In this document: one piece after another, positions 1-64,000 of the stretch
Layout of the letters: the number at the start of each line of letters is the position of its first letter
How positions within the stretch are numbered: the stretch's first letter is position 1
From: Cyanobium sp. NIES-981
GTDB taxonomy: Bacteria; Cyanobacteriota; Cyanobacteriia; PCC-6307; Cyanobiaceae
Assembly (NCBI GenBank): GCA_943371215.1
Contig: CALRUA020000003.1
Coordinates: forward strand, 160,456-224,455
Length of the DNA stretch: 64,000 nucleotides
Direction: 5' to 3'
Position numbers and translations under genes: made by a program
Notes under the pieces: generated by a model
Databases searched by the model: none
What the model was told of the DNA's origin: nothing
What the model saw: only the letters and a program-made list of their open reading frames with translations

Positions 1-711
1 GATGCCAAGGCCGGCACCGGCGTGAAGCAACTGCAGCAGGCGGCGATCCGGGCCGGGGCGGCCCTCAATGCCCGCCGTGCCGGTCGCGGCATGAAGCCCA
101 GGCCTGTGCGGGCGTTGATGCTGGGATTTCCCAATGTGGGGAAGTCGGCCTTGATCAACCGGTTGGTGCGCCAGAAGGTGGTGGACAGTGCCCGCCGGGC
201 CGGCGTGACCCGCAGCCTGCGCTGGGTGCGGCTGGGGCAGGACCTCGACCTGCTGGATGCCCCAGGGGTGTTGCCACCCAGGCTGGATGACCAGTTGGCG
301 GCCCTGCGCCTCGCCCTGTGCGACGACATCGGCCAGGCCGCCTACGACGGCGAAGCGGTGGCCATGGCCTTTGTGCGGGTGCTGGCAGGGCTGGAGCCCG
401 TGCTGGCTGCGGGGGTGCCCGCCGGGTTGCTGGAGCGCCGCTATGGGGTGCCGTTGCAGGCGCTCGGGGCGTTGGCTGCAGGCTCAGAGGCACCTTCGCA
501 GGGTTCTGTACAGCCTGTACAGAATTCCGGAGAGCATCCCGCAGGACTCCCCCCTGACGCCGCCGCCTGGTTGGAGGCTGCGGCCACGCGCCACACCAGC
601 GGCGACACGGCCCGCATGGCCCAGCGGCTGCTCGACGACTTCCGCCGCGGTGTGCTCGGCCCCATTGCCCTGGAATTACCCGCGGCGGCCAAGGTTCCAG
701 CACAGCCATGA
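1..711 (+). CDS. rbgA: Ribosome biogenesis GTPase A (RbgA/YlqF), 5' end cut by window edge
   Basis: Frame 1 is open from nt 1. 'MLGFPNVGKSALINRL' (P-loop) and 'LLDAPGVLPP' fit the circularly permuted YlqF GTPase. The stop overlaps the next ATG (ATGA at 708-711). Confidence 0.8.
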   Translation, partial: DAKAGTGVKQLQQAAIRAGAALNARRAGRGMKPRPVRALMLGFPNVGKSALINRLVRQKVVDSARRAGVTRSLRWVRLGQDLDLLDAPGVLPPRLDDQLAALRLALCDDIGQAAYDGEAVAMAFVRVLAGLEPVLAAGVPAGLLERRYGVPLQALGALAAGSEAPSQGSVQPVQNSGEHPAGLPPDAAAWLEAAATRHTSGDTARMAQRLLDDFRRGVLGPIALELPAAAKVPAQP

Positions 712-1685
712 GTGGGTTCGGCGAAGGCGACGGCGAGTTGCTCACGCTCATCTATCCCAAGCCGCTGCCCATGCGGTTGGATCGCTGGTTGGTGGCCCAG
801 CGGCCCGAGCAGAGCCGTGCGCGTATTCAGAAGTTCATCGATGCCGGCTTTGTGCGGGTGAACGGCGTTACTGGCCGCGCCAAGACCCCCCTGCGCCTGC
901 ACGACACGGTGGAGCTGTGGATGCCGCCACCCGAGCCCCTGCCCTACCTGCTGGCCCAGGAGATTCCCCTGGATGTGCTGTTTGAAGACCAGCACCTGAT
1001 CGTGCTCAACAAGCCCGCCGGCCTCACGGTGCACCCGGCGCCCGGCAACAAGGACGGCACCCTGGTGAACGGCCTGCTGCACCACTGTCCCGATCTGCCC
1101 GGTATCGGTGGTGAACTGCGCCCGGGCATCGTGCACCGCCTCGACAAGGACACCACCGGTTGCATCGTGGTGGCTAAGAGTCAGGAGGCGCTGGTGAAGC
1201 TGCAGGTGCAGATCCAGCAGCGGGTGGCCTCGCGCAATTACGTGGCCGTGGTGCATGGCGTGCCCGCCGCTGACCACGGCACGATCGTGGGCGCCATCGG
1301 CCGCCATCCCGCCGATCGCAAGAAATATGCGGTGGTGCATGACGACACCGGCCGCCACGCCTGCACCCACTGGACCCTGGTGGAGCGCCTGGGCGACTAT
1401 TCGCTGCTGCGCTTCAAGCTGGACACCGGCCGCACTCACCAGATTCGGGTGCACTGTGCCCATATCGGCCATCCGATCGTGGGGGATCCCACCTACAGCC
1501 GGTGCCGCAAGTTGCCGATGCTCCTGCCGGGGCAGGCCCTGCATGCGATCCAGCTCGGGCTGGATCATCCGATCACCCGCGAGCGAATGCTGTTTGAAGC
1601 GCCGTTGCCGGAGGTGATGGAGAAGCTGCTCGCGCTGCTCAGGCGGCGGGCAGGCGCGGACAGGCTTCCACCAGCGTGCGCGTAA
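708..1685 (+). CDS. rluD: 23S rRNA pseudouridine synthase, RluD/RluA family
   Basis: S4-like N-terminus, catalytic-Asp motif 'HRLDKDTTGCIVVAKS', and 'GRTHQIRVH'. Confidence 0.9.
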   Translation: MSGFGEGDGELLTLIYPKPLPMRLDRWLVAQRPEQSRARIQKFIDAGFVRVNGVTGRAKTPLRLHDTVELWMPPPEPLPYLLAQEIPLDVLFEDQHLIVLNKPAGLTVHPAPGNKDGTLVNGLLHHCPDLPGIGGELRPGIVHRLDKDTTGCIVVAKSQEALVKLQVQIQQRVASRNYVAVVHGVPAADHGTIVGAIGRHPADRKKYAVVHDDTGRHACTHWTLVERLGDYSLLRFKLDTGRTHQIRVHCAHIGHPIVGDPTYSRCRKLPMLLPGQALHAIQLGLDHPITRERMLFEAPLPEVMEKLLALLRRRAGADRLPPACA

Positions 1686-3234
1686 TCGGCGCCTGGGGGG
1701 CAGCCAGCAGCTGATCCCCAGGCCCCTCCTCCACGATCCGGCCGCCATCCAGCACGATCACCCGCTGGCAGAAGCCACTGGCCACCGCCAGGTCGTGCGT
1801 CACGAACAGCATCCCCAGGCCCAGGCGCTGTTGCAGCTCCCGCAGCAGCTCCAGCACTTCGGCCTGCACCTCGGCATCGAGCATGCTCACGCTCTCGTCG
1901 CAGAGCAGCACCTGGGGATCGAGCACCAGGGCGCGGGCGATGGCCACCCGCTGTTGCTGCCCGCCGGAGAGCTGGCGGGGCAGGCGGTGTTCAAAGGCCT
2001 CCGCTGGGTTCAGTCCCACGGCGGTCAGCAGCCCGCGTGCCCGCTCCCGGGCCTCGGCGCGGCTGGCAAGCCGATGGATCAGCAGGGGATCGGCGATGGC
2101 CTGGCCCACCGTCATGGCCGGATTCAGGCAGGCCAGGGGATCCTGGAACACCATCTGGATGCAACGGCGGGCCCGGTGGTTCAGCTCCTGCCCCCGCAGT
2201 CGCACGCTGCCGCCCCGCACGGGCACCAGCCCCATCAGGGCACGACACAGGGTGCTCTTGCCGCAGCCAGAGGCTCCCACCACGCCGATGGTTTCGCCCT
2301 CGTGGAGCTGCAGGCTCACGCCATCCACCGCCTTGTACCAGCGCTGCTGCCAGGGCAGGGAGGGCAGCGGATGCCAGCAACGCAGGCCCTCCAGCTCCAG
2401 TAGCACCGGTGTTGCCGCAGGGGCAGCCGGCGTGGGGCTGCCCTCCCGGCTGCGGGCGGCCGCCACCAGCCGTTGGGCCAGGGCGGAACGGGGCTGGCTG
2501 AGGAGTTGCCGGGCGGGGGCCTGCTCCACCAGCTGGCCGCGATCCAGCACGGCGATCTGCTTGCACCAGCGGCCTGCCATGGCCAGGTCGTGGGTGATCA
2601 GCAGCAGCGCACTGCCCGATTCCTCACACAGCGCGCTGAGTTCCCCCATCACCTGGCCCGCCACCGCCACATCCAGGCTGGTGGTGGGCTCATCGGCGAT
2701 CACCAGCGGCGGCTCCAGGGCCATGGCCAGGGCGATGGCCAGGCGCTGGCGCATGCCGCCACTGAATTGATGGGGATAACTGCTGTAGCGGTCTGCACGG
2801 ATCCCCACCCGTTCCAACAGATCCTCCGCCCGCAGCCGCACCTGCCGGCGCGTCCAGCGGGGGCGATGGTCGGCCAAGGTGTCGCTGAGGTGTTCCCCGA
2901 TGGTGAGCAGGGGATTGAGCCGGGTCATCGGGTCCTGGAACACCAGGCCCACCGCTTCGCCGCGGAGGTGGCGCAGGGCCGAGCGCCGCAGCTGGCGCGG
3001 GTCCTGACCGGTGAGTTGTAGCGCGCCGCTGCAGGTGCTGCCCTGCGGGAGCAGCTGCAGCACAGCCCGCGCCACGGTGCTCTTGCCACAGCCGGAAGGC
3101 CCTACAAGGGCGAGGCGTTCCCCCGGGTGCAGGCTCAGATCCAGCCCGTTGAGGGTGGGGGTGTCGCAGCCGGGATACTGCACCACCAGCTGCTTCAGGG
3201 CAAGCACCGGGCCGGTCGTGGAGGGCGCGGCCAT
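1639..3234 (-). CDS. ABC transporter ATP-binding protein with duplicated ATPase domains (Dpp/Opp/Nik D-F fusion type)
   Basis: Two Walker A motifs ('GPSGCGKST', 'GASGCGKST'), two signatures ('FSGGMRQR', 'LSGGQQQR') and two Walker B motifs ('ADEPTTSLD', 'LCDESVSMLD'). I set the start at ATG 3234 ('MAAPSTTGPVLALKQL'). The longer ORF-track start would overlap the spoT start. Confidence 0.85.
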   Translation of the reverse strand: MAAPSTTGPVLALKQLVVQYPGCDTPTLNGLDLSLHPGERLALVGPSGCGKSTVARAVLQLLPQGSTCSGALQLTGQDPRQLRRSALRHLRGEAVGLVFQDPMTRLNPLLTIGEHLSDTLADHRPRWTRRQVRLRAEDLLERVGIRADRYSSYPHQFSGGMRQRLAIALAMALEPPLVIADEPTTSLDVAVAGQVMGELSALCEESGSALLLITHDLAMAGRWCKQIAVLDRGQLVEQAPARQLLSQPRSALAQRLVAAARSREGSPTPAAPAATPVLLELEGLRCWHPLPSLPWQQRWYKAVDGVSLQLHEGETIGVVGASGCGKSTLCRALMGLVPVRGGSVRLRGQELNHRARRCIQMVFQDPLACLNPAMTVGQAIADPLLIHRLASRAEARERARGLLTAVGLNPAEAFEHRLPRQLSGGQQQRVAIARALVLDPQVLLCDESVSMLDAEVQAEVLELLRELQQRLGLGMLFVTHDLAVASGFCQRVIVLDGGRIVEEGPGDQLLAAPQAPITRTLVEACPRLPAA

Positions 3235-3340
3235 GGCGGGCGAGCAGGGGCGCAGGGTGACTCCAGCTTGGACTGCAAACGAGCACCCGCGGAAGGTTTG
3301 TTTCGCCCGCTGCATACGATGGTTCCAAACGCAGAGCGCC

Positions 3341-5650
3341 ATGCTCCACGCGGTGCCAGCTACGGCCGAAGCAGCTGCCTCTGCGCCGCCCATGCCCCTG
3401 GGCCGCCGGCTGATTCGCACCCCGGACGACTACGGCATCCCCTTGCCGGAGTGGCTGCGACGCTGCGTGGAGCACGTGCCCCCGGGAACCGGCGAGAGTT
3501 GTCCCACCGATGCCGAGGCTCTGCTGGCTTCGGCTTTTGATTTCGCCTTTCAGCTCCACGATGGCCAGGTGCGGGCCAGCGGTGAGCCCTACATCTGCCA
3601 TCCGGTGGCGGTGGCTGATCTGCTGCGCGATATCGGCGCCAGTGCTGGTGTGATCGCGGCCGGCTTCCTCCACGACGTGGTGGAAGACACCGACGTGACC
3701 CCCGAGGAGATCGAGCAGCACTTCGGTGCTGAGGTGCGGGGCCTGGTGGAGGGCGTGACCAAGCTGGGCGGCATTCACTTCACCAACAAAACAGAGGCCC
3801 AGGCTGAAAACCTGCGGCGCATGTTCCTGGCCATGGCCAGTGATATTCGTGTGGTGTTGGTGAAGCTGGCCGACCGCCTGCACAACATGCGCACCCTCGG
3901 GGCCCTCAAGCCCGAGAAGCAGCAGCGCATTGCCCGCGAAACCCGCGAGATCTATGGACCGCTGGCCAACCGCCTGGGCATCGGCCGGCTCAAGTGGGAG
4001 CTGGAAGATCTGGCCTTCAAGATCCTCGAGCCGGAGGCCTTCCGCGAGATCCAGCAGCAGGTGGCCACCAAGCGCAGTGAGCGGGAGGAGCGGCTCGGGG
4101 TCACGGTGCAGCTGCTGCGCGATCGCCTTGCCGCCGCTGGCTTGAACGACTGCGATGTGAGTGGCAGGCCCAAGCACCTCTACGGCATCTGGAGCAAGAT
4201 GCAACGCCAGCAGAAGGCCTTCCACGAGATCTACGACGTGGCGGCGCTGCGGATCCTCACTCCCAACCTGGAGAGCTGCTACCGAGCCCTCGCGGTGGTG
4301 CACGACACCTTCCGGCCCATTCCCGGTCGCTTCAAGGACTACATCGGCCTGCCCAAGCCCAATGGCTACCAGTCGTTGCATACGGCGGTGATCGGTCGCC
4401 ATCGGCCGATTGAGGTGCAGATCCGCACGGCGGACATGCATCAGGTGGCGGAGTTCGGCATTGCCGCCCACTGGAAATACAAGGAGGGCGGCTCGCCAGC
4501 AGCCACAGGCAATGATGCCGAGCGCTTCAACTGGCTGCGGCAGCTGGTGGATTGGCAGAAGGATGGCGTTGGCGAAGACAGTAACGACTTCCTGCGCTCC
4601 ATCAAGGAAGACCTGTTCGATGAAGAGGTGTTCGTGTTCACCCCCAGCGGCGATGTGGTGGGGCTGCGCAAGGGCTCCACGGCCGTGGACTTTGCCTATC
4701 GCATTCACTCCGAGGTGGGCAATCACTGCCAGGGTGTTCGCATCAATGATCGCCTCTGCCCCCTGGCCACGCCCCTGCAGAACGGCGACTTTGTGCAGGT
4801 GATCACCGCCAAGAGTGCGCACCCCAGCCTGGATTGGCTCAACTTCGTGGCCACCCCCACGGCGCGCAATCGCATCCGCCAGTGGTACAAGAAAAGCCAC
4901 CGCGAGGACAACATCCTGCGGGGCACGGCGATGCTCGAGCGGGAGCTCGGGCGTGATGGCTTCGATGCCCTGCTGCATGGCGAGGCCATGGCCAAGGTGG
5001 CCCGCCGCTGCAACCTGGTGGGTACGGAAGATCTGCTGGCCGCCATCGGCTTCGGCGGGGTCACCCTGCACCAGGTGCTCAATCGCCTGCGCGAGGAGCT
5101 ACGCCTGGCCACCGCAGCAGCGGCGCCGGTGCTGAGCAACGAAGAGCTGGCCCGCAATGTGTCGGCCCAGGGCCACCAGCCCCCCTCAGCCCACGGCGAT
5201 GCCAGCCCGATCCTGGGCCTGGAGGGTCTGGAATACCGCATGGGCGGCTGCTGCAGCCCCCTCCCAGGGGAGCCGATCGTGGGCACCGTGGCCCTGGGGA
5301 ATCACGGCATCACCATTCACCGCCAGGACTGCGCCAATCTCACGCCGGTGCCCGCCGAGCGGCGGTTGCCGGTGCGCTGGAACTCCCTTGCCGACGACCA
5401 GCGGCGCCGTTATCCCGTGCAGCTGCGCATCGAAGTGCTGGACCGGGTGGGCGTGCTCAAGGACATCCTCACGCGCCTGTCGGATAGCCGGATCAATGTG
5501 AGCGATGCCCGGGTGCGCACCAATCCGGGCAAGCCCGCCCGCATTGACCTGCGGGTGGAACTCGCCAGTGCCGCCCAGCTGCGCACCACCATGGATCAGA
5601 TCCGTTCGATGGCCGATGTGCTCGACCTGGCCCGCACTGGCATTGGTTGA
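3341..5650 (+). CDS. spoT: Bifunctional (p)ppGpp synthetase/hydrolase RelA/SpoT family
   Basis: HD hydrolase motifs ('HPVAVADLL', 'HDVVEDT'), synthetase region ('YQSLHTAV...EVQIRT'), then TGS and ACT-like C-terminal regions. Start chosen at ATG 3341 ('MLHAVP'). Confidence 0.92.
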   Translation: MLHAVPATAEAAASAPPMPLGRRLIRTPDDYGIPLPEWLRRCVEHVPPGTGESCPTDAEALLASAFDFAFQLHDGQVRASGEPYICHPVAVADLLRDIGASAGVIAAGFLHDVVEDTDVTPEEIEQHFGAEVRGLVEGVTKLGGIHFTNKTEAQAENLRRMFLAMASDIRVVLVKLADRLHNMRTLGALKPEKQQRIARETREIYGPLANRLGIGRLKWELEDLAFKILEPEAFREIQQQVATKRSEREERLGVTVQLLRDRLAAAGLNDCDVSGRPKHLYGIWSKMQRQQKAFHEIYDVAALRILTPNLESCYRALAVVHDTFRPIPGRFKDYIGLPKPNGYQSLHTAVIGRHRPIEVQIRTADMHQVAEFGIAAHWKYKEGGSPAATGNDAERFNWLRQLVDWQKDGVGEDSNDFLRSIKEDLFDEEVFVFTPSGDVVGLRKGSTAVDFAYRIHSEVGNHCQGVRINDRLCPLATPLQNGDFVQVITAKSAHPSLDWLNFVATPTARNRIRQWYKKSHREDNILRGTAMLERELGRDGFDALLHGEAMAKVARRCNLVGTEDLLAAIGFGGVTLHQVLNRLREELRLATAAAAPVLSNEELARNVSAQGHQPPSAHGDASPILGLEGLEYRMGGCCSPLPGEPIVGTVALGNHGITIHRQDCANLTPVPAERRLPVRWNSLADDQRRRYPVQLRIEVLDRVGVLKDILTRLSDSRINVSDARVRTNPGKPARIDLRVELASAAQLRTTMDQIRSMADVLDLARTGIG

Positions 5651-5946
5651 GGCCTGGTGACATCAGGGCAGGGTGAAGCCCGAGGTGTTCAGGTGCTTGA
5701 GATCCAGCAGCACAACCGTGAGCCAACCCAGCAGGGCCAACCCTCCGATCGCCCCGAGGGCAACCAGCAAGGCGGTGAGCGCCGACCGTGGGGACCCGTT
5801 GTCGTTCGCCACGCCCGTGCCCTGTAGATAGCGGATCCTCCCACGCCTGCAGGTTGGCGTCTGCCGACACGGCGCCGGGTGGGTGTGCAGCACTACAGCG
5901 TTTCGTCTGCGCAGCTCGTACAACGGCGCCACACCGGGGAGTTGCC

Positions 5947-6141
5947 ATGACCTCCGACCAAGCCGCCCAACTGATCGACGACACCCTGGATCGGGTGCAT
6001 CAGCGCCTGCTGGAGCTGGAAGCGGGGCAGCAGCCATGGGCCCATCGCGCCCTTGCCGAGGAGTTCCGCGAATGGCGTCATCCCGTGGGTGGCCACATCG
6101 ATCTGATGGTGTGTCCGGGCTTCCCATCCGGTGGCAGTTGA
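5947..6141 (+). CDS. Hypothetical small protein (64 aa)
   Basis: ATG-initiated ORF 'MTSDQAAQLIDDTLDRVHQRLLELEAG...', ending 30 nt upstream of mnmE on the same strand. I recognise no family, so this rests on ORF evidence only. Confidence 0.3.
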   Translation: MTSDQAAQLIDDTLDRVHQRLLELEAGQQPWAHRALAEEFREWRHPVGGHIDLMVCPGFPSGGS

Positions 6142-6170
6142 GACTGGCCTAACGGGTTCCCATAGCTGCC

Positions 6171-7526
6171 TTGATTGAGGACACCATCGCGGCGGTTGCC
6201 ACGGCCGTTGCAGCCGGTGAAGGCAGCGTGGCAATCGTGCGGATATCGGGGCCTGCAGCCGCGGCTATCGGGCAGGGCCTGTTTGTGGCCCCCGGCCATC
6301 AGCCCTGGCACAGCCATCGGGTGCTCTATGGCCACGTGGTGGATCCCGCCACGGCGGAACGGGTGGATGAGGCCCTGCTGCTGTGGATGCAGGCCCCGCG
6401 CAGTTACACCCGTGAGGATGTGGTGGAGCTCCACTGCCACGGCGGCCTGGTGGCGGTGCAGCGGGTGCTGGAGCTGGTGCTGGCGGCCGGAGCCCGTCGG
6501 GCCGAGCCCGGGGAGTTCAGCCAGCGGGCTTTTCTCAACGGCCGGCTCGACCTCACCCGTGCCGAGGCGATCAGCGAGATGATCACCGCCCGCAGCCGCC
6601 GGGCCGCCCAGCTGGCCATGGCCGGCATTGATGGCGGCCTGCAGCAGCGCATCGGCGGCCTGCGGGAGCGGTTGCTGGACCAGTTGGCGGAGCTGGAGGC
6701 CCGGGTGGATTTCGAGGAGGATCTGCCCCCTCTCGATGGCACCGCGGTCGTGGCGGAGCTTGAGGCGGTGCGGGCTGCGCTGGAGCAGCTGGTGGCGGAG
6801 GCCCGCCAGGGGGAGCTGCTGCGCGATGGCCTGCGGGTAGCGATCGTGGGCCGCCCCAACGTGGGCAAATCGAGCCTGCTCAACCTGCTCAGCCGCCGCG
6901 AGCGGGCGATCGTGACCGACCTGCCCGGCACCACCCGTGACCTGCTCGAGAGCGAGCTGGTGCTCGACGGCGTGCCGCTCACCCTGCTCGACACCGCTGG
7001 CATCCGCCCCACCAGCGACCGGGTGGAGCAACTGGGCATCGAGCGCTCGCGCCAGGCCTTGGCGGCGGCCGATGTGGTGCTGCTGCTGTTTGACCTCTCC
7101 CTGGGCTGGACGCCGGACGATGAGCAGCTGCGCCAGCTGGTGCCCGAGGGGGCCGTTCTGCTGGTGGCCGGCAACAAGGCGGATTTGGCTGGAGCTGATC
7201 TCGCCCCCGTGATGCCGCCCCATGTGGCCTTCAGCGCCCTCACTGGCGAGGGCCGCGATCAGCTGGTGGCGGAGCTGTTGCGCCGCTGTGGCGCCGGCCC
7301 CTTGGAGGGGGTGCAGGTGGCCCTCAATGTCCGCCAGCGGGATCTGGCAGCGGCGGCGGCGATGAGCCTGGGGGCCTCGCTTGAGGCGGCCGAACAGCAG
7401 CTGCCCTGGGATTTCTGGACGATTGATCTGCGGGCCGCCGTGCGCTCCCTCGGCGAGATCACGGGTGAGGAGGTGACTGAAGCGGTGCTGGATCGGGTGT
7501 TTGCCCGCTTCTGTATTGGCAAATAG
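6171..7526 (+). CDS. mnmE: tRNA uridine-5-carboxymethylaminomethyl modification GTPase MnmE (TrmE)
   Basis: 'DTIAAVATA' N-terminus, G-domain motifs 'GRPNVGKSSLLN', 'DTAGIR' and 'NKADL', and the diagnostic C-terminal 'CIGK'. TTG start. Confidence 0.93.
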   Translation: MIEDTIAAVATAVAAGEGSVAIVRISGPAAAAIGQGLFVAPGHQPWHSHRVLYGHVVDPATAERVDEALLLWMQAPRSYTREDVVELHCHGGLVAVQRVLELVLAAGARRAEPGEFSQRAFLNGRLDLTRAEAISEMITARSRRAAQLAMAGIDGGLQQRIGGLRERLLDQLAELEARVDFEEDLPPLDGTAVVAELEAVRAALEQLVAEARQGELLRDGLRVAIVGRPNVGKSSLLNLLSRRERAIVTDLPGTTRDLLESELVLDGVPLTLLDTAGIRPTSDRVEQLGIERSRQALAAADVVLLLFDLSLGWTPDDEQLRQLVPEGAVLLVAGNKADLAGADLAPVMPPHVAFSALTGEGRDQLVAELLRRCGAGPLEGVQVALNVRQRDLAAAAAMSLGASLEAAEQQLPWDFWTIDLRAAVRSLGEITGEEVTEAVLDRVFARFCIGK

Positions 7527-8988
7527 CCGAGCGTCCTGGGCCCAGCCTGGCGGCCAGGAATACCAGGGCCATCACGGCGTAGCCCAGGGCCCAGGGCCTG
7601 CCCACCCCCCAGCCCAATTGCAGCACGGTGTCGGAGCTAGTGAACTGCCAGGCGTGGATCACGCCGAACCAGGCCAGCACCGCTGCGATGGCAGCGCAGG
7701 CTGCCGCCGCCAGCAACCGGGCTTCGATCAGGTACACCAGCATGCCGGCCAGCAGCATGGCCGCGATGATCTGGCCCTGCTCCAGGGCAAAGGCTCCGGC
7801 TGCCCACACATCGGCCTGGGCCAGGGGCTGGAGCAGGGCTGGACCAAACGGGTGCGTGGCGGTGCCGCTGCCGCCGGCCCGCAGCCCCGCCTTGAGCATC
7901 AGTGATCCCCAGCCCGCCAGCCCGGGGAGCAGGCCCAGGGCCACGGCTGGAGCATGGCGCAGCGGGGTGGCCTGGAAGGCCTGGGCGGCGATCACCAGGC
8001 CGATGTAGAGCACGATGGCCATGCCCGCTTCGATCGGCACCAGCTGGCCGATCACCCCAAACAGCCCCAGTAGGCAGGCGGCTCCCATCACGAGGCCGTT
8101 GAGCCAGGAGTAGCCGATGCGGGCGCCCATCGCCTTCCAGCCGGGATGGCCGATGTAGAGGGTTGTGGGGAAACAGGATCCCAGAGAGGCAGCGGCCAGG
8201 GTGCCGAGGCCGTTGATCAGCATGGAGCTCCGAACCGGGTAGCGATCGCCTGCGGCCTCGGCGCTCTCCAGGTTCTGGAGGGAGCCGATCACGTTGAACA
8301 GTCCCATGGGCACGATCACCCCCAGCCATGGCAGCAGCTGGCTGCGGGCCTGCCACAGGGCCTCCAGCTGCAGCTGCGGCAGATGCAGGCCAATCAGAGC
8401 AGTGCTGCTCTGCCAGGCCACCGGGTTCAGGCGGATTAGGCCGGTGGCCCAGGCCAGCACGACGCCAAGCACGACGGCCACCAGGCCGGCGGGTACGGGC
8501 CAGCGCACAGGGGTGTAGTAGCCCACCAGAATCACGGCCAGCACGGCTAGCCCAACCACGGGATGCGCGTAGGTGCGCAGCAGGAACCCCAGGGCGATGT
8601 AGCCCAGGGCAATCCCCGCGAGCGTGGAAAGCAGTGCAGCTCGCGGTAACCAGCGCCTCAGGGCGTTGGCCACGAAGGCTCCAGCCGCTTCGATCAGCCC
8701 TGATCCCAGGCACGCGATCAGCCCCGCTTGCCAGGAGAGGGTCACGGCGTCGGCTTCATTCAGGCCCCGGCCCAGGGCGGCCAGTTTCACCGGCAGCATC
8801 ACCAGAAACACGTAGGCGAACAGACTCACCGTGTTGATGCCGTAGGGAAGGGCGGTGCGGTCATCGCGCCCCTCCCGCCTGGCCAGTTGAAAGGCCTGGC
8901 GGGCGTAGGCCAGGTTGCCCACCACCAGGCTGATGCCCGTGGCCGGCAGGATCGTGCCGAACACCAGGCTGTCGGGGTACCCGAGCAC
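7459..8988 (-). CDS. Multi-pass permease, xanthine/uracil/vitamin C (NCS2/AzgA-like) superfamily
   Basis: About 12 hydrophobic segments and an 'ALPYGINT' motif. 8988 is the first canonical start (GTG). The frame stays open upstream and encodes 'KLISQSTNARPQPRWWVAGDLDGVLGLGLDNLIQILLIVGL', which looks like the real N-terminus and first TM helix. A possible CTG start lies at 9123 (see findings). Confidence 0.8.
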   Translation of the reverse strand: MLGYPDSLVFGTILPATGISLVVGNLAYARQAFQLARREGRDDRTALPYGINTVSLFAYVFLVMLPVKLAALGRGLNEADAVTLSWQAGLIACLGSGLIEAAGAFVANALRRWLPRAALLSTLAGIALGYIALGFLLRTYAHPVVGLAVLAVILVGYYTPVRWPVPAGLVAVVLGVVLAWATGLIRLNPVAWQSSTALIGLHLPQLQLEALWQARSQLLPWLGVIVPMGLFNVIGSLQNLESAEAAGDRYPVRSSMLINGLGTLAAASLGSCFPTTLYIGHPGWKAMGARIGYSWLNGLVMGAACLLGLFGVIGQLVPIEAGMAIVLYIGLVIAAQAFQATPLRHAPAVALGLLPGLAGWGSLMLKAGLRAGGSGTATHPFGPALLQPLAQADVWAAGAFALEQGQIIAAMLLAGMLVYLIEARLLAAAACAAIAAVLAWFGVIHAWQFTSSDTVLQLGWGVGRPWALGYAVMALVFLAARLGPGRSAICQYRSGQTPDPAPLQSPPHP

Positions 8989-9119
8989 GCCACGGCAGAG
9001 GCCAACGATCAGGAGGATCTGGATCAGGTTGTCGAGCCCGAGGCCCAGGACGCCATCGAGATCACCCGCAACCCACCAGCGTGGTTGGGGCCGGGCGTTG
9101 GTGGATTGCGAGATGAGCT

Positions 9120-9608
9120 TCAGCCGCCGTAGTTCAGGGATGAATGGTGAAGCACGATCCGCACACTGCCATCCGTTTCCCTCACAAATGTCCAGGTCTT
9201 GTCAACGCTGGTGACGCTGCCTGTGGCATCGGTGAAGATCACATTCCCCATCGTGGTGGCCGAGGAACCATCGAGCTGAATCACCTGATTCACAATTCTG
9301 CAGGAGCGCCAGGGTTTGATGGCAAAACCCTTGTCTTGTGGGAAGTTCGGATTGTTGCCAACAAAGTAAGCAAGCGCGCCCTCGCGGGTGGTGCGAAAGG
9401 TCTGCTCCCCTGAGGCCAAGGTGGGCTTGAAAGCCACAGGTCCGTATTGGTAGCCGTAGGCTTGATCGATCACCTGGGCAGCGGTTGCCTTGGCCTTGGC
9501 GATGCCTCCCTTGGAGTAATCGGAGCTGATTTGCAGCAGGGCTTTGCACCAGCCTTCCTGGGCCTGGAGCACCTGGTTGTCGTATCGGGCCGGCCACGGC
9601 AGCTCCAT
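9120..9608 (-). CDS. NTF2-like fold protein (DUF4440 / CaMKII-association-domain-like)
   Basis: 162 aa with no signal peptide. The C-terminal 'WTFVRETDGSVRIVLHHSSL' resembles the W-x-I-x-HHSS ending of the bacterial CaMKII-AD/DUF4440 family. The assignment is from memory of that family. GC is visibly lower than in neighbouring genes. Confidence 0.6.
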   Translation of the reverse strand: MELPWPARYDNQVLQAQEGWCKALLQISSDYSKGGIAKAKATAAQVIDQAYGYQYGPVAFKPTLASGEQTFRTTREGALAYFVGNNPNFPQDKGFAIKPWRSCRIVNQVIQLDGSSATTMGNVIFTDATGSVTSVDKTWTFVRETDGSVRIVLHHSSLNYGG

Positions 9609-9645
9609 CGCCTCGCATTATTGGGAGGCCTGGCCCCGAGGGGCG

Positions 9646-10503
9646 ATGACTATCGCTTGCCTGCCCGTCACTCCCCAGCTGGAGCAACACCTGCGCGCCT
9701 GGCTGGCGGAAGATCTGGGCCGCGGCGACCTCACGGCGGCCGCCCTGGCCGGCTGCACCGGCAGGGCCCATTGGTTGGCGAAAGCTGATGGGGTGTTCTG
9801 CGGCGGTGTGCTGGTGGAGCCGCTGTTCCACCTGCTGGATCCAGGCGTGCAGTTACGCCTGCTCGTGGCCGATGGCGAGCCGGTGGTAGCCGGCCAGCGG
9901 CTGCTGGAGCTGGAGGGCCCGGCTGCGGCTCTGGTGGCCGGCGAGCGCACCGCCCTGAACCTGGCCATGCGGCTCTCCGGCATCGCTACCGCCACGGCGG
10001 CACTGGTGGCGGCTCTGGCGGGCACGGGTGTGGACTTGGCCGACACCCGTAAAACCAGCCCCGGCTTGCGGGTGCTGGAGAAGTACGCGGTGCGCTGCGG
10101 TGGTGGCCTCAACCATCGGCTAGGCCTGGATGACGCCGCCATGCTCAAGGAGAACCACCTGGCCTGGGCGGGGGGGGTTGCTGCCGCGATTGCGGCGGTG
10201 CGGGCCCAGGCGCCCTGGCCAGCGACGGTGATCGTGGAGGCGGAGACGGCGGAGGAGGCGGTGGCGGCGGTGCTCGCCGGCGCCGATGGGGTGCTGCTCG
10301 ACGAATTCCTCCCCGGTGAGTTACTCGCATTGGTGCCCCAGTTGCGGGCGTTGGCCCAGGGGCGGCAGTTGGTGCTGGAGGCCTCTGGGGTTCAACCCGA
10401 CCAGCTGCGGGCTTACGCGGCCACGGGCATTGATCTGATCTCCACCAGTGCGCCGATCACCCGCAGCGTTTGGCTTGATCTGAGCATGCGCTTTGCGGCT
10501 TGA
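9646..10503 (+). CDS. nadC: Nicotinate-nucleotide pyrophosphorylase (quinolinate phosphoribosyltransferase)
   Basis: 'AEDLGRGDLT', 'GERTALNLAMRLSGIAT' and 'DTRKTSPGLRVLEKYAVRCGGGLNHRLGL'. Start set at ATG 9646. Confidence 0.9.
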   Translation: MTIACLPVTPQLEQHLRAWLAEDLGRGDLTAAALAGCTGRAHWLAKADGVFCGGVLVEPLFHLLDPGVQLRLLVADGEPVVAGQRLLELEGPAAALVAGERTALNLAMRLSGIATATAALVAALAGTGVDLADTRKTSPGLRVLEKYAVRCGGGLNHRLGLDDAAMLKENHLAWAGGVAAAIAAVRAQAPWPATVIVEAETAEEAVAAVLAGADGVLLDEFLPGELLALVPQLRALAQGRQLVLEASGVQPDQLRAYAATGIDLISTSAPITRSVWLDLSMRFAA

Positions 10504-10537
10504 GTCGGCGCGTTGGCAGTGGGGCCTGCGGTCTGCA

Positions 10538-10551
10538 TACTGCGATCAGTA
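10538..10551. promoter_or_regulatory. 14-bp palindrome TACTG-CGAT-CAGTA in the nadC/binding-protein spacer (candidate operator)
   Basis: Perfect 5+4+5 dyad read directly from the sequence. It sits 15-28 nt upstream of the GTG at 10566, in the AT-richest part of the 62-nt spacer. Confidence 0.2.
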
Positions 10552-10565
10552 GACATCGAGGCTGA

Positions 10566-11516
10566 GTGGCTGCACAACTCCTCACTACCGGATCGAGGCC
10601 CTGGCGACGGGTTGCGGCAGGCCTCGGAGCCTTGGGCATCCTGACGCTCATGCCGGCGGCGGCTCAGGCTGAGGGCACTGTGCAGCGGGCGGCGCGCACC
10701 GGCCAGCTCGTCCTGAGCGGCTTGGCCGATGTGCCCCCCCTCGTGGTGACAACTCCCCAGGGGCAACCCAGTGGCTACGGCCTCTTGGTGGCCGATCGCA
10801 TCGCGGCCGAACTCTCCCGTGCCGTGGGTAAGCCGGTGACGGTGCGCTTTGCGCCGGTGGGTAATCCCGCCAGCCTGGTGGGCAGCATTACGAAGGGCCA
10901 GGCGGATCTCGCCTGCGGCTTTCCGTTCAGCTGGGAGCTGGACATGCAGGTGGACTTTTCATTGCCAATCGGGGTTTCCGGGTTGAGGTTGCTGGCGCCG
11001 GCCGGTCGTTTCGATGGCAGCCCTGTAGCCCTGGCCGGCCGGAAGATCGGGGTGGTGCGCCAATCGTTGGGTGAGACCGAGCTGAAAGGCATGCAGCCCA
11101 ACGCTACGGCGGTTGCCTTTGACAACCTTCAGGCGGCGGTGGCGGCCTTAAAGGCTGGAAACGTTGACGGCGTGGTCGGTGACACCATCGTGCTGGCCGG
11201 TTTGGTGCGTCAACAGGGTTTGAAAGGCTTGGCCTTGACCCCCGATTTCCCCTACGAGGCCTACGCGGTGAGCTGCGTGCTGGCCGAGAATGATTCCAGC
11301 TTCCGCAATCTGGTCAACCTGGCGATCGCCCGGCTGTTGCAGGGCTACCTCGACGGCCAGTCGGACACGGTCGCCGCGGTGAACCGTTGGCTGGGGCCGG
11401 GCAGCGCCGTGGGTCTGCCCGAAGCCACGATCCGCACCAGCTTCGAGGCGGTGTTGTTGGGGGTTGAGACCATCCGTCCGATTTCGGAAGACCAGGCCGC
11501 TCCCAACGCTCGCTAA
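10566..11516 (+). CDS. Orphan extracellular solute-binding-like protein, family 3 (amino-acid-type SBP fold)
   Basis: Leader 'GSRPWRRVAAGLGALGILTLMPAAAQA' (contains RR). SBP_bac_3-like blocks: 'GYGLLVADRIAAEL', 'DLACGFPFSWELDMQVDFSLP', 'LAGRKIGVVRQSLGE' and 'LKAGNVDGVVGDTIVL'. No permease or ATPase gene is adjacent. Confidence 0.8.
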   Translation: MAAQLLTTGSRPWRRVAAGLGALGILTLMPAAAQAEGTVQRAARTGQLVLSGLADVPPLVVTTPQGQPSGYGLLVADRIAAELSRAVGKPVTVRFAPVGNPASLVGSITKGQADLACGFPFSWELDMQVDFSLPIGVSGLRLLAPAGRFDGSPVALAGRKIGVVRQSLGETELKGMQPNATAVAFDNLQAAVAALKAGNVDGVVGDTIVLAGLVRQQGLKGLALTPDFPYEAYAVSCVLAENDSSFRNLVNLAIARLLQGYLDGQSDTVAAVNRWLGPGSAVGLPEATIRTSFEAVLLGVETIRPISEDQAAPNAR

Positions 11517-11549
11517 CCGGTTCGCTGATTCCCCTCCTCCGTTGCTGAC

Positions 11550-11948
11550 ATGGCGTTGTTCAACCGCTCCCATCTGTTTGGCCTGTTGCTGCTGGTCTCC
11601 CTGCCGCTCGATGGGGCGGCTGCCTTGGCCCTGGCCAGCGTCCAGGCCCCCCCCGCGAGCCCAAGCATCGAGGAACGGCTGAGCCGGATTGCGGCGGCCG
11701 TGCAGGAGCGTGAGGGCTCGCTGGGAGTGGCTGAGGGCCCAGCAGGTGTTGCCGACGATGCCCTCTCCTACGTGTTCGTGAACGGCTCCGGGCTGGGTTG
11801 GGGCAACGGTGGTTTCAACAATGGCGGCTTCTACAACGGCGGATTTAATAACGGCGGTTTCACGAACGGCGGCTTCTACAACGGGGGCTTCCGCAACGGC
11901 GGTTTCCGCAATGGCGGCTTCTTCAACGGCGGCCGCTACTGGCGCTGA
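11550..11948 (+). CDS. Secreted Gly/Asn/Phe-rich pentapeptide-repeat protein, putative radical SAM substrate (RiPP-like precursor)
   Basis: 132 aa. It has a Sec-type leader ('MALFNRSHLFGLLLLVSLPLDGAAALALASVQA'), an acidic helical spacer, then 'WGNGGFNNGGFYNGGFNNGGFTNGGFYNGGFRNGGFRNGGFFNGGRYWR'. No Cys. The stop shares TGATG with the radical SAM start. Confidence 0.85.
   Translation: MALFNRSHLFGLLLLVSLPLDGAAALALASVQAPPASPSIEERLSRIAAAVQEREGSLGVAEGPAGVADDALSYVFVNGSGLGWGNGGFNNGGFYNGGFNNGGFTNGGFYNGGFRNGGFRNGGFFNGGRYWR
11802..11933 (+). repeat. 15-nt-period coding repeat (aaY ggN ggN ttY NNN) x ~9, encoding x-N-G-G-F pentads
   Basis: Read directly: aacggtggtttcaac / aatggcggcttctac / aacggcggatttaat / aacggcggtttcacg / aacggcggcttctac / aacgggggcttccgc / aacggcggtttccgc / aatggcggcttcttc / aacggcggc. 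The units differ mostly at synonymous positions. Confidence 0.9.
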
Positions 11949-13141
11949 TGCCTGCTCCGCTAGCTGACGTGACTGCGGAGGTCCGCCAGGTCTATGGGCC
12001 TGTGAGGCTGTTGGTGGTGCAACCCACCCCCTACTGCAACCTCGATTGCGACTACTGCTACTTGCCTGATCGGGGCGATCGCGGTCGGCTGTCGTTTGAG
12101 GTTCTGGAGGTTGCACTCGAGCGGGTGCTGGATAGCCCCTACTTCGGGGGGGAGTTCACTCTGCTTTGGCATGCGGGCGAACCGCTCATGGTGCCGATCG
12201 CCTTTTACGACGAAGCCACGGAGCGGATTCATCGGCTGTTGGAACGACGCGGCCTGCCCCCCGGCACGATCGTGCAGTCGCTTCAGACCAACGCCACGGT
12301 GATCAACGCCGCTTGGTGCGACTGCTTCACGCGCAACGGCATCCACGTGGGCGTGAGCATGGATGGCCCTGCCTTTCTGCACGATGCCCACCGAGTCACC
12401 CGCACCGGCATGCCCACCCATGCCGCCGTTATGCGTGGCATCAGCTGGTTGGTGCGGCGGGGACTTCCCTTTCAGGTGATCTGCGTGCTCACCGCCGATG
12501 CCCTTGACCACGCCGATGCCATCGCCGACTTCTTCCTCCAGCACGGCATCACCGAGGTGGGCTTCAACATGGAGGAGACGGAGGGGTCGAATAGCCGCTC
12601 CAGCCTCGATGCCGGCGGCGCCGGGCAGATAGCCCTGGAGCAGCGCTACCGGGCGTTCATGGCACGGCTTTGGCAGCGCAGTCGCGAGCTGTCCGGACGC
12701 CTCCGCATTCGCGAGTTCGACGGCATTGCCAGCCTGGCCTGTAGTCAGGCGCGCATGGTTCAAACCGACATGAACACGCCCTTCGTGATCGTCAATGTCG
12801 ATGCCCGTGGCCAGGTGTCCACCTTCGATCCCGAATTGCTGTCGGTCAAGACGGCTAAGTACGGCGACTTCTCCTTTGGTAACGTGCTTGTCGACAGCCT
12901 CGAAGCTTTGGCCGGCACCGACAAGTTTCGTCGGGTGGCCGCGGAGATGCGGGCGGGGGTTGAGCTGTGCCGCGCTAGCTGTGAGCACTTCGGGCTTTGT
13001 GGTGGTGGCACCGGCAGCAACAAGTATTGGGAGCACGGCCGCTTCGACTGCACCCAAACTCAGCACTGCCGCTACCGCATCCAGCTGGTGGCCGACGTGG
13101 TGCTGGAGGGTCTGGAGCATGAGCTGGGCCTTAGCGCCTAA
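11948..13141 (+). CDS. Radical SAM enzyme with Cys-rich SPASM/twitch-like C-terminal domain (peptide-modifying maturase type)
   Basis: 'VVQPTPYCNLDCDYCYL' (CX3CX2C at aa 30-37), 'LLWHAGEPL' (GGE-like SAM motif), 'FGNVL', and C-terminal Cys at aa 265, 341, 345, 351, 368 and 374, including 'CRASCEHFGLCGGG'. No signal peptide or TM helix. Confidence 0.9.
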   Translation: MPAPLADVTAEVRQVYGPVRLLVVQPTPYCNLDCDYCYLPDRGDRGRLSFEVLEVALERVLDSPYFGGEFTLLWHAGEPLMVPIAFYDEATERIHRLLERRGLPPGTIVQSLQTNATVINAAWCDCFTRNGIHVGVSMDGPAFLHDAHRVTRTGMPTHAAVMRGISWLVRRGLPFQVICVLTADALDHADAIADFFLQHGITEVGFNMEETEGSNSRSSLDAGGAGQIALEQRYRAFMARLWQRSRELSGRLRIREFDGIASLACSQARMVQTDMNTPFVIVNVDARGQVSTFDPELLSVKTAKYGDFSFGNVLVDSLEALAGTDKFRRVAAEMRAGVELCRASCEHFGLCGGGTGSNKYWEHGRFDCTQTQHCRYRIQLVADVVLEGLEHELGLSA

Positions 13142-13211
13142 GCGGCTTTGGGAGAGGGGGCTAACGGCCTCCGCGGGATGATCAAAGAGAAACCTGCTAC
13201 GGCATGGCCCC

Positions 13212-15056
13212 ATGCTCCGCATCGCCCAAACCCTGAACGGCCAGCTGCGTGCGGCTATGGAACGGGCCTTCCCCGAGGCGGCGCACCAGGCTCACGCGGG
13301 TGGGCAGCCCCTCGATCCCCAGCTGGCGCCGGCCTCGAAGCCGGAATTCGGGGATTTCCAGGCCAATGGCGCTCTGCCCTTGGCCAAGCCCCTGGGGCAG
13401 CCGCCCCGAGCCATCGCCACGGCGATCGTGGAGCAGCTTGCGGCCGATCCGGCCTTTGATCAGCTCTGCGAAGCGCCCCAGATCGCCGGGCCCGGCTTCA
13501 TCAACCTCACCCTGCGGCCCGAGCGGCTGGCGGCTGAGCTTCAGGCCCGGCTGGGGGATCCGCGGCTGGGGGTGCCCAGCATGGTGGAGGAGGCCGCGGC
13601 GGCGGGGGAGTCCCTGGCCCCGGTGATCGTGGACTTCTCCAGCCCCAACATCGCCAAGGAGATGCACGTGGGACACCTGCGCTCCACGATCATTGGCGAT
13701 TCCCTGGCCCGGGTGCTGGAGTTTCGCGGCCACCCGGTGCTGCGGCTCAACCATGTGGGCGATTGGGGCACCCAGTTCGGGATGCTGATCACCCACCTCA
13801 AGCAGGTGGCTCCCGAGGCCCTCACCACCGCCGATGCGGTGGATCTAGGCGATCTGGTGGCCTTCTACCGCCAGGCCAAGGCCCGCTTCGACGACGACGA
13901 GGCCTTCCAGACCACTTCCCGGGAGGAAGTGGTGAAGTTGCAGAGCGGCGATCCCATCAGCCGCAAGGCCTGGCAGCTGCTCTGTGATCAGAGCCGCCGT
14001 GAATTCCAGAAGATCTACGACCGCCTCGACATCCGCCTCAGCGAGCGCGGCGAATCGTTTTACAACCCCTACCTGGAGGGAGTGGTAGCCGATCTGGATA
14101 CCTCCGGGTTGCTGGTCACCGACGATGGCGCCCGTTGCGTGTTCCTCGAGGGGGTCAGTGGCAAGGACGGAAAACCTTTGCCGGTGATCGTGCAGAAGAG
14201 GGATGGCGGTTTCAACTACGCCACCACCGATCTGGCCGCCATTCGCTACCGCTTCGGCTCAGCTCCCGCTGGGGACGGCGCCCGGCGGGTGATCTATGTG
14301 ACCGATGCGGGCCAGGCCAATCACTTCGCCGGCGTGTTCCAGGTGGCCCGCAGGGCCGGTTGGATCCCCGCCGATGGCCGCCTCGAGCACGTGCCCTTTG
14401 GCCTGGTGCAGGGCGAGGACGGCAAGAAGCTGAAAACCCGGGCTGGCGACACGGTGCGGCTGCGGGATCTGCTGGATGAGGCGGTGGAGCGGGCCGAGGC
14501 CGACCTGCAACGGCGCTTGGCGGAGGAGGAGCGGACGGAAGACGAGGCCTTCATCCAGCACGTGGCCACCACCGTGGGTCTGGCCGCTGTGAAGTACGCC
14601 GATCTCAGCCAGAACCGGATCACCAATTACCAGTTCAGTTTTGATCGGATGCTGGCGTTGCAGGGGAATACCGCTCCCTACTTGCTCTATGCCGTGGTGC
14701 GCATCGCTGGCATTGCCCGTAAGGGTGGAAACCTGGAGGCTGGTGGCGCTGAGGCAGCTGGATCCGGAGGCCAAGCCGCCCTCACCTTCACGGAACCGCA
14801 GGAATGGGCCCTGGTACGGGAACTGCTCAAGCTCGATGGCGTGATCGCCGAGGTGGAGGAGGAGTTACTGCCCAATCGTCTCTGCACCTACCTGTTCGAG
14901 CTGAGCCAGGTGTTCAACCGCTTCTACGACCAAGTGCCGGTGCTCAAGGCCGAAGAGTCTGCCCGCTCCTCCCGCCTGGCCCTCTGCCGCCTCACTGCCG
15001 ACACCCTCAGGCTGGGGCTGGGCCTGCTCGGCATCCCCACCCTGGAGCGGATGTGA
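13212..15056 (+). CDS. argS: Arginine--tRNA ligase
   Basis: Class I HIGH motif 'EMHVGHLRS' and a DALR anticodon-binding C-terminus ending 'IPTLERM'. Confidence 0.95.
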
Positions 15057-16204
15057 TGAACCCACAGCAGAGGTTGGATCTGCCGGGGCCACAGCTCCCC
15101 CAGCCCCGCCCGGAGGTGGAGAGCCTCAAGGCCTATAGCGCTCCGCTGGAGGGGCGGCGCGGGTTGCTGCGGCTTGACTTCAACGAAAACACGGTGGGCC
15201 CGAGCCCCCGGGTGGTGGAGGCGATCCGGGCGATTCCCGCCGATCAGTACGCCATCTATCCCGAATACGACGGCCTGCGGGAGGCGGTGCTGGCCAACCT
15301 GGCCCTGCCGCTGGAGCCCAGCCAGATCGGCCTATTCAACGGGGTGGATGCGGCGATTCACGCCATCTTTCACGCCTATGGCGACCGGGGCGAGACGTTG
15401 CTCACCACCAGTCCCACCTTCGGTTACTACACCCCCTGCGCCCAGATGCAGGGCATGGCGATCGAGGCGATCCCGTATCGGCTGCCCGATTTCGCCTTCC
15501 CGCTGGAGGAGATCCGTGCTGCTGTGCTGGCACCAGGCAGCGTTGCCCAGCTCGGCTGGCGCGCCCCGCGGATCCTGCTGATCTGCAATCCCAACAACCC
15601 CACCGGCACGCGCCTGGCGCCGGAACCGATTCTTGCGTTGGCGGCGGCGGCCCCGGGCACCCTGGTGGTGGTGGATGAGCTCTACGAGGCCTTCACCGGC
15701 GACAGCGTGCTGCCCCTGGCGGATTTCGCGGCCACCCCCAACCTGTTGGTGCTGCGCTCCCTGGCTAAAACCGCGGGCCTGGCAGGCCTGCGCATTGGTT
15801 TTGCCATCGGCGCGGCGGCTGTGGTGGACCGGATCGCTCGGGTCACCGGCCCCTACGACATCAACAGCTTTGCGGTGACGGCGGCCCATGCCGCCCTGGC
15901 GGATCAGGGATACACCAATGCCTACGTGGCCGAGGTGCTCCAGGCCCGTGCTTGGTTGGTCGATCAGCTCCAGACCGCTGGCGTGCGTCACCATGCCGCT
16001 GGGGGTAACTACCTGCTGGTGTGGCCCAAGCAGGCCCCCGCCGATGTGGATGGGGCCCTGCGCCGGGCCGGCATCCTGGTGCGCTCCATGGCCGGCAAGC
16101 CCCTGATCGATGGCTCCCTGAGGGTGAGCTTGGGCACCACTGCCCAGATGCAGCAGTTCTGGCAGGCCTACGCGCGCATCGAGGGTCTGCTGCCGTCGGC
16201 GTGA
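15056..16204 (+). CDS. hisC: Histidinol-phosphate aminotransferase-like class I/II aminotransferase
   Basis: 'LRLDFNENTVGPSP', 'ICNPNNPTG' and 'VLRSLAKTAGLAGLRIGF' (PLP-Lys region). The ATG at 15056 overlaps the argS stop (TGATG). Confidence 0.8.
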   Translation: MNPQQRLDLPGPQLPQPRPEVESLKAYSAPLEGRRGLLRLDFNENTVGPSPRVVEAIRAIPADQYAIYPEYDGLREAVLANLALPLEPSQIGLFNGVDAAIHAIFHAYGDRGETLLTTSPTFGYYTPCAQMQGMAIEAIPYRLPDFAFPLEEIRAAVLAPGSVAQLGWRAPRILLICNPNNPTGTRLAPEPILALAAAAPGTLVVVDELYEAFTGDSVLPLADFAATPNLLVLRSLAKTAGLAGLRIGFAIGAAAVVDRIARVTGPYDINSFAVTAAHAALADQGYTNAYVAEVLQARAWLVDQLQTAGVRHHAAGGNYLLVWPKQAPADVDGALRRAGILVRSMAGKPLIDGSLRVSLGTTAQMQQFWQAYARIEGLLPSA

Positions 16205-16945
16205 TCAGCGCATCACGTCGATCTGGGTGGTGTTGGAGAGCTTGGCGGGCAGGCTGAGCACCCGGCCCACCCGCTTCACCGGGGTGCCGGCCATGGCCTT
16301 CAGGAACGGCTCCACGCTGCCTTGATCGCAGTTGGCCGGTGTGGTGCCACTCACGTATTGCACCGGGATCACCCGGCGGGGAGCCAACTCCCGCACCACG
16401 GCGGCGGCTTCGGCGCCGTCGTACACCTTGGCGCCGCCGCCCACGCCGATGATCAGCACATCGGGTTTGCCGAGCAGCACCTTGTCCTCGGGCTTGAGCT
16501 GGGCCGCGGTGCCGCCGAGATGGGCGAAGTCGAGGCCGCCCTGCGTCCAGCGCCACAGGGTGGCATTGCCAAAGCGACGGCCACCGAAGCGGTCGTGGGG
16601 AGCTGCAATGCCCTCAATCCTGAGGCCGCCTACCCGGTAAGAACCTGGGCTGCTCAGCAGCCGTCCGCTGGCCACCGGAGCGCCCTCATCCAGCAGGCGG
16701 CTGCTGGCCAGGATCACCGTGGCACCCACCCGTGGTTCCGCCAGTCCGGCGGCGCAGCCCACGGCCTTGAACGGATTGAGCAACACGCTGGTGCCCCCGC
16801 CTTGAATCAGCAGTGCGCTGTGGCCGTAGCTGGTGATCGTCACGCCCGCTTCGGCCTGAACGGCCCGCGGGGCCAGGCTGGCTCCGGCCAGGGCACTGAG
16901 GGCCCCTACCGTTGCCACGCGGGAGGCCAGGGAGCGGAACGGCAC
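16205..16945 (-). CDS. Secreted metallo-beta-lactamase-fold hydrolase (UPF0173-like)
   Basis: 'VTITSYGHSALLIQGGGTSVLLNPF' and 'DVLIIGVGGG'. I chose the GTG start at 16945 because it gives the leader 'PFRSLASRVATVGALSALAGASLAPRAVQA'. The longer ORF-track start would overlap trpG. Confidence 0.7.
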   Translation of the reverse strand: MPFRSLASRVATVGALSALAGASLAPRAVQAEAGVTITSYGHSALLIQGGGTSVLLNPFKAVGCAAGLAEPRVGATVILASSRLLDEGAPVASGRLLSSPGSYRVGGLRIEGIAAPHDRFGGRRFGNATLWRWTQGGLDFAHLGGTAAQLKPEDKVLLGKPDVLIIGVGGGAKVYDGAEAAAVVRELAPRRVIPVQYVSGTTPANCDQGSVEPFLKAMAGTPVKRVGRVLSLPAKLSNTTQIDVMR

Positions 16946-16971
16946 GGGGGCTGGTGCAGGTTGGCGCGAAC

Positions 16972-17577
16972 CTAGCAGTGGTGGCCTGAGGCGGCCTGGG
17001 CCAGGAAGTTGGCCAGCAGTTGATGCCCCTCCTGGGTGAGCACGCTTTCGGGGTGGAATTGCACCCCCTGCAGGTGAGGGTAAGCGCGGTGGCGAAGGCC
17101 CATGATTGTGCCGTCCTCCAGCCAGGCGGTGATCTCCAGGCAGTCGGGCAGGCTGTCGCGCTCGGCGATCAGGCTGTGATAGCGGGTGGCGGTGAGGGGA
17201 TTGGAGAGGCCGGCGAACACCCCTTGGCCGGCGTGCAATACCGGCGAGGTCTTGCCGTGCATCAACTCCTTGGCGCGCACCACCTTGCCGCCGTACACCT
17301 GCGCGATCGACTGGTGCCCCAGGCACACCCCCAAGGTGGGGATGCTGGGGCTGAGCTCCCGCAACACCTGCAGGCACACGCCCGATTGATCGGGGTCGCC
17401 CGGGCCGGGGGAAATCAGGATCGCGTCAGGGGCCAGCTCGCGGATCTGCTCGAGGCTGAGGGCGTCGTTGCGTTCCACCCGCAGATCGGCGCTGATCGGG
17501 TGGTCCACGGCCAGCTCCCCGAGGTACTGCACCAGGTTGAAGGTGAAGCTGTCGTAGTTGTCGAGAACGAGAAGCAT
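16972..17577 (-). CDS. trpG: Anthranilate / aminodeoxychorismate synthase glutamine amidotransferase component II
   Basis: '[22 protein letters not shown]', catalytic 'LGVCLGHQ', and 'GVQFHPES'. Confidence 0.9.
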
Positions 17578-17600
17578 CAGGCCGGCCGCCAGGCCACCAT

Positions 17601-18074
17601 TCAAACGCCCAGGCGCGCCAAGAGCGGCGGCAGCAGCAGCAGCCCCGCAATCAGCAGCGAGGCCAGGGCTGCCACCAGCACGGCGGCAGCCGCGCAGTCC
17701 TTGGCGATGCGGGCGAGGGGGTGAAAGCGGCGGCCGATCGCCAGATCCACCACGGCTTCCGTGGCGGTATTGAGCAGTTCCAGCACCAGCACGGCGGTCA
17801 CGGTGAGCACCAGAACCGCCAGCTGCCCCAGGGGCAGTTGCAGCCAGAGCCCCATGGCAAACACCACGGCGCCGGTCACCACGTGGATGCGGAAATTGCG
17901 CTGGCTGCGGAAGCCGTAGAGCAAGCCCTGGGCGGCGTAGCGGAAGCTGGCGGGAAGATCGCCGGCCACCTGCCAGGCCCCAAGGCGTCGCACCTTCCCC
18001 GCCGGGGAGGGCGTGTCCGTGAGCTCCTGCAGGGTCGGTCGCCGGGGCTGGTTCGGATCCTGGGGAACGAACAT
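17601..18074 (-). CDS. dgkA: Diacylglycerol kinase family protein (DgkA, prokaryotic type), paralog 1
   Basis: '[21 protein letters not shown]', '[12 protein letters not shown]' and '[10 protein letters not shown]'. Three TM helices. Lies in the ybeY-dgkA arrangement. Confidence 0.85.
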
Positions 18075-18111
18075 GCTCAAAGGCGCCCTAGGGACACTCC
18101 AGGCCCGCACA

Positions 18112-18690
18112 CTACCTCTGTTGACCAGCGGCGAGTAGCTGTTCCTGGCGCGCCAACATCGCCGCCAGGCTGGCTTCATCGGGGTGGTCCCAGCCCACCA
18201 GGTGGAGTAAGCCGTGGGTCGCCAGGAACAGCACTTCCTCGCGGAGGCTGTGGCCGTGGTCGGGTGCCTGGCGCGCTGCGGTTTCCAAGGAGATCACGAT
18301 GTCGCCCAGTTCCAGGGGCTCCAGTCCGTCCCCGTCGAGCTCGTCATTCGCCCAGCTGGGCATCGGTGGCGCGTCATCGATGCCGTCGTCCTGGGCGGCA
18401 AAGGCCAACACGTCCGTGGGGCCGGTTTTGTCGCGCCAGTCCTGGTTGAGGGTGGCGATCTCGCTGTCACCCACCAGGCTCAGCCCAAGGCTGTAGGCGG
18501 GGGCCTGCAGGCTCTCGGGCAGCTCGCCCCCCAGCTGGGCCAGCCAGGTGCTGATGAAGCCATGCCAGAGTTCGGCCCCCGCCAGGGGATCGGCCATGGC
18601 CCCGGCCGCCATGAGCAGCTCTGCGGGCAGGCTGTCGTCGGCCTCAAACGCGAGGTCCAGGTCGGGCAGGGTTGCAGCGGGCTCAGCCAT
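18112..18690 (-). CDS. ybeY: rRNA maturation endoribonuclease YbeY
   Basis: Zn-binding motif 'HGLLHLVGWDH'. Confidence 0.9.
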   Translation of the reverse strand: MAEPAATLPDLDLAFEADDSLPAELLMAAGAMADPLAGAELWHGFISTWLAQLGGELPESLQAPAYSLGLSLVGDSEIATLNQDWRDKTGPTDVLAFAAQDDGIDDAPPMPSWANDELDGDGLEPLELGDIVISLETAARQAPDHGHSLREEVLFLATHGLLHLVGWDHPDEASLAAMLARQEQLLAAGQQR

Positions 18691-18693
18691 GGA

Positions 18694-18882
18694 TCAGGTG
18701 CCGGGCAGCTGGGGGCGCCCCAGCCAGGCCACCAGCACGATCAAGCCGATGAAGCCGGCCGCCGTGAGCCCGAAGTGCAGCAGGCTCAGGCGGCCCTTGC
18801 GCACCATGTTGCGCATGGCGAGCTTGGTGAAGCTGGGGTTCTCACCGCTCTGCTGCGTGGGTTGTGGGTTGGGGTCAGTCAT
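18694..18882 (-). CDS. Small single-TM protein (62 aa; cyanobacterial DUF3285-like)
   Basis: '[53 protein letters not shown]'. The ATG at 18882 overlaps the prfB end by 8 nt. The stop lies 3 nt before the ybeY ATG. The family name is from memory. Confidence 0.5.
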
Positions 18883-20000
18883 CGCTGGAAGCTCCCACGT
18901 CAACGCCGGCATGCAGCAGGCTCTGGATGAAGGGATCCAGATCCCCGTCCATCACGCCCTGCACGTCGGTGGTCTCGTGCTGGGTGCGCAGATCCTTCAC
19001 CATCTGGTAGGGGTGGAACACATAGTTGCGGATCTGGTTGCCCCAGGCCGCTTCCACGATGTCGCCGCGGATGTCGGCGATCTCGGCGGCTCGCTGCTCC
19101 TGGGCGATCACCAGCAGCTTGGCCATCAGCAGCGCCATGGCCTTCTCCTTGTTCTGGAGCTGGGAGCGCTCCTGGGTGCAGCGCACGAACAGGCCAGTGG
19201 GGATGTGCAGGATGCGCACGGCCGTTTCCACCTTGTTCACGTTCTGGCCGCCGGCGCCACCGGAGCGGGAGGTGGTGATCTCCAGGTCCTTGTCGGGGAT
19301 GTCGAGCTTCACGTCCTGCTCGATCTTGGGCATCACCTCCACACCGGCGAAGCTGGTCTGGCGCTTGTCGTTGGCGTTGAAGGGGGAAATGCGCACCAGC
19401 CGGTGGGTGCCCTTCTCGTTGCGCAGGTAGCCGTAGGCGTAGCGACCCTCGATCTCCAGGGTGCAACTCTTGATGCCGGCCTCCTCCCCATCGCTGAGTT
19501 CCGCCACCGACACCTTCATGCCGTGGTCTTCCGCCCAGCGGGTGTACATGCGCATCAGCATCAGCGCCCAGTCCTGGGCATCGGTGCCGCCGGCGCCGGC
19601 ATTGATGTTGATCACGGCGCCCTCCTTGTCGTAGGTGCCGGAGAGCAGGCGTTCGAGTTCCCAGCGATCCAGGTCGCTCTTCAGGCTTTGTAGGCCTCCG
19701 TTGGCCTCCGCCAGCAGGTCGTCGTCGGGTTCGAGGTCGTAGAGCTCGAGGGTGGCCTCGGCATCGGCCACGGCTGCCTGCCACTGGCCCAGCTGCTCCA
19801 GCTGGGCTTTCACTTCATCCAGCTGGCGCATCTTGACCTGGGCCTGCTTTTGGTCATCCCAGAAGTCGGGCTGGGAGGCCAGTTGTTCAAGGTCCAGCTG
19901 GCGGGCTTTCAGAGCCGGTACGTCAAAGACAGTCCTGGGCATTGCCCAGGCGGTCAGTGAGCTCGGAGAGATCGCGCTTGAAGTCGGTGAGGTCGAGCAC
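18875..20000 (-). CDS. prfB: Peptide chain release factor 2, expressed through a programmed +1 frameshift
   Basis: Frame 0 runs from GTG 20000 ('[25 protein letters not shown]') to CTT-TGA. After a +1 shift the sequence continues '[15 protein letters not shown]...' through the 'SPF' and 'GGQ' ('[15 protein letters not shown]') motifs to stop 18875. Confidence 0.9.
19922..19928 (-). other. prfB +1 frameshift site CTT TGA C
   Basis: The minus strand reads ...GAC TGT CTT TGA CGT..., which is the canonical RF2 autoregulatory slip site. Confidence 0.85.
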
Positions 20001-20078
20001 CGGGGGATGTTGAACGTTGGTCTGACCGTACTGAATGGCCGGCGCTTCTAGGATCCCGCCACTGGTCTGGAGGCCCCG

Positions 20079-20339
20079 ATGGCGGCAGTGGTTGAGATCT
20101 ACACCTGGAGGGCCTGTCCGTTCTGTGTGCGGGCCAAGGCTTTGCTGGATCGCAAGGGCGTGGCCTACACCGAATTCGCCATTGATGGCGATGAACCGGC
20201 CCGCACCGCCATGGCGGCCAAGAGCGGCGGACGCCGCAGTGTGCCCCAGACCTTCATCAACGGCCAGCACGTGGGCGGCTGCGACGACCTGCACGCCCTC
20301 GAGCGCTCCGGCCAGCTCGATGCCCTGCTGGGGGCCTGA
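20079..20339 (+). CDS. grxC: Glutaredoxin 3 (CPFC active site)
   Basis: '[16 protein letters not shown]' and '[17 protein letters not shown]'. Confidence 0.92.
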
Positions 20340-20341
20340 GC

Positions 20342-21334
20342 TTGACGCCGATTGACACCGGGCGGGAGCCCCAGCTGTTTGTGATCGATCCGATCGCCCG
20401 GCTGCGTCCCACCAAGGACTCCAGCGTGGCTCTGATGCAGGCAGCCCAGCGGGCCGGCCAGCAGGTGTGGGTGTGCACGCCTGCCCAGTTGGCTGTGCAT
20501 GGCCGGGACCCAGCCCATGAACCCCTGGTGCTGGCCCAGCCGGTACGGCTGGCTGAGATCCTCCCAACGACCACGGGTTGGGACCTGCCCGATCCCTGGT
20601 TTGAGGCAGGCGATTCCCGCTGGCTGCCGCTGGCCCAGTTCCCCCGGGTGTGGATGCGCAAGGACCCCCCGGTGGATGAGGCCTATCTCTATGCCACCCA
20701 TTTGCTTGAGCTGGCTGAGCGCCTGGGGGTGCGGGTGCTCAACCGCCCGGCCTCGCTGCGGGCTTGGAACGAGAAGCTCGGAGCTCTGCGCTGGAGCCAC
20801 CTGATGGCCCCCTCCCTGGTGAGCAGCGATGCCCAGCAGCTGGAAACCTTCGCCATCAACCATGGCGATGTGGTGCTCAAGCCCCTGGGCGGCCGGGCCG
20901 GTCAGGGGGTGGTGCGCAGCCATGGGGGAGCGCCCGGCCTCAAGGCCCTGTTGGAGCTGGTGACCAACCAGCAGCAGTTGCCGGTGATGGTGCAGGCCTT
21001 TTTGCCGGCCGTCACGGCCGGAGACAAGCGCATCCTGCTGGTGAACGGGGAGCCCCTTGGGGCGGTGAACCGCAAGCCGGCTGCCGGTGAATTCCGCAGC
21101 AATCTGGCGGTGGGCGGTGAGCCGGAGGCCAGTGAGCTCACTGATCAGGAGCGGCGCATCTGCGCCGAACTGGCCCCGGCCCTGCAGGCCGAGGGCCTCT
21201 TTTTCGTGGGCATCGATGTGATCGATGGCCGGCTCAGCGAGATCAACGTCACCAGCCCCACGGGGGTGCGGGAGGTGGAGCGCCTGGGGGGCATCCCCCT
21301 GGCCGACCTCACGATGGAGCGCCTGCTGGCCTGA
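20342..21334 (+). CDS. gshB: Glutathione synthetase (ATP-grasp)
   Basis: '[16 protein letters not shown]', '[19 protein letters not shown]', '[13 protein letters not shown]' and '[18 protein letters not shown]'. TTG start, so the start is uncertain. Confidence 0.88.
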
Positions 21335-22709
21335 GCGGCAGGCTCATCTGCTGCTGCAGCACCCCCAGCTTGAGGGCCACTTCCTGCAGTTCCCGCTCCG
21401 GCACCGAGCCCTGCACGAGGCCGGCGCCGGCGGTGAGCTCCAGGCGCTGGCCCTGCAGGCTGCCGCTGCGGATCGCCACCCGCAACTCGGTGTCGCCGGC
21501 GCTGTCGATCCAGCCGATCGGGGCGGCATAGAACCCTCGCTCAAAGGGCTCCAGGCTGCGCAGGGCGGCCATGGCTTCGCGCCGCGGCAGGCCTGCCACC
21601 GCCGGGGTGGGATGCAGGGCACCGGCCAGGGCGAGCGGTTGTTGCTCCCCCAGAGTGGCGGTGATGGGGGTGTGGAGATGCACCAGTTGGCCGTGGCGGG
21701 CGAGTCTGGGGTGGCGCGGTCGGCGGGTGTCCAGCCCGGCCTGCTGCAGCACCTCGGTGATGGCCTCCACCACCAGCTCGTGCTCGCGGCGGTCCTTGTC
21801 GGAACTGGTGAGTTGATCAGCGGCGGGGCCAATCGGGGCTGTGCCGGCGAGGGCATCACTGCGCAATTGCCCCTGGCGCACGGTGAGCAACCGTTCCGGG
21901 GAGGCTCCCAGTAGGGCGGCTCCGTCGCCCTGTTGCCAGAGGAAGCGGCAGCTGCCCGGTTGGCGCTGGCGCAGATGGGATAGCAGTTGCAGGGGGTCGA
22001 GGGGGCGCTCCAGCAGCAGTTGCTGGCGCACCGCCAGCACCAGCTTGCGCAGGCACCCTGATTCCACCAGCTCCAGGCCCCGCTCCACGGCCGAGCGATA
22101 GCCCTCCTGCCAGGGGGAACTGGTGGTGATGGCCGGACTGCTGCCGTGAGGATCGCTGCTGGGATCGGCGGGCAGGGCGGCCAGCAGGCGGGCTTGCTCC
22201 CACAGTTCTTCGGCCAGGGAGCGGGCCGTCACATCACCGCCCAGGTTGCGTTGCAGTCGCAGCCAGCAGTGACGCCCCTGGCGGCTCAGTTGCCAGCGGG
22301 GCAGCACCGCCTGTACGCCGGGCATGCCCTCGCCCTCCTGCAGGGGGCTGTCAAAGAAGGAAAAGGCCAGGAGCACCCGCGGCCGGGCGAGGGGCGGACT
22401 GGCCTGGGGTGCGGCCAGGCGGTTGAGGCTCACGGCGCTGAAGCGCTGGGCCAGCTCGAAGCGGCGCGGGCCACTGAGCTCCAGGCTGTTGGTGCGGCCG
22501 CTGGCGGCTAGGCAGAGGCCCGGAGCGCTGTCCCACAGGAAGCGGAAGCGCTCCAGTCCGCCCAGGTGGGGCAGCAGCGCCATGGGGTCGCGGCCGGGCA
22601 GCGGCACCGCCAGGCTCAGCACGCCATCCCCTTCCAGCTGGCGGGCCCCCTGGGCCGCGGCAGCCAGCAAATCGGAGAAGCTGGTTGTGACGCTGGATGG
22701 AGCCTGCAC
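21309..22709 (-). CDS. menF: Isochorismate synthase (phylloquinone pathway)
   Basis: Chorismate-binding C-terminus: '[12 protein letters not shown]', '[28 protein letters not shown]' and '[13 protein letters not shown]'. The start is uncertain. GTG 22709 gives 466 aa; the ORF-track TTG at 22799 is the alternative. Confidence 0.82.
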
Positions 22710-22762
22710 CGGGGCCGGGCCGAAGCGGCTGCTCAAATGTATGGGCCTTGCCCCACCCCCAG

Positions 22763-23743
22763 TTGCCGGCACCCACGTCCGAGCCCCAGGTCGTCGCAAG
22801 CCTTCACGCCGATGGGGGCCCGGATCGCCGCCGCCTGTGGAAGGCGGCGATCAAGTGGCCGATGTATGCGGTGGCGGTGATGCCGGTGCTGCTGGCGGCC
22901 GGTTGGCGGGCCGGTGCGGGCCTACCGGTCCGCCTGGATCAGCTGTTGGTGTTTCTGCTGGCGGCGGTGCTGCTGCTGGCCTGGGAAAACCTGGCCAATG
23001 ATGTGTTTGACGCTGAAACCGGTGTGGACACCCACGGCAAGCCCCACTCCCTGGTGAACCTCACCGGCCGACGCGACCGCGTGGTGATCTGGGCGAATGG
23101 GGCCTTGCTGCTGGGGCTTGGGCTGATGGCCCTGGTGGCCCTGCGCAGCAGCCCGGTGGTGCTGGCCCTGGTGCTGGCCTGCTGCGGCATCGGCTACGCC
23201 TACCAGGGGCCGCCGTTCCGTCTCGGCTATCGCGGCCTGGGCGAACCTCTCTGCTGGCTCGCCTTCGGGCCTTTGGCCACCGCCGCTGGCCTGCTGGCCC
23301 TGGCGCCGGCGGCCGAGGCCGCTGCTGAGGGTGTGCCCTGGCGGACAGCCATCGCGTTGGGCAGCGGCCCCGCCCTGGCCACCACCCTGGTGTTGTTCTG
23401 TTCCCACTTCCATCAGGTGGAGGAAGACGCAGCCCACGGCAAGCGCTCCCCCGTGGTGCGCCTGGGCACGGGCCGGGCCGCGGCGCTGGTGCCCTGGTTC
23501 GTGGCCGGCAGCCTGGCCCTGCAGTGGGCCCCGGTGCTGGTGGGCCAGTGGCCCCTCACCGCCCTGCTGGGAGTGGCCGGGTTGCCACCCGCCCAGGCCC
23601 TGATCCGTCTGTTGCGCCAGCACCACCGGGAGCCGGAACGGATTGTGGGCAGCAAGTTTCTGGCGCTGCGTTTTCAGGCCCTCAATGGCCTCGGTTTAGC
23701 CCTGGGGCTGGCCATCGCCCCCCTGCTGTTGGCTGGGCGGTGA
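22763..23743 (+). CDS. menA: 1,4-dihydroxy-2-naphthoate phytyltransferase (UbiA family)
   Basis: 'RRRLWKAAIKWPMYAVAVMPVLLAAG', 'NDVFDAETGVD' (Asp-rich prenyltransferase motif) and multiple TM helices. The start is ambiguous. TTG 22763 gives 'MPAPTSEPQ...'; ATG 22697 is the longest option and would overlap menF divergently. Confidence 0.82.
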   Translation: MPAPTSEPQVVASLHADGGPDRRRLWKAAIKWPMYAVAVMPVLLAAGWRAGAGLPVRLDQLLVFLLAAVLLLAWENLANDVFDAETGVDTHGKPHSLVNLTGRRDRVVIWANGALLLGLGLMALVALRSSPVVLALVLACCGIGYAYQGPPFRLGYRGLGEPLCWLAFGPLATAAGLLALAPAAEAAAEGVPWRTAIALGSGPALATTLVLFCSHFHQVEEDAAHGKRSPVVRLGTGRAAALVPWFVAGSLALQWAPVLVGQWPLTALLGVAGLPPAQALIRLLRQHHREPERIVGSKFLALRFQALNGLGLALGLAIAPLLLAGR

Positions 23744-24708
23744 TGGCCCAGGGCGCGCTGCAGCTGGCCTGGCGGCCCTTCAGCTTTGCGTTGCCGCGCA
23801 GCATGGTCACAGCCCATGGCGCTCTGGAGCAGCGGCGCGGCTGGTTGCTGCGGCTGCAGGGCAGCGATGGGCGCGTGGGCTGGGGGGAGGCGGCGCCCCT
23901 GGTGGGTGAGGCCGCTCATCCCAAACACCTGGGCGGCTGCATGGATCGGACCGTGCTGGAGCAGCAGTTGGAGGGCTTGCCCGCCTCCCTGGCCTGTGCG
24001 TGTGGCATGGCCCTGGCGGAACTGGATGGACTGGGCAGTGCCCGGAGCGGCGGCTGGCTGCCAGCGCCCCCCTCGGCCCACCTTCTGCCGGCCGGTGAGG
24101 CGATGCTGCCAGCCCTGGAGCAGGCACTGGCTTTGGCCTCGGCCGCCGGCCATCCCCTGGTGGTGAAGTGGAAGGTGGCGGCGGCAGACGATCTCCTGGA
24201 ACGACGACTGCTCCTGGAGCTGCTGGATGGGTTGCCCCCATCGGCACGGCTGCGGCTGGATGCCAATGGCGGATGGGATCGCGCCACCGCCAGCTGGTGG
24301 GCCGATCTATTGGTGGAAGATCCTCGGCTGGATTGGCTGGAGCAGCCCCTGCCGCCCGCGGATCATGCGGGGCTGGAGGCCTTGGCGGACTATCTGCCCG
24401 TTGCCCTCGATGAATCGCTGCGGGTCCGCCCTGAGCTGATGCGGCACGGCTGGAGTGGTTGGCAGGTGCGCCGCCCTGCCGTGGAGGGCGACCCCCGGCC
24501 CCTGCTGGCGGCCCTGGCGGCGGGAACCCCCCAGTTGATGGTGAGTACGGCCCTGGAAACGGGCATCGGTCGCCGGCTGGTGGCCCACCTGGCGGCCCTG
24601 CAGGCCCAGGGGCCCACACCCATCGCTCCAGGTCTGGCCCCTGGCTGGCGGCCCCAGGGCGCCCTGTTCAGTGTCGATCCTCTGCAGGTGTGGGAGGCGG
24701 CGGCATGA
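23743..24708 (+). CDS. menC: o-Succinylbenzoate synthase (enolase superfamily)
   Basis: 'LRLDANGGWD' and 'LEQPLP..D' are enolase-superfamily metal-ligand blocks. The gene sits between menA and menE with a TGATG overlap (menA) and an ATGA overlap (menE). Confidence 0.82.
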   Translation: MAQGALQLAWRPFSFALPRSMVTAHGALEQRRGWLLRLQGSDGRVGWGEAAPLVGEAAHPKHLGGCMDRTVLEQQLEGLPASLACACGMALAELDGLGSARSGGWLPAPPSAHLLPAGEAMLPALEQALALASAAGHPLVVKWKVAAADDLLERRLLLELLDGLPPSARLRLDANGGWDRATASWWADLLVEDPRLDWLEQPLPPADHAGLEALADYLPVALDESLRVRPELMRHGWSGWQVRRPAVEGDPRPLLAALAAGTPQLMVSTALETGIGRRLVAHLAALQAQGPTPIAPGLAPGWRPQGALFSVDPLQVWEAAA

Positions 24709-25928
24709 CCCGTCCGGTTCAGCTGCTCAGCAGCGATGGCGATCCGGCCCTGCTGGCCCAGAAGCTTGGCGCCCACTGGGCCGGCGGGTACACCGTGGCG
24801 CTGGCCACGACCCTGGAGCGCCAGATCCTGCAGGCGGCCCTGCCGCCCGAGATCCCCGAGGGGATGGGGCCGGCGGTGGTGTTGGGCACGGGCGGTAGCT
24901 CGGGCCGCCGCCGCTGGTGTGTACAGCCCCTGTCCCACCTGGAGGCGGCTGCTGACGCCACGGGGCACTGGCTGCTGGCACTCGGGCTTGATCCAAGGGC
25001 CGTGGAGCTGTTCAACCCTTTGCCCCTGCACCACATCAGTGGCCTGATGCCCCTGGTGCGGGCCCGGCGCTGGGGGGCTCCGCTGCGCTGGTTGACATCC
25101 GACGCGATGCGTGACCCCGCTCGTCTGGCGGTGGAGCAGCCCCTGCCAGCCGGGCGCAGGGCGCTGTTGTCGCTCGTGCCTCTCCAGTTGCAGCGCCTGA
25201 TCGAGCACCCTGCCGGCCTGGCCTGGCTACGGGGCTTTGCCTTGATCTGGGTGGGTGGTGCGGGCCTGGCTCCAGGCCTGGCGGAGCAGGGCCGCCGGGA
25301 GGGGCTGCGGTTGTCGCCCTGCTACGGCAGCACGGAAACTGGGGCCATGGTCTGCGCCCTGCCGCCGGAGCGGTTTCTGGCAGGTGTAGCCGGGTGCGGG
25401 CTGCCCTTGCCCCATGGGGCTCTGCAGCTGGAGCCCCACAGCGGCGCCCTGCAGATCCGCGCCAGCAGCCTGGCGGCAGGGTTTGTGGAGCAGGGCCAGT
25501 GGTGGCCCCTTCCCCTGGAGCAGGGCTGGTGGACCAGCGGTGATCGGGCCGTGCTGTCGCCGGAGGGGGTGCAGCTGGTGGGGCGGCTGGATGGGGCGAT
25601 CAACAGTGGCGGTGAAACGGTGTTCCCCGAGCAGGTGGAACAGCGCCTGAGGCAGCTGGCCCAGGCGGACGGCCTGCCCCTGGAGGCGCTGTTGCTGGTG
25701 GGCTGCAGGGATGCCGTCTGGGGGGAGCGGCTGGTGGCGTTGGTGCGACCGGGGGTGGAGGCTCTGTGCGAGCGCCTGGCTCTGCTGGCCCGTGAGCTGC
25801 CACCCAGCCAGCGGCCCCAGTGCTGGCTGCATTGTCCGGATCTGGCTCCCACGGCCCTGGGCAAGTGGGAGCGAGGCCGCTGGAGCGCCTGGGCGGAGGG
25901 CCTTAGAGCGGCCGAACTCCAGCCGTGA
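24705..25928 (+). CDS. menE: o-Succinylbenzoate--CoA ligase (adenylate-forming)
   Basis: 'LGTGGSSGRRR' (AMP-binding P-loop variant), 'CYGSTETG', 'WWTSGDRAV' and 'INSGGETVFPEQVE'. Confidence 0.82.
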   Translation: MTRPVQLLSSDGDPALLAQKLGAHWAGGYTVALATTLERQILQAALPPEIPEGMGPAVVLGTGGSSGRRRWCVQPLSHLEAAADATGHWLLALGLDPRAVELFNPLPLHHISGLMPLVRARRWGAPLRWLTSDAMRDPARLAVEQPLPAGRRALLSLVPLQLQRLIEHPAGLAWLRGFALIWVGGAGLAPGLAEQGRREGLRLSPCYGSTETGAMVCALPPERFLAGVAGCGLPLPHGALQLEPHSGALQIRASSLAAGFVEQGQWWPLPLEQGWWTSGDRAVLSPEGVQLVGRLDGAINSGGETVFPEQVEQRLRQLAQADGLPLEALLLVGCRDAVWGERLVALVRPGVEALCERLALLARELPPSQRPQCWLHCPDLAPTALGKWERGRWSAWAEGLRAAELQP

Positions 25929-26352
25929 GGCTGGAGGCTTCCAGCCAGCGGTTGATGCTCTCGGGTAGAGGGCAGCGCTGGCGGCTGCCGCTGCTGATGG
26001 CGAGATGGCGGGTTAGGCCTGTGGCCACCGTGGTGCCCTTGCTGCTGAAGCTGTAGCGGAGTTCGAAACAGCCCGCGTCCAGACGCTGGGGGGCGAGGGC
26101 GATGGCGAGGGGATCGCCGCACACCAGCGGTCTGCGGAAGTCTGCGCTGCAGTGCACGATCGGCAGCGCCACCTCCGGGCTCTGGTCTGGGGTGGGAAAG
26201 ACGCTGGCGGGAGGGATGCCGAAGCGCTCCAGGCTTTCCTCATAGGCCTCATGGCACCACTGCAGCAGCCGCGCGAAGTGCATCACCCCGGCGGCATCGG
26301 TGTCGCCGAAGCGCACAGTGCGGCAGAGCAGAAGCCAGTCGTGGGGGTCCAT
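25903..26352 (-). CDS. Hotdog-fold thioesterase, likely 1,4-dihydroxy-2-naphthoyl-CoA hydrolase
   Basis: 4HBT-type 'VRFGDTDAAGVMHFARLLQWCHEAYEESL'. It lies adjacent and convergent to menE, as with the cyanobacterial DHNA-CoA thioesterase. Start is ATG 26352 or 26385. Confidence 0.7.
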   Translation of the reverse strand: MDPHDWLLLCRTVRFGDTDAAGVMHFARLLQWCHEAYEESLERFGIPPASVFPTPDQSPEVALPIVHCSADFRRPLVCGDPLAIALAPQRLDAGCFELRYSFSSKGTTVATGLTRHLAISSGSRQRCPLPESINRWLEASSLTAGVRPL

Positions 26353-26440
26353 GGGCCCGAGGCCACTCCAGAAATGGTGCACCATGGGGCACCATTTCTC
26401 CAGGCTGCTGATCGAGAGCCCCCGCCGCCCCCGCTCCGAA

Positions 26441-26815
26441 TTAGCGGGGCAGGAGTAGCTGCCTCACCCCCCAGTAGCCGAACAGCGCTAGAGCCAACGC
26501 CATGCCGCTGCGGCGTTGCCACGGCCGCCAGCGCGCCGGCAATAACCGTTGATGCCACAGGCTCCAGGCGGTCCACGCCAGCAGGCCAACCGCCACCGCG
26601 GGGCCGAAGGCATGCAGTTGCAGTGAGCTTGTGAGGTGCCCCTGCAGGGCTTCGGCGGTGGACCTGGTGAGAAAGCAGGTGGGGCATGGGATCCCCGTGA
26701 GCGCGCGGATCGGGCACGACCAGCCCGGTAGGGCCGGGTACCCACCCTTGAGCCAGAGGGCGCCAGTGAGTGCTCCTGGCAGCAAAAACCCCGCGTGGCG
26801 GAGCTGGCGAAACAA
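26441..26815 (-). CDS. DUF2752-like membrane protein
   Basis: 'CPIRALTGIPCPTCFLTRS' (CPxCGxTR-like motif) followed by TM helices. Confidence 0.6.
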   Translation of the reverse strand: MFRQLRHAGFLLPGALTGALWLKGGYPALPGWSCPIRALTGIPCPTCFLTRSTAEALQGHLTSSLQLHAFGPAVAVGLLAWTAWSLWHQRLLPARWRPWQRRSGMALALALFGYWGVRQLLLPR

Positions 26816-26861
26816 GCGATTCAGGCGGAGCTTGGGCTGAGGCCTTGGGCTGGGACGCAGA

Positions 26862-28046
26862 TCAGCGATCCACCGAGCCCATGATCACGTCGATCGAGCC
26901 GAGGATGGCCATGATGTCGGCCACCTTGGCCCCCTTGAGAATGTGGGGCAGGATCTGCAGGTTGCTGAAATCAGCGGCACGGATCTTGAAGCGCCAGGGC
27001 GTCACGTCGTCGTTGCCCTGGATGAACACCCCGACCTCGCCCTTGCCGGATTCGAGGCGCGTGTAGAGCTCGCCACTGGGAATCTTGAAGGTGGGGGCCA
27101 CCTTTTTGGCCACGATCTGATAGTCAAAACCTGCGAATTCACTCCCCTTGCCTTCAGCCATCCGACGGGCTTCGAGGTTTTCGGTGGGGCCTCCGGGGAT
27201 CATGGCGCAGGCCTGGCGCAGGATCTTGAGCGATTCGCGCATCTCCTGAATGCGCACCTGGTAGCGGGCGTAGCAGTCGCCCTCGGTCCGCCAGGCCACA
27301 TCCCACTCGAAGTCGTCGTAGCACTCGTAGTGATCCACTTTGCGCAGATCCCAGGGCACGCCTGAGGCGCGCAGCATCGGGCCCGACAGGCTCCAGTTGA
27401 TGGCCATCTCGCGGCTGATCACGCCAAGCCCTTCGATTCGGCGCCGGAAGATCGGATTGTTGGTGATCAGTTTTTCGTATTCATCGATCTTGGGGCCGAA
27501 CCAATCGCAGAAGTCCAGGCACTTCTCAAGCCAGCCGTAGGGCAGGTCTGCGGCCACCCCACCGATGCGGAAGTAGTTGTTGTTGATGAGCCGCTGGCCG
27601 GTGGCCGCTTCCCACAGGTCGTAGATCATCTCCCGCTCGCGGAAGATGTAGAAAAATGGTGTCTGGGCGCCCACATCGGCCAGGAAAGGCCCAAGCCAGA
27701 GCAGGTGGTTGGCGATGCGGTTGAGCTCCAGCATCAACACGCGGATGTAGCTGGCGCGCTTCGGCACCGGCACATCGGCCAGCCGCTCCGGGGCGTTCAC
27801 CACGATCGCCTCGTAGAACATGCCGGCCGCATAGTCCATGCGGCTCACGTAAGGCACGAACATCACGTTCGTGCGGTTCTCAGCGATCTTCTCCATGCCG
27901 CGGTGGAGGTAGCCGATCACCGGCTCGCAGTCCACCACGTCCTCGCCGTCGAGGGTCACCACGAGCCGCAGAACCCCGTGCATGGAGGGGTGATGGGGGC
28001 CGAAGTTCACCACCATCGGCTCCGTGCGCGTTTCCAGCTGCGTCAT
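26862..28046 (-). CDS. ndhH: NAD(P)H-quinone oxidoreductase subunit H
   Basis: '[48 protein letters not shown]', with the C-terminus ending 'IMGSVDR'. Confidence 0.95.
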
Positions 28047-28098
28047 GGGGCCGGGGCCTGAGGAATCGAATGCCGGGATCTTAGGAAGGAAGAGCCCG

Positions 28099-28995
28099 TT
28101 GCTTTGTCGGTCCCTGGCGCAGGTCTTCGATCACGTGCCGGTGCTGGCGGAGCAGGTGCTGGCCAGTTTCCAGGAGCTGCCGGCAGCGGGCGGCCTCCTC
28201 ATCGATTGCACCTTGGGGGGCGGAGGCCACAGCGCCTTGCTGTTGCAGGCCCATCCCCAGCTACGCCTGGTGGGTCTGGATCAGGACCCCACCGCCCGCG
28301 CCGCTGCTGCGGAGCGCCTGGCAGCCTTTGGCGATCGGGTCACGATCGTGGCCACCAACTTCGCTGATTACTGCCCCCCCGAGCCCGCTCTGGCGGTGTT
28401 GGCTGATCTGGGGGTGAGCAGTCCCCAATTGGATGTGGCGGCGCGGGGCTTCAGCTTCCGCAGCGACGGCCCGCTGGACATGCGCATGAACACCGAGGCC
28501 GGTGAAACGGCGGCGGCGCTGATCGAGCGCCTCGATGAAGCCGCCCTGGCGGATCTGATCTATGCCTATGGGGAGGAGCGGCTCTCCCGCCGCATTGCCC
28601 GAAAGGTCAAGCAGCACCTTGCCGAGCAGGGCCCCTTCACTGGCACTGCAGCATTGGCCTACGTGATCGCTGGCTGTTACCCCCCCAAGGCACGGCGGGG
28701 CCGTCTCCATCCCGCCACCCGCAGCTTTCAGGCCCTGCGCATTGCCGTGAACCAGGAGCTGGAGGTGCTGGATCGCCTGCTGGTTCAAGTGCCCGACTGG
28801 CTGCTGCCGGGTGGCCTGTTCGGCGTGATCAGCTTCCACTCACTGGAGGATCGCCGGGTGAAAACGGCGTTTGTGGGCGATGGGCGCCTCCAGCGCGTGA
28901 CCCGTAAACCCCTCACGGCCACGGAGGAGGAGGAAAGCTCCAACCCCCGCAGTCGCTCGGCAAAGTTGCGGGTCGCCCGTCGGCGCGAGCCCTGA
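28099..28995 (+). CDS. rsmH: 16S rRNA (cytosine1402-N4)-methyltransferase RsmH (MraW)
   Basis: '[10 protein letters not shown]', '[10 protein letters not shown]', '[10 protein letters not shown]' and '[11 protein letters not shown]'. I propose the TTG start at 28099. The ORF-track start at 28024 would overlap the ndhH start. Confidence 0.85.
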
Positions 28996-28998
28996 CCC

Positions 28999-29775
28999 TC
29001 AGCCCTCGGAGGCGGAGAGCAGGCCGGTGTGGTCCTGACTGCCGAAGAGCTGGCGGTAGGCGGCGGTGCTGATGCAGATCATCACGGGCACCACCACAAA
29101 CAGGCCGCCGTAGCTGAACAGGGCGGCGATGCCATGGATGATTGCTTCCACCATGGCGAGCCACAGCACCATCCACCAGCTGGGATTCACGCCTTTGAGG
29201 CCGGCCTGCAGGGTTTCAGTAGGACGCTTCACTCCGAACAGGGACAGCTGAATCAGGAACTTCTGGGTGATCAGGAACCAGATGTAGAAGATGCCGAACA
29301 CGATCACCGGCAGGGCGGTGAGGGCTGCATTCAGGTTGCCGAGGCCAGTGCCGATCAGCCCGGCGATGAGGGCCACGATGCCCACCACGATGGCCAGCAG
29401 GATGGTCGACAGCAGCAGGCGGCCACTGGCGGCCCCATCCCAGCGGGTGAAATGGCGGAAGGAGGGTTTGCTGCCCTCCAGGCTCAGCCAGGCCCCGCGG
29501 CTCAGGCCCACCACGGCCCAGAGGGCCACCACCACGTAACCCACCAGGCCCACCACCAAGCTGATGCCGGCGGCCACGGGGTGAAGCACGGCAGGTTCCG
29601 GCCCGTTCAGGCGCACGGCGCCGGCTACCAGCAGGGCGGCGAACGGAGCCATCACCACCAGCACCAACGCCTGGAACAGCAGGAAGGCCCAGGGGGCACG
29701 GCAGAAGGCGTGCCAGCCGTCTTCGACGGCCCGCAACACTTGAAGTTTGTTGGTGCCGGGGGTGGGAAGGCCCAT
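28999..29775 (-). CDS. Hypothetical multi-pass membrane protein
   Basis: 258 aa with about 6 hydrophobic segments. No family assigned confidently. Confidence 0.55.
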   Translation of the reverse strand: MGLPTPGTNKLQVLRAVEDGWHAFCRAPWAFLLFQALVLVVMAPFAALLVAGAVRLNGPEPAVLHPVAAGISLVVGLVGYVVVALWAVVGLSRGAWLSLEGSKPSFRHFTRWDGAASGRLLLSTILLAIVVGIVALIAGLIGTGLGNLNAALTALPVIVFGIFYIWFLITQKFLIQLSLFGVKRPTETLQAGLKGVNPSWWMVLWLAMVEAIIHGIAALFSYGGLFVVVPVMICISTAAYRQLFGSQDHTGLLSASEG

Positions 29776-29843
29776 GATCCATGCCGAGATGGTCAGAACG
29801 TAGCGATGGCCACGGTTTTTGCCAGGGGAGTTGTCAGGTTTTG

Positions 29844-30395
29844 ATGAGCAGCACCGATTGGGCCTGGTGGGCTGCCCTGCTGATCCAGGTGTTGGCCATC
29901 CCCGGCACCCTGTTCCCGGTGTTGCCTGGCCTGGTGCTGTTGCCCGTGGGTGCCCTGCTGTGGTGCTGGGTGGTGGGTTTTGCCGTGGGCTGGCCCACCC
30001 TGGCGCTGGCGGCGGTGTTGCTGCTTCTGGGCTGGGGCGCCGATCTGTTGGGAGTGCTGTTGGGGGCCGCTCGGCTGCAGGCCAGCCGCTGGGCCTACGT
30101 CGGCGCGGCCGCTGGCCTGGTGGTGGGCCTGGTGGGGCTGCTGCCGGCCCTGCCCGTGGGGGGTCCCTTGCTGGGGGCCCTGGTGGGGCCGTTGTTGGGA
30201 GCCTCCTTGGGGGAACTGTTGGCGGAACTGGGGGCGCGGCGCCGCGCCGGTGCCGACCTGTTACGCCGCTCCGCTGTGGTGGGGTTGGCGGTGGTGAGCG
30301 GCATGCTCGTGAGCAAGCTGGCCCAGGTGCTGCTGGCCCTGATTGGCGTGGCGGGCTTTGTGGTCCTCAGCCTCTGGGTGCCCGCAGGCGTGTAA
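29844..30395 (+). CDS. DUF456-like membrane protein
   Basis: 'WWAALLIQVLAIPGTLFPVLPGLVLL' and Gly/Leu-rich TM helices typical of the DUF456/YqgC family. Start at ATG 29844. Confidence 0.6.
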   Translation: MSSTDWAWWAALLIQVLAIPGTLFPVLPGLVLLPVGALLWCWVVGFAVGWPTLALAAVLLLLGWGADLLGVLLGAARLQASRWAYVGAAAGLVVGLVGLLPALPVGGPLLGALVGPLLGASLGELLAELGARRRAGADLLRRSAVVGLAVVSGMLVSKLAQVLLALIGVAGFVVLSLWVPAGV

Positions 30396-31539
30396 CGGCC
30401 TCCGTCACCGCCGCGATGGCCTGGTCGATCTCTGCCGCGCTGGTGGTGCGCCCCAGGCCAAAGCGAATCGAGGCCTCGGCTTCGGCGCGGCTCCGGCCGA
30501 GGGCGGCCAGCACGTGGGAGGGCGAACCACTGCTGCAGGCGGAGCCCCCGCTCACAGCCAGTTGATGGCGCAGGGAGCTGTGCAGCGCCGCCCCGTTCAC
30601 GCCGCCCACGCTCACGTTGAGGTTGTGGGCCAGCCGGGGGGTGGCGGCACCGTTGAGGCGGATGTCGCCGAGCTGCTCGAGCCCGGCCAGTAGCTGGTCC
30701 CGCAGGGCAGCGAGCCGCTCGGCACGGGCGTCGCGATCTGCGGCCGCCAGCTCCAGGGCTTTGGCCAGGCCCACAATCAGGGGCACCGGCAGCGTGCCCG
30801 CCCGCAGACCCCGCTCCTGGCCTCCGCCGTGCAGTTGGGGGGCCAGCACCACGTTGGGGGCGAGCACTAGGGCCCCGATGCCCTTGGGCCCGTAGAGCTT
30901 GTGTCCGCTGAAGCTCAGCAGGTGGATTCCCAGCGCGGCCGGCTGCAAGGGGATGTGCCCCACGGCCTGGGCCCCATCGCAGTGGAACAAAATCCCTCGG
31001 CGGCGGCAGAGGGCGCCGATGGCCGCCAGGGGCTGCAGCACGCCAATCTCGTTGTTGGCGGCCATCACGCTTACCGCCAGGGTGCTGGGTTGCAGGGCCG
31101 CCTCCAGCCCGGCCAGATCCACCAGGCCATCGCCATGCACGGGCAGCACGGTGAGTTCGAAGCCCAGCTGCGCCAGGTAGCGCAGGGGGTCGAGCACGGC
31201 CCGGTGCTCCGTGGCGAGGGTGATCAGATGGCGGCGCGAACCCCCCGCCGCCAGTTCGGCCTCCGCCAGGCCCTTGAGGGCGAGGTTGTTGGCCTCGGTG
31301 GCGCCACTGGTGAACACCACTGCTTCAGGGGCCACCCCCAGGTGGTTAGCCATCTGGGCACGGGCCTGCTCCACGGCGGCCGCCGCCAGCAGGCCGGGTC
31401 GGTGCAGGCGGCTGGCGGGATTGGCGAACTCGATGCCCCACCAGGGCGCCATCGCCACCACCACCGCCGGATCGCAGGGGGTGGTGGCCTGGTGATCGAG
31501 GTAGGTGACGGCAGCTGGCATGCCGCTCCATGCTGGCAA
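30367..31539 (-). CDS. Cysteine desulfurase (class V aminotransferase, NifS/IscS-like)
   Basis: 'YLDHQATTP', 'FTSGATEANNLALKG', 'SFSGHKLYGPKGIGAL' (PLP-Lys) and 'GGSACSSGS' (active-site Cys loop). Confidence 0.88.
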   Translation of the reverse strand: MPAWSGMPAAVTYLDHQATTPCDPAVVVAMAPWWGIEFANPASRLHRPGLLAAAAVEQARAQMANHLGVAPEAVVFTSGATEANNLALKGLAEAELAAGGSRRHLITLATEHRAVLDPLRYLAQLGFELTVLPVHGDGLVDLAGLEAALQPSTLAVSVMAANNEIGVLQPLAAIGALCRRRGILFHCDGAQAVGHIPLQPAALGIHLLSFSGHKLYGPKGIGALVLAPNVVLAPQLHGGGQERGLRAGTLPVPLIVGLAKALELAAADRDARAERLAALRDQLLAGLEQLGDIRLNGAATPRLAHNLNVSVGGVNGAALHSSLRHQLAVSGGSACSSGSPSHVLAALGRSRAEAEASIRFGLGRTTSAAEIDQAIAAVTEAVTRLRAPRG

Positions 31540-31562
31540 GCACGGCTGCTCCGCGCCCTCCC

Positions 31563-32075
31563 ATGGCTCGTTTTCTTACTCCCCTGGTGGCTCCGTGGCT
31601 GTTGGCGGTTGGTCTGGCGGCGGCGGCGGCTCCGGCCGATCAGGGCAGCCTCTCCAATCCCGAGGAGCAGCGCCCTAAGGGTCTGGTGCTGCTGCGGCAA
31701 TGGCAAACCATGGAGGGCGAGCATGCCATCGGCGTCTATGGCGCCAAGGTGGATCCGGCGGATGCGGCAGCCCGCACCATTGCGGTGTGGTTTGAAACCC
31801 CCACGGGTGTGAAGCTCGCCACTGATACCTTGCGTTGCAGTCCGGCGGCGCCCATGCGGCTCACCCGCCAAGGGCGGGCTTTGCTGATCAAGGAGCTCAA
31901 CCCCGGCGGCGGCGTGTCGGACGCCAACCGCCTCGATCATCAGATCTGGTGGGCGGCCTGTTTCCCAGAGCAAGCCGGTAAGGATCCCGCCACTCTGGGG
32001 GCCATGGCGCGCCAGCTGGGCTACTCCGGCCAGCTGCGCGAGCAGCAGCAGGTGCTTCCCGGCAACCCTCGATAG
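31563..32075 (+). CDS. Hypothetical secreted protein
   Basis: Leader 'MARFLTPLVAPWLLAVGLAAAAAPA'. No recognisable domain. Confidence 0.5.
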   Translation: MARFLTPLVAPWLLAVGLAAAAAPADQGSLSNPEEQRPKGLVLLRQWQTMEGEHAIGVYGAKVDPADAAARTIAVWFETPTGVKLATDTLRCSPAAPMRLTRQGRALLIKELNPGGGVSDANRLDHQIWWAACFPEQAGKDPATLGAMARQLGYSGQLREQQQVLPGNPR

Positions 32076-32111
32076 ATTGCGGCCACAGCCTTCGTGCACC
32101 CCAGCGGGCCC

Positions 32112-32861
32112 ATGAGCCTCGATCCCGATCTCCAGCCCGCCCCAGACGCCAGCGCCGAGCTGCCGGCTCCTTCCCCAGCGCGGCTGCTGCTGGTGGACGA
32201 CGAGCCCGGCCTGCGCACCGCTGTGCAGACCTACCTCGAAGACGAAGGCTTCCAGGTGACCACCGCCGTGGATGGAGAGGACGGCTGGACCAAGGCCCAG
32301 GAACTGCTGCCCGACCTGGTGATCAGCGACGTGATGATGCCCCGCCTCGATGGCTACGGGCTGCTCAAGAAGCTGCGTGCCGATGAGCGGCTCGGTGGCA
32401 CACCGGTGATCTTCCTCACCGCCAAGGGGATGACGGCCGATCGCATCGAGGGGTTTCAGGCCGGCGCCGACGATTACATCCCCAAGCCCTTCGATCCCGA
32501 TGAGTTGGTGGCCCGGGTGCACAACGTGGTGCGCCGTCAGGAGCGACTGCTGGCGGAGGCCGCCCGCTACGCCGATGCCGATATCGGCCAGATGGCCAAG
32601 CAGATCACGGAGATCCGCTCGATGCTCACCGGCAGTGGCTCGAAAAAGGCCGCCGGCCCCGTGCGCCACGAGTTCACCCCCCGCGAGGCCTCGGTGCTGC
32701 AGCTGGTAGCCGAGGGAATGATGAACAAGGAGATTGCAAGGCGGCTGGAAACGTCGATCCGCAATGTGGAGAAGTACGTGAGCCGCCTGTTCACCAAAAC
32801 CGGCACCGCCAGCCGCACGGAACTGGTGCGCTACGCCCTCGAACATGGCCTGGTGGACTGA
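32112..32861 (+). CDS. Two-component response regulator, REC + LuxR/NarL-type HTH
   Basis: 'RLLLVDDEPGLR', 'DLVISDVMMPRLDG', 'FLTAKG' and 'DDYIPKPF', then 'TPREASVLQLVAEGMMNKEIARRLETSIRNVEKYVSRLFTK'. No adjacent kinase. Confidence 0.88.
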   Translation: MSLDPDLQPAPDASAELPAPSPARLLLVDDEPGLRTAVQTYLEDEGFQVTTAVDGEDGWTKAQELLPDLVISDVMMPRLDGYGLLKKLRADERLGGTPVIFLTAKGMTADRIEGFQAGADDYIPKPFDPDELVARVHNVVRRQERLLAEAARYADADIGQMAKQITEIRSMLTGSGSKKAAGPVRHEFTPREASVLQLVAEGMMNKEIARRLETSIRNVEKYVSRLFTKTGTASRTELVRYALEHGLVD

Positions 32862-32866
32862 GCGGG

Positions 32867-33931
32867 TTGCCCGACACCCCGCAAGTCTTCCCCTCTGACT
32901 GGTTGCCGGCGGCCCTGAATCAGGGCCACATCTATCGCGATCGGGTGCGGCCGGAAGACCTGCCCACCAGTGCGGTGGATACCCCGCTGCTGGTGAGCGC
33001 CTTCTATGCCGCCCGCTACCGCCACTCGGATCGGGCGGTGTGGAGCGAGCGGCTGCTGGCCGGCGAGATCTGGTGGAACGGCCAACAGCTCCGGGCCGAT
33101 GGGCCCCTCGGTGCCGGCGATCGGCTGCAGTGGCATCGGCCCCCCTGGCAGGAGGCCGCCGTGCCGGTGCTGGCCCAGGGCGCCGTGGTGTTCGACGACG
33201 GCGACCTGCTGGTGCTCAACAAGCCCAGCGGCCTGCCGGTGCTGCCAGCCGGTGGCTTTCTCGCGCACACGTTGCTGGCCCAGCTGGAGCGGCTCTGGCC
33301 CGGCGCCCGGCCGGTGCATCGCCTGGGGCGCTTCACCAGCGGCCTGCTGGTGTGCGCCCGCCGACCGTCCACGCGGGCCTGGCTGAGTGCCCAGCTGCGG
33401 GAGAGTACGGGCGACGGCGCTGGCATACCCGCAGACCGGTGCCGCAAGCTCTATCGGGCTCTCACGGCCCCCTTGCCGCCTGACTGGTCGGTGGCCGAGA
33501 GCCGGCCCCTCACCACGGCCATCGGCCGCCGTCCCCATCCCCTGCTGGGGCAGATCTGGTGTGCTGTTCCCGCGGACGAACCCGGCGCCCTGGCGGCCAG
33601 CAGCCAACTCACCCTGCTGGAACGCCGCTCGGAGGCATGCATGGTGGAGGTGGCGATTGCCAGTGGCCGCCCCCATCAGATCCGGATTCACACGGCGGCC
33701 ATGGGGGCGCCGTTACTAGGAGATCCGCTGTATCTGCCTGGGGGTGCGGCCTGCCCGGAGGTGGTGCCTGGGGCCGGTGGCTATCGCCTCCATGCCCACC
33801 GTCTCCGGTTGGTCACCACGGCTGGAGAGCCCTTGGCCCTCGAGGCCCCGCTGCCGCCATACCTCGAGCGCTATGGACAGGGCCGCGGCGATGATCAGGC
33901 CCGCTCGAACGCGATCAAGCGAGAGAAGTAA
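32867..33931 (+). CDS. RluA-family pseudouridine synthase
   Basis: 'LLVLNKPSGLPVLP', catalytic 'VHRLGRFTSGLLVCAR', and 'GRPHQIRIHTAAMGAPLLGDPLY'. TTG start. Confidence 0.85.
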   Translation: MPDTPQVFPSDWLPAALNQGHIYRDRVRPEDLPTSAVDTPLLVSAFYAARYRHSDRAVWSERLLAGEIWWNGQQLRADGPLGAGDRLQWHRPPWQEAAVPVLAQGAVVFDDGDLLVLNKPSGLPVLPAGGFLAHTLLAQLERLWPGARPVHRLGRFTSGLLVCARRPSTRAWLSAQLRESTGDGAGIPADRCRKLYRALTAPLPPDWSVAESRPLTTAIGRRPHPLLGQIWCAVPADEPGALAASSQLTLLERRSEACMVEVAIASGRPHQIRIHTAAMGAPLLGDPLYLPGGAACPEVVPGAGGYRLHAHRLRLVTTAGEPLALEAPLPPYLERYGQGRGDDQARSNAIKREK

Positions 33932-34608
33932 AATGGTGCCTTGTTGAGGCTGCGGCGCACGGGCTTGAAGCCTGCTTCAGCCGCGGCGGCCACGATGCCG
34001 GCCTCTTTGAGGGTGTAGGCGCGGGTGGTCTTGCTGGGGCCGGGGAACAGCTGGCCGATCCCCTTGAGCAGCGCCAGCAGCGGCGTGTAGGGAGCAAAGC
34101 TCACGATCAGGTGGCGTTCCGCCATCGAGGCCAGGTGGCGCACCATCTCTTCAGCGGGCTCCTGGGGGTAGTGGATGAATACGTCCAGGCAGATCACCGT
34201 GTCGTAGCGGCCGCTGAGGCTCTCGAGATCGGAGGCCAGGAAGCTGATGCGGCCAGGGGCGATGCCGGCGCCGCCGGCGCGGCGCTCCGCTTCCTGCACC
34301 ATCGCGGCCGACAGATCAGAGGCGGCGATCGAGCCGGCGCCCAGCTGGGCGAGGGGCAGGGTGAGGCTGCCTACGCCGCAGCCGGCATCGCAGAAGCTGC
34401 GTGCGGCCAGGTTCCCCTGCTCCTGCAGCCAGGTCAGCACGTTGTCCACCGTTTTCTGGTGGCCGATGCGGATGTTGCGCTGCACCCGGTTCACGTCATC
34501 GCTTTCGCTGTAGATGCGGTTCCAGCGATCGAAGCCGGTGGTTTCGAAGTAACCCTTCACCTCAGCCTTTTCGGTCTGTTTGGCGTCTAGCAGCTGCTCG
34601 GCGGGCAT
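33895..34608 (-). CDS. chlM: Magnesium-protoporphyrin IX O-methyltransferase
   Basis: 'VKGYFETTGFDRWNRIYS', 'VRLGHQ'-type block 'NIRIGHQKTVDNVL', and SAM motif 'DAGCGVGSL'. Confidence 0.93.
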   Translation of the reverse strand: MPAEQLLDAKQTEKAEVKGYFETTGFDRWNRIYSESDDVNRVQRNIRIGHQKTVDNVLTWLQEQGNLAARSFCDAGCGVGSLTLPLAQLGAGSIAASDLSAAMVQEAERRAGGAGIAPGRISFLASDLESLSGRYDTVICLDVFIHYPQEPAEEMVRHLASMAERHLIVSFAPYTPLLALLKGIGQLFPGPSKTTRAYTLKEAGIVAAAAEAGFKPVRRSLNKAPFYFSRLIAFERA

Positions 34609-34649
34609 CGGGTTGGGCCTGGGCGTGGGGGATGTGGGGCGGATCCTAT

Positions 34650-35801
34650 TCAGGCCGCTCGTTGCCAGAGCAGGCCAGCGGCGTCGCGGCTCCAGCGCAG
34701 GGTCTCCTGCAGCGGCAGTCCCAACAGCAGCTGCTCGATGGGGCGGTTGTCCCCCAGCACCCGCCGCGGCAGCACCGTGGCGGCGGCGATGGCCAAGGGC
34801 GCGTCGCCACTCCAGCGGGCCAGTCGGCCCACGGCCTCCAGCAGTGGAAGGGTCACCCCTGCCAGGGTGCCGTCCTCGAGGCGGCAGCTGCCCTGCTCCA
34901 CGATTAGGGGCCGCTCATCCCAGCGGTGGGTGCCATCGGCCAGGCCGTAGGGCGCCAGGGCATCACTCACCAGCACCACCTGCTGGGGGAGCAGGCGCTG
35001 CAGCAGCACCGCCATGGAAGGGGCCACATGCACCCCATCGGCAATCAGCCCCAGGGCCACATCGCCCCGCAGAGCAGCGGCGGCAATGGGGCCAGGGGCC
35101 CGGTGGTGCAGGCCTGCCATGGCGTTGAAGGCATGGGTCACCATCCCCACACCGGCATGGAAGGCTGCTTCGGCCTGATGCTCGTTGGCTTCGCTGTGGC
35201 CCAGGCTCACCACAATGCCCTGGGCCCGTAGGGCCTCGATCACCTCGGCGGCTCCTTCCAGCTCCGGAGCCAGGGTCATCAGGTCGATGTCCTGCTCGAA
35301 GCCGCCGATGCGCTCCTGCAGGGCCGCCAGACTTGGCGGCGCCAGGTGCTGTTCTGGGTGGGCGCCCCGGCGCGCCCTGGCCAGGAACGGACCCTCCAGG
35401 TGGGCCCCCAGCAGCAGGCAGCGCCCGGGCCGGTGCGTCTCGCGGGCCTCCCGCAGCACCGCAAGGGCCTGGCGCAGGTCGGTCACACCGCAGGTGACCA
35501 GTGTGGGACAGATGGCCTCCACGCCGTCGCGCCAGAGCAGCTCCAGGAGCTCCAGCAGTCGGGGTAGATCACGGGCCGTGAGCTCCGGGAAGGCCAGGCC
35601 CAGGCCGCCGTTGATCTGTAGGTCGATGCCGGCGGGGCTGAGCCAGTCGCCCTGCCAGTCGTCGCCGGCGGCGCAGCTTCCCGGAGCCAGGGGCTCCACC
35701 ACGGTGATCTGCTGGTGGGCGTCGAGGCCCACCCGCCACTGCCGCGGGCTGCCGCCTGGAGGCATCGCCTCAGGCAGGCGGACATTGCTGAGCCAGCGCA
35801 T
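34650..35801 (-). CDS. nagA: N-acetylglucosamine-6-phosphate deacetylase
   Basis: 'GIDLQINGGLGLAF', 'GAHLEGPFL', 'VSLGHSEA', 'THAFNAM' and 'LIADGVHV'. Start at ATG 35801. Confidence 0.85.
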   Translation of the reverse strand: MRWLSNVRLPEAMPPGGSPRQWRVGLDAHQQITVVEPLAPGSCAAGDDWQGDWLSPAGIDLQINGGLGLAFPELTARDLPRLLELLELLWRDGVEAICPTLVTCGVTDLRQALAVLREARETHRPGRCLLLGAHLEGPFLARARRGAHPEQHLAPPSLAALQERIGGFEQDIDLMTLAPELEGAAEVIEALRAQGIVVSLGHSEANEHQAEAAFHAGVGMVTHAFNAMAGLHHRAPGPIAAAALRGDVALGLIADGVHVAPSMAVLLQRLLPQQVVLVSDALAPYGLADGTHRWDERPLIVEQGSCRLEDGTLAGVTLPLLEAVGRLARWSGDAPLAIAAATVLPRRVLGDNRPIEQLLLGLPLQETLRWSRDAAGLLWQRAA

Positions 35802-35866
35802 GGCGGTGCGGTTGAGGCCGGGGACGGGAGAATGCCATCCTCGCTGCCTTCTGGGGGGTCTTGCCC

Positions 35867-36409
35867 ATGGCCGATCACAGCACCGCATCCGCCACGCCGC
35901 GGGTGGCCGTGGTGATGGGCAGTGATTCCGATCTGCCCACCATGCAGCCGGCGGTGGAGATGCTCGAGCGCTTCGGCGTGGCCTGCGAGGTGCGGGTGCT
36001 CTCGGCCCACCGCACCCCCCTCGAGATGGTGGCCTTCGCCCAGCAGGCTGCAGGCCGCGGCTTCCAGGTGATCATTGCCGGCGCCGGTGGCGCTGCCCAC
36101 CTGCCGGGCATGGTGGCCTCGCTCACCACCCTGCCGGTGATCGGTGTGCCGGTGCAGACCCGGGCGCTCTCGGGGGTGGATTCGCTCCACTCGATCGTGC
36201 AGATGCCTGCGGGCATTCCCGTGGCCACCGTGGCCATCGGCAACGGGGCTAACGCGGGTCTGCTGGCCGCCCAGATCCTGGCCATTGCCGATGCGCCGCT
36301 GAGCGAGCGCGTGGCGGCTTACCGCCAGGGATTACACGATCAGGTGGTGGCCAAAGACGCCAAGTTGCTCGAGCTGGGCAGCGCTGCCTACCTGGCCCAG
36401 ATGCCCTAG
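35867..36409 (+). CDS. purE: N5-carboxyaminoimidazole ribonucleotide mutase
   Basis: '[14 protein letters not shown]', 'VLSAHRTP', '[16 protein letters not shown]' and 'PVIGVPV'. Confidence 0.93.
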
Positions 36410-36502
36410 GCCCGGAACTAACAGTCCTGCTGAATAGCGGCCGTTGCCTTGGCAGGCCTAGGCCCGGGCCGCCAAGCTGAGGGGCTAAGCCCCTGGACGC
36501 CC

Positions 36503-37585
36503 ATGCTTGAGCGGCTGGTTCTCCCCCTTTGGCTGAGGCTCAGCCTTGCCCTGCCGCTACTGGTGCTCAACCTGTGGGTGCTGCGCCAGTTGTTGGTGCC
36601 CCTGGCGCCATTCCCGGCCCTGTTCCTGGGGGCTGCGCTGATCGCGTTTCTGCTCGATCTGCCGACCCGTTGGCTCCATGCCCGGGGCCTCCCCCGGCCG
36701 CTGGCGGTGCTGGCAGTGGTGGGACTGGGCCTGGGGTTGCTGGTGCTTGCGGCCATCTGGCTGGTGCCCCGGTTGATCGAGCAGTTGGGGGAATTGATCA
36801 ATGCCCTGCCCGCCTGGCTGGTGGAAGGGGAGCATTGGCTGGATCAGCTGGAGGGCTGGGCTGCAGAGCGGTGGTTGCCCACGGAGTTCACCAACCTCAG
36901 CAGCACCCTGCTGGCCAGGGCTAGCCAGTTGGCGAGTCAGCTGAGCCAGGGCCTGCTGGGTTTGCTGGGGGCCACCTTGAGCCTCACCGTGAACACGGTG
37001 ATCGTGGCGGTGCTGGCGGTGTTTCTGCTGCTGGGCGGTGAAACCATCGTGGCGGGCCTCTCCCGCTGGCTGCCCCAGGGAGCCCGGGAGCTGGTGCTTA
37101 CGACCCTTGGCCGCACCTTCCGGGGCTACTTCGCTGGCCAGGTGGTGCTTGCGCTGATCCTCAGTGCGGCGCAGATGGTGGTGTTCACCTTGCTCGGGAT
37201 TCCCTATGGCGTGCTGTTCGCCGTGGTGATTGGCCTCACCACCCTGATTCCCTATGCCAGTGCCCTCACCATCGTTCTGGTGAGCACCCTGCTGGCCCTG
37301 GATGACCCACGCACTGGCGCGGAGGTGCTGGCGGCGGCCATCACGGTGGGGCAGGTGGTGGATCAAGTGATCCAGCCCCGGCTCATGGGCAGCATCGTGG
37401 GCTTGCAGCCCGCCTGGTTGTTGGTGTGTCTGCCCATCGGGGCGCGGGTGGGCAGCCTGATGGGCCTGGGCGATCTGCTGGGCCTACTCCTGGCTGTGCC
37501 GGTAACCAGTTGCCTCAAGACGTTCCTCGATGCCTGGGCCGACAGCAGGGGGTTGCCGGAGGTGCTCAGCCTGCCTGAGGGATGA
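36503..37585 (+). CDS. AI-2E family transporter (PerM/UPF0118)
   Basis: About 8 TM helices and the 'LIPYASALTIVLV' region typical of the family. Start at ATG 36503. Confidence 0.8.
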   Translation: MLERLVLPLWLRLSLALPLLVLNLWVLRQLLVPLAPFPALFLGAALIAFLLDLPTRWLHARGLPRPLAVLAVVGLGLGLLVLAAIWLVPRLIEQLGELINALPAWLVEGEHWLDQLEGWAAERWLPTEFTNLSSTLLARASQLASQLSQGLLGLLGATLSLTVNTVIVAVLAVFLLLGGETIVAGLSRWLPQGARELVLTTLGRTFRGYFAGQVVLALILSAAQMVVFTLLGIPYGVLFAVVIGLTTLIPYASALTIVLVSTLLALDDPRTGAEVLAAAITVGQVVDQVIQPRLMGSIVGLQPAWLLVCLPIGARVGSLMGLGDLLGLLLAVPVTSCLKTFLDAWADSRGLPEVLSLPEG

Positions 37586-38207
37586 CGGCATTGGCCTGCA
37601 GATAGGTGATCACCTGCTCCACCGACTCCTCCAGGCTCTGGCTGCCGGTGTCCACCCGCAGCTCGGGATTCTCGGGGGCCTCGTAGGGGCTGGAGATGCC
37701 GGTGAACTCCTTGATTTCGCCGGCCCGGGCCTTGGCGTAGAGGCCCTTGGTGTCGCGTTGCTCGCACACGTCCAGGTTGGCGGCGCAGTGAATTTCGATG
37801 AAGTCACCGGCGTCCACCAGGGCACGGGCCTTGTCGCGGTCGGCCTTGAACGGCGATACGAAGGCGGTGAGTACCACCACACCGGCATCGAGGAACAGCT
37901 TGCTCACTTCGCCGATCCGGCGGATGTTCTCCTCGCGGGCGGCATCGGAGAAGCCCAGGTCCTTGCAGAGGCCGTGGCGGATGTTGTCGCCATCCAGCAC
38001 GTAGCAGGAGAGCCCACGCTCAAACAGGGCGGAGTTCACGGCGTTGGCCAGGGTGCTCTTGCCGGAGCCGCTGAGGCCGGTGAACCAAAGAATGGCGCTG
38101 CGGTGGCCCCGTTGCTCGGCCCTGGCGGCCCGGTCCACCGAGGTGTGGTGCCAAGCGATGTTGGTGGAGGCTCCCTGGGTGGTGAGTTCGCCGTAGGGGA
38201 CCGTCAT
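37566..38207 (-). CDS. cysC: Adenylyl-sulfate kinase
   Basis: 'ILWFTGLSGSGKSTLA', 'LDGDNIRHGL' and 'EENIRRIGEVSKLF'. Confidence 0.93.
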   Translation of the reverse strand: MTVPYGELTTQGASTNIAWHHTSVDRAARAEQRGHRSAILWFTGLSGSGKSTLANAVNSALFERGLSCYVLDGDNIRHGLCKDLGFSDAAREENIRRIGEVSKLFLDAGVVVLTAFVSPFKADRDKARALVDAGDFIEIHCAANLDVCEQRDTKGLYAKARAGEIKEFTGISSPYEAPENPELRVDTGSQSLEESVEQVITYLQANAVIPQAG

Positions 38208-38264
38208 CGCGCTCTGCTGCAGGCTGATGGGCCAAGTATCCCCCGCTGTTCGCGCCGGCCGGCC

Positions 38265-38675
38265 TCAGGCGCGGCCGGAGAACAGCAGTCGCCAGGCCTC
38301 GAGCACCATCACGCCCATCCAGGCGATGATGCAGAGCCCCACGGCCGCTGCAGCGATGTCCTTGGTGGCGCCGATCTGCGGGGCTCGATCGGGCTGCACG
38401 TAGTCACAGAGCTCTTCAATGGCGGTGTTCAGCAGCTCGGCTGCCAGCACCAGGGCCGTGGCCACCAGCAGCAGCCCGAAGTCCACCCAGGAGCGCTGGA
38501 CAAAGGCCACCGCCAACAACACCACGGACACCAGGAGCTTGTAGGCCACCGCGGCGTCACGCATCGCCAGACGCAGGCCATGCAGGGCCACGCGGCATTT
38601 GCGCAGGGGGGCGTAGGGCCTGGGATGAGTTGCGGGCACGCATCCATTTTGTGGGTGTGCACCAAACCGCGCCAC
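38265..38675 (-). CDS. Diacylglycerol kinase family protein (DgkA-type), paralog 2
   Basis: '[13 protein letters not shown]' and '[11 protein letters not shown]' mirror the E-LNTA-E and KD-AAAAV blocks of the copy at 17601-18074. Three TM helices. GTG start, 8 nt after the SUI1 stop. Confidence 0.7.
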
Positions 38676-38683
38676 TGGGCGCC

Positions 38684-39016
38684 TCAGCCCCCCGCCTGTT
38701 TGGGCCGGTAGCCGGCTTTCTCCAGGGCGGCAAGGGCCGGGGCTACCTGGTCGCCCTGCAGCTCAATCACCCCGTCCTTCGCGGTGCCCCCGGTGCCGGC
38801 GGCGGCCTTGAGCTGTTTCAGCAAGGCCTTGAGCTCGGCTTCCGGCGCCTCCAGTCCGGTGATGGCCGTTACCAGTTTTCCGCCCTTGCCCGCCTTGGTG
38901 CGTTGCACCCGCACCCGCTGCTGGGCCTTGGGGGTGGGCCCGCCCGCCTGGCCGCCGGCCACGCCCCGCTCCAGGCTTTCCGGCCTGCTGAATTCCTGCC
39001 AGCCGCCCTTGGCCAT
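38684..39016 (-). CDS. Translation initiation factor SUI1/YciH family
   Basis: '[21 protein letters not shown]' and '[14 protein letters not shown]'. Confidence 0.9.
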
Positions 39017-39055
39017 GGCTGCTTCTTACGCTGCAGTGATCTTGCTCCGCCGCCG

Positions 39056-40315
39056 GTGACCAGCACTGTTCCCCTGATCAGTAGCGATCCTGCGGCCCTG
39101 GAGCTGGCGGCGCGCCCCAACAGCCTGGGCCGCTACGGCCAGTTCGGCGGCCAGTACGTGCCCGAAACCCTGATTCCCGCCCTGGCAGAGCTGGAGCAGG
39201 CTGCTGCCGAGGCCTGGAAGGATCCCGCCTTCACCGATCGTCTCAACCATCTCCTGCGCACTTATGTGGGGCGCCCCAACCCCCTCTATGAGGCCGAGCG
39301 CCTTACCGAGCACTACCGCCGTGCCGAGGGCGGTCCGCGCATCTGGCTGAAGCGCGAAGACCTCAACCACACCGGCGCCCACAAGATCAACAACGCCCTG
39401 GGGCAGGCGCTGCTGGCCCTGCGCATGGGTAAGAAGCGGATCATTGCCGAAACCGGCGCTGGCCAGCACGGGGTGGCCACCGCCACCGTGTGCGCCCGCT
39501 TCGGCCTGGAGTGCGTGGTGTACATGGGCGCCGAAGACATGCGCCGCCAGGCCCTGAACGTGTTTCGCATGCGCCTCCTGGGGGCCAGGGTGCAACCCGT
39601 GACGGCGGGCACCGCCACCCTCAAGGACGCCACCAGCGAGGCCATCCGCGACTGGGTGACCAACGTGGAGACCACCCACTACATCCTTGGCTCGGTGGCG
39701 GGCCCCCACCCCTTCCCGATGCTGGTGCGCGATTTCCACGCCGTGATCGGTGAAGAAACCAAGCGCCAGTGCCACGAGGCCTTTGGCCGAAACCCGGATG
39801 TGCTGGTGGCCTGTGTGGGCGGCGGCTCCAATGCCATGGGCCTGTTCCATCCCTTCGTGCAGGACACGGCCGTGCGCCTGGTGGGGGTGGAGGCCGCCGG
39901 TGATGGCGTCGCCACCGGCCGCCATGCTGCCACCATCACCGAGGGCCGCGTTGGGGTGTTGCACGGTGCCATGAGCCTGCTGCTGCAGGACGATGAAGGC
40001 CAGGTGCAGGAGGCCCATTCGATCAGCGCCGGCCTTGATTACCCCGGCGTGGGCCCCGAGCACAGCTACCTGAAAACGATCGGCCGGGCTGAATACGGCG
40101 CTGTGACTGACGCCGAGGCCCTGGACGCCCTGCAGCTGCTCTGCCGCCTGGAGGGCATCATTCCTGCCCTGGAAACGGCCCACGCCTTCGCCTGGCTGGA
40201 GAAGCTCTGCCCGACCCTGGCCCCCGGCACCGAGGTGGTGCTCAACCTGTCGGGCCGCGGCGACAAGGACGTGAACACCGTGGCCGAGAAGCTCGGCGAC
40301 GCCATGGGCGGTTAG
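39056..40315 (+). CDS. trpB: Tryptophan synthase beta chain
   Basis: '[15 protein letters not shown]', '[16 protein letters not shown]' (PLP-Lys), '[10 protein letters not shown]' and '[10 protein letters not shown]'. GTG start at 39056. Confidence 0.95.
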
Positions 40316-41304
40316 CCCAGTAGCCGCTCCAAGCTGCTGGCCACCGACTGCACGGCCGAGCGGGCGGTGGCGTAGGCCATGCGCATGGGGCCCACCAGGG
40401 CCACCTGGCCCACCCCTCCGGTTCCCGTGCAGTAGCGGGCCTGCACCACGGCGCACTGTTGCAGGGCTGGATGCGGGTGTTCTGAGCCGATCCACACGCC
40501 GCCCAGGTGCAGGGCTCCCTCGGCCTGCAGCACCTGCTGGGGCTGTTCCTCCACCAGTTGCAGTAGGGGCCTGAGGCTCGCGGTGCGGCTGAATTCTGGC
40601 TGGCTCAGCAACCCACCCAGGCCCAGGGCCACCGCGCTTTCCTGGTCTGCAGGCCTGGCCTCCCGGTGGCTGCGCAGAGCCTGGCGCAACAGTTCACCGC
40701 TCAGCCGCAGCTGCGGTGGTAGGCAGGCCCAGTTGAGCGAGCCGGTTTCCAGCTGACCGGTGGCCCAGCGCTCCAGTGCCGGTAACTCGGCGGTTGCCGT
40801 GGCGGGCAGGCGCAGATTGAGGCTGCTGGCCGCCGCGGCGTTCTCCACCAGAAACACCAGAAGCCGGTCGCCGCTGGGCACCAGCCTCAGAGCCTGCAGG
40901 CTGGGCTGCAAGCGCTGGGGCCGGGTGATCAGGCTGAGGAGGCCCGTGAGGTCGGCCAGGCGACGGGCCAGGTGCAGGAGCAGGTCGTCCAGGGCGGCCC
41001 ACTGCAGGCTCAGACCCGTGAGTTCCCGCTCCAGTTGCCCCGCTGCGGCTCCCGGTGCCGGTAGCAGGCAGTCCACGTAATGGCGGTAGCCCTGCTGGCT
41101 GGGCACTCGACCCGCGGATGTGTGGGGTTGGGTGAGTAGGCCCTTCTGCTCCAGGGCCCCCATGGCCGATCGCACCGTGGCCGGACTGGCCTCCAGGCCG
41201 AAGCGGCGCACCAGGGTTTGGCTGCCTACCGGTTCGGTGGTGTCCACGTAGTGGCGCACGGTGGCCCGAAGCACCTCCTGTTGGCGGCGGGGCAGCACTT
41301 GCAC
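40312..41304 (-). CDS. hrcA: Heat-inducible transcription repressor HrcA
   Basis: '[26 protein letters not shown]' and '[30 protein letters not shown]'. Its stop overlaps the trpB stop (TTAG). Confidence 0.9.
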
Positions 41305-41352
41305 AGCCAGAGGTGCCTAAGCGGACGTGTAGCCGAGATCGTAGGCGTGCAG

Positions 41353-41697
41353 TCAGTAGCGCGGCACGCTCGGATCGGCCTCGACACTCCAGGCATCGAT
41401 GCCGCCCTGCAGGTTCCACACCCGTTCAAACCCCTGGGCTTCCATCAGCCAGGAACCGAACTGCCAGCTGCGGATGCCGGCATGGCAGAGCACCACCACC
41501 TCGCGATCGCGGTCCAGCAGAGCAGGTAGCTGCTCCAGCCACTGGTCCGACTGACTCAGAGGCAGGTGAATCACCGGGTGGTTCAGGGCCGCCAGCTCCA
41601 GTTCCATGGGCTCGCGGACGTCGACCAGCTGCAAGGGCTCACCGGCCTCGAGGCGGGTCTTGAGCTCGCTGGCGCGCAGGCTGATGGGGCTAGGCAT
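41353..41697 (-). CDS. Single-domain rhodanese sulfurtransferase
   Basis: 'LVDVREPMEL', active-site loop 'CHAGIRS', and 'LQGGIDAWS'. Confidence 0.85.
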   Translation of the reverse strand: MPSPISLRASELKTRLEAGEPLQLVDVREPMELELAALNHPVIHLPLSQSDQWLEQLPALLDRDREVVVLCHAGIRSWQFGSWLMEAQGFERVWNLQGGIDAWSVEADPSVPRY

Positions 41698-41778
41698 GGC
41701 GGCACCCTACCCAGCGCGATGGGGGGTGCCAAACACGGCCGTGATGCATAAAGATGAGGCCATTCCTGCGTGCGGCGC

Positions 41779-43389
41779 ATGAAGGCCCGCCCCTTTCTGG
41801 CGGCATTACTGGCGGCGGCCCTGGCGTTGCTGGCTCTAGGTGGCGTCGCCTGGTGGCTCCTGCTGCAGCGCAGTCCCCTGAGCCTGCAGCAGCAGCGGCT
41901 TGTGCTGCCTGTGGCCGCACGCTTCGTGCCCCGCACGGCTCCCCTGAGCCTCCACTGGTTGGTGGGGCCGGACCAGCCCGCCGCCTATGCCAGGGCCGTG
42001 GCCCCGCCGCGCCAACGCCGCCAGGCTGCAGCGGCGGCCGATCGCCTGCGGGACGGGGCTTTTGCCGCTGCTGGCCTGGATTACGCCACCGAACTGGCGC
42101 CCTGGCTGGGGGGGCAAAGCAGCCTGGCCCTGCTCACGCCCCCGGGCGAGGAAGGCGAGCCTGGCTGGGTGCTCGCCCTGCGCAGTCGCGATAACGAGGG
42201 GGCACGGCGCTTTCTGCAGCGCTTCTGGCAAACCCGCAGCCTCGCCGGCACCGATCTCCAGATCACCAGCTATCGCGGCATGGGCCTGATCAGCGGCCGC
42301 GGCGCGCTGATCGGTCAGGACCCCAGACCTCTGGCCACGGCGCTGATCAACGACGACCTAGTGCTGATCGCCTCGGGTCGTGGAGCCCTGGAGCAGGCCC
42401 TGGATGTGTCCCAGATCGATGAGCTCAACCAGGCGGCCAGCCCCCAGCTCCAACAGGCCATTGCCCAGCTGGGCAATGGCATCGCACTGCTCACGGCCCG
42501 GCCCCAGGCCATGGAGCAGTGGCTAGGCCTGCCGGCCGGTGCCGCCAGTGCCGATTCGCCCCTCACGGAGCTGGTGGCATCGCTGCTGCCCTCCGGCCGA
42601 GGGCTGAGGCTCGAGGCCGTGCTCCAGCTCAATTCCCCCTTGCCCCAGAACGCCCTCAGCGGCGGTGAGGTGCTGCTGCGCCAGCTGCATACCCCGGCCA
42701 CCAGCCTGGCCCTGATCCAGAACCCCGCCCAGCTGTTGGCGCCGTCTGGGGGCAGTGCAGAGGCTCGGAACCCCTGGCAGGCCATTGCTGGCCCGCTGCT
42801 GGCCCAGGCCCTTGGCCGGGAGCAGGGGCCCTTGCCCACCCTGGTGGCGGCTGCCGACTCGGGGCCGCTGCTCTGGGCTCAGCAGCGGGAGGGCTGGTTG
42901 CTGGGAACCCGCGGCGATACGCCCGATCCGCTCGAGCTCCAGAGCGCTCTGGAAGCTCAGGGGTTCTCAACCTCCCCGTTGCAGAGCAAGGGCCACACCC
43001 TGCTCGCCTGGACCCAGTTGCAGTCCAAGCCGGTGAAGGGCAACCCCGATCAGTTGCAGGCCCGCCTGGCGGGTGCCCGGGCGCCCGATGCCGGCCTGGC
43101 CTGGTGGGGCCAGGGCCTGGCCGTGCTCGACCAACAACAGGAGGGGCGCCAGGACCCCCAGGCCCGTCAGCGGCAGCTGGAGCAGTTGGATACGCCGCAG
43201 GCCCCTGTGCAGTGGGCCATGGACGCCGCCATGGCCCGTGGCCTGCTGGAGCACTGGCAGCCCTGGCGCCTGCTCACCACCCTCTCCAGTTCGCCGCTCA
43301 GCTCCACAGTGGAGGGAGCGGCCCTGAGCCTGCAGGCCGAGGCTGAGTCCGCCGCTCTGCGGCTGCGCGGCCAGCTGGACTTGGGCTGA
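41779..43389 (+). CDS. Conserved cyanobacterial membrane-anchored protein (DUF3352-like)
   Basis: N-terminal TM segment 'FLAALLAAALALLALGGVAWWLL', followed by a roughly 500-aa soluble region. The family name is from memory. Confidence 0.55.
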   Translation: MKARPFLAALLAAALALLALGGVAWWLLLQRSPLSLQQQRLVLPVAARFVPRTAPLSLHWLVGPDQPAAYARAVAPPRQRRQAAAAADRLRDGAFAAAGLDYATELAPWLGGQSSLALLTPPGEEGEPGWVLALRSRDNEGARRFLQRFWQTRSLAGTDLQITSYRGMGLISGRGALIGQDPRPLATALINDDLVLIASGRGALEQALDVSQIDELNQAASPQLQQAIAQLGNGIALLTARPQAMEQWLGLPAGAASADSPLTELVASLLPSGRGLRLEAVLQLNSPLPQNALSGGEVLLRQLHTPATSLALIQNPAQLLAPSGGSAEARNPWQAIAGPLLAQALGREQGPLPTLVAAADSGPLLWAQQREGWLLGTRGDTPDPLELQSALEAQGFSTSPLQSKGHTLLAWTQLQSKPVKGNPDQLQARLAGARAPDAGLAWWGQGLAVLDQQQEGRQDPQARQRQLEQLDTPQAPVQWAMDAAMARGLLEHWQPWRLLTTLSSSPLSSTVEGAALSLQAEAESAALRLRGQLDLG

Positions 43390-43925
43390 TGGCAGGTCGT
43401 AAGCGGGAAGTGTTGCTGCTGCGCCACGGCATTGCCGAGGAGCGGGGCGAGGGGCTGGACGATGCCCAGCGGGCCCTGACGCCCCAAGGGCGTGAGCGTG
43501 CCGCCCGGGTGATCCAACGCCTGGTGGAATGCGATCTCCTCTGTGATGTGGTGCTGAGCAGCCCCCTGGTGCGGGCCAGGCAGACGGCCGAGCTGGTGCG
43601 CGAGTTCGGGCTGGCCCCGGATCTCGAGCTGGCCTCGGCCCTGGCCCCCCTGGCCGACCCCCTGCCACTGTTGGAGCGCTGGCTCGGGCCTGTGTCGCCG
43701 CGTCCCGATTGGCAGCGCCTGGCGCTGGTGGGCCATGAGCCCGATCTGAGCACCCTGGCGGCCCTGCTGATCGGCGTTCCCATGGCGGCAGCGCCCCATG
43801 CCCTGCGCCTCAAGAAGGCCGGTGCGGCTCTGTTGCAGTGGCCCGCCAAGCCGGAGGGCCCGCTGCTCGGCACGGCGCGCCTGAGCCTGCTGCTCAGCCC
43901 CAAGAGCCTGCTGGCGGGCTCCTAA
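43389..43925 (+). CDS. sixA: Phosphohistidine phosphatase SixA (histidine phosphatase superfamily)
   Basis: 'VLLLRHGIAE' (RHG catalytic motif), 'LTPQGRERA', 'SSPLVRARQTAE' and 'LVGHEPDL'. Confidence 0.8.
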   Translation: MAGRKREVLLLRHGIAEERGEGLDDAQRALTPQGRERAARVIQRLVECDLLCDVVLSSPLVRARQTAELVREFGLAPDLELASALAPLADPLPLLERWLGPVSPRPDWQRLALVGHEPDLSTLAALLIGVPMAAAPHALRLKKAGAALLQWPAKPEGPLLGTARLSLLLSPKSLLAGS

Positions 43926-44009
43926 CGCCGCCACGCCCCTCTGCTGCCAGCGCTACGGAGTTGCAGCCGCGAGGGCCTTAGGTTTCGGGGAGCAGTTGTT
44001 GGGCGGGAG

Positions 44010-45179
44010 ATGGTGCTCGAGGCGGGACAGGCAACAGCCCCATTGGCCGCACCGGCGTTTCGCCCGGGCCTCGAGGGTGTGCCTGCAACCCAGTCGGCGG
44101 TGTGCGACATCGATGGCCACAACGGGCTGCTCACCTATCGCGGCTATCGGGTGGATGAGCTGGCCGCCCAGAGCACCTTTCTGGAAACGGCCTACCTGCT
44201 CATCTGGGGCGAGTTGCCCACGGCGGATCAGCTCCAGGAGTTCGAGCACGAGGTGCAGATGCACCGGCGGGTGAGTTTCCGCATCCGCGACATGATGAAG
44301 AGCTTCCCCTCCGGGGGGCACCCGATGGATGCGCTGCAGGCCAGTGCGGCCTCCCTCGGCCTCTTCTATTCCAGGCGCGCCCTCGACAATCCGGAATACA
44401 TCTATTCCGCGGTGGTGCGGCTGATCGCCAAGATCCCCACAATGGTGGCGGCCTTCCAGTTGATCCGCAAAGGCCAGGATCCGATTCAGCCCCGCGACGA
44501 TCTGGCCTATGCCGCCAACTTTCTCTACATGCTCACCGAGCGGGAGCCAGACCCGCTGGCCGCGCGCATCTTTGATGCCTGCCTGATCCTCCACGCCGAG
44601 CACAGCCTCAACGCCAGCACCTTCAGTGCCCGCGTTACCGCCAGTACCCTCACCGATCCCTATGCGGTGGTGGCCTCTGCGGTGGGCACCCTGGCGGGCC
44701 CCCTGCATGGCGGCGCCAACGAAGACGTGTTGGCCATGCTCGAGACCATCGGCACGGTGGATCAGGTGGAGCCCTGGCTGGATCGGGCGATTGCCGAGAA
44801 GCAGAAGATCATGGGTTTCGGCCACCGCGAATACAAGGTGAAGGATCCCCGGGCGGTGATTCTGCAGAAGCTGGCTGAAGAGTTGTTTGATCAGTTCGGC
44901 CACGATCCCCTCTACGACCTGGCCCGGAAGCTCGAAGACGTGGCCGCCGAGCGGCTCGGCCCCAAGGGCATCTACCCCAACGTGGATTTCTATTCCGGTT
45001 TGGTGTACCGCAAGCTCGGCATCCCGGAAGATCTGTTCACGCCGATCTTCGCCATTGCCCGCACCACGGGCTGGCTCGCCCACTGGAAGGAGCAGCTCGG
45101 GGCGAACCGCATCTATCGCCCCACGCAGATCTACACCGGCAGCGCAGGGCGCCAGTGGCAGCCCCTCGAGGCCCGCTGA
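44010..45179 (+). CDS. gltA: Citrate synthase
   Basis: 'FRPGLEGVPATQSAVCDIDG', 'LILHAEHSLNAST', 'GPLHGGANE' and 'GFGHREYKVKDPR'. Confidence 0.93.
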   Translation: MVLEAGQATAPLAAPAFRPGLEGVPATQSAVCDIDGHNGLLTYRGYRVDELAAQSTFLETAYLLIWGELPTADQLQEFEHEVQMHRRVSFRIRDMMKSFPSGGHPMDALQASAASLGLFYSRRALDNPEYIYSAVVRLIAKIPTMVAAFQLIRKGQDPIQPRDDLAYAANFLYMLTEREPDPLAARIFDACLILHAEHSLNASTFSARVTASTLTDPYAVVASAVGTLAGPLHGGANEDVLAMLETIGTVDQVEPWLDRAIAEKQKIMGFGHREYKVKDPRAVILQKLAEELFDQFGHDPLYDLARKLEDVAAERLGPKGIYPNVDFYSGLVYRKLGIPEDLFTPIFAIARTTGWLAHWKEQLGANRIYRPTQIYTGSAGRQWQPLEAR

Positions 45180-45241
45180 TCCGCCACCGCAACCCGACTC
45201 TGGCTGCGGCCGCCTAAGTTGCCCCCATCAAGCCCTGAAGC

Positions 45242-46432
45242 ATGGTGACCGTCACCGCCGGACTCCAAGCCAGCCTTCTGGCCACCACAACGGCCGCCAC
45301 CACGGCGGGCGTTGTGGCCCCGGGCCTCGACCTCGAGGCCAGCTTCACCGATCTGCTCCAGGGTCTGGGGCTCAGCCCCGGGGCCGCCCATCTGCTTTGG
45401 CTGCCCTTGCCGATGCTGCTGGTGCTGGTGGCGGCCGTGGTGGGCGTGCTGGTGAACGTCTGGCTGGAGCGCAAGATCTCCGCCGCCGTGCAGCAGCGCA
45501 TCGGCCCCGAATACGCCGGAGCCCTAGGCATCCTCCAGCCCATGGCTGATGGCCTCAAGCTGCTCTGGAAGGAGGACGTGATCCCCGCCCGGGCCGATGG
45601 CCTGTTGTTCACCCTCGGCCCCGTGCTGGTGCTGGTGCCGGTGATCCTCAGCTGGCTGGTGGTGCCCTTCGGCCAGCACCTGTTGATCAGCAATGTGGGC
45701 GTGGGGATTTTCCTCTGGATCTCCCTCAGCAGCATCCAGCCCATTGGGCTGCTGATGGCGGGCTACGCCTCCAACAACAAGTACTCCCTGCTGGGCGGTC
45801 TGCGGGCGGCGGCCCAGTCGATCAGCTACGAGATCCCCCTAGCCCTGGCCGTGCTGGCCGTGGTGATGATGAGCAACTCGCTCAGCACCGTTGACATCGT
45901 CAACCAGCAGACGGGCGCGGGGATCCTCAGCTGGAACATCTGGCGCCAGCCGGTGGGGTTCGTGATCTTCTGGATTTGCGCCCTGGCCGAATGTGAGCGC
46001 CTCCCCTTCGACCTGCCAGAGGCTGAAGAGGAACTGGTGGCCGGCTACCAGACCGAGTACTCGGGCATGAAATTCGCCCTCTTCTACCTGGGCAGCTACA
46101 TCAACCTGGTGCTCTCTGCCCTGCTGGTGGCTGTCCTCTATCTGGGTGGCTGGGGTTTCCCCCTGCCGGTGGAATGGATCGTCGGCCTCACCGGCCAGCC
46201 GATCGATGCTCCGCTGGTGCAGGTGATCACCGCCACCACGGGCATCGTGATGACGGTGCTCAAGGCCTATCTCCTGGTGTTCTTCGCGATCCTGCTGCGC
46301 TGGACCGTGCCCCGGGTGCGGATCGACCAGCTGCTCGATCTGGGCTGGAAATTCCTGCTCCCCATCGCGTTGGTGAACCTGCTGGTCACGGCAGGTCTCA
46401 AGCTCGCCTTCCCCGCCTTCTTCGGCGGCTGA
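45242..46432 (+). CDS. ndhA: NAD(P)H-quinone oxidoreductase subunit 1
   Basis: '[20 protein letters not shown]' and '[24 protein letters not shown]'. The start may lie further downstream. Confidence 0.93.
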
Positions 46433-46495
46433 TCCCTCAACTGCCAAGTCGTCGGGCCATCATGGTGCCGGCGATCCAGCCCCTCGCTCCCCTCC

Positions 46496-47122
46496 ATGTT
46501 CGGGTTCCTCAAGAAAGTCGGTGACTACACCCGCGATGCGGTGGGTGCGGCCAATTACCTGACCCAGGGCCTGTCGGTGACGTTCGATCACCTGCGTCGC
46601 AGGCCGATCACCGTTCAGTACCCCTACGAGAAGCTGATCCCCTCTGAGCGCTATCGGGGGCGGATCCACTACGAGTTCGACAAGTGCATCGCCTGCGAGG
46701 TGTGCGTGCGCGTCTGCCCCATCAACCTGCCAGTGGTGGATTGGGTGATGAACAAAGCCACCAAGAAGAAAGAGCTGCGTAACTACTCGATTGATTTCGG
46801 GGTATGCATCTTCTGTGGCAACTGCGTGGAGTACTGCCCCACCAACTGCCTCTCCATGACCGAGGAATATGAGCTGGCGGCCTTTGACCGCCACAGCCTC
46901 AACTACGACAACATCGCGCTTGGTCGCCTGCCCACCAGCGTCACCACGGATCCGGCCGTCGTGGCCCTTAAGGAGCTGGCCTATCTGCCCAAGGGCGTGA
47001 TGGACCCCCATGGCGTGGATCCCAGTCGTCCCCGGGCAGGCCAACTGCCCGAGCAGGTGCTGGCAAGCCTGCCCAAGTCCGCTGCCGCAACGGCTGCCGC
47101 TCCCAGCGAGGAGACCCCCTGA
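46496..47122 (+). CDS. ndhI: NAD(P)H-quinone oxidoreductase subunit I (2x[4Fe-4S])
   Basis: '[12 protein letters not shown]' and '[12 protein letters not shown]'. Confidence 0.95.
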
Positions 47123-47766
47123 TGACCATCGCCTCCTCCACGCAATTCATCTGCTTCATCGCCCTGTCGGCGGCTGTGGCCATCGGCGCCTTGGGCGTGG
47201 TGCTGCTCCCGAACATCGTGTACTCCGCCTTCCTGCTGGGCGGGGTGTTTCTCTCGGTGGCCGGTCTCTACCTGCTGCTGAATGCCAGTTTTGTGGCTGC
47301 CGCCCAGGTGCTGGTTTACGTGGGCGCCGTGAACGTGCTGATCCTGTTCGCGATCATGCTCGTGAACAAGAAGGAAACTCTGGCGGCGATCCCAGGGCTT
47401 GCCCTGCGCAGGGTGCTGTCCGGCGCGGTCTGTGCTGGCCTGTTTGCTCTGTTACTGCGGGTGGCCTTCACCACCCCCTGGGCCACCCCCGGCCCTGAGC
47501 CCATCGGCGATGAAGCCACCATTCGCATCGGTGAGCACCTGTTCAGCGACTATCTGCTGCCCTTTGAGTTGGCCTCGGTGCTGCTGCTGATGGCGATGAT
47601 CGGTGCCATCGTGCTCGCCCGCCGCGATGTGTTCACCACAGACATTTCCACCGGTGAGCCTGCCGATCAGGGCCTGATCGAAAAGAGTCGAACTCCCTTG
47701 CTGCTTGACAACAGCAGCCCGGCGAATGCCGGTCTTGAGGCGCCCCTGCTGGAAACCAACCCATGA
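47122..47766 (+). CDS. ndhG: NAD(P)H-quinone oxidoreductase subunit 6
   Basis: '[44 protein letters not shown]'. TGATG overlap with ndhI. Confidence 0.93.
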
Positions 47767-48089
47767 CCCTCGATCTCACCACCGTTCCGCTGCAGGGCTA
47801 CCTGGCCCTGGCCGCCGTTTTGTTCTGTACAGGCGTTTGGGGCCTGATTAATAGCCGCAATGCTGTGCGGGTTCTGATGAGCATCGAGCTGATGCTCAAT
47901 GCCGTGAATATCAACCTGATGGCCTTCTCCAGCTACCTGGATGGCCAGCTGATCCGCGGCCAAGTGTTTGCCATCTTCGTGATCACCGTGGCTGCCGCCG
48001 AGGCCGCTGTGGGCCTGGCGATCCTGCTGTCTCTGTATCGGAACCGTGAAACGGTGGATATGGAGCGTTTCAATCTGCTCCGCTGGTAG
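47763..48089 (+). CDS. ndhE: NAD(P)H-quinone oxidoreductase subunit 4L
   Basis: '[19 protein letters not shown]' and '[13 protein letters not shown]'. ATGA overlap with ndhG. Confidence 0.95.
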
Positions 48090-48101
48090 GCAGGCTGGGG
48101 C

Positions 48102-49013
48102 ATGCGCCTCAATACCGTCTGGCTGATTCATCGCGCCGAAAGCCAGGCGGCCCTGCGCCAGGCTCGGCGTTCTGCCGATGACCTGCGAGCCCAGGGTGTT
48201 CAGGTGGCCGTGGCCATGAGCGGCCAGCACGCCAATCCTTTTCCCGGTTTGCTGGCAGATGAGGGTGGCCCCCCTGATCTGGCCGTGGTGCTCGGCGGTG
48301 ATGGCACGGTTCTGGGGGCCGCCCGCCATCTCGCGCCCCTTGGGGTGCCGATTCTCTGTTTCAACGTGGGAGGCCATTTCGGCTTCCTCACCCATGAACG
48401 CAAGCTGCTCAATCAGGGCCATGGTGCCGATGGTGAGCCCAACCTCTGGCAGCGCCTGCGGGACGATCGCTTTGCCCTGGAGCGGCGCATGATGCTGGAG
48501 GCCCGCACCGATCGCGATGACACGGTGCACACGGCCCTCAACGACTTCTATTTCCGACCTGGCCTGGATGAGGTTTCGCCCACCTGTGTGCTGGAGCTGG
48601 AAATCGATGGGGAGGTGGTGGATCAATACCGCGGCGATGGCCTGATCATCTCCACGCCAACGGGTTCCACCGGCTACTCCATGGCAGCTGGGGGGCCGAT
48701 CCTGCATCCGGGCATTGAGGCGATCGTGGTGAACCCCATCTGCCCGATGAGCCTCTCCAGCCGGCCGGTGGTGGTGCCGCCCCGCTCCCAGCTCGCAGTG
48801 TGGCCCCTGGGGGAAGTGAGCCGCCGGGTGAGGCTCTGGAAGGATGGCGCCCACGCCACGGTGCTTGAGCCGGGCGACCGCTGCGCCGTGCAGCGCTCTC
48901 CCCACCAAGCCCTGATGGTGCTGCTGGCCCAGAGCCCCTCCTACTACCGCACCCTCAGCCGCAAACTGCACTGGGCCGGCAGCCTCACTGCCGCTGAGCC
49001 CTCACCCAATTGA
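48102..49013 (+). CDS. nadK: NAD+ kinase
   Basis: '[14 protein letters not shown]', 'GFLT' and '[20 protein letters not shown]'. Confidence 0.9.
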
Positions 49014-49028
49014 TTTGGTTCCGCCGCC

Positions 49029-49547
49029 ATGGCCCTGGAGATTGAACGCCGCTTTCTCGTGGCTGGCTACGGCTGGCGGCCCCATGTGCGTTGGAGTCAG
49101 CATCTGTGTCAGGGCTATCTCGCGGCCTCAGCAGAGGCCCTCACCCTGCGCGTGCGCATCGCTGGTGCCGAGCAGGCCTGGCTCACCTTGAAGCTCCCGG
49201 CTGGGGGCATCGCCCGCCATGAGTTCGAGTATGCGATTCCGCTGGCCGATGCGCAGGCGTTGCTGCAGCACAGTGGAGAGCAGCTGGCCAAGCAGCGCCA
49301 TGGCCTGGATCTTCCCGGCGGCGATTGGGTGCTGGACGTGTTTGCGGGGGCCAATGCTCCGCTGGTGATCGCGGAGGTGGAGCTGGCCTCGGCGGATCAG
49401 TCCGTGGCAGTGCCGCCCTGGTGCGTGCAGGAAATCACGGGGCTAGGGGGCTTCAGCAACGCGGCCCTGGCCCGCCGCCCCTTCGCCACTTGGCCGTCGC
49501 AGGAGCGTGAGCCTTGGTTGCAGCGTCTCTGCTGCGTATCGGATTAG
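49029..49547 (+). CDS. CYTH-domain protein (triphosphate tunnel metalloenzyme)
   Basis: The N-terminal 'EIERRFLV' (ExExK-like signature) and 'LRVRI...WLTLK' strands fit a CYTH domain. Confidence 0.78.
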   Translation: MALEIERRFLVAGYGWRPHVRWSQHLCQGYLAASAEALTLRVRIAGAEQAWLTLKLPAGGIARHEFEYAIPLADAQALLQHSGEQLAKQRHGLDLPGGDWVLDVFAGANAPLVIAEVELASADQSVAVPPWCVQEITGLGGFSNAALARRPFATWPSQEREPWLQRLCCVSD

Positions 49548-49550
49548 GAT

Positions 49551-49748
49551 TTGCTTCACACCTTCCGATTGGCTTTCAATTCGGTGATCGGCCTCTACGA
49601 CCAGCAAGGAATGCTTCGCTTCGCTGGCCTTGACCGGGCCGAGTGCCTGGCCTACGCGGAGTTGTTTGCCCTGGATGAAGGCAGCTTCTGCCTGGAATCC
49701 CTGTTTGGTGCCGAGCTCGAGACCTGCCGTGCGCTGCCGCCGGTGTAG
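49551..49748 (+). CDS. Hypothetical small protein (65 aa)
   Basis: TTG-initiated ORF 3 nt after the CYTH gene stop. It does not overlap neighbouring genes. No family recognised. Confidence 0.3.
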   Translation: MLHTFRLAFNSVIGLYDQQGMLRFAGLDRAECLAYAELFALDEGSFCLESLFGAELETCRALPPV

Positions 49749-49762
49749 GTCGGCGTGCTGAC

Positions 49763-50038
49763 CTAGCTCTGGTGCCCATCCTGGGGCAGGTTGCAGCAGT
49801 TGAAGCCGTCGCGGCAGATCTTGCCGTTGTCCATCGCCCAGTTGAGCAGGGCCACGCGATTTTTGGCGCCGGTTTTGGTGAACACGTTGCTCACGTGGTT
49901 GTCCACCGTGCGCTTGCTGATCATCAGCGTCTCACCGATCTCCTGGTTGGTGAGCCCCTGGGCTACCAGCGCAATGATTTCCAGTTCCCGCTCCGAGAGC
50001 TCAGAGCGCTGATGACTGAGATCGCTCAGCTCTGTCAT
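49763..50038 (-). CDS. Stand-alone LuxR-type HTH regulator (91 aa) with Cys-rich tail
   Basis: 'LSERELEIIALVAQGLTNQEIGETLMISKRTVDNHVSNVFTKTGAKNRVAL', then 'GKICRDGFNCCNLPQ'. Only the last 91 codons of the 220-aa ORF-track entry look real. Confidence 0.8.
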   Translation of the reverse strand: MTELSDLSHQRSELSERELEIIALVAQGLTNQEIGETLMISKRTVDNHVSNVFTKTGAKNRVALLNWAMDNGKICRDGFNCCNLPQDGHQS

Positions 50039-50102
50039 CGAAGCTCCCTGGGCGTGGCCGCACTGTAGGCAGCTCGCCGCCCGCTGGAAAACCCTGTGGC
50101 CG

Positions 50103-51014
50103 ATGATGGGCCCAATTGGTACGGGCGTTTTGCGGCTGCAGCAGGCACTGGAGATCGGGTCCTTCGCGATCACAGCCGAGGTGATGCCACCCCGTGGTGG
50201 CGATTGCAGCCGTACCCTCAACCACGCTCGCCAACTGGCGGGGTTGGTGCATGCGGTGAATGTCACCGATGGCAGCCGCGCCGTGATGCGGATGAGCAGC
50301 CTGGCGGTGTGCCGCCTGTTGTTGGAGGCTGGCATTGAACCGGTGCTGCAGCTGGCCTGCCGGGATCGCAACCGCATCGGTCTGCAGGCCGATCTGCTCG
50401 GTGCCCATGCCCTGGGCATCCGCAACCTGCTGTGCCTGACGGGTGATCCGGTGCGGGCGGGCGATCAGCCCGCGGCGCGGCCGGTGAATGAGCTGGAATC
50501 GGTGCGGCTGTTGCAGCAGGTGCAGGCCTTCAACCAGGGTGTGGATCCGGTGGAAGGGCTGTTGCCCGATGGGCCCACCGCCCTGTTCGTCGGGGCCGCC
50601 GCGGATCCCCAGTGCCCCAGCTGGAGCGGCTTGCAGTCGCGGATTCGTCGTAAGCAGGCCGCTGGTGCCCGCTTCCTGCAGACGCAGATGGTTATGGATG
50701 CTGAGCGGCTCAAGCGGTTCGTGGGCGAGCTCACGGGCCCCCTTGGCCTGCCGGTGCTGGCGGGGGTGTTCCTCCTCAAGTCCGCCAGGAACGCGATGTT
50801 CATCAACCGGGTGGTGCCTGGTGCCTGCATACCCCAGGCGATCATTGATCGGCTGGCCGCCTCCTCCGATCCTGCTGATGAGGGCATCAGCATTGCCGCG
50901 GAGCAGGTAGCCGCCTATTCCGGCATCGCCCAGGGGGTGCACCTGATGGCCGTGAAGGCCGAAGAGCGCATCCCTCTGATCCTGGAGCGGGCGGGAATCA
51001 GCTCGCGGTGCTGA
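50103..51014 (+). CDS. metF: Methylenetetrahydrofolate reductase
   Basis: 'FAITAEVMPPRG', 'HAVNVTDGSRA', 'QLACRDRNRIGLQADLLGA' and 'NLLCLTGDP'. Confidence 0.9.
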   Translation: MMGPIGTGVLRLQQALEIGSFAITAEVMPPRGGDCSRTLNHARQLAGLVHAVNVTDGSRAVMRMSSLAVCRLLLEAGIEPVLQLACRDRNRIGLQADLLGAHALGIRNLLCLTGDPVRAGDQPAARPVNELESVRLLQQVQAFNQGVDPVEGLLPDGPTALFVGAAADPQCPSWSGLQSRIRRKQAAGARFLQTQMVMDAERLKRFVGELTGPLGLPVLAGVFLLKSARNAMFINRVVPGACIPQAIIDRLAASSDPADEGISIAAEQVAAYSGIAQGVHLMAVKAEERIPLILERAGISSRC

Positions 51015-52179
51015 TGGCCAGGTCGGTACCCAGCAGATCGGCCATGGCCTTCTGCTGGGGGGAAGGAGCCACATGGTCTTGGCGCCGGGAGTCGGTGATC
51101 AGCCAGTCAAGGGCTGCTTCCTGCAGGTCGAAGTGGTCACCGTTGCGATCCACGCAGTAGCGGCCGTACACCAGCTTCTCCACGAGCCTCACGCCTGGCC
51201 CGATGCGGGAGTAGTCAAAGATGATCGAGTTGTCGATCGTGGCGCCCTCGCAGATGTGGCAGCTGGGGCCGATCATGGCCGGGCCGATGATGGTGGCCCC
51301 GTCCTCGATCTTCGTCATCCCGCCCACGTAGATGGGGCCCTGCACGTTGATCTTGTCCCAGTTGGCCGACACGTTCAGGCCCGTGAAGATGCCGGGCCGC
51401 ACTTCCTTGCCTGGGATCTGAACCTGGCGCACCTGTCCCTGCAGCACGCTGCGGATGGCCTGCCAGTAGTCGGGCACCTTGCCGATGTCGACCCACTCGA
51501 ATTCCATCGGCAGGGCATAGAACGGTGCCCCATCGGCCACCAGCCGGGGGAACAGATCGGAGCCGATGTCGAAGGGAACACCGGCGGGGATGTAGTCGAG
51601 AACCTCAGGTTCGAAGATGTAGATGCCGGTGTTGATCATGTCGCTGGCGGCCTCATCCACCGCGGGCTTCTCCTGGAAGGAGCGCACGCGCCCATCAGCG
51701 TCCGTCACCACCACGCCGTAGCTGCTCACCTGCTCCTTGGGCACCCGCTTGGTGATCAGGCTCGCCATGGCCCCCTTGGCCTTGTGGCGGCGCACGGCCT
51801 CGCTGAGATCCAGATCGATCAGGGCATCGCCGCAGAGCACCACAAAGGTGTCATCGAAGAAGGGCTGGAAGGTTTGGATCTTCTTCAAACCGCCGGCGGA
51901 GCCGATGGCATCGCCAATCAGCTGGCCATCTTCGATGCGTCCCTCGAAGCTGTACGCGATTTCCACGCCGAAGCGCTGGCCATCGCGGAAATAGTTTTCG
52001 ATCTCCTCGGCCAAGTGGGACACATTCACCATGACCTCGGTGAACCCGTGTTCCCGTAGCAGCTCGAGCAGAAACTCCATCACGGGTTTCTGCAGGATGG
52101 GGATCATCGGCTTGGGGGTTGTGTGGGTGATCGGCCGCACACGGGTCCCCTTACCGGCCGCCAGGATCATCGCCTTCAT
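50998..52179 (-). CDS. Sugar-phosphate nucleotidyltransferase (mannose-1-P guanylyltransferase-like) with left-handed beta-helix C-terminus
   Basis: 'MKAMILAAGKGTRVRPITHTTPKPMIP', plus C-terminal hexapeptide repeats 'IEDGATIIGPAMIGPSCHICEGATIDNSII'. Confidence 0.88.
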   Translation of the reverse strand: MKAMILAAGKGTRVRPITHTTPKPMIPILQKPVMEFLLELLREHGFTEVMVNVSHLAEEIENYFRDGQRFGVEIAYSFEGRIEDGQLIGDAIGSAGGLKKIQTFQPFFDDTFVVLCGDALIDLDLSEAVRRHKAKGAMASLITKRVPKEQVSSYGVVVTDADGRVRSFQEKPAVDEAASDMINTGIYIFEPEVLDYIPAGVPFDIGSDLFPRLVADGAPFYALPMEFEWVDIGKVPDYWQAIRSVLQGQVRQVQIPGKEVRPGIFTGLNVSANWDKINVQGPIYVGGMTKIEDGATIIGPAMIGPSCHICEGATIDNSIIFDYSRIGPGVRLVEKLVYGRYCVDRNGDHFDLQEAALDWLITDSRRQDHVAPSPQQKAMADLLGTDLAISTAS

Positions 52180-52225
52180 CGGCGCTGTCTGCCTTCGGTG
52201 AGTTGGGCCACCCTAGGCAATGGCA

Positions 52226-53113
52226 TCAGGCGGCCAGCGCTTCTCGAGACGGCCCCCGAGCTGACCCCAGCTCGGGGGGCAGGGGGAGCTGCACGCTTTC
52301 GTTGCCATCGAGCAGGCGTTTGAGCTGCAGGGGAGCAAACAGCCCGCCCTGCTGCTCCAGCTCCACCTTCCCCTGGGAGCAGAGAAATAGCAGCGCCCAG
52401 AACACCCCCACCCGATCGCAGTCGAGATCGGCTGGGGCCACCTGGGCCCAGGCTTCCACCAGCCCATCAAAGCCTGTCCAGTCGAGGGATTCGGGCCACT
52501 GCAGCAGGAACTGGCTGAGGGCAGCGGTGGTTTCCGGCAGCTTCTCGCGGTGGGCTAAGGCCGCCACCTGTTCGATCACGGCCCGGTCGCTGAAGCGCTT
52601 GCTGCGCTGGCGTTGGCGGGTTTTGCCCTCCTCCTGCTCCAGCCGCTCGGCGATGTCTTCGAGTTGACGAATCAGCTCCCCAAGCGTCACGGGGCGCTGC
52701 AGGGGGGGCGGGGCCACGGGACGGCGCAGCAGATGCCGTTCTGGTCGGCGGGGCAATTCAACCCCTGGGCTGAGCAGCCAGCCCTGGCCCTCGGCATCGA
52801 AATCGAAGCTGAAGTCCTCCTCCAGCAATGGTTCGGGCGGGAAGGTCTGGGCTTCAAGCACCTCGGCTTTGAGGCTCACCAGCACAGAAGCTGCCAGGAA
52901 GGCCTCGCTGGTTTCGGCCAGGTCCTGCTCGTAGCTCCCGCCAGATTGGCGGTGCATGGCCGCCACCAACTTCGGCACTTCAATCCGCTGGCGCAGTTGG
53001 TCGAGAAAGCCGTCCACCACGGCAATCACATCCACATCCCAGGGATCGAGATCCCCTCGCTCCGCCGCATCCTGCAGCAGCCGGATGGCGAGCCTTGCAC
53101 CCCCTTCGGCCAC
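52226..53113 (-). CDS. scpA: Segregation and condensation protein A
   Basis: 'AIRLLQDAAERGDLDPWDVDVIAVVDGFL' and a C-terminal winged-helix-like region 'VGVFWALLFLCSQGKVELEQ'. Confidence 0.85.
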   Translation of the reverse strand: MAEGGARLAIRLLQDAAERGDLDPWDVDVIAVVDGFLDQLRQRIEVPKLVAAMHRQSGGSYEQDLAETSEAFLAASVLVSLKAEVLEAQTFPPEPLLEEDFSFDFDAEGQGWLLSPGVELPRRPERHLLRRPVAPPPLQRPVTLGELIRQLEDIAERLEQEEGKTRQRQRSKRFSDRAVIEQVAALAHREKLPETTAALSQFLLQWPESLDWTGFDGLVEAWAQVAPADLDCDRVGVFWALLFLCSQGKVELEQQGGLFAPLQLKRLLDGNESVQLPLPPELGSARGPSREALAA

Positions 53114-53181
53114 TGGTCTGCGCGTAATCAGCTGAACGTACCGGCTCAGGGCCCCGAAAGCCAGGGGCGGCCCCAGCCGCT

Positions 53182-53544
53182 TCAGACCACTTCAGCGGTT
53201 TGGGAGGAGCTCTCCCCCGCGGCGGGCAGCAGGCCCAGCTGGGCATCCACCGTGGCGCGATAGCGCTGGAGGTCGTCCTCCAGCTCGCGGATCCGCACCT
53301 GTTGGGCCTCCATGGCTGTGGGTTCCACCTGGCTCTCCACCCGCTTCACCACACCGGTCCACACCGCGAACACCCAGGCGGCTGTGGCGCCCACGCCTCC
53401 CACGAGCAGTAGCAACGCCGCCAGGGGCAGGGTGAAACTCACCCCTGGAAGAAACCGCACCGTGGTGGCGGCGGTGTTTTCCAGGGTGAACATCACGGTC
53501 GCCAGACCGAAGCTGAAGATCAGCAGGAAGTTGAGCTGCTTCAT
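53182..53544 (-). CDS. LapA/DUF1049-like small membrane protein with C-terminal coiled coil
   Basis: Two TM helices ('LNFLLIFSFGLATVMF', 'LAALLLLVGGVGATAAWVFAVW') followed by 'QQVRIRELEDDLQRYR'. Confidence 0.6.
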   Translation of the reverse strand: MKQLNFLLIFSFGLATVMFTLENTAATTVRFLPGVSFTLPLAALLLLVGGVGATAAWVFAVWTGVVKRVESQVEPTAMEAQQVRIRELEDDLQRYRATVDAQLGLLPAAGESSSQTAEVV

Positions 53545-53656
53545 GGCTCAGGGCCGCATTGGCTTTGCATCAGAGCGTAAGGACAGAGCTGGTTTTCTGC
53601 ACAGGGCCGCAACGGGCTGCAGATGTTCGTTACCCCCGCGATCCCAACGCTGGAGC

Positions 53657-55327
53657 TCAGCCCAGGGCTGGGGCCTGCAGCAGGGCCGGCGGCAGGAGCT
53701 CGGCCATGGGTGAGCGGCGGATCAGGGCGTTGGCGGGAGGGTGAATCACCTTGGCCATGGCGCTGTTTTCCCGCTGCACGAGGGCTTCGATGGAGGCTCT
53801 GTAGCTGTCGGTCATGATCCGCGGGTAGAGGCCGATGCCGATGATTGGCACCAGCAGGCAGCTGATCACGTAGATCTCGCGGGGCTCGGCATCCACCAGA
53901 TGGGTGTGGGACGCCAGCTCGGCATTTTCCTTGCCGAAGAAGATCTCCCGCAGCATCGAGAGCAGGTACACCGGCGTGAGGATCACCCCGATGGCTGCCA
54001 GCACGGCCATCACGATACGGAAGCTGAGGGAGTAGGCCTCGCTCGTGGAGAAGCCCACGAACACCATCAGTTCGGACACGAAGCCACTCATCCCCGGTAG
54101 AGCCAGGGACGCCAGGGAACAGATGGTCCAGAGGGCAAACATCTTGCGCATCTTCTGGCCCACCCCGCCCATCTCATCGAGCTGCAGGGTGTGGGTGCGG
54201 TCATACGTGGCACCCACCAGGAAGAACAGCGAAGCACCGATCAGGCCGTGGCTGATCATTTGCAGCATCGCGCCGCTGGTGCCCAGGTCACTGAAGCTGC
54301 CGATGCCGATCAGCACAAAGCCCATGTGACTGATCGAGCTGTAGGCGATCTTGCGCTTGAGGTTGCGCTGGGCAAACGAGGTGAGGGCGGCGTAGATGAT
54401 GTTCACCACCCCCAGCACCACCAGCAGGGGGGCGAACTGGGCATGGCCTTCGGGCAGCAGCTGCACGTTGAAGCGCAGCAGCGCGTAGCCCCCCATCTTC
54501 AGCAGGATGCCGGCCAGGAGCATGTGCACCGGTGCCGTGGCTTCGCCATGGGCATCGGGCAACCAGGTGTGCAGCGGCACAATCGGTAGCTTCACTCCGA
54601 AGGCGATCAGCAGGCCGGCATAGGCGAAGAGCTGGAACTTCGTGGAGAAGTCCTTCGCCATCAGGGCTGTGTATTCGAAGGTGGGTGCCCCGCCCCCGTG
54701 GAAGGCCATGGCCAGGCCCACGATCAGGATGAACAGGGAACTGCCTGCCGTGTAGAGGATGAACTTGGTGGCGGCGTACTGGCGCTTCTTGCCGCCCCAG
54801 ATGGCCAGCAGCAGGTACACCGGCAGCAGCTCCAGCTCCCAGGCCAGGAAGAACAGCAGCATGTCCTGCACGGCGAACACGGCGATCTGGCCGCCATCCA
54901 TGGCCAGAAGCAGGAAATAGAAGAGCTTCGGTTTGAAGGTCACCGGCCAGGCGGCCAGGGCGGCTAGGGCCGTGATGAAGCTGGTGAGCAGGATCAGGGG
55001 CATCGAGATGCCGTCAGCCCCCACAGACCAGGCCAGGCCCAGGTCTGGCAGCCATTGCCAGCGCTCCACCATCTGCAGCCCCTCCACGGAGGGGTCGTAG
55101 CCATTGAGGTAGCCGCCCACCGTGATCAGGAAGGTGATCAGGGCCACGCCCAGGGCAAACCAACGCACCTGCTTGCCATCGCCCTTATCGGGCACGAAGG
55201 GGATGCAGAGCGCCGCTGCGATCGGAAACAGGATCGAGGCGCTCAGCCAGGGGAACGCTGTGCTGCTGCTCTGGGCCAGCGTTGCGCCCTGGGTTACCGC
55301 GAAGTCCAACGCCACAGGCAGGCTCAA
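53657..55327 (-). CDS. ndhD: NAD(P)H-quinone oxidoreductase chain 4
   Basis: '[12 protein letters not shown]', '[27 protein letters not shown]' and '[14 protein letters not shown]'. TTG start at 55327. An alternative TTG at 55309 gives 'MDFAVTQ'. Confidence 0.93.
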
Positions 55328-55455
55328 GGGTCTGGCCGGAGTTTAGAAATCCTGATCAGAACTGAACTCTGCTCGTGGCGGATGTCACACAGAGCGTTGT
55401 GCCGCCTGGGTCGATGCGGGAGCTGGGATCAGGCCACAGCCACCGGCACTGGGCG

Positions 55456-57471
55456 TTAGCCCAGGGCGCCGAACAGCACCACCAGGGCAATCACGCCGCC
55501 GAACACAATCAGGGCATAGAACTGGGCCCGGCCGGTTTCCAGGTATTTGAGCCCCTCGCCACTGCCCAGGGTCACCAGGCCGGTGAGGTTCACAACGCCA
55601 TCCACCACCTTGGAGTCCACCTCAAGCACCTGGCGGGCCAGCTTGCGGCTGCCTTGCACAAAGAGCTTGTCGTTGATGGCATCGAGATACCACTTGTTCG
55701 CCAGGAAGGCGTTCACGGCAGGGAAGCGAGCGGCAACGGCGGTGCCCAGATCGATCTTGTGCAGGGCGTAGGCCAGCACGGACACGCTGATCCCCACCAA
55801 GGAAACAGCCACGGAGGCGCCGGCCAGGGGCAGGAACTCGCTCCAGCTGAAGTGCTGGGCCATGTGGGCGGCCTCCTCGGGGTTGAGCAGCCGCGCAAAG
55901 CGGCTGTTCCAAGGGGTTCCCAGCAGGCCGATCAGCACGGAAGGCACCGCCAGCACCGCCAGGGGCATGGCCATCTGCCAGCCGGATTCGTGGGGGTGGT
56001 CGGCGTGGCTGTGGCCATGGTCGTCGCCATGGTCCTCGGCCGCACCCTTGCCCGCGGCAGCGAGTAACTGGGCCTGCACGGTTTTGTCGGTGCCGCGGAA
56101 ACGGCCCTCAAAGGTGAGGAAGTACAGCCGGAACATGTAGAAGGCGGTCATGCCGGCGGTGATGAAGCCAGCCGCCCAGAGCAGCGGGAAGCTGCCAAAG
56201 GCCTCACCGAGGATCTCGTCCTTGCTCCAGAAGCCCGCCAGGGGAGGGATGCCACTGATGGCCAGGCAGCCGATGAAGAAGGTGGTGCTGGTGATCGGCA
56301 TGAATTTGCGCAGGCCACCCATCAGGCGCATGTCCTGCGCCAGTACCGGCTCGTGGCCCACCACGTCCTCCATGGCATGGATCACCGAGCCCGAGCAGAG
56401 GAACAGCATCGCCTTGAAGAAGGCATGGGTCACCAGATGGAACATGCCAGCCACCGGGGCACCGCAGCCCATGGCCAGCATCATGTAACCGAGTTGGGAC
56501 ACGGTGCTGTAGGCCAAGCCCTTCTTGAGATCCATCTGGGTGAGGGCGATGGAAGCCCCTAGGAACAGGGTGATGGTGCCCACCACGGCAATCACCACCT
56601 GAACCTGCGGAAAGGGCACGTACACCGGCTGCAACCGGGCTACCAAGAACACGCCAGCGGCCACCATCGTGGCGGCGTGGATCAGGGCGGAGATGGGTGT
56701 GGGGCCCTCCATGGCATCGGGCAGCCACACGTGCAGCGGGAACTGGGCCGATTTGGCCATGGGGCCCATGAACACCAGCAGGCACAGCAGGATGGCCGCA
56801 GCATTGGAGAGGCTGCCGCCAGCCACGGCCTCCTGCAGCCGGCTGCCGATTTCCTCAAACCCGAAGCTGCCCGTGGCCCAGAACAGGCCAAGGATCCCCA
56901 GCAGCAGGCCGAAGTCGCCCACGCGGTTCACCACAAAGGCCTTCTGGGCGGCATTAGCGGCACCGTCACGGTCGTACCAGAAGCCCACGAGCAGGTAAGA
57001 GCACATGCCCACCAGCTCCCAGAACACATAGATCTCCAGCAGGTTCGGGCTGATGATCAGCCCCAGCATCGAGCTGCTGAATAGGGCGAGATAGGTGAAG
57101 AAGCGCACATAGCCCTTGTCGTGGGCCATGTAGCCGTCCGAATACACCATCACCAGCACGGCGATGGTGGTGACCAGCGCCAGCATCACGGCGCCGAGGG
57201 CATCCACGCGGAAGCCCATCTGGAGATTGAAGGTGCCGGCGCTGGCCCAGTTGAACAGCACTTCGGTGGTGCCGGCCCCAGCCAGCTGCTGCGCCAGCAC
57301 GGCATAGCTCAACACAGCGGCGGCGCCCACGCAGCTGATCAGCAGCAGGGCCACCGGCTTACGCAGGCGGTTGATGGTGCGGTTGAAGCTGATCAGCCCC
57401 AGGCCCACCAGGCACGCCCCCGCCAAGGGCAGCACCGGAATCAGCCAGGCGAGTTCGGCGGGCGAGGGCAT
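55456..57471 (-). CDS. ndhF: NAD(P)H-quinone oxidoreductase chain 5 (NdhF1-size, 671 aa)
   Basis: 'AWLIPVLPLAGA', 'HVWLPDAMEGPTPISALIHAATMVAAGVFL' and 'AYSTVSQLGYMMLAMG'. Start at ATG 57471. Confidence 0.93.
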   Translation of the reverse strand: MPSPAELAWLIPVLPLAGACLVGLGLISFNRTINRLRKPVALLLISCVGAAAVLSYAVLAQQLAGAGTTEVLFNWASAGTFNLQMGFRVDALGAVMLALVTTIAVLVMVYSDGYMAHDKGYVRFFTYLALFSSSMLGLIISPNLLEIYVFWELVGMCSYLLVGFWYDRDGAANAAQKAFVVNRVGDFGLLLGILGLFWATGSFGFEEIGSRLQEAVAGGSLSNAAAILLCLLVFMGPMAKSAQFPLHVWLPDAMEGPTPISALIHAATMVAAGVFLVARLQPVYVPFPQVQVVIAVVGTITLFLGASIALTQMDLKKGLAYSTVSQLGYMMLAMGCGAPVAGMFHLVTHAFFKAMLFLCSGSVIHAMEDVVGHEPVLAQDMRLMGGLRKFMPITSTTFFIGCLAISGIPPLAGFWSKDEILGEAFGSFPLLWAAGFITAGMTAFYMFRLYFLTFEGRFRGTDKTVQAQLLAAAGKGAAEDHGDDHGHSHADHPHESGWQMAMPLAVLAVPSVLIGLLGTPWNSRFARLLNPEEAAHMAQHFSWSEFLPLAGASVAVSLVGISVSVLAYALHKIDLGTAVAARFPAVNAFLANKWYLDAINDKLFVQGSRKLARQVLEVDSKVVDGVVNLTGLVTLGSGEGLKYLETGRAQFYALIVFGGVIALVVLFGALG

Positions 57472-57544
57472 CCGGCGCTGGGGCAGTCGGATTGAGTGTA
57501 GGCAGAGCGCCGTGAGGCTTTGCCGGAGTGTGATCAGCCGTGGA

Positions 57545-58282
57545 TCAGCCCAGCCAGTGGGCCAGGCCCGTGCGGGCAAAGGCGGTGGCCCCCGCGCCGA
57601 TGAAGCGGTGGGCCCACCAGAACACCCCCACGGCAATGGCAATGCCCAGTTGTGCCGGCCGCAGGAATTCGCTCAGCACCAGGGTCTGGCGTCCATCCAG
57701 AACGGCTTGGAAGGGCAGCACCGAGGTGCTCGCCCGCAGCTCTTCAAAGGCGGCGCCGAAGCGATGGGCCAGCCGCCGGTCGCCGTTCCACACCGCGAAC
57801 AGGTGGTGGGCAATCAGGCCGATGCAGGTGGCCACCATGAAGCTGCTGCCGATCCAGAGCAGGTGGGTGGCGCACCAGAGGATCTGGCCAACGGCCTGGG
57901 GGTGGCGGCTGATGCGGATGATCCCCGTGGCGTAGAGCCGCACCTGGGGTTTCAGCACCGCCGGGATCTCCAGCAGGTTGTAGGTGGCTGGGTAGAGAAA
58001 CAGAAAGCTGATGGCCGTGCCGGTCCAGACCACCGGCACGATCCAAGGCTGGTCCTGCAGGTTCCAGAGCCGGATGCCGTCGTAGCGATGGGCCAGGAAG
58101 TAGCCGATCACCACCACGGCCGAGGGAATGCTCACGGTGGCGAACAGCAGCCGCCACGCCCGTTCGCCGATGTGCTTCGCCCCCCAGGCGCGCAGGGAGG
58201 CACCTCCGCTGTGGATCACGGCGAAGGCCAGCAGCAGGCCGAGCATCACCCAGCTGCTGTGGTGAGGGTCTGGAACGGGCAT
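57545..58282 (-). CDS. NnrU-family membrane protein (15-cis-zeta-carotene isomerase Z-ISO-like)
   Basis: About 5-6 TM helices, with '[24 protein letters not shown]' matching the NnrU 'TRHP' block. Confidence 0.78.
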
Positions 58283-58341
58283 GCCAGGGCGCAGGGAGCT
58301 CGATTGTGGCGAAACGGCCTCCGCCCCGAGGCTTCGCCTGC

Positions 58342-58392
58342 GGGTTCCCCCTACAGTTCAGGGCCCCAGCCGGCGAGCGCCCTCGGGAACCC
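58342..58392 (+). promoter_or_regulatory. Nested inverted repeat (GGGTTCCC...AGGGC...GCCCT...GGGAACCC) ending 2 nt before the rbcR ATG
   Basis: Read directly. Outer 8-bp arms lie at 58342-58349 and 58385-58392. Inner 5-bp arms lie at 58360-58364 and 58379-58383. Confidence 0.3.
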
Positions 58393-58394
58393 CC

Positions 58395-59387
58395 ATGGCC
58401 GACCTGCCGTTCACCCTCGACCAGCTGCGCATCCTGCGGGCCATCGCCAGTGAAGGCAGCTTCAAGAAAGCTGCCGACAGCCTTTATGTGACGCAGCCGG
58501 CGGTGAGCCTGCAGATCCAGAACCTGGAGAAGCAGTTGGATGTGTCCCTGTTCGACCGTGGCGGGCGCAAGGCCCAGCTCACGGAGGCCGGACACCTGCT
58601 GCTCAGCTATTGCGATCGGATCCTGAGCCAGTGCCAGGAGGCCTGCCGCGCTCTCGACGATCTGCACAATCTCCGGGGCGGCTCACTGATCGTGGGCGCC
58701 AGTCAGACCACCGGCACCTACTTGATGCCTCGGATGATCGGCCTGTTCCGGCAGAAATATCCGGATGTGGCCGTGCAGCTGCAGGTGCACAGCACCCGCC
58801 GCACGGGTTGGAGCGTGGCCAACGGGCAGATCGATCTCGCGATCATTGGCGGCGAGCTGCCCGGCGAGCTCAATGAGCTGCTCCAGGTGGTGCCCTACGC
58901 CAGTGATGAACTGGCCTTGGTGTTGCCCACCAAGCACCCCCTCGCCCGCTTGCCTGAACTCAGCAAGGACGATCTCTACCGCCTGGGCTTCGTGTGCCTG
59001 GATGCCCAGTCCACCACCCGCAAGATGGTGGACCAACTGCTAGCCCGCTCCGGCCTGGATGTGGCCCGGCTCAAGATTGAGATGGAGCTCAATTCCTTCG
59101 AGGCCATTAAAAATGCCGTTCAGAGCGGCCTTGGGGCGGCCTTCTTGCCGGTGGTGTCGATTGAGCGGGAGCTCGCGGCCGGCAGCTTGCATCGCCCCGC
59201 CCTCGCCGATCTCTTGGTGCGGCGGCAGCTCAAGTTGATCACCCATCCGGCGCGCTACTGCTCCAGGGCGGCCGATGCCTTCCGGCGAGAGGTGCTGCCG
59301 GTGTTTGCCAGTGCGGATAGTCCCCTGCGCCGGCCCCTCCAGCAGGCTGCGGTGGCCAACCCAGATGAGGCGTCGGCCACGGCCTGA
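58395..59387 (+). CDS. rbcR: LysR-family transcriptional regulator, RbcR/Ycf30 (CbbR) type
   Basis: '[43 protein letters not shown]', followed by a LysR substrate-binding domain. Start at ATG 58395. Confidence 0.85.
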
Positions 59388-59429
59388 GAGTCGTCGGCCA
59401 CTGCCTGAGAGGCGTCGGCCACGGCCTCA
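59367..59429. repeat. 3 x 21-nt tandem repeat GAG[G/T]CGTCGGCCAC[G/T]GCCT[G/C]A spanning the rbcR stop
   Basis: The copies lie at 59367-59387, 59388-59408 and 59409-59429. Copies 1 and 2 end in an in-frame TGA. Copy 3 ends in TCA. Confidence 0.9.
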
Positions 59430-59440
59430 ACAGGCCAGGT

Positions 59441-60093
59441 TCAGAAGGTGTCCGCTTCTGGCGTGATGCCCACGGTGTCGTCCGCAACGCCTTTGGTGAC
59501 GAACTTGTTCTCGGTGATATCGGTCTGGTAGACGCAGCGCACGATCGGCTTGTCCTTCACCGAGCCGATATAGGCGAAGGTGTTCATGCGCTGCTTGCAC
59601 TGGCGCATCTGCTCGGCCGTCACGGCCCCCTCTTTCTGCAGCACGCTCCAGTTTTCCCGGCGGATCACACAGCCGGGCTTGAGGGAGGGCTGGGTCACGA
59701 AGCTGGAGCTGGGGTTCATCGTGGTGTACAGCTCGATGTCCATCACGAAGGCGCTGGCCCCCCACTGGCGGCAGAACTCCGGGTCGGGCACAGCCATGTC
59801 CAGCTGCTGAGAGCTGGCGATGTTCCCCTGGTTGCCCTGGGTGGTGCTGGAGATGCCGGTGCCGATGCCGATGCCCACCACCATCACACCCGCCAACACG
59901 GCGATTGTGGCCACGTTGAACTGAAAGCCGCCACCACCCGGGCCACCGCCTTGATTTCCACCCGGGCCACCCCCTTGGCCGCCGTTGCGGGAGGGCGGGC
60001 GCCGGGCGCCTCGCTCGTCCCGGTAGCCGTAGGCGTCGTCGGCGTAGCCGCGGTAGTCGTCGGCTGGGTTGCTGCGGCCGTAGCGGGAGCGGG

Positions 60094-60097
<4 letters not shown>
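59441..60097 (-). CDS. DUF3172-like membrane-anchored protein
   Basis: Gly/Gln-rich N-terminus, one TM helix ('[18 protein letters not shown]'), and a Cys-containing C-terminal domain ('[15 protein letters not shown]', '[11 protein letters not shown]', '[14 protein letters not shown]'). The family name is from memory. Confidence 0.6.

Positions 60098-64000
<3,903 letters not shown>

Follow-up and report, generated by a model that had tools for sequence, protein, structure and literature searches.

A predicted GRRM-type triceptide cassette with an orphan binding protein at a syntenic core-genome site of a picocyanobacterium

Introduction

What is made by three co-directional genes that lie between the housekeeping genes nadC and argS of a picocyanobacterium, and why does a substrate-binding-like protein accompany a repeat peptide and a radical SAM enzyme there? 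An earlier note on the window (the whole 64-kb stretch of DNA analysed here) had read the trio as a precursor with its maturase and an orphan binding protein, and had given it the name GRRM (Gly-rich repeat / rSAM maturase). We have therefore analysed the cassette by profile searches, predicted structures, gene neighbourhoods and conservation among related loci.

Results

The order, strand and extent of the three genes that had been described are borne out by the open reading frames and by the profile matches of the two flanking genes. The features of the locus are the following.

9646..10503, + strand: nadC, flank (TIGR00078, 272.9 against a cut-off of 198.4)
10513..10541, + strand: promoter-like site TTGGCA-17-CATACT in the nadC-grrP spacer (consensus scan, weak evidence)
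10566..11516, + strand: grrP, extracellular substrate-binding-like orphan protein, 316 aa, GTG start (TIGR04262, PF00497)
10566..10670, + strand: predicted signal peptide of GrrP, aa 1-35, cleavage A33-Q34-A35 / E36 (read from sequence)
11550..11948, + strand: grrA, Gly-rich repeat precursor of the GrrA/OscA1 family, 132 aa, ATG start (TIGR04260)
11550..11636, + strand: signal-peptide-like N-terminus of GrrA, aa 1-29 (read from sequence)
11664..11711, + strand: leader helix motif of GrrA, aa 39-54, SIEERLSRIAAAVQER, candidate GrrM recognition element (conservation)
11754..11798, + strand: pre-core segment of GrrA, aa 69-83, DDALSYVFVNGSGLG (identity 0.47)
11799..11933, + strand: core of GrrA, nine omega-x-N-G-G pentads, aa 84-128, predicted cyclophane sites (sequence, TRF)
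11934..11948, + strand: C-terminal tail RYWR of GrrA and stop codon, whose final base also serves as the first of the grrM ATG
11948..13141, + strand: grrM, predicted cyclophane-forming radical SAM peptide maturase of the GrrM/OscB family, 397 aa, ATG start (TIGR04261, PF04055)
12035..12058, + strand: radical SAM cluster motif C30-x3-C34-x2-C37, CNLDCDYC (read from sequence)
12968..13069, + strand: putative C-terminal auxiliary-cluster region C341-x3-C345-x5-C351-GGG...C368...C374 (conservation)
13212..15056, + strand: argS, flank (TIGR00456, 502.2 against a cut-off of 261.65)

The promoter-like site lies 25 nt 5' of the grrP start; the consensus scan found two such sites where 0.6 were expected, and no terminator-like sites were found inside the trio. 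The listed reading frame of nadC begins at 9544, but its alignment to the model sets in only at residue 50, which makes the ATG at 9646 the probable start. The stop codon of grrA and the start codon of grrM overlap by 1 nt in a common TGATG, as had been described, and of the 76 loci examined 72 have the two overlapping or at most 20 nt apart (three of the four exceptions are artefacts). With nadC found 5' of the trio in 67 and argS 3' of it in 64 of 80 loci, the cassette has a fixed position in the syntenic core genome instead of an island. Searches of the locus and its flanks agreed with the earlier note that the cassette holds no protease, exporter or RRE protein. The flanks are housekeeping genes, there is no sulfatase gene near grrM, and neither a conserved fourth gene nor a conserved protease, exporter or immunity-type transporter was found among 75 loci.

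In the profile search that had been proposed, all three proteins exceed the curated (trusted) cut-offs of their own NCBIfam GRRM-system models, with E-values of 1e-20 to 1e-166. GrrP scores 240.8 bits on TIGR04262 (cut-off 190), GrrA 71.8 bits on TIGR04260 (cut-off 31, residues 1-126) and GrrM 553.8 bits on TIGR04261 (cut-off 310, profile positions 1-362 of 363). TIGR04261, identical to IPR026357, is a 'subfamily' model of wide reach, whose cut-off is exceeded even by fusion proteins from actinobacteria. Among public genomes the nearest is that of Synechococcus sp. HJ21-Hayes, whose homologues, 97% identical in amino acids, are annotated GrrM/OscB, GrrA/OscA1 and GrrP. Both results support the GRRM name. 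The neighbourhood survey, also proposed earlier, found the trio together in 75 of 75 related picocyanobacterial loci, counting those having upstream DNA. In one metagenome-assembled genome (L073) the whole grrP-grrA-grrM unit is present in tandem duplicate, and a distant cyanobacterium of 40% GC (L083) retains the trio between entirely different flanks. Enzymes outside the cyanobacteria that are positive for TIGR04261 come without GrrP. Given the E-values and the recurrence in all 75 loci, chance is by far ruled out as the origin of this arrangement. Identity to the window has a median of 57-58% for GrrA and GrrP and of 72% for GrrM, and the first two thus evolve faster than the maturase. We consider the trio to be almost certainly a GRRM triceptide system, its host being a picocyanobacterium of the freshwater Synechococcus/Cyanobium type.

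GrrA is the only ORF of its kind in the window. Its length and its nine aromatic-x-N-G-G pentads are exactly as had been counted (WGNGG once, FxNGG eight times), and RYWR comes after them. TRF describes the repeat by a 15-nt period and 8.7 copies with matches of only 76%. The pentad codons vary synonymously (GGC/GGT/GGA/GGG, TTC/TTT, AAC/AAT), which shows that it is the peptide repeat that is kept. In 75 homologues the first position holds F in 79% and W in 20% of cases and the third holds N in 99%, while the second varies. The pentads thereby have the form omega1-X2-X3 by which triceptides are defined (aromatic, any residue, cross-link acceptor; PMC11499958). The number of repeats ranges from 5 to 13 among homologues, and the gene is never lost. 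A possible tenth motif, F76-V77-N78, can be read in the pre-core segment. Which tail is present depends on the clade, with RYWR in this one and ...RNxW in others, and most homologues have an aromatic residue at the end (...RNxW). The region aa 69-132 is basic (pI 9.5) and rich in Gly, Phe and Arg, and no C/S-x-P-x-R motif is present in GrrA.

The N-terminus of GrrA has the build of a signal peptide, with R6/H8 in the n-region, the h-region LFGLLLLVSLPL, and A27-L28-A29 followed by S30; hydropathy is maximal (KD(9) = 2.76) at aa 9-17. The mean pairwise column identity of aa 1-29 over the 75 loci is unusually high (0.61), and the leader helix reaches 0.63 versus 0.14-0.19 in the linkers on either side. 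The consensus of the helix is IEERLxRIAAAVxERE, and the distant L083 GrrA keeps the form LESRLAKIAATLKERE. Both elements are thus conserved at mature-protein level, in contrast to the signal peptide of GrrP, where the mean pairwise column identity is 0.27 versus 0.59 in the mature part. Such low conservation is what would be expected for an ordinary signal peptide.

The description of GrrP as a family-3 binding protein holds (33.1 bits on PF00497, SBP_bac_3, cut-off 26.4). Its AF2 model has the class-II SBP fold, with PDB entry 4zv2 as best match (E 1.7e-17) and a pLDDT below 50 over aa 1-34. The RR of the leader is present as W13-R14-R15, yet it lacks conservation among homologues and departs from a Tat consensus. 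The canonical ligand-contacting Asp in the 'VVGD' segment is invariant across the GrrP family. The alpha-carboxylate Arg is kept by most members, whereas in this window Leu125 stands in its place. A C-terminal extension of about 50 aa is conserved. At JGI the homologues are labelled 'polar amino acid transport system substrate-binding protein'. The gene adjoins grrA in 75 of 75 loci, and at none of these was an ABC permease or ATPase gene found next to it, the neighbours here being nadC and grrA.

GrrM matches PF04055 (46.8, cut-off 29.5), and its length, CNLDCDYC at aa 30-37, HAGEPL and six C-terminal Cys (265, 341, 345, 351, 368 and 374) were all recovered as described. Two sets of homologues, of 32 and of 70 sequences, show no change in the CX3CX2C motif, and HAGEPL (aa 75-80, a 'GGE-like' SAM-binding motif) is constant in the 32. 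C341, C345, C351 and C374 are likewise invariant, C368 is about 60% conserved, and the pair C124/C126 (WCDC) adds further invariant cysteines. The AF2 model (pTM 0.81) matches SPASM enzymes (anSME, CteB) and ChlB across the full length. The label SPASM given to GrrM is supported only in part: the canonical domain binds two auxiliary [4Fe-4S] clusters through a seven-Cys motif, whereas a Pfam search with GrrM returned no PF13186 (SPASM) match at E<=0.01, and the C-terminal motif is CX3CX5C instead of the canonical CX2CX5CX3C, the fourth Cys being absent. The nearest out-clade representative among those found is 51% identical to GrrM. The presence of a radical SAM enzyme within an oxygenic phototroph raises the question of the timing of its activity.

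Discussion

The GRRM system is already known: it has been catalogued, it is auto-annotated in public genomes, and a relative has been characterised biochemically. The searchable open-access literature yielded no mention of GrrP or GRRM. What we add here are the conserved N-terminus and helix of GrrA, the lack of a conserved protease or exporter, the syntenic core-genome site and the six C-terminal cysteines of GrrM.

The relative is the OscA/OscB triceptide system of Oscillatoriales, reportedly characterised by Nguyen et al. 2020 and Purushothaman et al. 2024. At the level of NCBIfam models it shares with the cassette the maturase and precursor families (GrrM/OscB, GrrA/OscA1), and both have a Gly-rich precursor carrying repeated aromatic-x-Asn motifs. 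The window differs in having one precursor, nine motifs and the fixed nadC-argS position. The heterologous cyclophane study that the earlier note had mentioned does exist: PMC11002830 refers to it as Nguyen et al., Nat Chem 2020. According to PMC11002830, OscB in a heterologous host joins Trp C7 to Asn/Asp Cbeta and Phe C4 to Asn Cbeta, from residue i to i+2. PMC11851443 cites a further paper on OscB with Gly-rich precursors.

To our knowledge, ChlB, solved with ChlA (PDB 9gm3/9gmc), is the sole enzyme forming three-residue cyclophanes that has a solved structure. The GrrM model matches it over the full length (TM 0.71-0.76), and the two share a C-terminal C..C.....CGGG...C motif, this region of GrrM aligning with CQKCSVVEICGGG...YC of ChlB. 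ChlB is a multiple-cyclophane synthase that contacts the precursor leader directly, the PDB entries being complexes with the leader region. However, it reaches only 57 bits and about 21% identity to GrrM, the sequence alignment holds no counterparts of C124/C126, C265 and C368, and ChlB acts on YDR-type motifs and is described as one of the fused rSAM/HExxH proteins. The closest solved structure by sequence (79 bits), and one of the top matches by fold (TM 0.65-0.73), is anSME (4k36-4k39), a cytoplasmic radical SAM enzyme that modifies a signal-peptide-bearing sulfatase before export, and thus follows the modify-then-export logistics that we propose for GrrA. It oxidises Cys/Ser to formylglycine without a cross-link, and its SPASM domain is canonical with seven to eight Cys, unlike the six C-terminal ones of GrrM. 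AmcB (NF041718) is the second-best model for GrrM (301.4 bits, cut-off 425). Together with YhhB (119/445), FxsB (101/370), XyeB (51/450), DarE and DynA it belongs to the same radical SAM clade, whose members form aromatic-to-aliphatic cross-links on ribosomal peptides, with other precursors and other gene partners. An assignment of GrrM as a darobactin/dynobactin-type maturase was rejected on its scores (DarE 89/650, DynA 122.5/450).

From family membership and the published biochemistry of OscB, we propose that C30, C34 and C37 of GrrM hold a [4Fe-4S] cluster at which SAM would be cleaved to the 5'-deoxyadenosyl radical. In each omega-x-N motif this radical would take a hydrogen from Cbeta of the third-position Asn, and the resulting carbon radical would attack the aromatic ring two residues upstream (Phe C4, Trp C7). 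Re-aromatisation would complete the three-residue cyclophane, each ring lowering the mass by 2 Da, and GrrA would end up as a chain of small rigid rings, at most 9-10 in number, spaced by Gly-Gly. The motif statistics (F/W at position 1 in 99%, N at position 3 in 99%, position 2 free) fit the substrate rule of such an enzyme, and we regard this chemistry on the GrrA motifs as very likely. Lacking an RRE domain, GrrM may contact the precursor leader directly through the helix IEERLSRIAAAVQERE, possibly also through the conserved N-terminus; GRRM identity, cyclophane chemistry and this mode of recognition, taken jointly, are in our judgement highly probable.

GrrA would then be modified in the cytoplasm as an unfolded pre-protein. 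Judging from the shape of its N-terminus, we lean slightly towards Sec export through the inner membrane and removal of the signal peptide behind A27-L28-A29, giving a product of about 10.6 kDa and making a dedicated protease or exporter unnecessary. The unusual conservation of the N-terminus could also mean a pure leader recognised by GrrM that was never a signal peptide. GrrP combines a signal peptide and the fold of an amino-acid-binding protein with the lack of a transporter partner. More speculatively, it might be a receptor or chaperone that binds the modified GrrA once this has reached the periplasm or cell envelope. This remains a tentative and rather doubtful suggestion, and the Asp together with, in most members, the Arg would suit a small amino-acid-like ligand over GrrA.

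The same biochemistry could also serve another end. Unspecific proteolysis of exported GrrA might release a bioactive peptide that diffuses and acts as an antimicrobial, an allelopathic agent or a signal, with GrrP as an immunity or sensing protein. Products of related enzymes, darobactin and dynobactin, are antibiotics; the basic Gly/Phe/Arg-rich core may resemble glycine-rich antimicrobial peptides; and the aromatic terminus of most homologues and the faster evolution of GrrA and GrrP point the same way. We nevertheless consider this reading unlikely, as a protease, exporter and immunity-type transporter are missing in the 75 loci, the position is fixed between nadC and argS, and the searchable literature gave no bioactivity for a native GRRM product. 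A far less probable reading takes GrrP as an ordinary polar-amino-acid binding protein that happens to stand beside a two-gene RiPP cassette. Its fold and hinge architecture are those of AncQR (4zv1/4zv2) and LAO/HisJ, its best structural matches bind Arg, Gln or Glu, and the invariant Asp, the Arg of most members and the JGI naming agree with this. However, GrrP scores only 58 bits on TIGR01096, the LAO/HisJ model (cut-off 256.35), has no cognate permease or ATPase, carries the conserved C-terminal extension and has Leu125 for Arg; it also stays next to grrA throughout, is co-duplicated in L073 and is kept in L083 despite new flanks. We have therefore rejected it as a polar amino-acid ABC transporter component.

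That GrrA might work unmodified, as a membrane-anchored or periplasmic structural protein, with GrrM acting on another target or on few motifs, is very improbable as well. An uncleaved anchor at its N-terminus is conceivable, aromatic repeats rich in Gly are known from structural proteins, and the gene is retained although repeats vary from 5 to 13. Yet near-absolute F/W and N around a free position follows from the substrate rule of the enzyme and would not be expected of a merely structural repeat, and both the tight overlap with grrM and the multiple cyclophanes formed on Gly-rich precursors in this family argue for modification. For GrrM itself, identity as an anSME or a cofactor-pathway enzyme with the repeat protein not its substrate is effectively refuted. 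The match to solved anSME structures speaks for it, but GrrM reaches only 141.9 on TIGR03942 (cut-off 349.45), no sulfatase gene or C/S-x-P-x-R motif accompanies it, and the coupling of precursor and maturase is conserved. The findings that the earlier note had named as speaking against its reading (anSME as best score, no linkage, no co-occurrence) were thus not obtained. For the modified GrrA product, an endogenous envelope or physiological role is favoured over that of an accessory antibiotic, because the cassette sits in the syntenic core genome.

Identity of the grrPAM cassette

The window holds a GRRM cassette, in which a Gly-rich repeat peptide (GrrA) is encoded together with a radical SAM maturase (GrrM) and an orphan binding protein (GrrP). 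The cassette is real and was read correctly by the earlier note. It is also already known with respect to family, annotation and chemistry, and the window adds no new kind of system. The three GRRM families have long been defined, from comparative genomics, and are named automatically by the NCBI pipeline. ORF read-out placed the three genes where the note had them, on the same strand and between nadC and argS:

Upstream flank: nadC (TIGR00078, score 272.9, cut-off 198.4)
10566-11516, +: grrP, ORF with GTG start, 316 aa (NCBIfam TIGR04262, "extracellular substrate binding-like orphan protein GrrP", score 240.8, cut-off 190)
11550-11948, +: grrA, ORF, 132 aa (NCBIfam TIGR04260, "GrrA/OscA1 family cyclophane-containing rSAM-modified RiPP", score 71.8, cut-off 31)
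11948-13141, +: grrM, ORF, 397 aa (NCBIfam TIGR04261, [quoted passage not shown], score 553.8, cut-off 310)
Downstream flank: argS (TIGR00456, score 502.2, cut-off 261.65)

All three proteins exceed the curated cut-offs of the GRRM models, which bears out the identification in the note; in Pfam they match Radical_SAM and SBP_bac_3 only. The grrA stop and the grrM start share TGATG, as the note had it, with a 1-nt overlap. The ORF search of the 64 kb found no further grrA paralogues. The closest public proteins are 95-99% identical and come from Synechococcus sp. HJ21-Hayes and Cyanobium spp., where they are called "GRRM system radical SAM/SPASM domain protein", "rSAM-associated Gly-rich repeat protein" and "orphan protein GrrP". 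Because of this close identity the window, with a GC content of 67%, is assigned to a freshwater Synechococcus/Cyanobium-type picocyanobacterium.

Conservation of the trio in picocyanobacteria

Scanning one genome per GTDB species returned 253 relatives of GrrM, and the best 80 of these, picocyanobacteria throughout, were compared. Within these 80, upstream DNA is available for 75 loci, and all 75 keep the order grrP-grrA-grrM, so that the co-occurrence expected by the note holds. In 67 loci the trio is preceded by nadC, and in 64 it is followed by argS. Of 76 loci (75 related loci and the window), 72 have a grrM start that overlaps the grrA stop or is at most 20 nt away, and three of the four exceptions are computational artefacts. 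In one MAG (locus L073, 3048-8622) the trio is tandemly duplicated as nadC-P-A-M-P-A-M-argS, with two GrrA copies that are unlike in repeat content. The unit of duplication is the whole trio. Chance adjacency is ruled out by this duplication, by the 75/75 conservation and by L083, an out-clade locus on a contig of 40% GC whose flanks are of cyanobacterial type (SLH, DUF1400/chlorophyllase).

The GrrM enzyme

OscB (IPR026357), the characterised enzyme of the family, was produced in E. coli together with its precursor, and NMR identified three-residue cyclophanes that join residue i to residue i+2 (Nguyen et al., Nat Chem 2020, as summarised in the review PMC11002830). According to the review, Trp is linked through C7 to the Cbeta of Asn or Asp, and Phe through C4 to the Cbeta of Asn. 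Products of this kind, formed on omega1-X2-X3 motifs, make up the triceptide class, as described in PMC11499958. For ChlB, another triceptide synthase, a crystal structure with the precursor leader bound is available (PDB 9gm3/9gmc).

GrrM has the cluster motif C30-x3-C34-x2-C37, HAGEPL at aa 75-80 and six C-terminal cysteines (265, 341, 345, 351, 368 and 374); the note had listed both motifs and the six cysteines. Four of these (C341, C345, C351, C374) are invariant and match the ChlB pattern C..C.....CGGG...C in the alignment; C265 is conserved at 80% or more and C368 at about 60%. In an AlphaFold2 model (pLDDT 77, pTM 0.81) the predicted fold matches ChlB over its full length (TM 0.71-0.76), and likewise CteB (about 0.70) and the anaerobic sulfatase-maturating enzyme anSME (0.65-0.73, depending on chain and normalisation). 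The SPASM label given to GrrM can be verified only in part: TIGR04261 and the fold fit, but the Pfam SPASM model has no match and the C-terminal motif, CX3CX5C, lacks the fourth Cys of the canonical seven-Cys signature. The radical SAM core contains W123-C124-D125-C126 (window 12317-12325), which is invariant in all GrrM homologues examined; in the sequence alignments neither anSME nor ChlB has a counterpart of C124 and C126. This motif may provide the ligands that are absent from the incomplete SPASM motif.

The fold similarity to anSME favours the rival reading of GrrM as a sulfatase maturase. The curated scores and the gene context rule out this reading, and that of a cofactor enzyme: the anSME model TIGR03942, a best score on which the note had named as a refutation, reaches only 141.9 against a cut-off of 349.45, and TIGR04261 fits instead. 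All other NCBIfam peptide-maturase models also stayed under their cut-offs on GrrM (AmcB 301/425, DynA 122/450, DarE 89/650).

The GrrA precursor

GrrA consists of a signal-like N-terminus, a spacer, pentads from residue 84 onwards and an RYWR end. The N-terminus is signal-peptide-shaped, with R6 and H8 in the n-region, the h-region LFGLLLLVSLPL, and A27-L28-A29 followed by S30. The nine aromatic-x-N-G-G pentads counted in the note are present as one WGNGG and eight FxNGG. In the DNA, Tandem Repeats Finder reports a 15-nt period with 8.7 copies and matches of only 76%; the Gly, Phe and Asn codons differ synonymously from pentad to pentad, and therefore the repeat is kept at the peptide level and does not stem from recent DNA expansion. 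Across 75 GrrA homologues, with 5-13 motifs per protein, position 1 is F in 79% and W in 20%, position 3 is N in 99%, and position 2 varies freely, with R, Y and G among its residues. Such a pattern is as expected with selection on an aromatic-x-Asn substrate rule of GrrM.

Mean pairwise column identity of GrrA and GrrP regions in the same genomes
GrrA N-terminal signal-like segment: 0.61
GrrA helix motif, aa 39-54 (IEERLSRIAAAVQERE): 0.63
GrrA repeats: 0.78
GrrA linkers: 0.14-0.19
GrrP signal peptide: 0.27
GrrP mature part: 0.59

The value of the GrrA N-terminus compared with that of the GrrP signal peptide shows a constraint beyond that on an ordinary signal peptide. The helix motif reads LESRLAKIAATLKERE in L083, although the GrrM of that locus is only 51% identical. 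We take the segment at aa 39-54 to be a candidate leader element for recognition by GrrM. Only 29 residues precede the cluster motif of GrrM, too few for an RRE domain.

The GrrP binding protein

The AlphaFold2 model of GrrP (pLDDT 78) predicts a class-II amino-acid-binding-protein fold, with 4zv2 as top structural match (E 1.7e-17). The ligand-contacting Asp ("VVGD") is invariant in GrrP. The Arg of AncQR that binds the alpha-carboxylate ("TITEER") aligns with Leu125 (window 10938-10940), a position that is Arg in most other GrrP proteins, including that of L083. Leu or Val at this position co-occurs with an RYWR-type GrrA tail (window 11934-11945) in 14/14 cases from one clade. This putative co-variation is a lead only, single-clade and statistically weak. 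That GrrP reads the GrrA C-terminus was rejected: the 14/14 cases count in effect as a single event, and where the GrrA tail ends in W, this position can be R, Q, A, G, S, H or W. Tat export of GrrP was likewise discarded, as the RR in the leader is not conserved and its context is off consensus.

Proposed function and rival readings

From family membership and the published biochemistry, GrrM probably installs cyclophanes on GrrA. The leader-guided enzyme would act in the cytoplasm and put up to 9-10 Phe/Trp-to-Asn-Cbeta cyclophanes on its substrate. The modified GrrA would then leave by Sec and be cut after A29, a step that we favour by a narrow margin. A periplasmic GrrP might bind the exported product; this step is speculative and somewhat less likely than not.

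Three further readings, all of them less likely, compete with this sequence of events. GrrA could give rise to a diffusible bioactive peptide; loci with extra DNA between grrM and argS have no conserved fourth gene for a protease, exporter or tailoring enzyme, since the content of this DNA differs from locus to locus (cupin, methyltransferase-like, HAMP sensor, HicB-like). The note had already remarked on the missing protease and exporter. GrrP could also be an unrelated amino-acid binding protein, as the predicted fold and the invariant Asp would allow; its gene is kept with grrA and grrM at every locus compared that has DNA upstream of grrM, and in both copies of the duplicated MAG locus. 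Lastly, GrrA could be a structural protein that stays unmodified. Its Gly-rich repeats are compatible with this reading; the near-invariant Asn and the restriction of position 1 to aromatic residues fit a GrrM substrate.

Cytoplasmic cyclophane formation followed by export could be extended to a tentative, on balance rather unlikely picture, in which GRRM is a cell-envelope "RiPP-protein" module and not the source of a leader-cleaved diffusible RiPP. The pre-protein of about 13.6 kDa would be stapled in the cytoplasm into a chain with 9-10 cyclophanes. The signal peptide and leader helix of GrrA, both conserved to an unusual degree, would serve as the GrrM recognition element first and as the Sec export signal second, and the product of about 10.6 kDa would be held in the periplasm by a dedicated, transporter-less GrrP. 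The related anSME modifies sulfatases with signal peptides ahead of export, and the logistics proposed for GrrA would be the same by analogy. If true, a housekeeping function of these abundant freshwater organisms, in the envelope or in sensing, would lie behind the fixed core-genome position and the unit-wise duplication.

The discovery value is small, as the families are defined, the names automatic and a family enzyme characterised heterologously. What retains interest is a radical-SAM-stapled, apparently exported Gly-rich protein with an orphan binding protein at a fixed core-genome site, kept in a large and ecologically important clade of freshwater and brackish picocyanobacteria. In the literature searched we found nothing relevant that links triceptides with picocyanobacterial genera or with GrrP, and no statement on the cellular role of GrrA, GrrP or GrrM; its open-access part made no mention of GRRM, GrrP or the TIGR accessions. 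The present analysis adds the leader helix motif, the conserved GrrA N-terminus with the GrrP signal peptide as control, the lack of a conserved protease or exporter, the unit-wise duplication and the limitation of GrrP to the cyanobacterial branch.

The wider maturase family

A search outside the clade with 50%-identity representatives (E<=1e-30) gave 800 clusters. The ten nearest of these, at 43-51% identity, all score above the TIGR04261 cut-off, and a 679-aa Actinomadura fusion protein is one of the ten; the model is therefore broad. L083 keeps the order GrrP (TIGR04262, 280 bits), GrrA (TIGR04260, 56 bits) and GrrM. In contrast to the stop-start overlap in picocyanobacteria, 141 nt (5860-6000) lie between its grrA and its grrM and contain an inverted repeat (CCTAAAGGA ... 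TCCTTTAGG), which may form a hairpin that sets precursor/enzyme stoichiometry. Three other out-clade loci have Trp/Phe-rich precursors without a TIGR04260 match and with different partners or none. L082 (2396-2704) encodes a 102-aa protein with signal-like N-terminus and WGN/WHN/FHN repeats but no obvious partner, L084 (5001-9484) is a cluster with MNIO enzyme, GAF protein, S8 peptidase and TauD, and L086 (1970-6128) has a W-rich ORF of 72 aa and, two genes upstream, an OppA-like SBP_bac_5 gene. Compared with L083, these neighbourhoods indicate a wider maturase family in which the strict three-gene GRRM system forms the cyanobacterial branch. Among the neighbourhoods compared, GrrP is confined to this branch.

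Other features of the window

No tRNA genes and no Rfam families at gathering score were found across the 64-kb window. Annotated ORFs in about its first 21 kb are mainly housekeeping (ABC-F ATPase, RelA/SpoT, MnmE, HisC-like aminotransferase, DAG kinase, YbeY, GshB). Two ORFs lie upstream of nadC:

7459-8988, -: 509-aa ORF, about 11 hydrophobic segments, strong coding signature (GC3 0.84)
9120-9608, -: 162-aa ORF, similar to metal-independent carbonic anhydrase NF047901

The 509-aa ORF matches nothing in Pfam or NCBIfam, even with the threshold relaxed to E<=1, and is therefore taken as an unclassified membrane protein or transporter; it recurs upstream of nadC in 11 related loci at 81-90% identity, a twelfth match covering 39 aa only. 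The 162-aa ORF aligns to positions 53-203 of 205 of NF047901 with 214.5 bits, under the cut-off of 350, and has no Pfam match; it occurs at the same position in only two of the best 80 of 253 loci (L002 and L021). The listed nadC ORF starts with TTG at 9544 and overlaps this divergent ORF, and the nadC model aligns from residue 50. Judged from the alignment, nadC more likely starts with the ATG at 9646, which would leave about 38 nt between the two divergent genes.

Follow-up and report, generated by a model that had tools for sequence, protein, structure and literature searches.

The window examined here (64 kb, the whole stretch of DNA analysed) contains a short gene whose product carries a regular series of aromatic-x-Asn triads, and the question that this locus raises is whether these triads are crosslinked into three-residue cyclophanes by the product of the adjoining gene. 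The gene, designated grrA, lies between grrP and grrM, and because all three genes of this cassette exceed the curated cut-offs of their NCBIfam models, we place grrP-grrA-grrM in the known GRRM/Osc triceptide system, a reading in which the triads would be converted to cyclophanes and to which we assign a probability of roughly 85%. GrrA is an ordinary member of the already named and experimentally studied cyanobacterial GrrA/OscA family and represents a rediscovery, not a new candidate. Public collections already contain its exact sequence, in a 90% cluster whose representative bears the name 'rSAM-associated Gly-rich repeat protein'.

The repeat array of GrrA

The grrA gene (11550..11948, + strand) is the open reading frame that holds the repeat array and encodes a precursor peptide of 132 amino acids followed by a stop codon. 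Translation of this frame confirmed the nine phased W/F-x-N-G-G units that an earlier note on this DNA had described. Residues 84–128 consist of the units WGNGG, FNNGG, FYNGG, FNNGG, FTNGG, FYNGG, FRNGG, FRNGG and FFNGG, which are followed by the tail R-Y-W-R (residues 129–132; 11934..11945, + strand) and the stop. The aromatic residues fall at positions 84, 89 and so on to 124 with a period of exactly five, and each is followed by Asn two residues later and by a Gly-Gly pair at +3/+4, giving one Trp and eight Phe triads as predicted sites of three-residue cyclophanes. The array occupies 11799..11933 on the + strand. The start given in the earlier note, 11802, is the codon of Gly85, one codon after W84. 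All nine of the triads listed in that note are present, and the list omitted a tenth, F76-V77-N78 (11775..11783, + strand), which lies out of phase eight residues before W84 and may bring the number of sites to ten. At this position an F-V-N-G/A sequence recurs in many, not all, homologues.

The W/F-x-N-G-G array far exceeds what is expected by chance. The pattern [WF]xNGG occurs nine times in the six-frame translation of the 64 kb and all nine occurrences are inside the array, and 100,000 shuffles of the core residues gave a mean of 0.37 full units and a maximum of 4, compared with the 9 observed.

At the nucleotide level Tandem Repeats Finder reported the array as a repeat with a 15-nt period (8.7 copies, 76% matches) and, in a second report, with a 45-nt period (2.9 copies, 79% matches). 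The 15-nt period with synonymous differences between units that had been described previously is real, GGC/GGT/GGA/GGG, AAC/AAT and TTC/TTT all being present. Pairwise nucleotide identity among the eight Phe units averages 77%, and no exact repeat within the array DNA is longer than 17 nt. It had also been suggested that this variation breaks nucleotide identity and with it recombinational instability, a proposal that was not supported by the codon counts: the array uses GGC in 13 of 19, AAC in 8 of 11 and TTC in 8 of 9 cases, against 61%, 78% and 72% respectively in the neighbouring genes. Synonymous codon use in the array is that of the genome, with no sign of selection against nucleotide identity, and the number of triads among relatives ranges from 8 to 14.

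Family assignment and architecture of the precursor

Comparison of GrrA with the NCBIfam models gave a match to TIGR04260 (GrrA/OscA1 family cyclophane-containing rSAM-modified RiPP) of 71.8 bits and E = 6.9e-20, against a curated cut-off of 31 bits, in which residues 1–126 align with positions 1–116 of the 118 in the profile. No Pfam model matched the precursor. The peptide can be divided into four putative parts, a signal-like N-terminus, a helical ExRLxRI leader, the Gly-rich core with its upstream F-V-N, and the RYWR tail.

The signal-peptide-like N-terminus (residues 1–33; 11550..11648, + strand) is made up of a basic n-region containing R6, a Leu-rich h-region, LFGLLLLVSLPL, and an Ala-rich c-region, AAALALASVQA. 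This architecture is kept in about 70 homologous GrrA precursors, whose most hydrophobic 12-residue stretches have Kyte-Doolittle means of 2.1–2.8, suggesting that the N-terminus serves as an export signal. The conserved leader motif E-x-R-L-x-R-I-A lies within residues 40–55, IEERLSRIAAAVQERE (11667..11714, + strand), and an R[LM]xRI motif was found in all 75 of the homologous precursors recovered. By the general logic of RiPP leaders, this helix is probably the element recognised by GrrM. At the other end of the peptide, the RYWR ending is common to the closest relatives of GrrA, and more distant ones end in F-R-N-x-W.

Conservation of the triads among homologous precursors

The Gly-rich repeat with aromatic-x-Asn motifs recurs in the 75 homologous precursors. 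The register of the motifs was counted in 67 distinct homologous cores containing 657 Omega-x-N triads, where Omega is an aromatic residue. Asn was found at +2 of Phe in 505 of 516 cases (98%) and at +2 of Trp in 151 of 162 (93%), Gly followed at +3 in 603 of the 657 triads, and the spacing between triads was exactly five in 515 of 590 (87%). Nothing in these cores is conserved more strongly than the Omega-x-N register, so the refuting outcome named in the earlier note, homologues that stay Gly-rich but lose the aromatic/Asn phasing, is not what the comparison showed. In one homologue (L078) the five-residue period is lost and the spacers are irregular, and the F-V-N triads are nonetheless kept. 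Two close relatives, L001 and L003, have cores that depart from that of GrrA only at X2 (residues 90, 100, 105 and 125); synonymous codon changes number 3 in L001 and 14 in L003. The constraint within each unit is one in which Omega1, Asn3 and Gly-Gly are fixed and X2 is free, and from which the period can be lost.

The pattern of substitution also bears on whether the repeat is coding on the + strand at all, as a long open reading frame of 322 amino acids runs on the opposite strand (11148..12116) and could in principle be the real gene. This explanation is effectively refuted. When relatives are compared, most substitutions are synonymous in the + frame, the + strand reading frames match three curated family models and the antisense frame has no Pfam match, while long spurious frames are expected at 67% GC.

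The translation of 11550..11948 contains no Cys, as had been observed previously, and no Cys occurs after the leader helix in any of the 75 homologous precursors. The argument drawn from this against thioether chemistry of the sactipeptide or ranthipeptide type holds, and such chemistry was rejected for GrrA. GrrM falls far below the cut-offs of the NCBIfam sactipeptide and ranthipeptide maturase models.

The maturase GrrM

The grrM gene (11948..13141, + strand) encodes a protein of 397 amino acids that was assigned as a cyclophane-forming radical SAM/SPASM maturase. GrrM scored 553.8 bits (E = 1.6e-166) against TIGR04261 (GrrM/OscB cyclophane-forming radical SAM/SPASM peptide maturase), for which the curated cut-off is 310 bits, and the Pfam Radical_SAM domain was matched with 46.8 bits. 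Other identities were rejected because the scores were below the curated cut-offs: AmcB (301 bits against 425), the anaerobic sulfatase maturase model TIGR03942 (141.9 bits against 349.45), FxsB (101 bits against 370), XyeB (51 bits against 450), and also DarE and DynA. AmcB (NF041718), itself a cyclophane-forming rSAM maturase, was the second-best NCBIfam match of GrrM and was nearly full-length.

The radical SAM cluster motif CxxxCxxC is formed by C30-x3-C34-x2-C37 (12035..12058, + strand), and these three residues are invariant in 80 of 80 GrrM homologues and align with the CxxxCxxC of both the anaerobic sulfatase maturase anSME and the triceptide synthase ChlB. The C-terminal auxiliary-cluster region contains C341-x3-C345-x5-C351 followed by C368 and C374 (12968..13069, + strand) and lines up with the Cys motif at the C-terminal end of ChlB. 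Within it C341, C345, C351 and C374 are invariant in 80/80 homologues and C368 is present in 52/80. Elsewhere in the protein C265 is kept in 67/80 and the pair C124-x-C126 in 80/80 and 79/80 respectively. This arrangement makes at least one auxiliary Fe-S cluster plausible, and the seven-Cys SPASM pattern is not obvious in it.

The solved structures nearest to GrrM by sequence are those of anSME and ChlB. The best match was anSME (PDB 4k37, E = 3.9e-21), which belongs to the same rSAM/SPASM fold class. In sulfatases anSME converts Cys or Ser to formylglycine by oxidation; no sulfatase substrate is encoded beside GrrM. Among cyclophane synthases of known structure, ChlB (PDB 9gm3/9gmc) came closest. 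Its alignment covers residues 23–382 of GrrM, including the CxxxCxxC motif and a C-terminal C..C.....CGGG, and is that of a distant relative (E = 1.7e-14, 57 bits). The native motif of ChlB is Tyr-Asp-Arg (PMC11499958), and its precursor, unlike GrrA, is not Gly-rich.

The ATG of grrM overlaps the TGA of grrA by one base (TGATG), an arrangement by which the two genes are translationally coupled. This overlap is relevant to the proposal that GrrA is simply an unmodified, secreted, Gly-rich low-complexity protein with, for instance, a role in the envelope or in adhesion, and that GrrM acts on another substrate. Such a role would fit the signal-peptide-like N-terminus, the low-complexity core and the position of the cassette among housekeeping genes with no obvious natural-product cluster. 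It is nevertheless very improbable, as grrA and grrM are not only coupled in this way but remain adjacent in every related locus with sequence upstream of grrM, and the constraint in the core is specific to the aromatic and Asn positions and not to composition. Moreover, modification of GrrA-type precursors has been demonstrated for the enzyme of this family (PMC11002830).

Comparison with known triceptide systems

The assignment of GrrA and GrrM to a crosslinking system is further informed by comparison with related pairs. The nearest is OscA/OscB of an Oscillatoriales cyanobacterium, a triceptide precursor and its three-residue cyclophane-forming enzyme, reported by Nguyen et al. 2020 in Nat Chem and Purushothaman et al. 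2024 in ACS Chem Biol and summarised in PMC11002830. Both pairs fall under TIGR04260 and TIGR04261. In both, the precursor is Gly-rich and repeats a Trp/Phe-x-Asn motif, and an rSAM/SPASM enzyme is encoded beside it. The host of GrrA/GrrM is a unicellular picocyanobacterium while that of OscA/OscB is filamentous, and the GrrA core is dominated by Phe (eight Phe, one Trp) and very regular, unlike that of OscA. There is no hint that the chemistry of GrrA/GrrM would differ from that of OscA/OscB.

The XncA/XncB pair of the Xye type and MscB of the Fxs type share the reaction type, in which an aromatic ring carbon is joined to the Cbeta of residue i+2 within an Omega1-X2-X3 motif by an rSAM/SPASM enzyme (PMC11002830). 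The motifs used by XncB and MscB differ from those of GrrA, being Trp-C6 to Arg/Asn and Phe to Ser, and the Xye and Fxs systems belong to enzyme families, precursor families and hosts other than those of GRRM.

A triceptide is defined as a precursor with Omega1-X2-X3 motifs, Omega1 being aromatic, that is encoded with an rSAM three-residue cyclophane-forming enzyme (PMC11499958). GrrA has ten W/F-x-N triads and an adjacent gene for an enzyme of the GrrM/OscB family. The suggestion in the earlier note that the triads are crosslink sites is supported by the TIGR04260 and TIGR04261 matches, by the published chemistry of OscB and by the conserved Omega-x-N register.

Proposed maturation of GrrA

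OscB, a member of the GrrM family (IPR026357), joins Trp-C7 to the Cbeta of Asn or Asp and Phe-C4 to the Cbeta of Asn, between residues i and i+2, as established by co-expression and 2D-NMR (reviewed in PMC11002830). Phe motifs are converted to paracyclophanes by XncB, MscB and OscB (PMC11499958). The crosslink chemistry and regiochemistry proposed here for GrrA are carried over from this homologue. GrrM would bind a [4Fe-4S] cluster through C30, C34 and C37 and cleave SAM to give a 5'-deoxyadenosyl radical, which would take a hydrogen atom off the Cbeta of the Asn at X3 of every Omega1-X2-X3 triad. The resulting Cbeta radical would attack the aromatic ring two positions upstream, at C4 of Phe, giving a paracyclophane, or at C7 of Trp. 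The aromatic system would then be restored by one-electron oxidation and deprotonation, presumably by way of the auxiliary cluster or clusters at the C-terminus, and each crosslink would lower the mass by 2 Da. Between one small ring and the next, the Gly-Gly pairs would serve as flexible spacers. If every triad is modified, as we infer, the expected product would contain 9 or 10 rings (−18 or −20 Da).

The same triads might instead undergo other or partial chemistry, with attack at a different position of the ring, formation of C-O or C-N links, hydroxylation of the Asn Cbeta without ring closure, or crosslinking of some of the nine units and not others. The title of a 2024 paper, which reports that OscB gives a uniform topology with a variety of Gly-rich precursors, stands against this, as do the score of GrrM, which greatly exceeds the cut-off of the GrrM/OscB model, and the strong constraint on Omega1 and Asn3 in every unit, which argues that all units are used. 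In its favour, C-C, C-O and C-N links are all known from related rSAM cyclophane synthases, with a topology that can be substrate-dependent (PMC11499958), and oxygenated side products are mentioned for the related enzyme XncB in the title of a reference. We consider such a departure from the OscB reaction unlikely.

Following crosslinking, the peptide might be exported through its signal-like N-terminus and then meet the periplasmic-binding-protein-like GrrP. The steps of maturation after crosslinking are conjecture, since the cassette has no gene for a protease or an exporter.

Genomic setting of the cassette

The grrP gene (10566..11516, + strand) is directly upstream of grrA and encodes a protein of 316 amino acids with a signal-like N-terminus, assigned as the substrate-binding-protein-like orphan partner of the GRRM system. 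GrrP scored 240.8 bits against TIGR04262 (extracellular substrate-binding-like orphan protein; cut-off 190) and matches Pfam SBP_bac_3. In a comparison set of 80 related, syntenic loci, grrP adjoins grrM in 75, and four of the other five end at a contig edge just upstream of grrM. The grrP-grrA-grrM cassette is located between nadC and argS across freshwater picocyanobacteria of the Cyanobium/Synechococcus type, and protease, exporter and immunity genes are absent from it.

The fixation of the cassette between nadC and argS, the absence of these genes, the signal-like N-terminus and the orphan partner GrrP led us to a tentative reading of its function, which we regard as possible though rather doubtful. 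GrrA may undergo modification in the cytoplasm, leave it by the general secretion pathway and work together with GrrP in the periplasm or envelope. It would then be a physiological component passed on by vertical inheritance, with a structural, sensing or metal/ligand-binding role, and not an antibiotic-type natural product. In this reading the crosslink chemistry is known and the novelty would lie in the biology, that of a probably exported nine- or ten-ring peptide, and of GrrP, in highly abundant freshwater phototrophs.

No terminator-like sites were found within the cassette, and there was no Rfam match across the whole window. The region contains two sigma-70-like consensus sites, compared with 0.3 expected. 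One of these, TTGGCA-17-CATACT (10513..10541, + strand), lies just upstream of grrP and matches the consensus at 9 of 12 positions, and this consensus match, weak as evidence, makes it a possible operon promoter for grrP-grrA-grrM.

Identity and organization of the grr cassette

The three adjacent genes of the cassette, all on the + strand, were identified using NCBIfam models with curated cut-offs, which assigned them to one named system. The first (10566..11516) encodes GrrP, a substrate-binding-like orphan protein (TIGR04262, 240.8 bits against a cut-off of 190). The second (11550..11948) encodes a 132-residue precursor of the GrrA/OscA1 family of cyclophane-containing rSAM-modified RiPPs (TIGR04260, 71.8 against 31 bits), and the third (11948..13141) a GrrM/OscB cyclophane-forming radical SAM/SPASM peptide maturase (TIGR04261, 553.8 against 310 bits). 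Every other rSAM maturase model (AmcB, anSME, DynA, YhhB, FxsB, XyeB and the sacti/ranthipeptide maturases) scored under its NCBIfam cut-off and was rejected as an identity for GrrM. The GrrP-GrrA-GrrM system is thus a known one, for which curated annotation models already exist under these names. Public collections already contain GrrA and GrrM in identical form; the representative of the GrrA 90% cluster is listed under the family's older name, "rSAM-associated Gly-rich repeat protein".

The stop codon of grrA shares a base with the start codon of grrM (TGATG), and the two genes are therefore translationally coupled. A single, weak promoter-like site lies directly upstream of grrP, and no terminator-like sites were found in the cassette. 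Rfam gave no family at gathering score on either strand of the whole 64-kb window. A 322-residue ORF on the opposite strand might suggest that the coding strand had been misassigned; this is extremely improbable, as the antisense ORF has no Pfam match and is of the spurious kind usual in DNA of 67% GC.

The repeat array of GrrA

The translation of grrA ends in ...SYVFVNGSGLG, the units WGNGG, FNNGG, FYNGG, FNNGG, FTNGG, FYNGG, FRNGG, FRNGG and FFNGG, and RYWR-stop. The nine W/F-x-N-G-G units form the core array (11799..11933, +) and are exactly phased, as the earlier note had described: W84, F89 and so on to F124 are spaced exactly 5 residues apart, each with Asn at +2 and Gly-Gly at +3/+4. 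The note placed the array start, at 11802, one codon late; it was right that GrrA contains no cysteine. Translating the whole window in six frames gives nine matches to [WF]xNGG, 9/9 inside the array, and shuffling the core's own residues 100,000 times gave a maximum of four units compared to the nine observed. Tandem Repeats Finder detected a 15-nt period (8.7 copies, 76% matches) and also a 45-nt, three-unit higher-order period.

A tenth triad missed by the note, F76-V-N78 (11775..11783, +), lies 8 residues upstream of W84, outside the 5-residue phase. Many homologues have F-V-N-G/A at this position and others have V-V-I-G or V-I-L-G; because of this replacement F76-V-N78 is only a possible crosslink site. 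The tail R-Y-W-R (11934..11945, +) includes an aromatic-x-x triad of the non-Asn type, Y130-W131-R132. In most of the more distant homologues the last residues are F-R-N-x-W, and a Trp close to the C-terminal end is thus a conserved feature.

Conservation of the triad among relatives

Scanning one genome per species gave 253 GrrM relatives, and the best 80 of the 253 loci were compared. All 80 are from Cyanobium/Synechococcus-type picocyanobacteria, with GrrM identities of 63–97%, the closest being Synechococcus sp. HJ21-Hayes (97%). A precursor was recovered by the first pattern in 75 of the 80; four of the other loci end at a contig edge just upstream of grrM and the fifth, L078, has a divergent precursor. 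The 67 distinct cores contained 657 Omega-x-N triads, where Omega was Phe in 505, Trp in 151 and Tyr in 1. Asn was found at +2 of Phe in 505/516 cases and of Trp in 151/162, so that the register the earlier note had wished to see aligned is conserved in the 67 cores. Gly followed at +3 in 603/657 and at +4 in 590/646, successive triads were exactly 5 residues apart in 515/590, and the cores held 8 to 14 triads each. The X2 position was free (R, Y, G, A, N, L and others). None of the 75 homologous precursors has a Cys after the leader helix.

The divergent precursor of L078 (3540..3980, …GGFVNGHPYYGGPARGFVNGGGGFVNAAYRGGGFVNGGGGFVNARPGGAAFRNW) has lost the regular GG spacer and the 5-residue period (its spacers include GHPYYGGPARG and AAYRGGG) and has kept six F-V-N triads and a terminal F-R-N-W. 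It is a natural control in which the triad is conserved and not the period. The outcome that the note named as refuting its idea, homologues still Gly-rich but without the aromatic/Asn phasing, is clearly not what the cores show; the triad, more so than the period, is their conserved feature.

The core amino-acid differences between the window and the close relatives L001 and L003 are at X2 positions only (residues 90, 100, 105 and 125), alongside 3 and 14 synonymous codon differences, respectively. Some homologues have extra Gly inserted (GGG or GGGG), or Phe runs switched to Trp. The array units do differ synonymously, as the note stated; its suggestion that nucleotide identity is actively broken against recombination found no support, as the array codons (GGC 13/19, AAC 8/11, TTC 8/9) have the same mix as neighbouring genes (GGC 61%, AAC 78%, TTC 72%), the 45-nt repeat is present and unit number varies. 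From this period and the range of triad numbers among relatives, the array evidently grows and shrinks block by block. The data show that the peptide is under purifying selection and that its synonymous sites drift in the ordinary way.

The N-terminus of GrrA (MALFNRSHLFGLLLLVSLPLDGAAALALASVQA) has an n-h-c layout like a secretion signal, and both this region and the E-x-R-L-x-R-I-A motif after it are conserved family-wide. We infer that they are an export signal and a maturase recognition helix, respectively, and the peptide is probably exported. That GrrA is an unmodified Gly-rich secreted protein is very improbable.

GrrM and the proposed crosslinking mechanism

By definition, triceptides are three-residue cyclophanes in which the crosslink joins an aromatic residue to a Cbeta within an Omega1-X2-X3 motif, and about 3,900 putative pathways have been counted (PMC11499958). 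In its summary of Nguyen et al. 2020 (Nat Chem 12:1042), a 2024 review describes the SPASM rSAM enzymes XncB, OscB (IPR026357) and MscB, each co-expressed with its own precursor, and three-residue cyclophanes assigned by 2D-NMR as C-C crosslinks from i to i+2; in the same summary the OscB links run from Trp-C7 to an Asn or Asp Cbeta, and from Phe-C4 to an Asn Cbeta (PMC11002830). Phe motifs give paracyclophanes with OscB, XncB and MscB (PMC11499958). The chemistry cited as established in the earlier note, and its proposal that the triads are three-residue cyclophane sites, are therefore known biology of the GrrA/GrrM family, to which the TIGR04260 and TIGR04261 matches assign the window genes.

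The C30-x3-C34-x2-C37 motif of GrrM is invariant (80/80 homologues) and aligns to the radical SAM motif of anSME, the anaerobic sulfatase-maturating enzyme, and ChlB. C341-x3-C345-x5-C351 and C374 are also invariant among the 80, and this region aligns to the Cys motif at the C-terminal end of ChlB, a triceptide synthase (PDB 9gm3). Of the cysteines expected for a seven-Cys SPASM set, C265 (67/80) and C368 (52/80) are only partly conserved. This conservation pattern makes at least one auxiliary cluster plausible, and its ligation in the GrrM family may be non-canonical. A mid-protein C-x-C pair, C124-D-C126 (12317..12325; C124 80/80, C126 79/80), sits outside both motifs.

The gene identities, the motif and its conservation were observed directly, and crosslinking of GrrA by GrrM is their best explanation, with a probability of roughly 0.85. 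GrrM would cleave SAM reductively to a 5'-deoxyadenosyl radical, which would take hydrogen from Asn Cbeta in each triad. The carbon radical would add to C4 of the Phe, or C7 of the Trp, that lies two residues upstream; the ring would regain its aromaticity by oxidation and deprotonation, with 2 Da lost per ring and the Gly-Gly pairs acting as separators between nine (or ten) small strained rings. The crosslink chemistry is assigned by analogy to the OscB work, and it is unlikely that the GrrM of the window carries out a different or partial chemistry. GrrA would be completely modified and exported, and would interact with GrrP.

Genomic setting

The gene order nadC-grrP-grrA-grrM-argS (9544..15056 in the window) is conserved in most related genomes; among the best 80 of 253 loci, many of them truncated, GrrP is present in 75, nadC in 67 and argS in 61. 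Of the flanking genes, nadC (quinolinate phosphoribosyltransferase) and argS (arginyl-tRNA synthetase) were identified by Pfam. The cassette has no dedicated protease, transporter/exporter or immunity gene, and this together with the nadC/argS setting gives it the look of a core-genome module and not of an accessory cluster. The pattern likewise resembles a physiological module passed on vertically, not a mobile antibiotic cluster.

The only rearranged order among the 80 loci is that of L073 (2152..4881), where the GrrP homologue (3973..4881) is downstream of grrM, not upstream of grrA. Five loci titled as MAGs of Bradyrhizobium ivorense (L015), Bordetella parapertussis (L057), Mesorhizobium carmichaelinearum (L077), Klebsiella sp. 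(L080) and Pseudanabaena sp. (L047) contain grrP-grrA-grrM with GrrM identities to the window of 65-76%; four have full picocyanobacterial nadC…argS synteny and L015 the same minus argS. Their taxonomic labels are probably wrong.

Upstream of nadC, a 509-residue hydrophobic permease-like ORF (7459..8988, -) and a 162-residue ORF (9120..9608, -) have no Pfam match at E <= 0.001. The latter overlaps the nadC ORF in its 5' extension. Pfam domains of this nadC ORF start only at residue 62, and the true nadC start is therefore probably downstream of 9544.

Follow-up and report, generated by a model that had tools for sequence, protein, structure and literature searches.

GrrA, a glycine-rich repeat protein, probably follows a pathway in which cyclophanes are formed in the cytoplasm, the modified chain is exported by the Sec system and cleavage by signal peptidase yields a periplasmic protein of ~105 aa. 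This reading builds on the computed family membership, gene order, lack of an RRE, signal conservation and presence of Tat signals in relatives; from these we infer the cross-links, the export, the cleavage site and an interaction with a third protein, GrrP. The gene is part of a grrP-grrA-grrM cassette within the window (the whole stretch of 64,000 nucleotides that was analysed), and the features of the cassette are collected in Table 1.

Table 1. Coordinates and properties of the features assigned in and around the grrP-grrA-grrM cassette.
Feature	Position	Strand	Properties
Sigma-70-like promoter candidate	10513..10541	+	just 5' of grrP; TTGGCA-17-CATACT, 9/12 matches
grrP, orphan periplasmic substrate-binding-protein homologue, 316 aa from GTG start	10566..11516	+	TIGR04262 240.8 bits; PF00497 SBP_bac_3
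GrrP signal peptide, residues 1-35	10566..10670	+	...MPAAAQA/EG; hydrophobic stretch, A-x-A site
grrA, Gly-rich repeat precursor, 132 aa + stop	11550..11948	+	TIGR04260 GrrA/OscA1 71.8 bits; residues 1-126 match profile 1-116 of 118
Sec-type signal peptide (predicted), GrrA residues 1-27	11550..11630	+	n-region 1-8, h-region 9-20, c-region 21-27 DGAAALA; cleavage after A27, alternatively A29
Variable Pro/Ala/Ser linker, GrrA residues 28-38	11631..11663	+	holds VQA-PP; entropy 2.48 bits; 78% of codon pairs non-synonymous
Conserved amphipathic helix, GrrA residues 39-54, SIEERLSRIAAAVQER	11664..11711	+	entropy 1.03 bits; candidate GrrM recognition element
Conserved pre-repeat segment, GrrA residues 70-85, DALSYVFVNGSGLGWG	11757..11804	+	entropy 1.42 bits
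Eight GGFxN repeats, GrrA residues 86-128	11805..11933	+	entropy 0.40 bits; predicted Phe-to-Asn-C-beta cyclophane sites
grrM, cyclophane-forming radical SAM/SPASM maturase (predicted cytoplasmic), 397 aa, without RRE	11948..13141	+	TIGR04261 553.8 bits, model starts at residue 24
CX3CX2C radical-SAM cluster motif, C30/C34/C37	12035..12058	+	single copy; invariant in GrrM alignment

The cassette corresponds to the curated GRRM system, with each of the three proteins exceeding its family cut-off (190 bits for GrrP, TIGR04262; 31 bits for GrrA/OscA1, TIGR04260; 310 bits for GrrM/OscB, TIGR04261). The region is an ordinary member, an ortholog, of this known cyanobacterial system; the new, 'non-canonical' RiPP logic of the preliminary description is not supported as worded. 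The host is a freshwater picocyanobacterium closely related to Synechococcus sp. HJ21-Hayes. The order nadC-grrP-grrA-grrM-argS was retained over 80 related loci, barring truncated contigs and local insertions; in one locus (L079) the order is permuted, with grrP after grrM, and the three genes are still together. Housekeeping genes (nadC, argS and an aminotransferase gene) flank the cassette. The flanks within the window were free of genes for a peptidase, an ABC exporter or an RRE, and none of the three was hidden as a conserved neighbour in the 80 related loci, where no small extra gene was conserved either. The absence of a separate RRE gene, leader peptidase and ABC exporter, noted before for this locus, holds for the gene neighbourhood; an RRE may be encoded elsewhere in the genome. 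The stop codon of grrA overlaps the start codon of grrM (TGATG), and the two genes co-occur in the 70-odd related loci where both are readable. A promoter candidate precedes grrP, and terminator-like sites were absent between positions 10300 and 13400, which is weakly consistent with a single grrP-grrA-grrM transcript.

GrrP, a conserved third component of the system, had been overlooked in the preliminary description. The protein is a distant match to amino-acid-binding proteins and its gene adjoins grrA/grrM at nearly every one of the 80 loci with a long enough contig; no ABC permease or ATPase genes are found beside the cassette, whose neighbours are nadC and argS. The A-x-A site of the GrrP signal peptide directly precedes the conserved mature start EGVxxRVAR in the homologues. 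Judged only by the conserved adjacency and the shared exported location, GrrP is a likely partner of exported GrrA.

The grrA translation begins with MALFNRSHLFGLLLLVSLPLDGAAALALASVQAPPASPSIEERLSRIAAAVQEREG and later contains eight GGFxN repeats, in the order F-N-N, F-Y-N, F-N-N, F-T-N, F-Y-N, F-R-N, F-R-N and F-F-N; there is no cysteine and no SxPxR motif. A search for relatives of GrrA gave 214 homologues. In the segment preceding the repeats, G83 is invariant and W84 is conserved to at least 90%. The repeats are predicted to be disordered (structure prediction of low confidence, pLDDT 50). By analogy with OscB, they would carry Phe-to-Asn-C-beta cross-links.

The N-terminus of GrrA has the properties of a Sec-type signal peptide: a charged n-region, a hydrophobic h-region, small residues at A25/A27 or A27/A29 and no proline at +1. 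The n-region is only weakly basic, with one arginine (R6, net charge +1) plus His8, and the h-region (residues 9-20, LFGLLLLVSLPL), with a mean Kyte-Doolittle value of 2.57, is the sole strongly hydrophobic stretch in GrrA. The entropy is 0.92 bits over residues 1-27 versus 2.48 bits over the next 11 residues. M1, S7, L9, G11 and P19 are invariant, and F10, L13, L18, A25, L26 and A27 are conserved to at least 90%. Of the small-x-small sites, the conserved one is A25-L26-A27, or else A27-L28-A29; conservation drops sharply right past A27. Overall, the tripartite n/h/c layout, the A-L-A sequence and the break in conservation after A27 fit a signal peptide, in agreement with the initial view of the precursor as a secretory pre-protein. 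That part of the earlier assignment stands, including the hydrophobic core; its cleavage site (VQA, residues 31-33) does not, and its basic n-region does so only in weakened form. Signal peptidase I does not tolerate a proline at +1, and cleavage at VQA-PP was rejected because Pro34 would occupy this position and the site, located in the least conserved part of GrrA, shows no conservation.

The same start codon and N-terminal sequence were found in 76 of 78 related loci, and codon differences in the signal were 41% synonymous versus 13% in the adjacent linkers. By this comparison of sequences, codons 2-27 of grrA are under protein-level purifying selection. The N-terminal feature is not a product of chance, since the start and the sequence are kept and synonymous changes are in excess; for the same reasons a true start codon further downstream, a concern raised earlier, was discarded. 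The mean pairwise identity of the GrrA signal (0.67) is higher than that of the GrrP signal peptide (0.42), which is variable, and that of mature GrrP (0.61). The presence of a conserved secretion signal suggests that GrrA, as a small modified protein, has its place of action outside the cytoplasm. An exported product of ~100 aa, as proposed in the preliminary description, would be the simplest outcome, given that genes for a leader peptidase or an exporter are lacking in the neighbourhood.

Distant GrrA homologues outside cyanobacteria (at least 101 clusters) show the canonical Tat motif, S/T-R-R-x-F-L-K, at the corresponding position. In an hhalign comparison (probability 99.9), R6-R7-Q8 of the Tat-type sequences falls residue for residue on R6-S7-H8 of GrrA. 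The signals of these relatives end in A-x-A, and the lineage probably comprises Planctomycetia and others. Four Tat-type loci were examined, and in each an RRE-less radical SAM enzyme of GrrM size (379-397 aa) is encoded immediately after the precursor; two of these enzymes were scored against TIGR04261 and gave 436.9 and 465.8 bits, the match to the model beginning at residue 14-16. The Tat-type loci also encode a third gene, for a secreted protein of 195-200 aa that is unrelated to GrrP and that had no match in Pfam or NCBIfam. Natural RiPP precursors with Tat signals were not encountered in the literature searched.

In view of these relatives, GrrA could be exported via Tat rather than Sec. 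R6-S7-(R/H)8 would in that case be a degenerate form of the twin-arginine signal that Tat-type ancestors possessed, and the signal would be held by GrrM or some other factor until modification is finished, in the manner of Tat proofreading chaperones. The exact superposition of the arginine positions and the unusually strong conservation of the signal speak for this, as does the R-S-R sequence of 34 of the 116 picocyanobacterial clusters. R-S-R is found in most picocyanobacterial GrrA outside the clade of the protein studied here and resembles a split twin-arginine; split R-N-R Tat signals do exist, for instance in E. coli penicillin amidase. The clade to which the Cyanobium GrrA belongs, however, has a single arginine, in R-S-H (55 of 116 clusters). 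The protein itself has N-R-S-H-L-F-G in place of the Tat motif and an acidic rather than basic c-region, and its h-region is more hydrophobic than that of the Tat-type relatives (KD11 of 2.40 versus 1.97). On the Sec-type side of the comparison, Lys/Arg occurs in the c-region in 2%, versus 56% for the Tat-type relatives, and Asp/Glu occurs at residues 19-24 in 99%. A single arginine, a strongly hydrophobic h-region and an acidic c-region favour Sec. A Tat signal was therefore rejected as the primary reading for GrrA, its h-region being too hydrophobic and its c-region acidic, and we regard Tat export of this protein as unlikely.

About as improbable is an uncleaved signal anchor, which would keep GrrA in the plasma or thylakoid membrane and display the modified repeats on the far side. 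The segment L9-A29 does comprise 21 mostly apolar residues (KD19 of 1.99), AlphaFold places helices at 8-16 and 20-31 (low confidence, pLDDT 50), and high conservation is more typical of a retained than of a discarded segment. Against anchoring, the conserved P19-x-(D/E)21-(G/P)22 break followed by A-L-A has the appearance of a classical cleaved c-region, conservation stops abruptly at A27, and the homologous segment in the relatives is a standard cleavable Tat signal.

GrrM is of a type that acts in the cytoplasm. The protein has no hydrophobic segment (maximum KD19 of 1.22), confirming that the enzyme lacks a signal peptide and a TM helix. An RRE does not fit into GrrM, because CX3CX2C begins at C30, leaving 29 residues before the first cluster cysteine, and no earlier start is possible (position 11948 is the most upstream start of the open reading frame). 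The predicted model of GrrM (pTM 0.74) has an anSME-like fold with a C-terminal Cys-rich domain and matches anSMEcpe and ChlB over ~400 columns with no extra domain; residue 3 of anSME aligns with residue 18 of GrrM. This end-to-end alignment with RRE-less anSME and ChlB substantiates what had been deduced from the position of the motif. The lengths of the GrrM homologues range from 338-428 aa, most being 379-410 aa (120 best), and the RRE-less architecture is the rule for the anSME-like clade of GrrM. With a predicted cytoplasmic maturase that lacks an RRE, acting on a secretory precursor, modification would have to precede export, as had been reasoned from the start.

How GrrM would find its substrate bears on the function of the N-terminus. 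The amphipathic helix has E41, R43, L44, R46, I47, A50 and V51 as conserved positions and is predicted at residues 40-57 (low confidence, pLDDT 50); the distant relatives carry an equivalent block, (I/V)(E/D)xRLxRI or RADxLA. The helix at residues 39-54 is a plausible recognition element for GrrM. Residues 34-83 had been proposed for this role in the preliminary description; the helix lies within that segment, and residues 34-38 belong to the variable linker. In principle, the N-terminus could serve solely as a leader for GrrM, in the form of a hydrophobic recognition helix, with the product remaining cytoplasmic or leaving through an unlinked transporter. The conservation of the signal goes far beyond the needs of export, and the RRE-less ChlB binds its substrate leader directly (PDB 9gm3). 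We nevertheless consider a leader-only function quite improbable, since the n/h/c layout with A-x-A fits an export signal, a clear-cut twin-arginine motif occupies this position in more than 100 homologous clusters, and the conserved neighbour GrrP is itself exported. It is very improbable that GrrA is a glycine-rich structural protein of the usual secreted kind, left unmodified by GrrM, with the gene adjacency being incidental: the cross-links of GrrA are a prediction from OscB, but the TGATG overlap, the co-occurrence in 70-odd loci and in four distant Tat-type loci, and the match of the repeats to the aromatic-x-Asn motif cross-linked by OscB (PMC11002830) argue against it.

The pathway that we favour, modification followed by Sec export, would proceed as follows. 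GrrA would be synthesised as a pre-protein of 132 aa, and GrrM, translationally coupled to grrA, would turn the eight F-x-N motifs into three-residue cyclophanes, as extrapolated from OscB. The enzyme probably recognises the helix at residues 39-54; the signal peptide, with its unusual conservation, may be a second recognition site. The chain, predicted to be still linear and disordered, would be exported via the general Sec pathway, and signal peptidase I would cut after A25-L26-A27 (or after A29) and not at VQA. Located in the periplasm, or perhaps in the lumen of the thylakoids, the product would be a cyclophane protein of ~103-105 aa, with exported GrrP as its likely partner there. How a multiply cross-linked chain crosses the membrane had been put forward as an open question. 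The difficulty is smaller than it appeared, because the cross-links are i to i+2 rings, the chain is predicted to be disordered and the relatives use Tat; on the other side, macrocyclised peptides have been argued to be poor Sec substrates (bufferin paper, PMC11626156).

A wider reading is possible, which we put forward tentatively and hold to be less probable than the pathway itself. In a large GrrA-type family, the secretion signal would double as the leader: an RRE-less radical-SAM maturase, bound to the signal, to the helix that follows or to both, would retain the pre-protein in the cytoplasm until every repeat is cross-linked and then release it to Sec or Tat. Such a role would be akin to that of a Tat proofreading chaperone, or of AtsB towards the AtsA signal peptide. 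The signal would have switched between Tat and Sec type, with canonical Tat signals probably in Planctomycetia and others and Sec-type signals in cyanobacteria. In either lineage the exported cyclophane protein would act together with an exported partner encoded beside it, GrrP in cyanobacteria and the unrelated secreted protein of 195-200 aa in the Tat-type loci.

To our knowledge, the natural products and the function of the Grr-branch triceptides are apparently uncharacterised, and the studies of Grr-branch enzymes known to us have been confined to co-expressing them with tagged precursors. Should GrrA be a pre-protein for Sec (or for Tat, in the relatives), the product to look for would be a protein of ~105 aa located in the periplasm or thylakoid lumen, instead of a small peptide extracted from cultures. 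An N-terminal tag would then hide the signal in heterologous experiments, and the most evident candidate for a partner would be the orphan binding protein GrrP. Such export would also extend the recently recognised class of RiPPs that use general secretion from MNIO to radical-SAM enzymes. The position of the cassette between nadC and argS, in nearly all loci reaching that far, points to a physiological, cell-envelope role and not to an antibiotic.

Compared with GRRM and the triceptides (OscB, XncB and MscB, which form three-residue cyclophanes), the gene arrangement is the same and nothing essential differs. OscB cross-links Phe-C4 or Trp-C7 to the C-beta of Asn/Asp (PMC11002830). The precursor signal peptide and its consequences (exported product, link to GrrP, Tat relatives) were not discussed in the triceptide literature searched, which covered sources other than the primary papers, and searches with the names GrrM/GrrA or the TIGR accessions returned nothing relevant.

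The anSME/AtsB family provides the closest solved structure and is the closest non-cyclophane family to GrrM. These enzymes, like GrrM, are RRE-less rSAM/SPASM proteins that begin a few residues before CX3CX2C, and they too are cytoplasmic and modify signal-peptide-bearing pre-proteins, those of periplasmic sulfatases, prior to export. Marquordt et al. are said to have described in 2003 (J Biol Chem) that modification of Klebsiella AtsA by AtsB needed the AtsA signal peptide. The families differ in chemistry and substrate: anSME converts Cys/Ser to formylglycine, and its target is a large enzyme containing (C/S)xPxR, a motif that GrrA lacks; GrrM scored 141.9 bits against TIGR03942 (anaerobic sulfatase maturase), well below the cut-off of 349.45.

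Bufferins, oxazolins, chryseobasins and lipoprotein-pathway RiPPs are made from precursors of 60-120 aa with Sec or lipoprotein signals, by a cytoplasmic enzyme, with no dedicated exporter or leader peptidase and with a small periplasmic product (PMC11626156, PMC13056109). A RiPP with a Sec signal is therefore not a new idea, as bufferins and lipoprotein-pathway RiPPs precede it (PMC11626156, PMC13056109). GrrA and GrrM do not belong to this group, which shares only the export logic: the bufferin-type enzyme is an MNIO (DUF692) with a DUF2063 partner acting on a Cys precursor to give thiooxazoles/thiohemiaminals, whereas here a radical SAM enzyme would form C-C cyclophanes on GrrA, which is devoid of Cys. 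The bufferin signal peptide is dispensable for modification; the strong conservation of the GrrA signal hints that it may matter.

In the triceptide pair ChlB/ChlA (PDB 9gm3, 9gmc), the cyclophane synthase ChlB shares its fold with GrrM (Foldseek E 1e-14, ~400 aligned columns) and likewise has no RRE. The crystal structure 9gm3 contains ChlB bound to the leader region of its substrate, which establishes direct leader binding without an RRE for the ChlB/GrrM clade. ChlB differs from GrrM in that it acts on Tyr-containing motifs, and a title cited in PMC12912966 describes ChlB as fused to a second domain. Nothing on an export signal of ChlA was found in the sources searched.

The Tat proofreading chaperones (TorD, DmsD, NapD) offer an analogy only, with no homology: a cytoplasmic factor holds an export signal until its protein has matured. 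TorD, DmsD and NapD bind the signal peptides of cofactor-containing Tat substrates. Holding of this kind by GrrM would explain why GrrA signals are so strongly conserved, whether they are Sec-like or Tat-like.

Families were assigned by the curated NCBIfam cut-offs, which GrrP, GrrA and GrrM all exceeded (see the table below). The locus is an ortholog of the curated, biochemically sampled GRRM system, in which GrrM is the radical-SAM maturase of the Gly-rich repeat precursor GrrA. The preliminary description had given the sequence accurately, as re-reading the ORFs, their overlap, the repeats and the CX3CX2C motif from the window confirmed. The grrA gene encodes 132 aa, starting with MALFNRSHLFGLLLLVSLPLDGAAALALASVQAPPASPSIEERLSRIAAAVQEREG and carrying eight GGFxN repeats and RYWR in its C-terminal part; its TGA stop and the ATG of grrM overlap as TGATG, and GrrM (397 aa) has a single CX3CX2C, at C30, C34 and C37. 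The description had not recognised the curated three-gene system and had overlooked grrP, immediately upstream of grrA. Its observation is real and conserved, with details corrected; its interpretation is partly right, but the novelty of a 'non-canonical RiPP logic' was overstated.

Coordinates and properties of the features (window positions, unless residues or loci in other genomes are indicated; entropies are mean column entropies over 76 sequences).
Feature	Position	Strand	Assignment or property
Multi-pass membrane protein	7459-8988	-	509 aa
ORF	9120-9608	-	162 aa
GrrP	10566-11516	+	TIGR04262, extracellular substrate binding-like orphan protein; 240.8 bits (cut-off 190)
GrrP signal	10566-10670		residues 1-35
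GrrA	11550-11948	+	TIGR04260, GrrA/OscA1 cyclophane-containing rSAM-modified RiPP; 71.8 bits (cut-off 31)
GrrA signal peptide	residues 1-27		0.92 bits
GrrA linker	residues 28-38		2.48 bits
GrrA helix	residues 39-54		1.03 bits
GrrA linker	residues 55-69		2.55 bits
GrrA repeats	residues 86-128		0.40 bits
GrrA C-terminus	11934-11945		RYWR
GrrM	11948-13141	+	TIGR04261, GrrM/OscB cyclophane-forming radical SAM/SPASM maturase; 553.8 bits (cut-off 310)
Tat-type four-gene cassettes (one contig annotated Planctomycetia)	L081 6001-8063; L082 5234-8329; L083 5181-8484; L084 5218-8395

Residues 1-8 of GrrA contain one Arg, residues 9-20 (LFGLLLLVSLPL) have a Kyte-Doolittle hydrophobicity (KD) of 2.57, and the c-region, residues 21-27 (DGAAALA), has a helix breaker, with small residues at -3 and -1. 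An alignment of 21 sequences shows no variation at M1, S7, L9, G11 and P19, and conservation of at least 90% at F10, L13, L18, A25, L26 and A27. The sharp conservation boundary after A27 fits predicted cleavage at A25-L26-A27, or two residues on at A27-L28-A29. The site proposed earlier, VQA (residues 31-33), falls where GrrA varies most and would place Pro34 at +1, where signal peptidase I does not accept Pro. That the true start lies downstream in homologs was also considered and does not hold: start and N-terminus are identical in 76 of 78 loci, and 41% of the differences in codons 2-27 are synonymous versus 13% in the linkers, an excess indicating that the N-terminal conservation is due to selection on the peptide.

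GrrP of the same genomes served as internal control for signal-peptide conservation. Its N-terminus is hydrophobic and ends in A-x-A right before the conserved mature start EGVxxRVAR, and its signal sequence drifts freely. Mean pairwise identity reached 0.67 in the GrrA signal, against 0.42 in the signal of GrrP and 0.61 in its mature part, and in 96% of locus pairs GrrA had the more conserved signal; such identities are inflated in short Ala/Leu-rich segments, so that the GrrA/GrrP contrast weighs more than the absolute values. This suggests that the GrrA signal is under more constraint than export would by itself explain and may have a second role, for which recognition by GrrM is the simplest candidate. 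In the window's clade W-R-R-V-A-A-G occurs in the GrrP signal, and in related loci G-R-R-L-A-A-G; other clades have a single R, without the twin-arginine-like pair, and the GrrP export route might thus vary between clades.

Sec and Tat signals differ in established ways, which were applied here to the h-region, the c-region and the Arg count. The maximum KD11 of the h-region was 2.40 ± 0.19 for picocyanobacterial signals and 1.97 ± 0.17 for Tat-type relatives, K/R occurred in the c-region of 2% and 56%, respectively, and D/E at residues 19-24 in 99% of the picocyanobacterial signals. By these sequence features the GrrA signal of the window is classified as Sec-type. To read R-S-R as a split twin arginine, and hence the signal as Tat-type, is a minority reading; in the window's clade only one Arg is present (R-S-H).

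Searching 1.84 billion representatives with a GrrA-homologue profile gave 592 matches. Almost all small Gly-rich aromatic-repeat matches combine the repeats with an export signal at the N-terminus and a short conserved helix ((I/V)(E/D)xRLxRI or RADxLA), and at least 101 clusters start with a canonical twin-arginine motif (e.g. MSELNRRQYLKKLL, MSDLGRRQFLKSLL); in an alignment of 13 such Tat-type precursors R6 and R7 do not vary. On contigs, their genes are directly followed by a radical SAM gene of 379-397 aa in 4/4 cases, and the two maturases scored against TIGR04261 reached 436.9 and 465.8 bits, with the model starting at residue 14-16 and no leader-recognition (RRE) domain. Profile-profile alignment of cyanobacterial and Tat-type precursors (probability 99.9%) placed R6-S7-H8 of the window on R6-R7-Q8 and the N-termini residue for residue, a register that is suggestive, not proven, since the repeats dominate the score. 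Export is, as predicted from these N-termini, a property of the whole GrrA family, which argues strongly against a mere leader. For the relatives on Tat, a pathway for cytoplasmically matured cargo, modification before export is the natural reading. How a multiply cross-linked chain crosses the membrane, a puzzle raised in the preliminary description, is thereby partly answered for the Tat-type relatives. Passage of cross-linked GrrA through SecY seems feasible, because the rings would span only i to i+2, disorder is predicted for the repeat region and SecYEG reportedly tolerates rigid adducts of about 2 nm (a result attributed to Bonardi et al., 2011). In the bufferin study, by contrast, macrocycles are argued to be poor Sec substrates (PMC11626156).

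The Tat-type loci (L081-L084) share a conserved set of four genes: a divergent gene of 195-200 aa is accompanied by that of the Tat-signal precursor, by an rSAM of GrrM size and by a gene for a 182-288-aa protein that overlaps or closely trails the rSAM gene. The divergent gene has signal-peptide-like N-termini in the three full-length copies and is shortened to 83 aa in L081. The 182-288-aa protein has no Pfam or NCBIfam match, and L081-L084 contain no GrrP homologue. In a third precursor subfamily (homologues P0259, P0273, P0275, P0288, P0303, P0337, P0373 and P0377) the N-terminus reads R(S/T)xxxLxxLLPAGxLGxSxALA and the Trp-rich GGWGNGGWHN repeats end in FWHNW; the one member tested, P0259, scored above the TIGR04260 cut-off.

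GrrM was correctly described as lacking an RRE. No start is possible upstream of 11948, leaving 29 residues ahead of the first cluster cysteine; the alignment places residue 18 opposite residue 3 of the anaerobic sulfatase-maturating enzyme anSMEcpe, the TIGR04261 alignment starts at residue 24, and the 120 best homologues measure 338-428 aa (mostly 379-410 aa). The AlphaFold model (pLDDT 71, pTM 0.74) superposes on anSMEcpe (~400 columns, E 1.5e-16) and fits just as well the rSAM domain of ChlB, a triceptide synthase whose crystal structure includes its substrate's leader region (9gm3; ~400 columns, E 1.4e-14). The absence is not peculiar to this locus: it is the norm in the anSME-like clade, and ChlB is a structural precedent for direct leader binding. 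A hydrophobicity scan of the whole of GrrM revealed no hydrophobic segment. Beyond CX3CX2C the homologues share only seven invariant Cys (124, 126, 265, 341, 345, 351 and 374), of which C124 and C126 belong to the rSAM core. At the C-terminus the pattern C-x3-C-x5-C...C is unlike classical SPASM spacing, so that GrrM may differ from anSME in how many auxiliary clusters it has and how they are ligated.

GrrM relatives were encoded at 481 loci when one genome per species was scanned. All of the 80 best loci are picocyanobacterial (Synechococcus, Cyanobium, Vulcanococcus), the closest being Synechococcus sp. HJ21-Hayes (97% identity), and the order nadC-grrP-grrA-grrM-argS is preserved in nearly all of them whose contigs extend far enough; in the related locus L079 grrP follows grrM, with the three genes still together. 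In the window the cassette is flanked by genes for quinolinate phosphoribosyltransferase, arginyl-tRNA synthetase and an aminotransferase. In this neighbourhood neither a peptidase nor an ABC exporter nor a small RRE-like gene was found, and none is conserved across related loci, which upholds the earlier statement for the neighbourhood. Upstream of grrP there is a weak promoter-like site; inside the grrP-grrA-grrM cassette no site resembles a terminator. The 509-aa and 162-aa ORFs between mnmE and nadC, outside the conserved cassette, gave no Pfam match at E ≤ 0.001 and occur in only some related loci.

OscB forms three-residue cyclophanes from Trp-C7 or Phe-C4 to the C-beta of Asn/Asp two residues downstream (review, PMC11002830). 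The GrrA repeats read F-N-N, F-Y-N, F-N-N, F-T-N, F-Y-N, F-R-N, F-R-N and F-F-N, eight candidate Phe-to-Asn cyclophane sites. GrrM would be translated from the coupled start beside its substrate and cross-link these motifs in the cytoplasm, probably recognising the amphipathic segment 39-54, conserved throughout the family and predicted to form a helix, and possibly also the signal itself. Modified GrrA would leave by Sec, be cut after A27 or A29 and, since no leader protease is encoded, remain a ~103-105-aa protein, located in the periplasm or perhaps, this being a cyanobacterium, in the thylakoid lumen. GrrP, from family scores and distant matches an exported orphan relative of amino-acid-binding proteins, is a likely partner of exported GrrA. 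That the signal peptide acts as the leader throughout the family, with switching between Sec and Tat, is conceivable but rather doubtful.

GrrA homologues nearly all end in an aromatic residue (...FRNHW, ...RNYW, ...RNF), and the Trp of RYWR is invariant in the window's clade. Darobactin and dynobactin mimic the C-terminal beta-signal of outer-membrane proteins, and GrrM is kin to their maturases (NF041298, DynA, E 2e-35). The aromatic C-terminus and this kinship together provide a speculative lead to an envelope target.

The literature searched, with the primary triceptide papers outside that search, makes no mention of a GrrA/OscA signal peptide or of a natural Tat-signal RiPP precursor. Bufferins and lipoprotein-pathway RiPPs (PMC11626156, PMC13056109) parallel GrrA in their export logic, whereas the GRRM enzyme is a radical-SAM protein; a second parallel is the action of anSME/AtsB on periplasmic sulfatase precursors.
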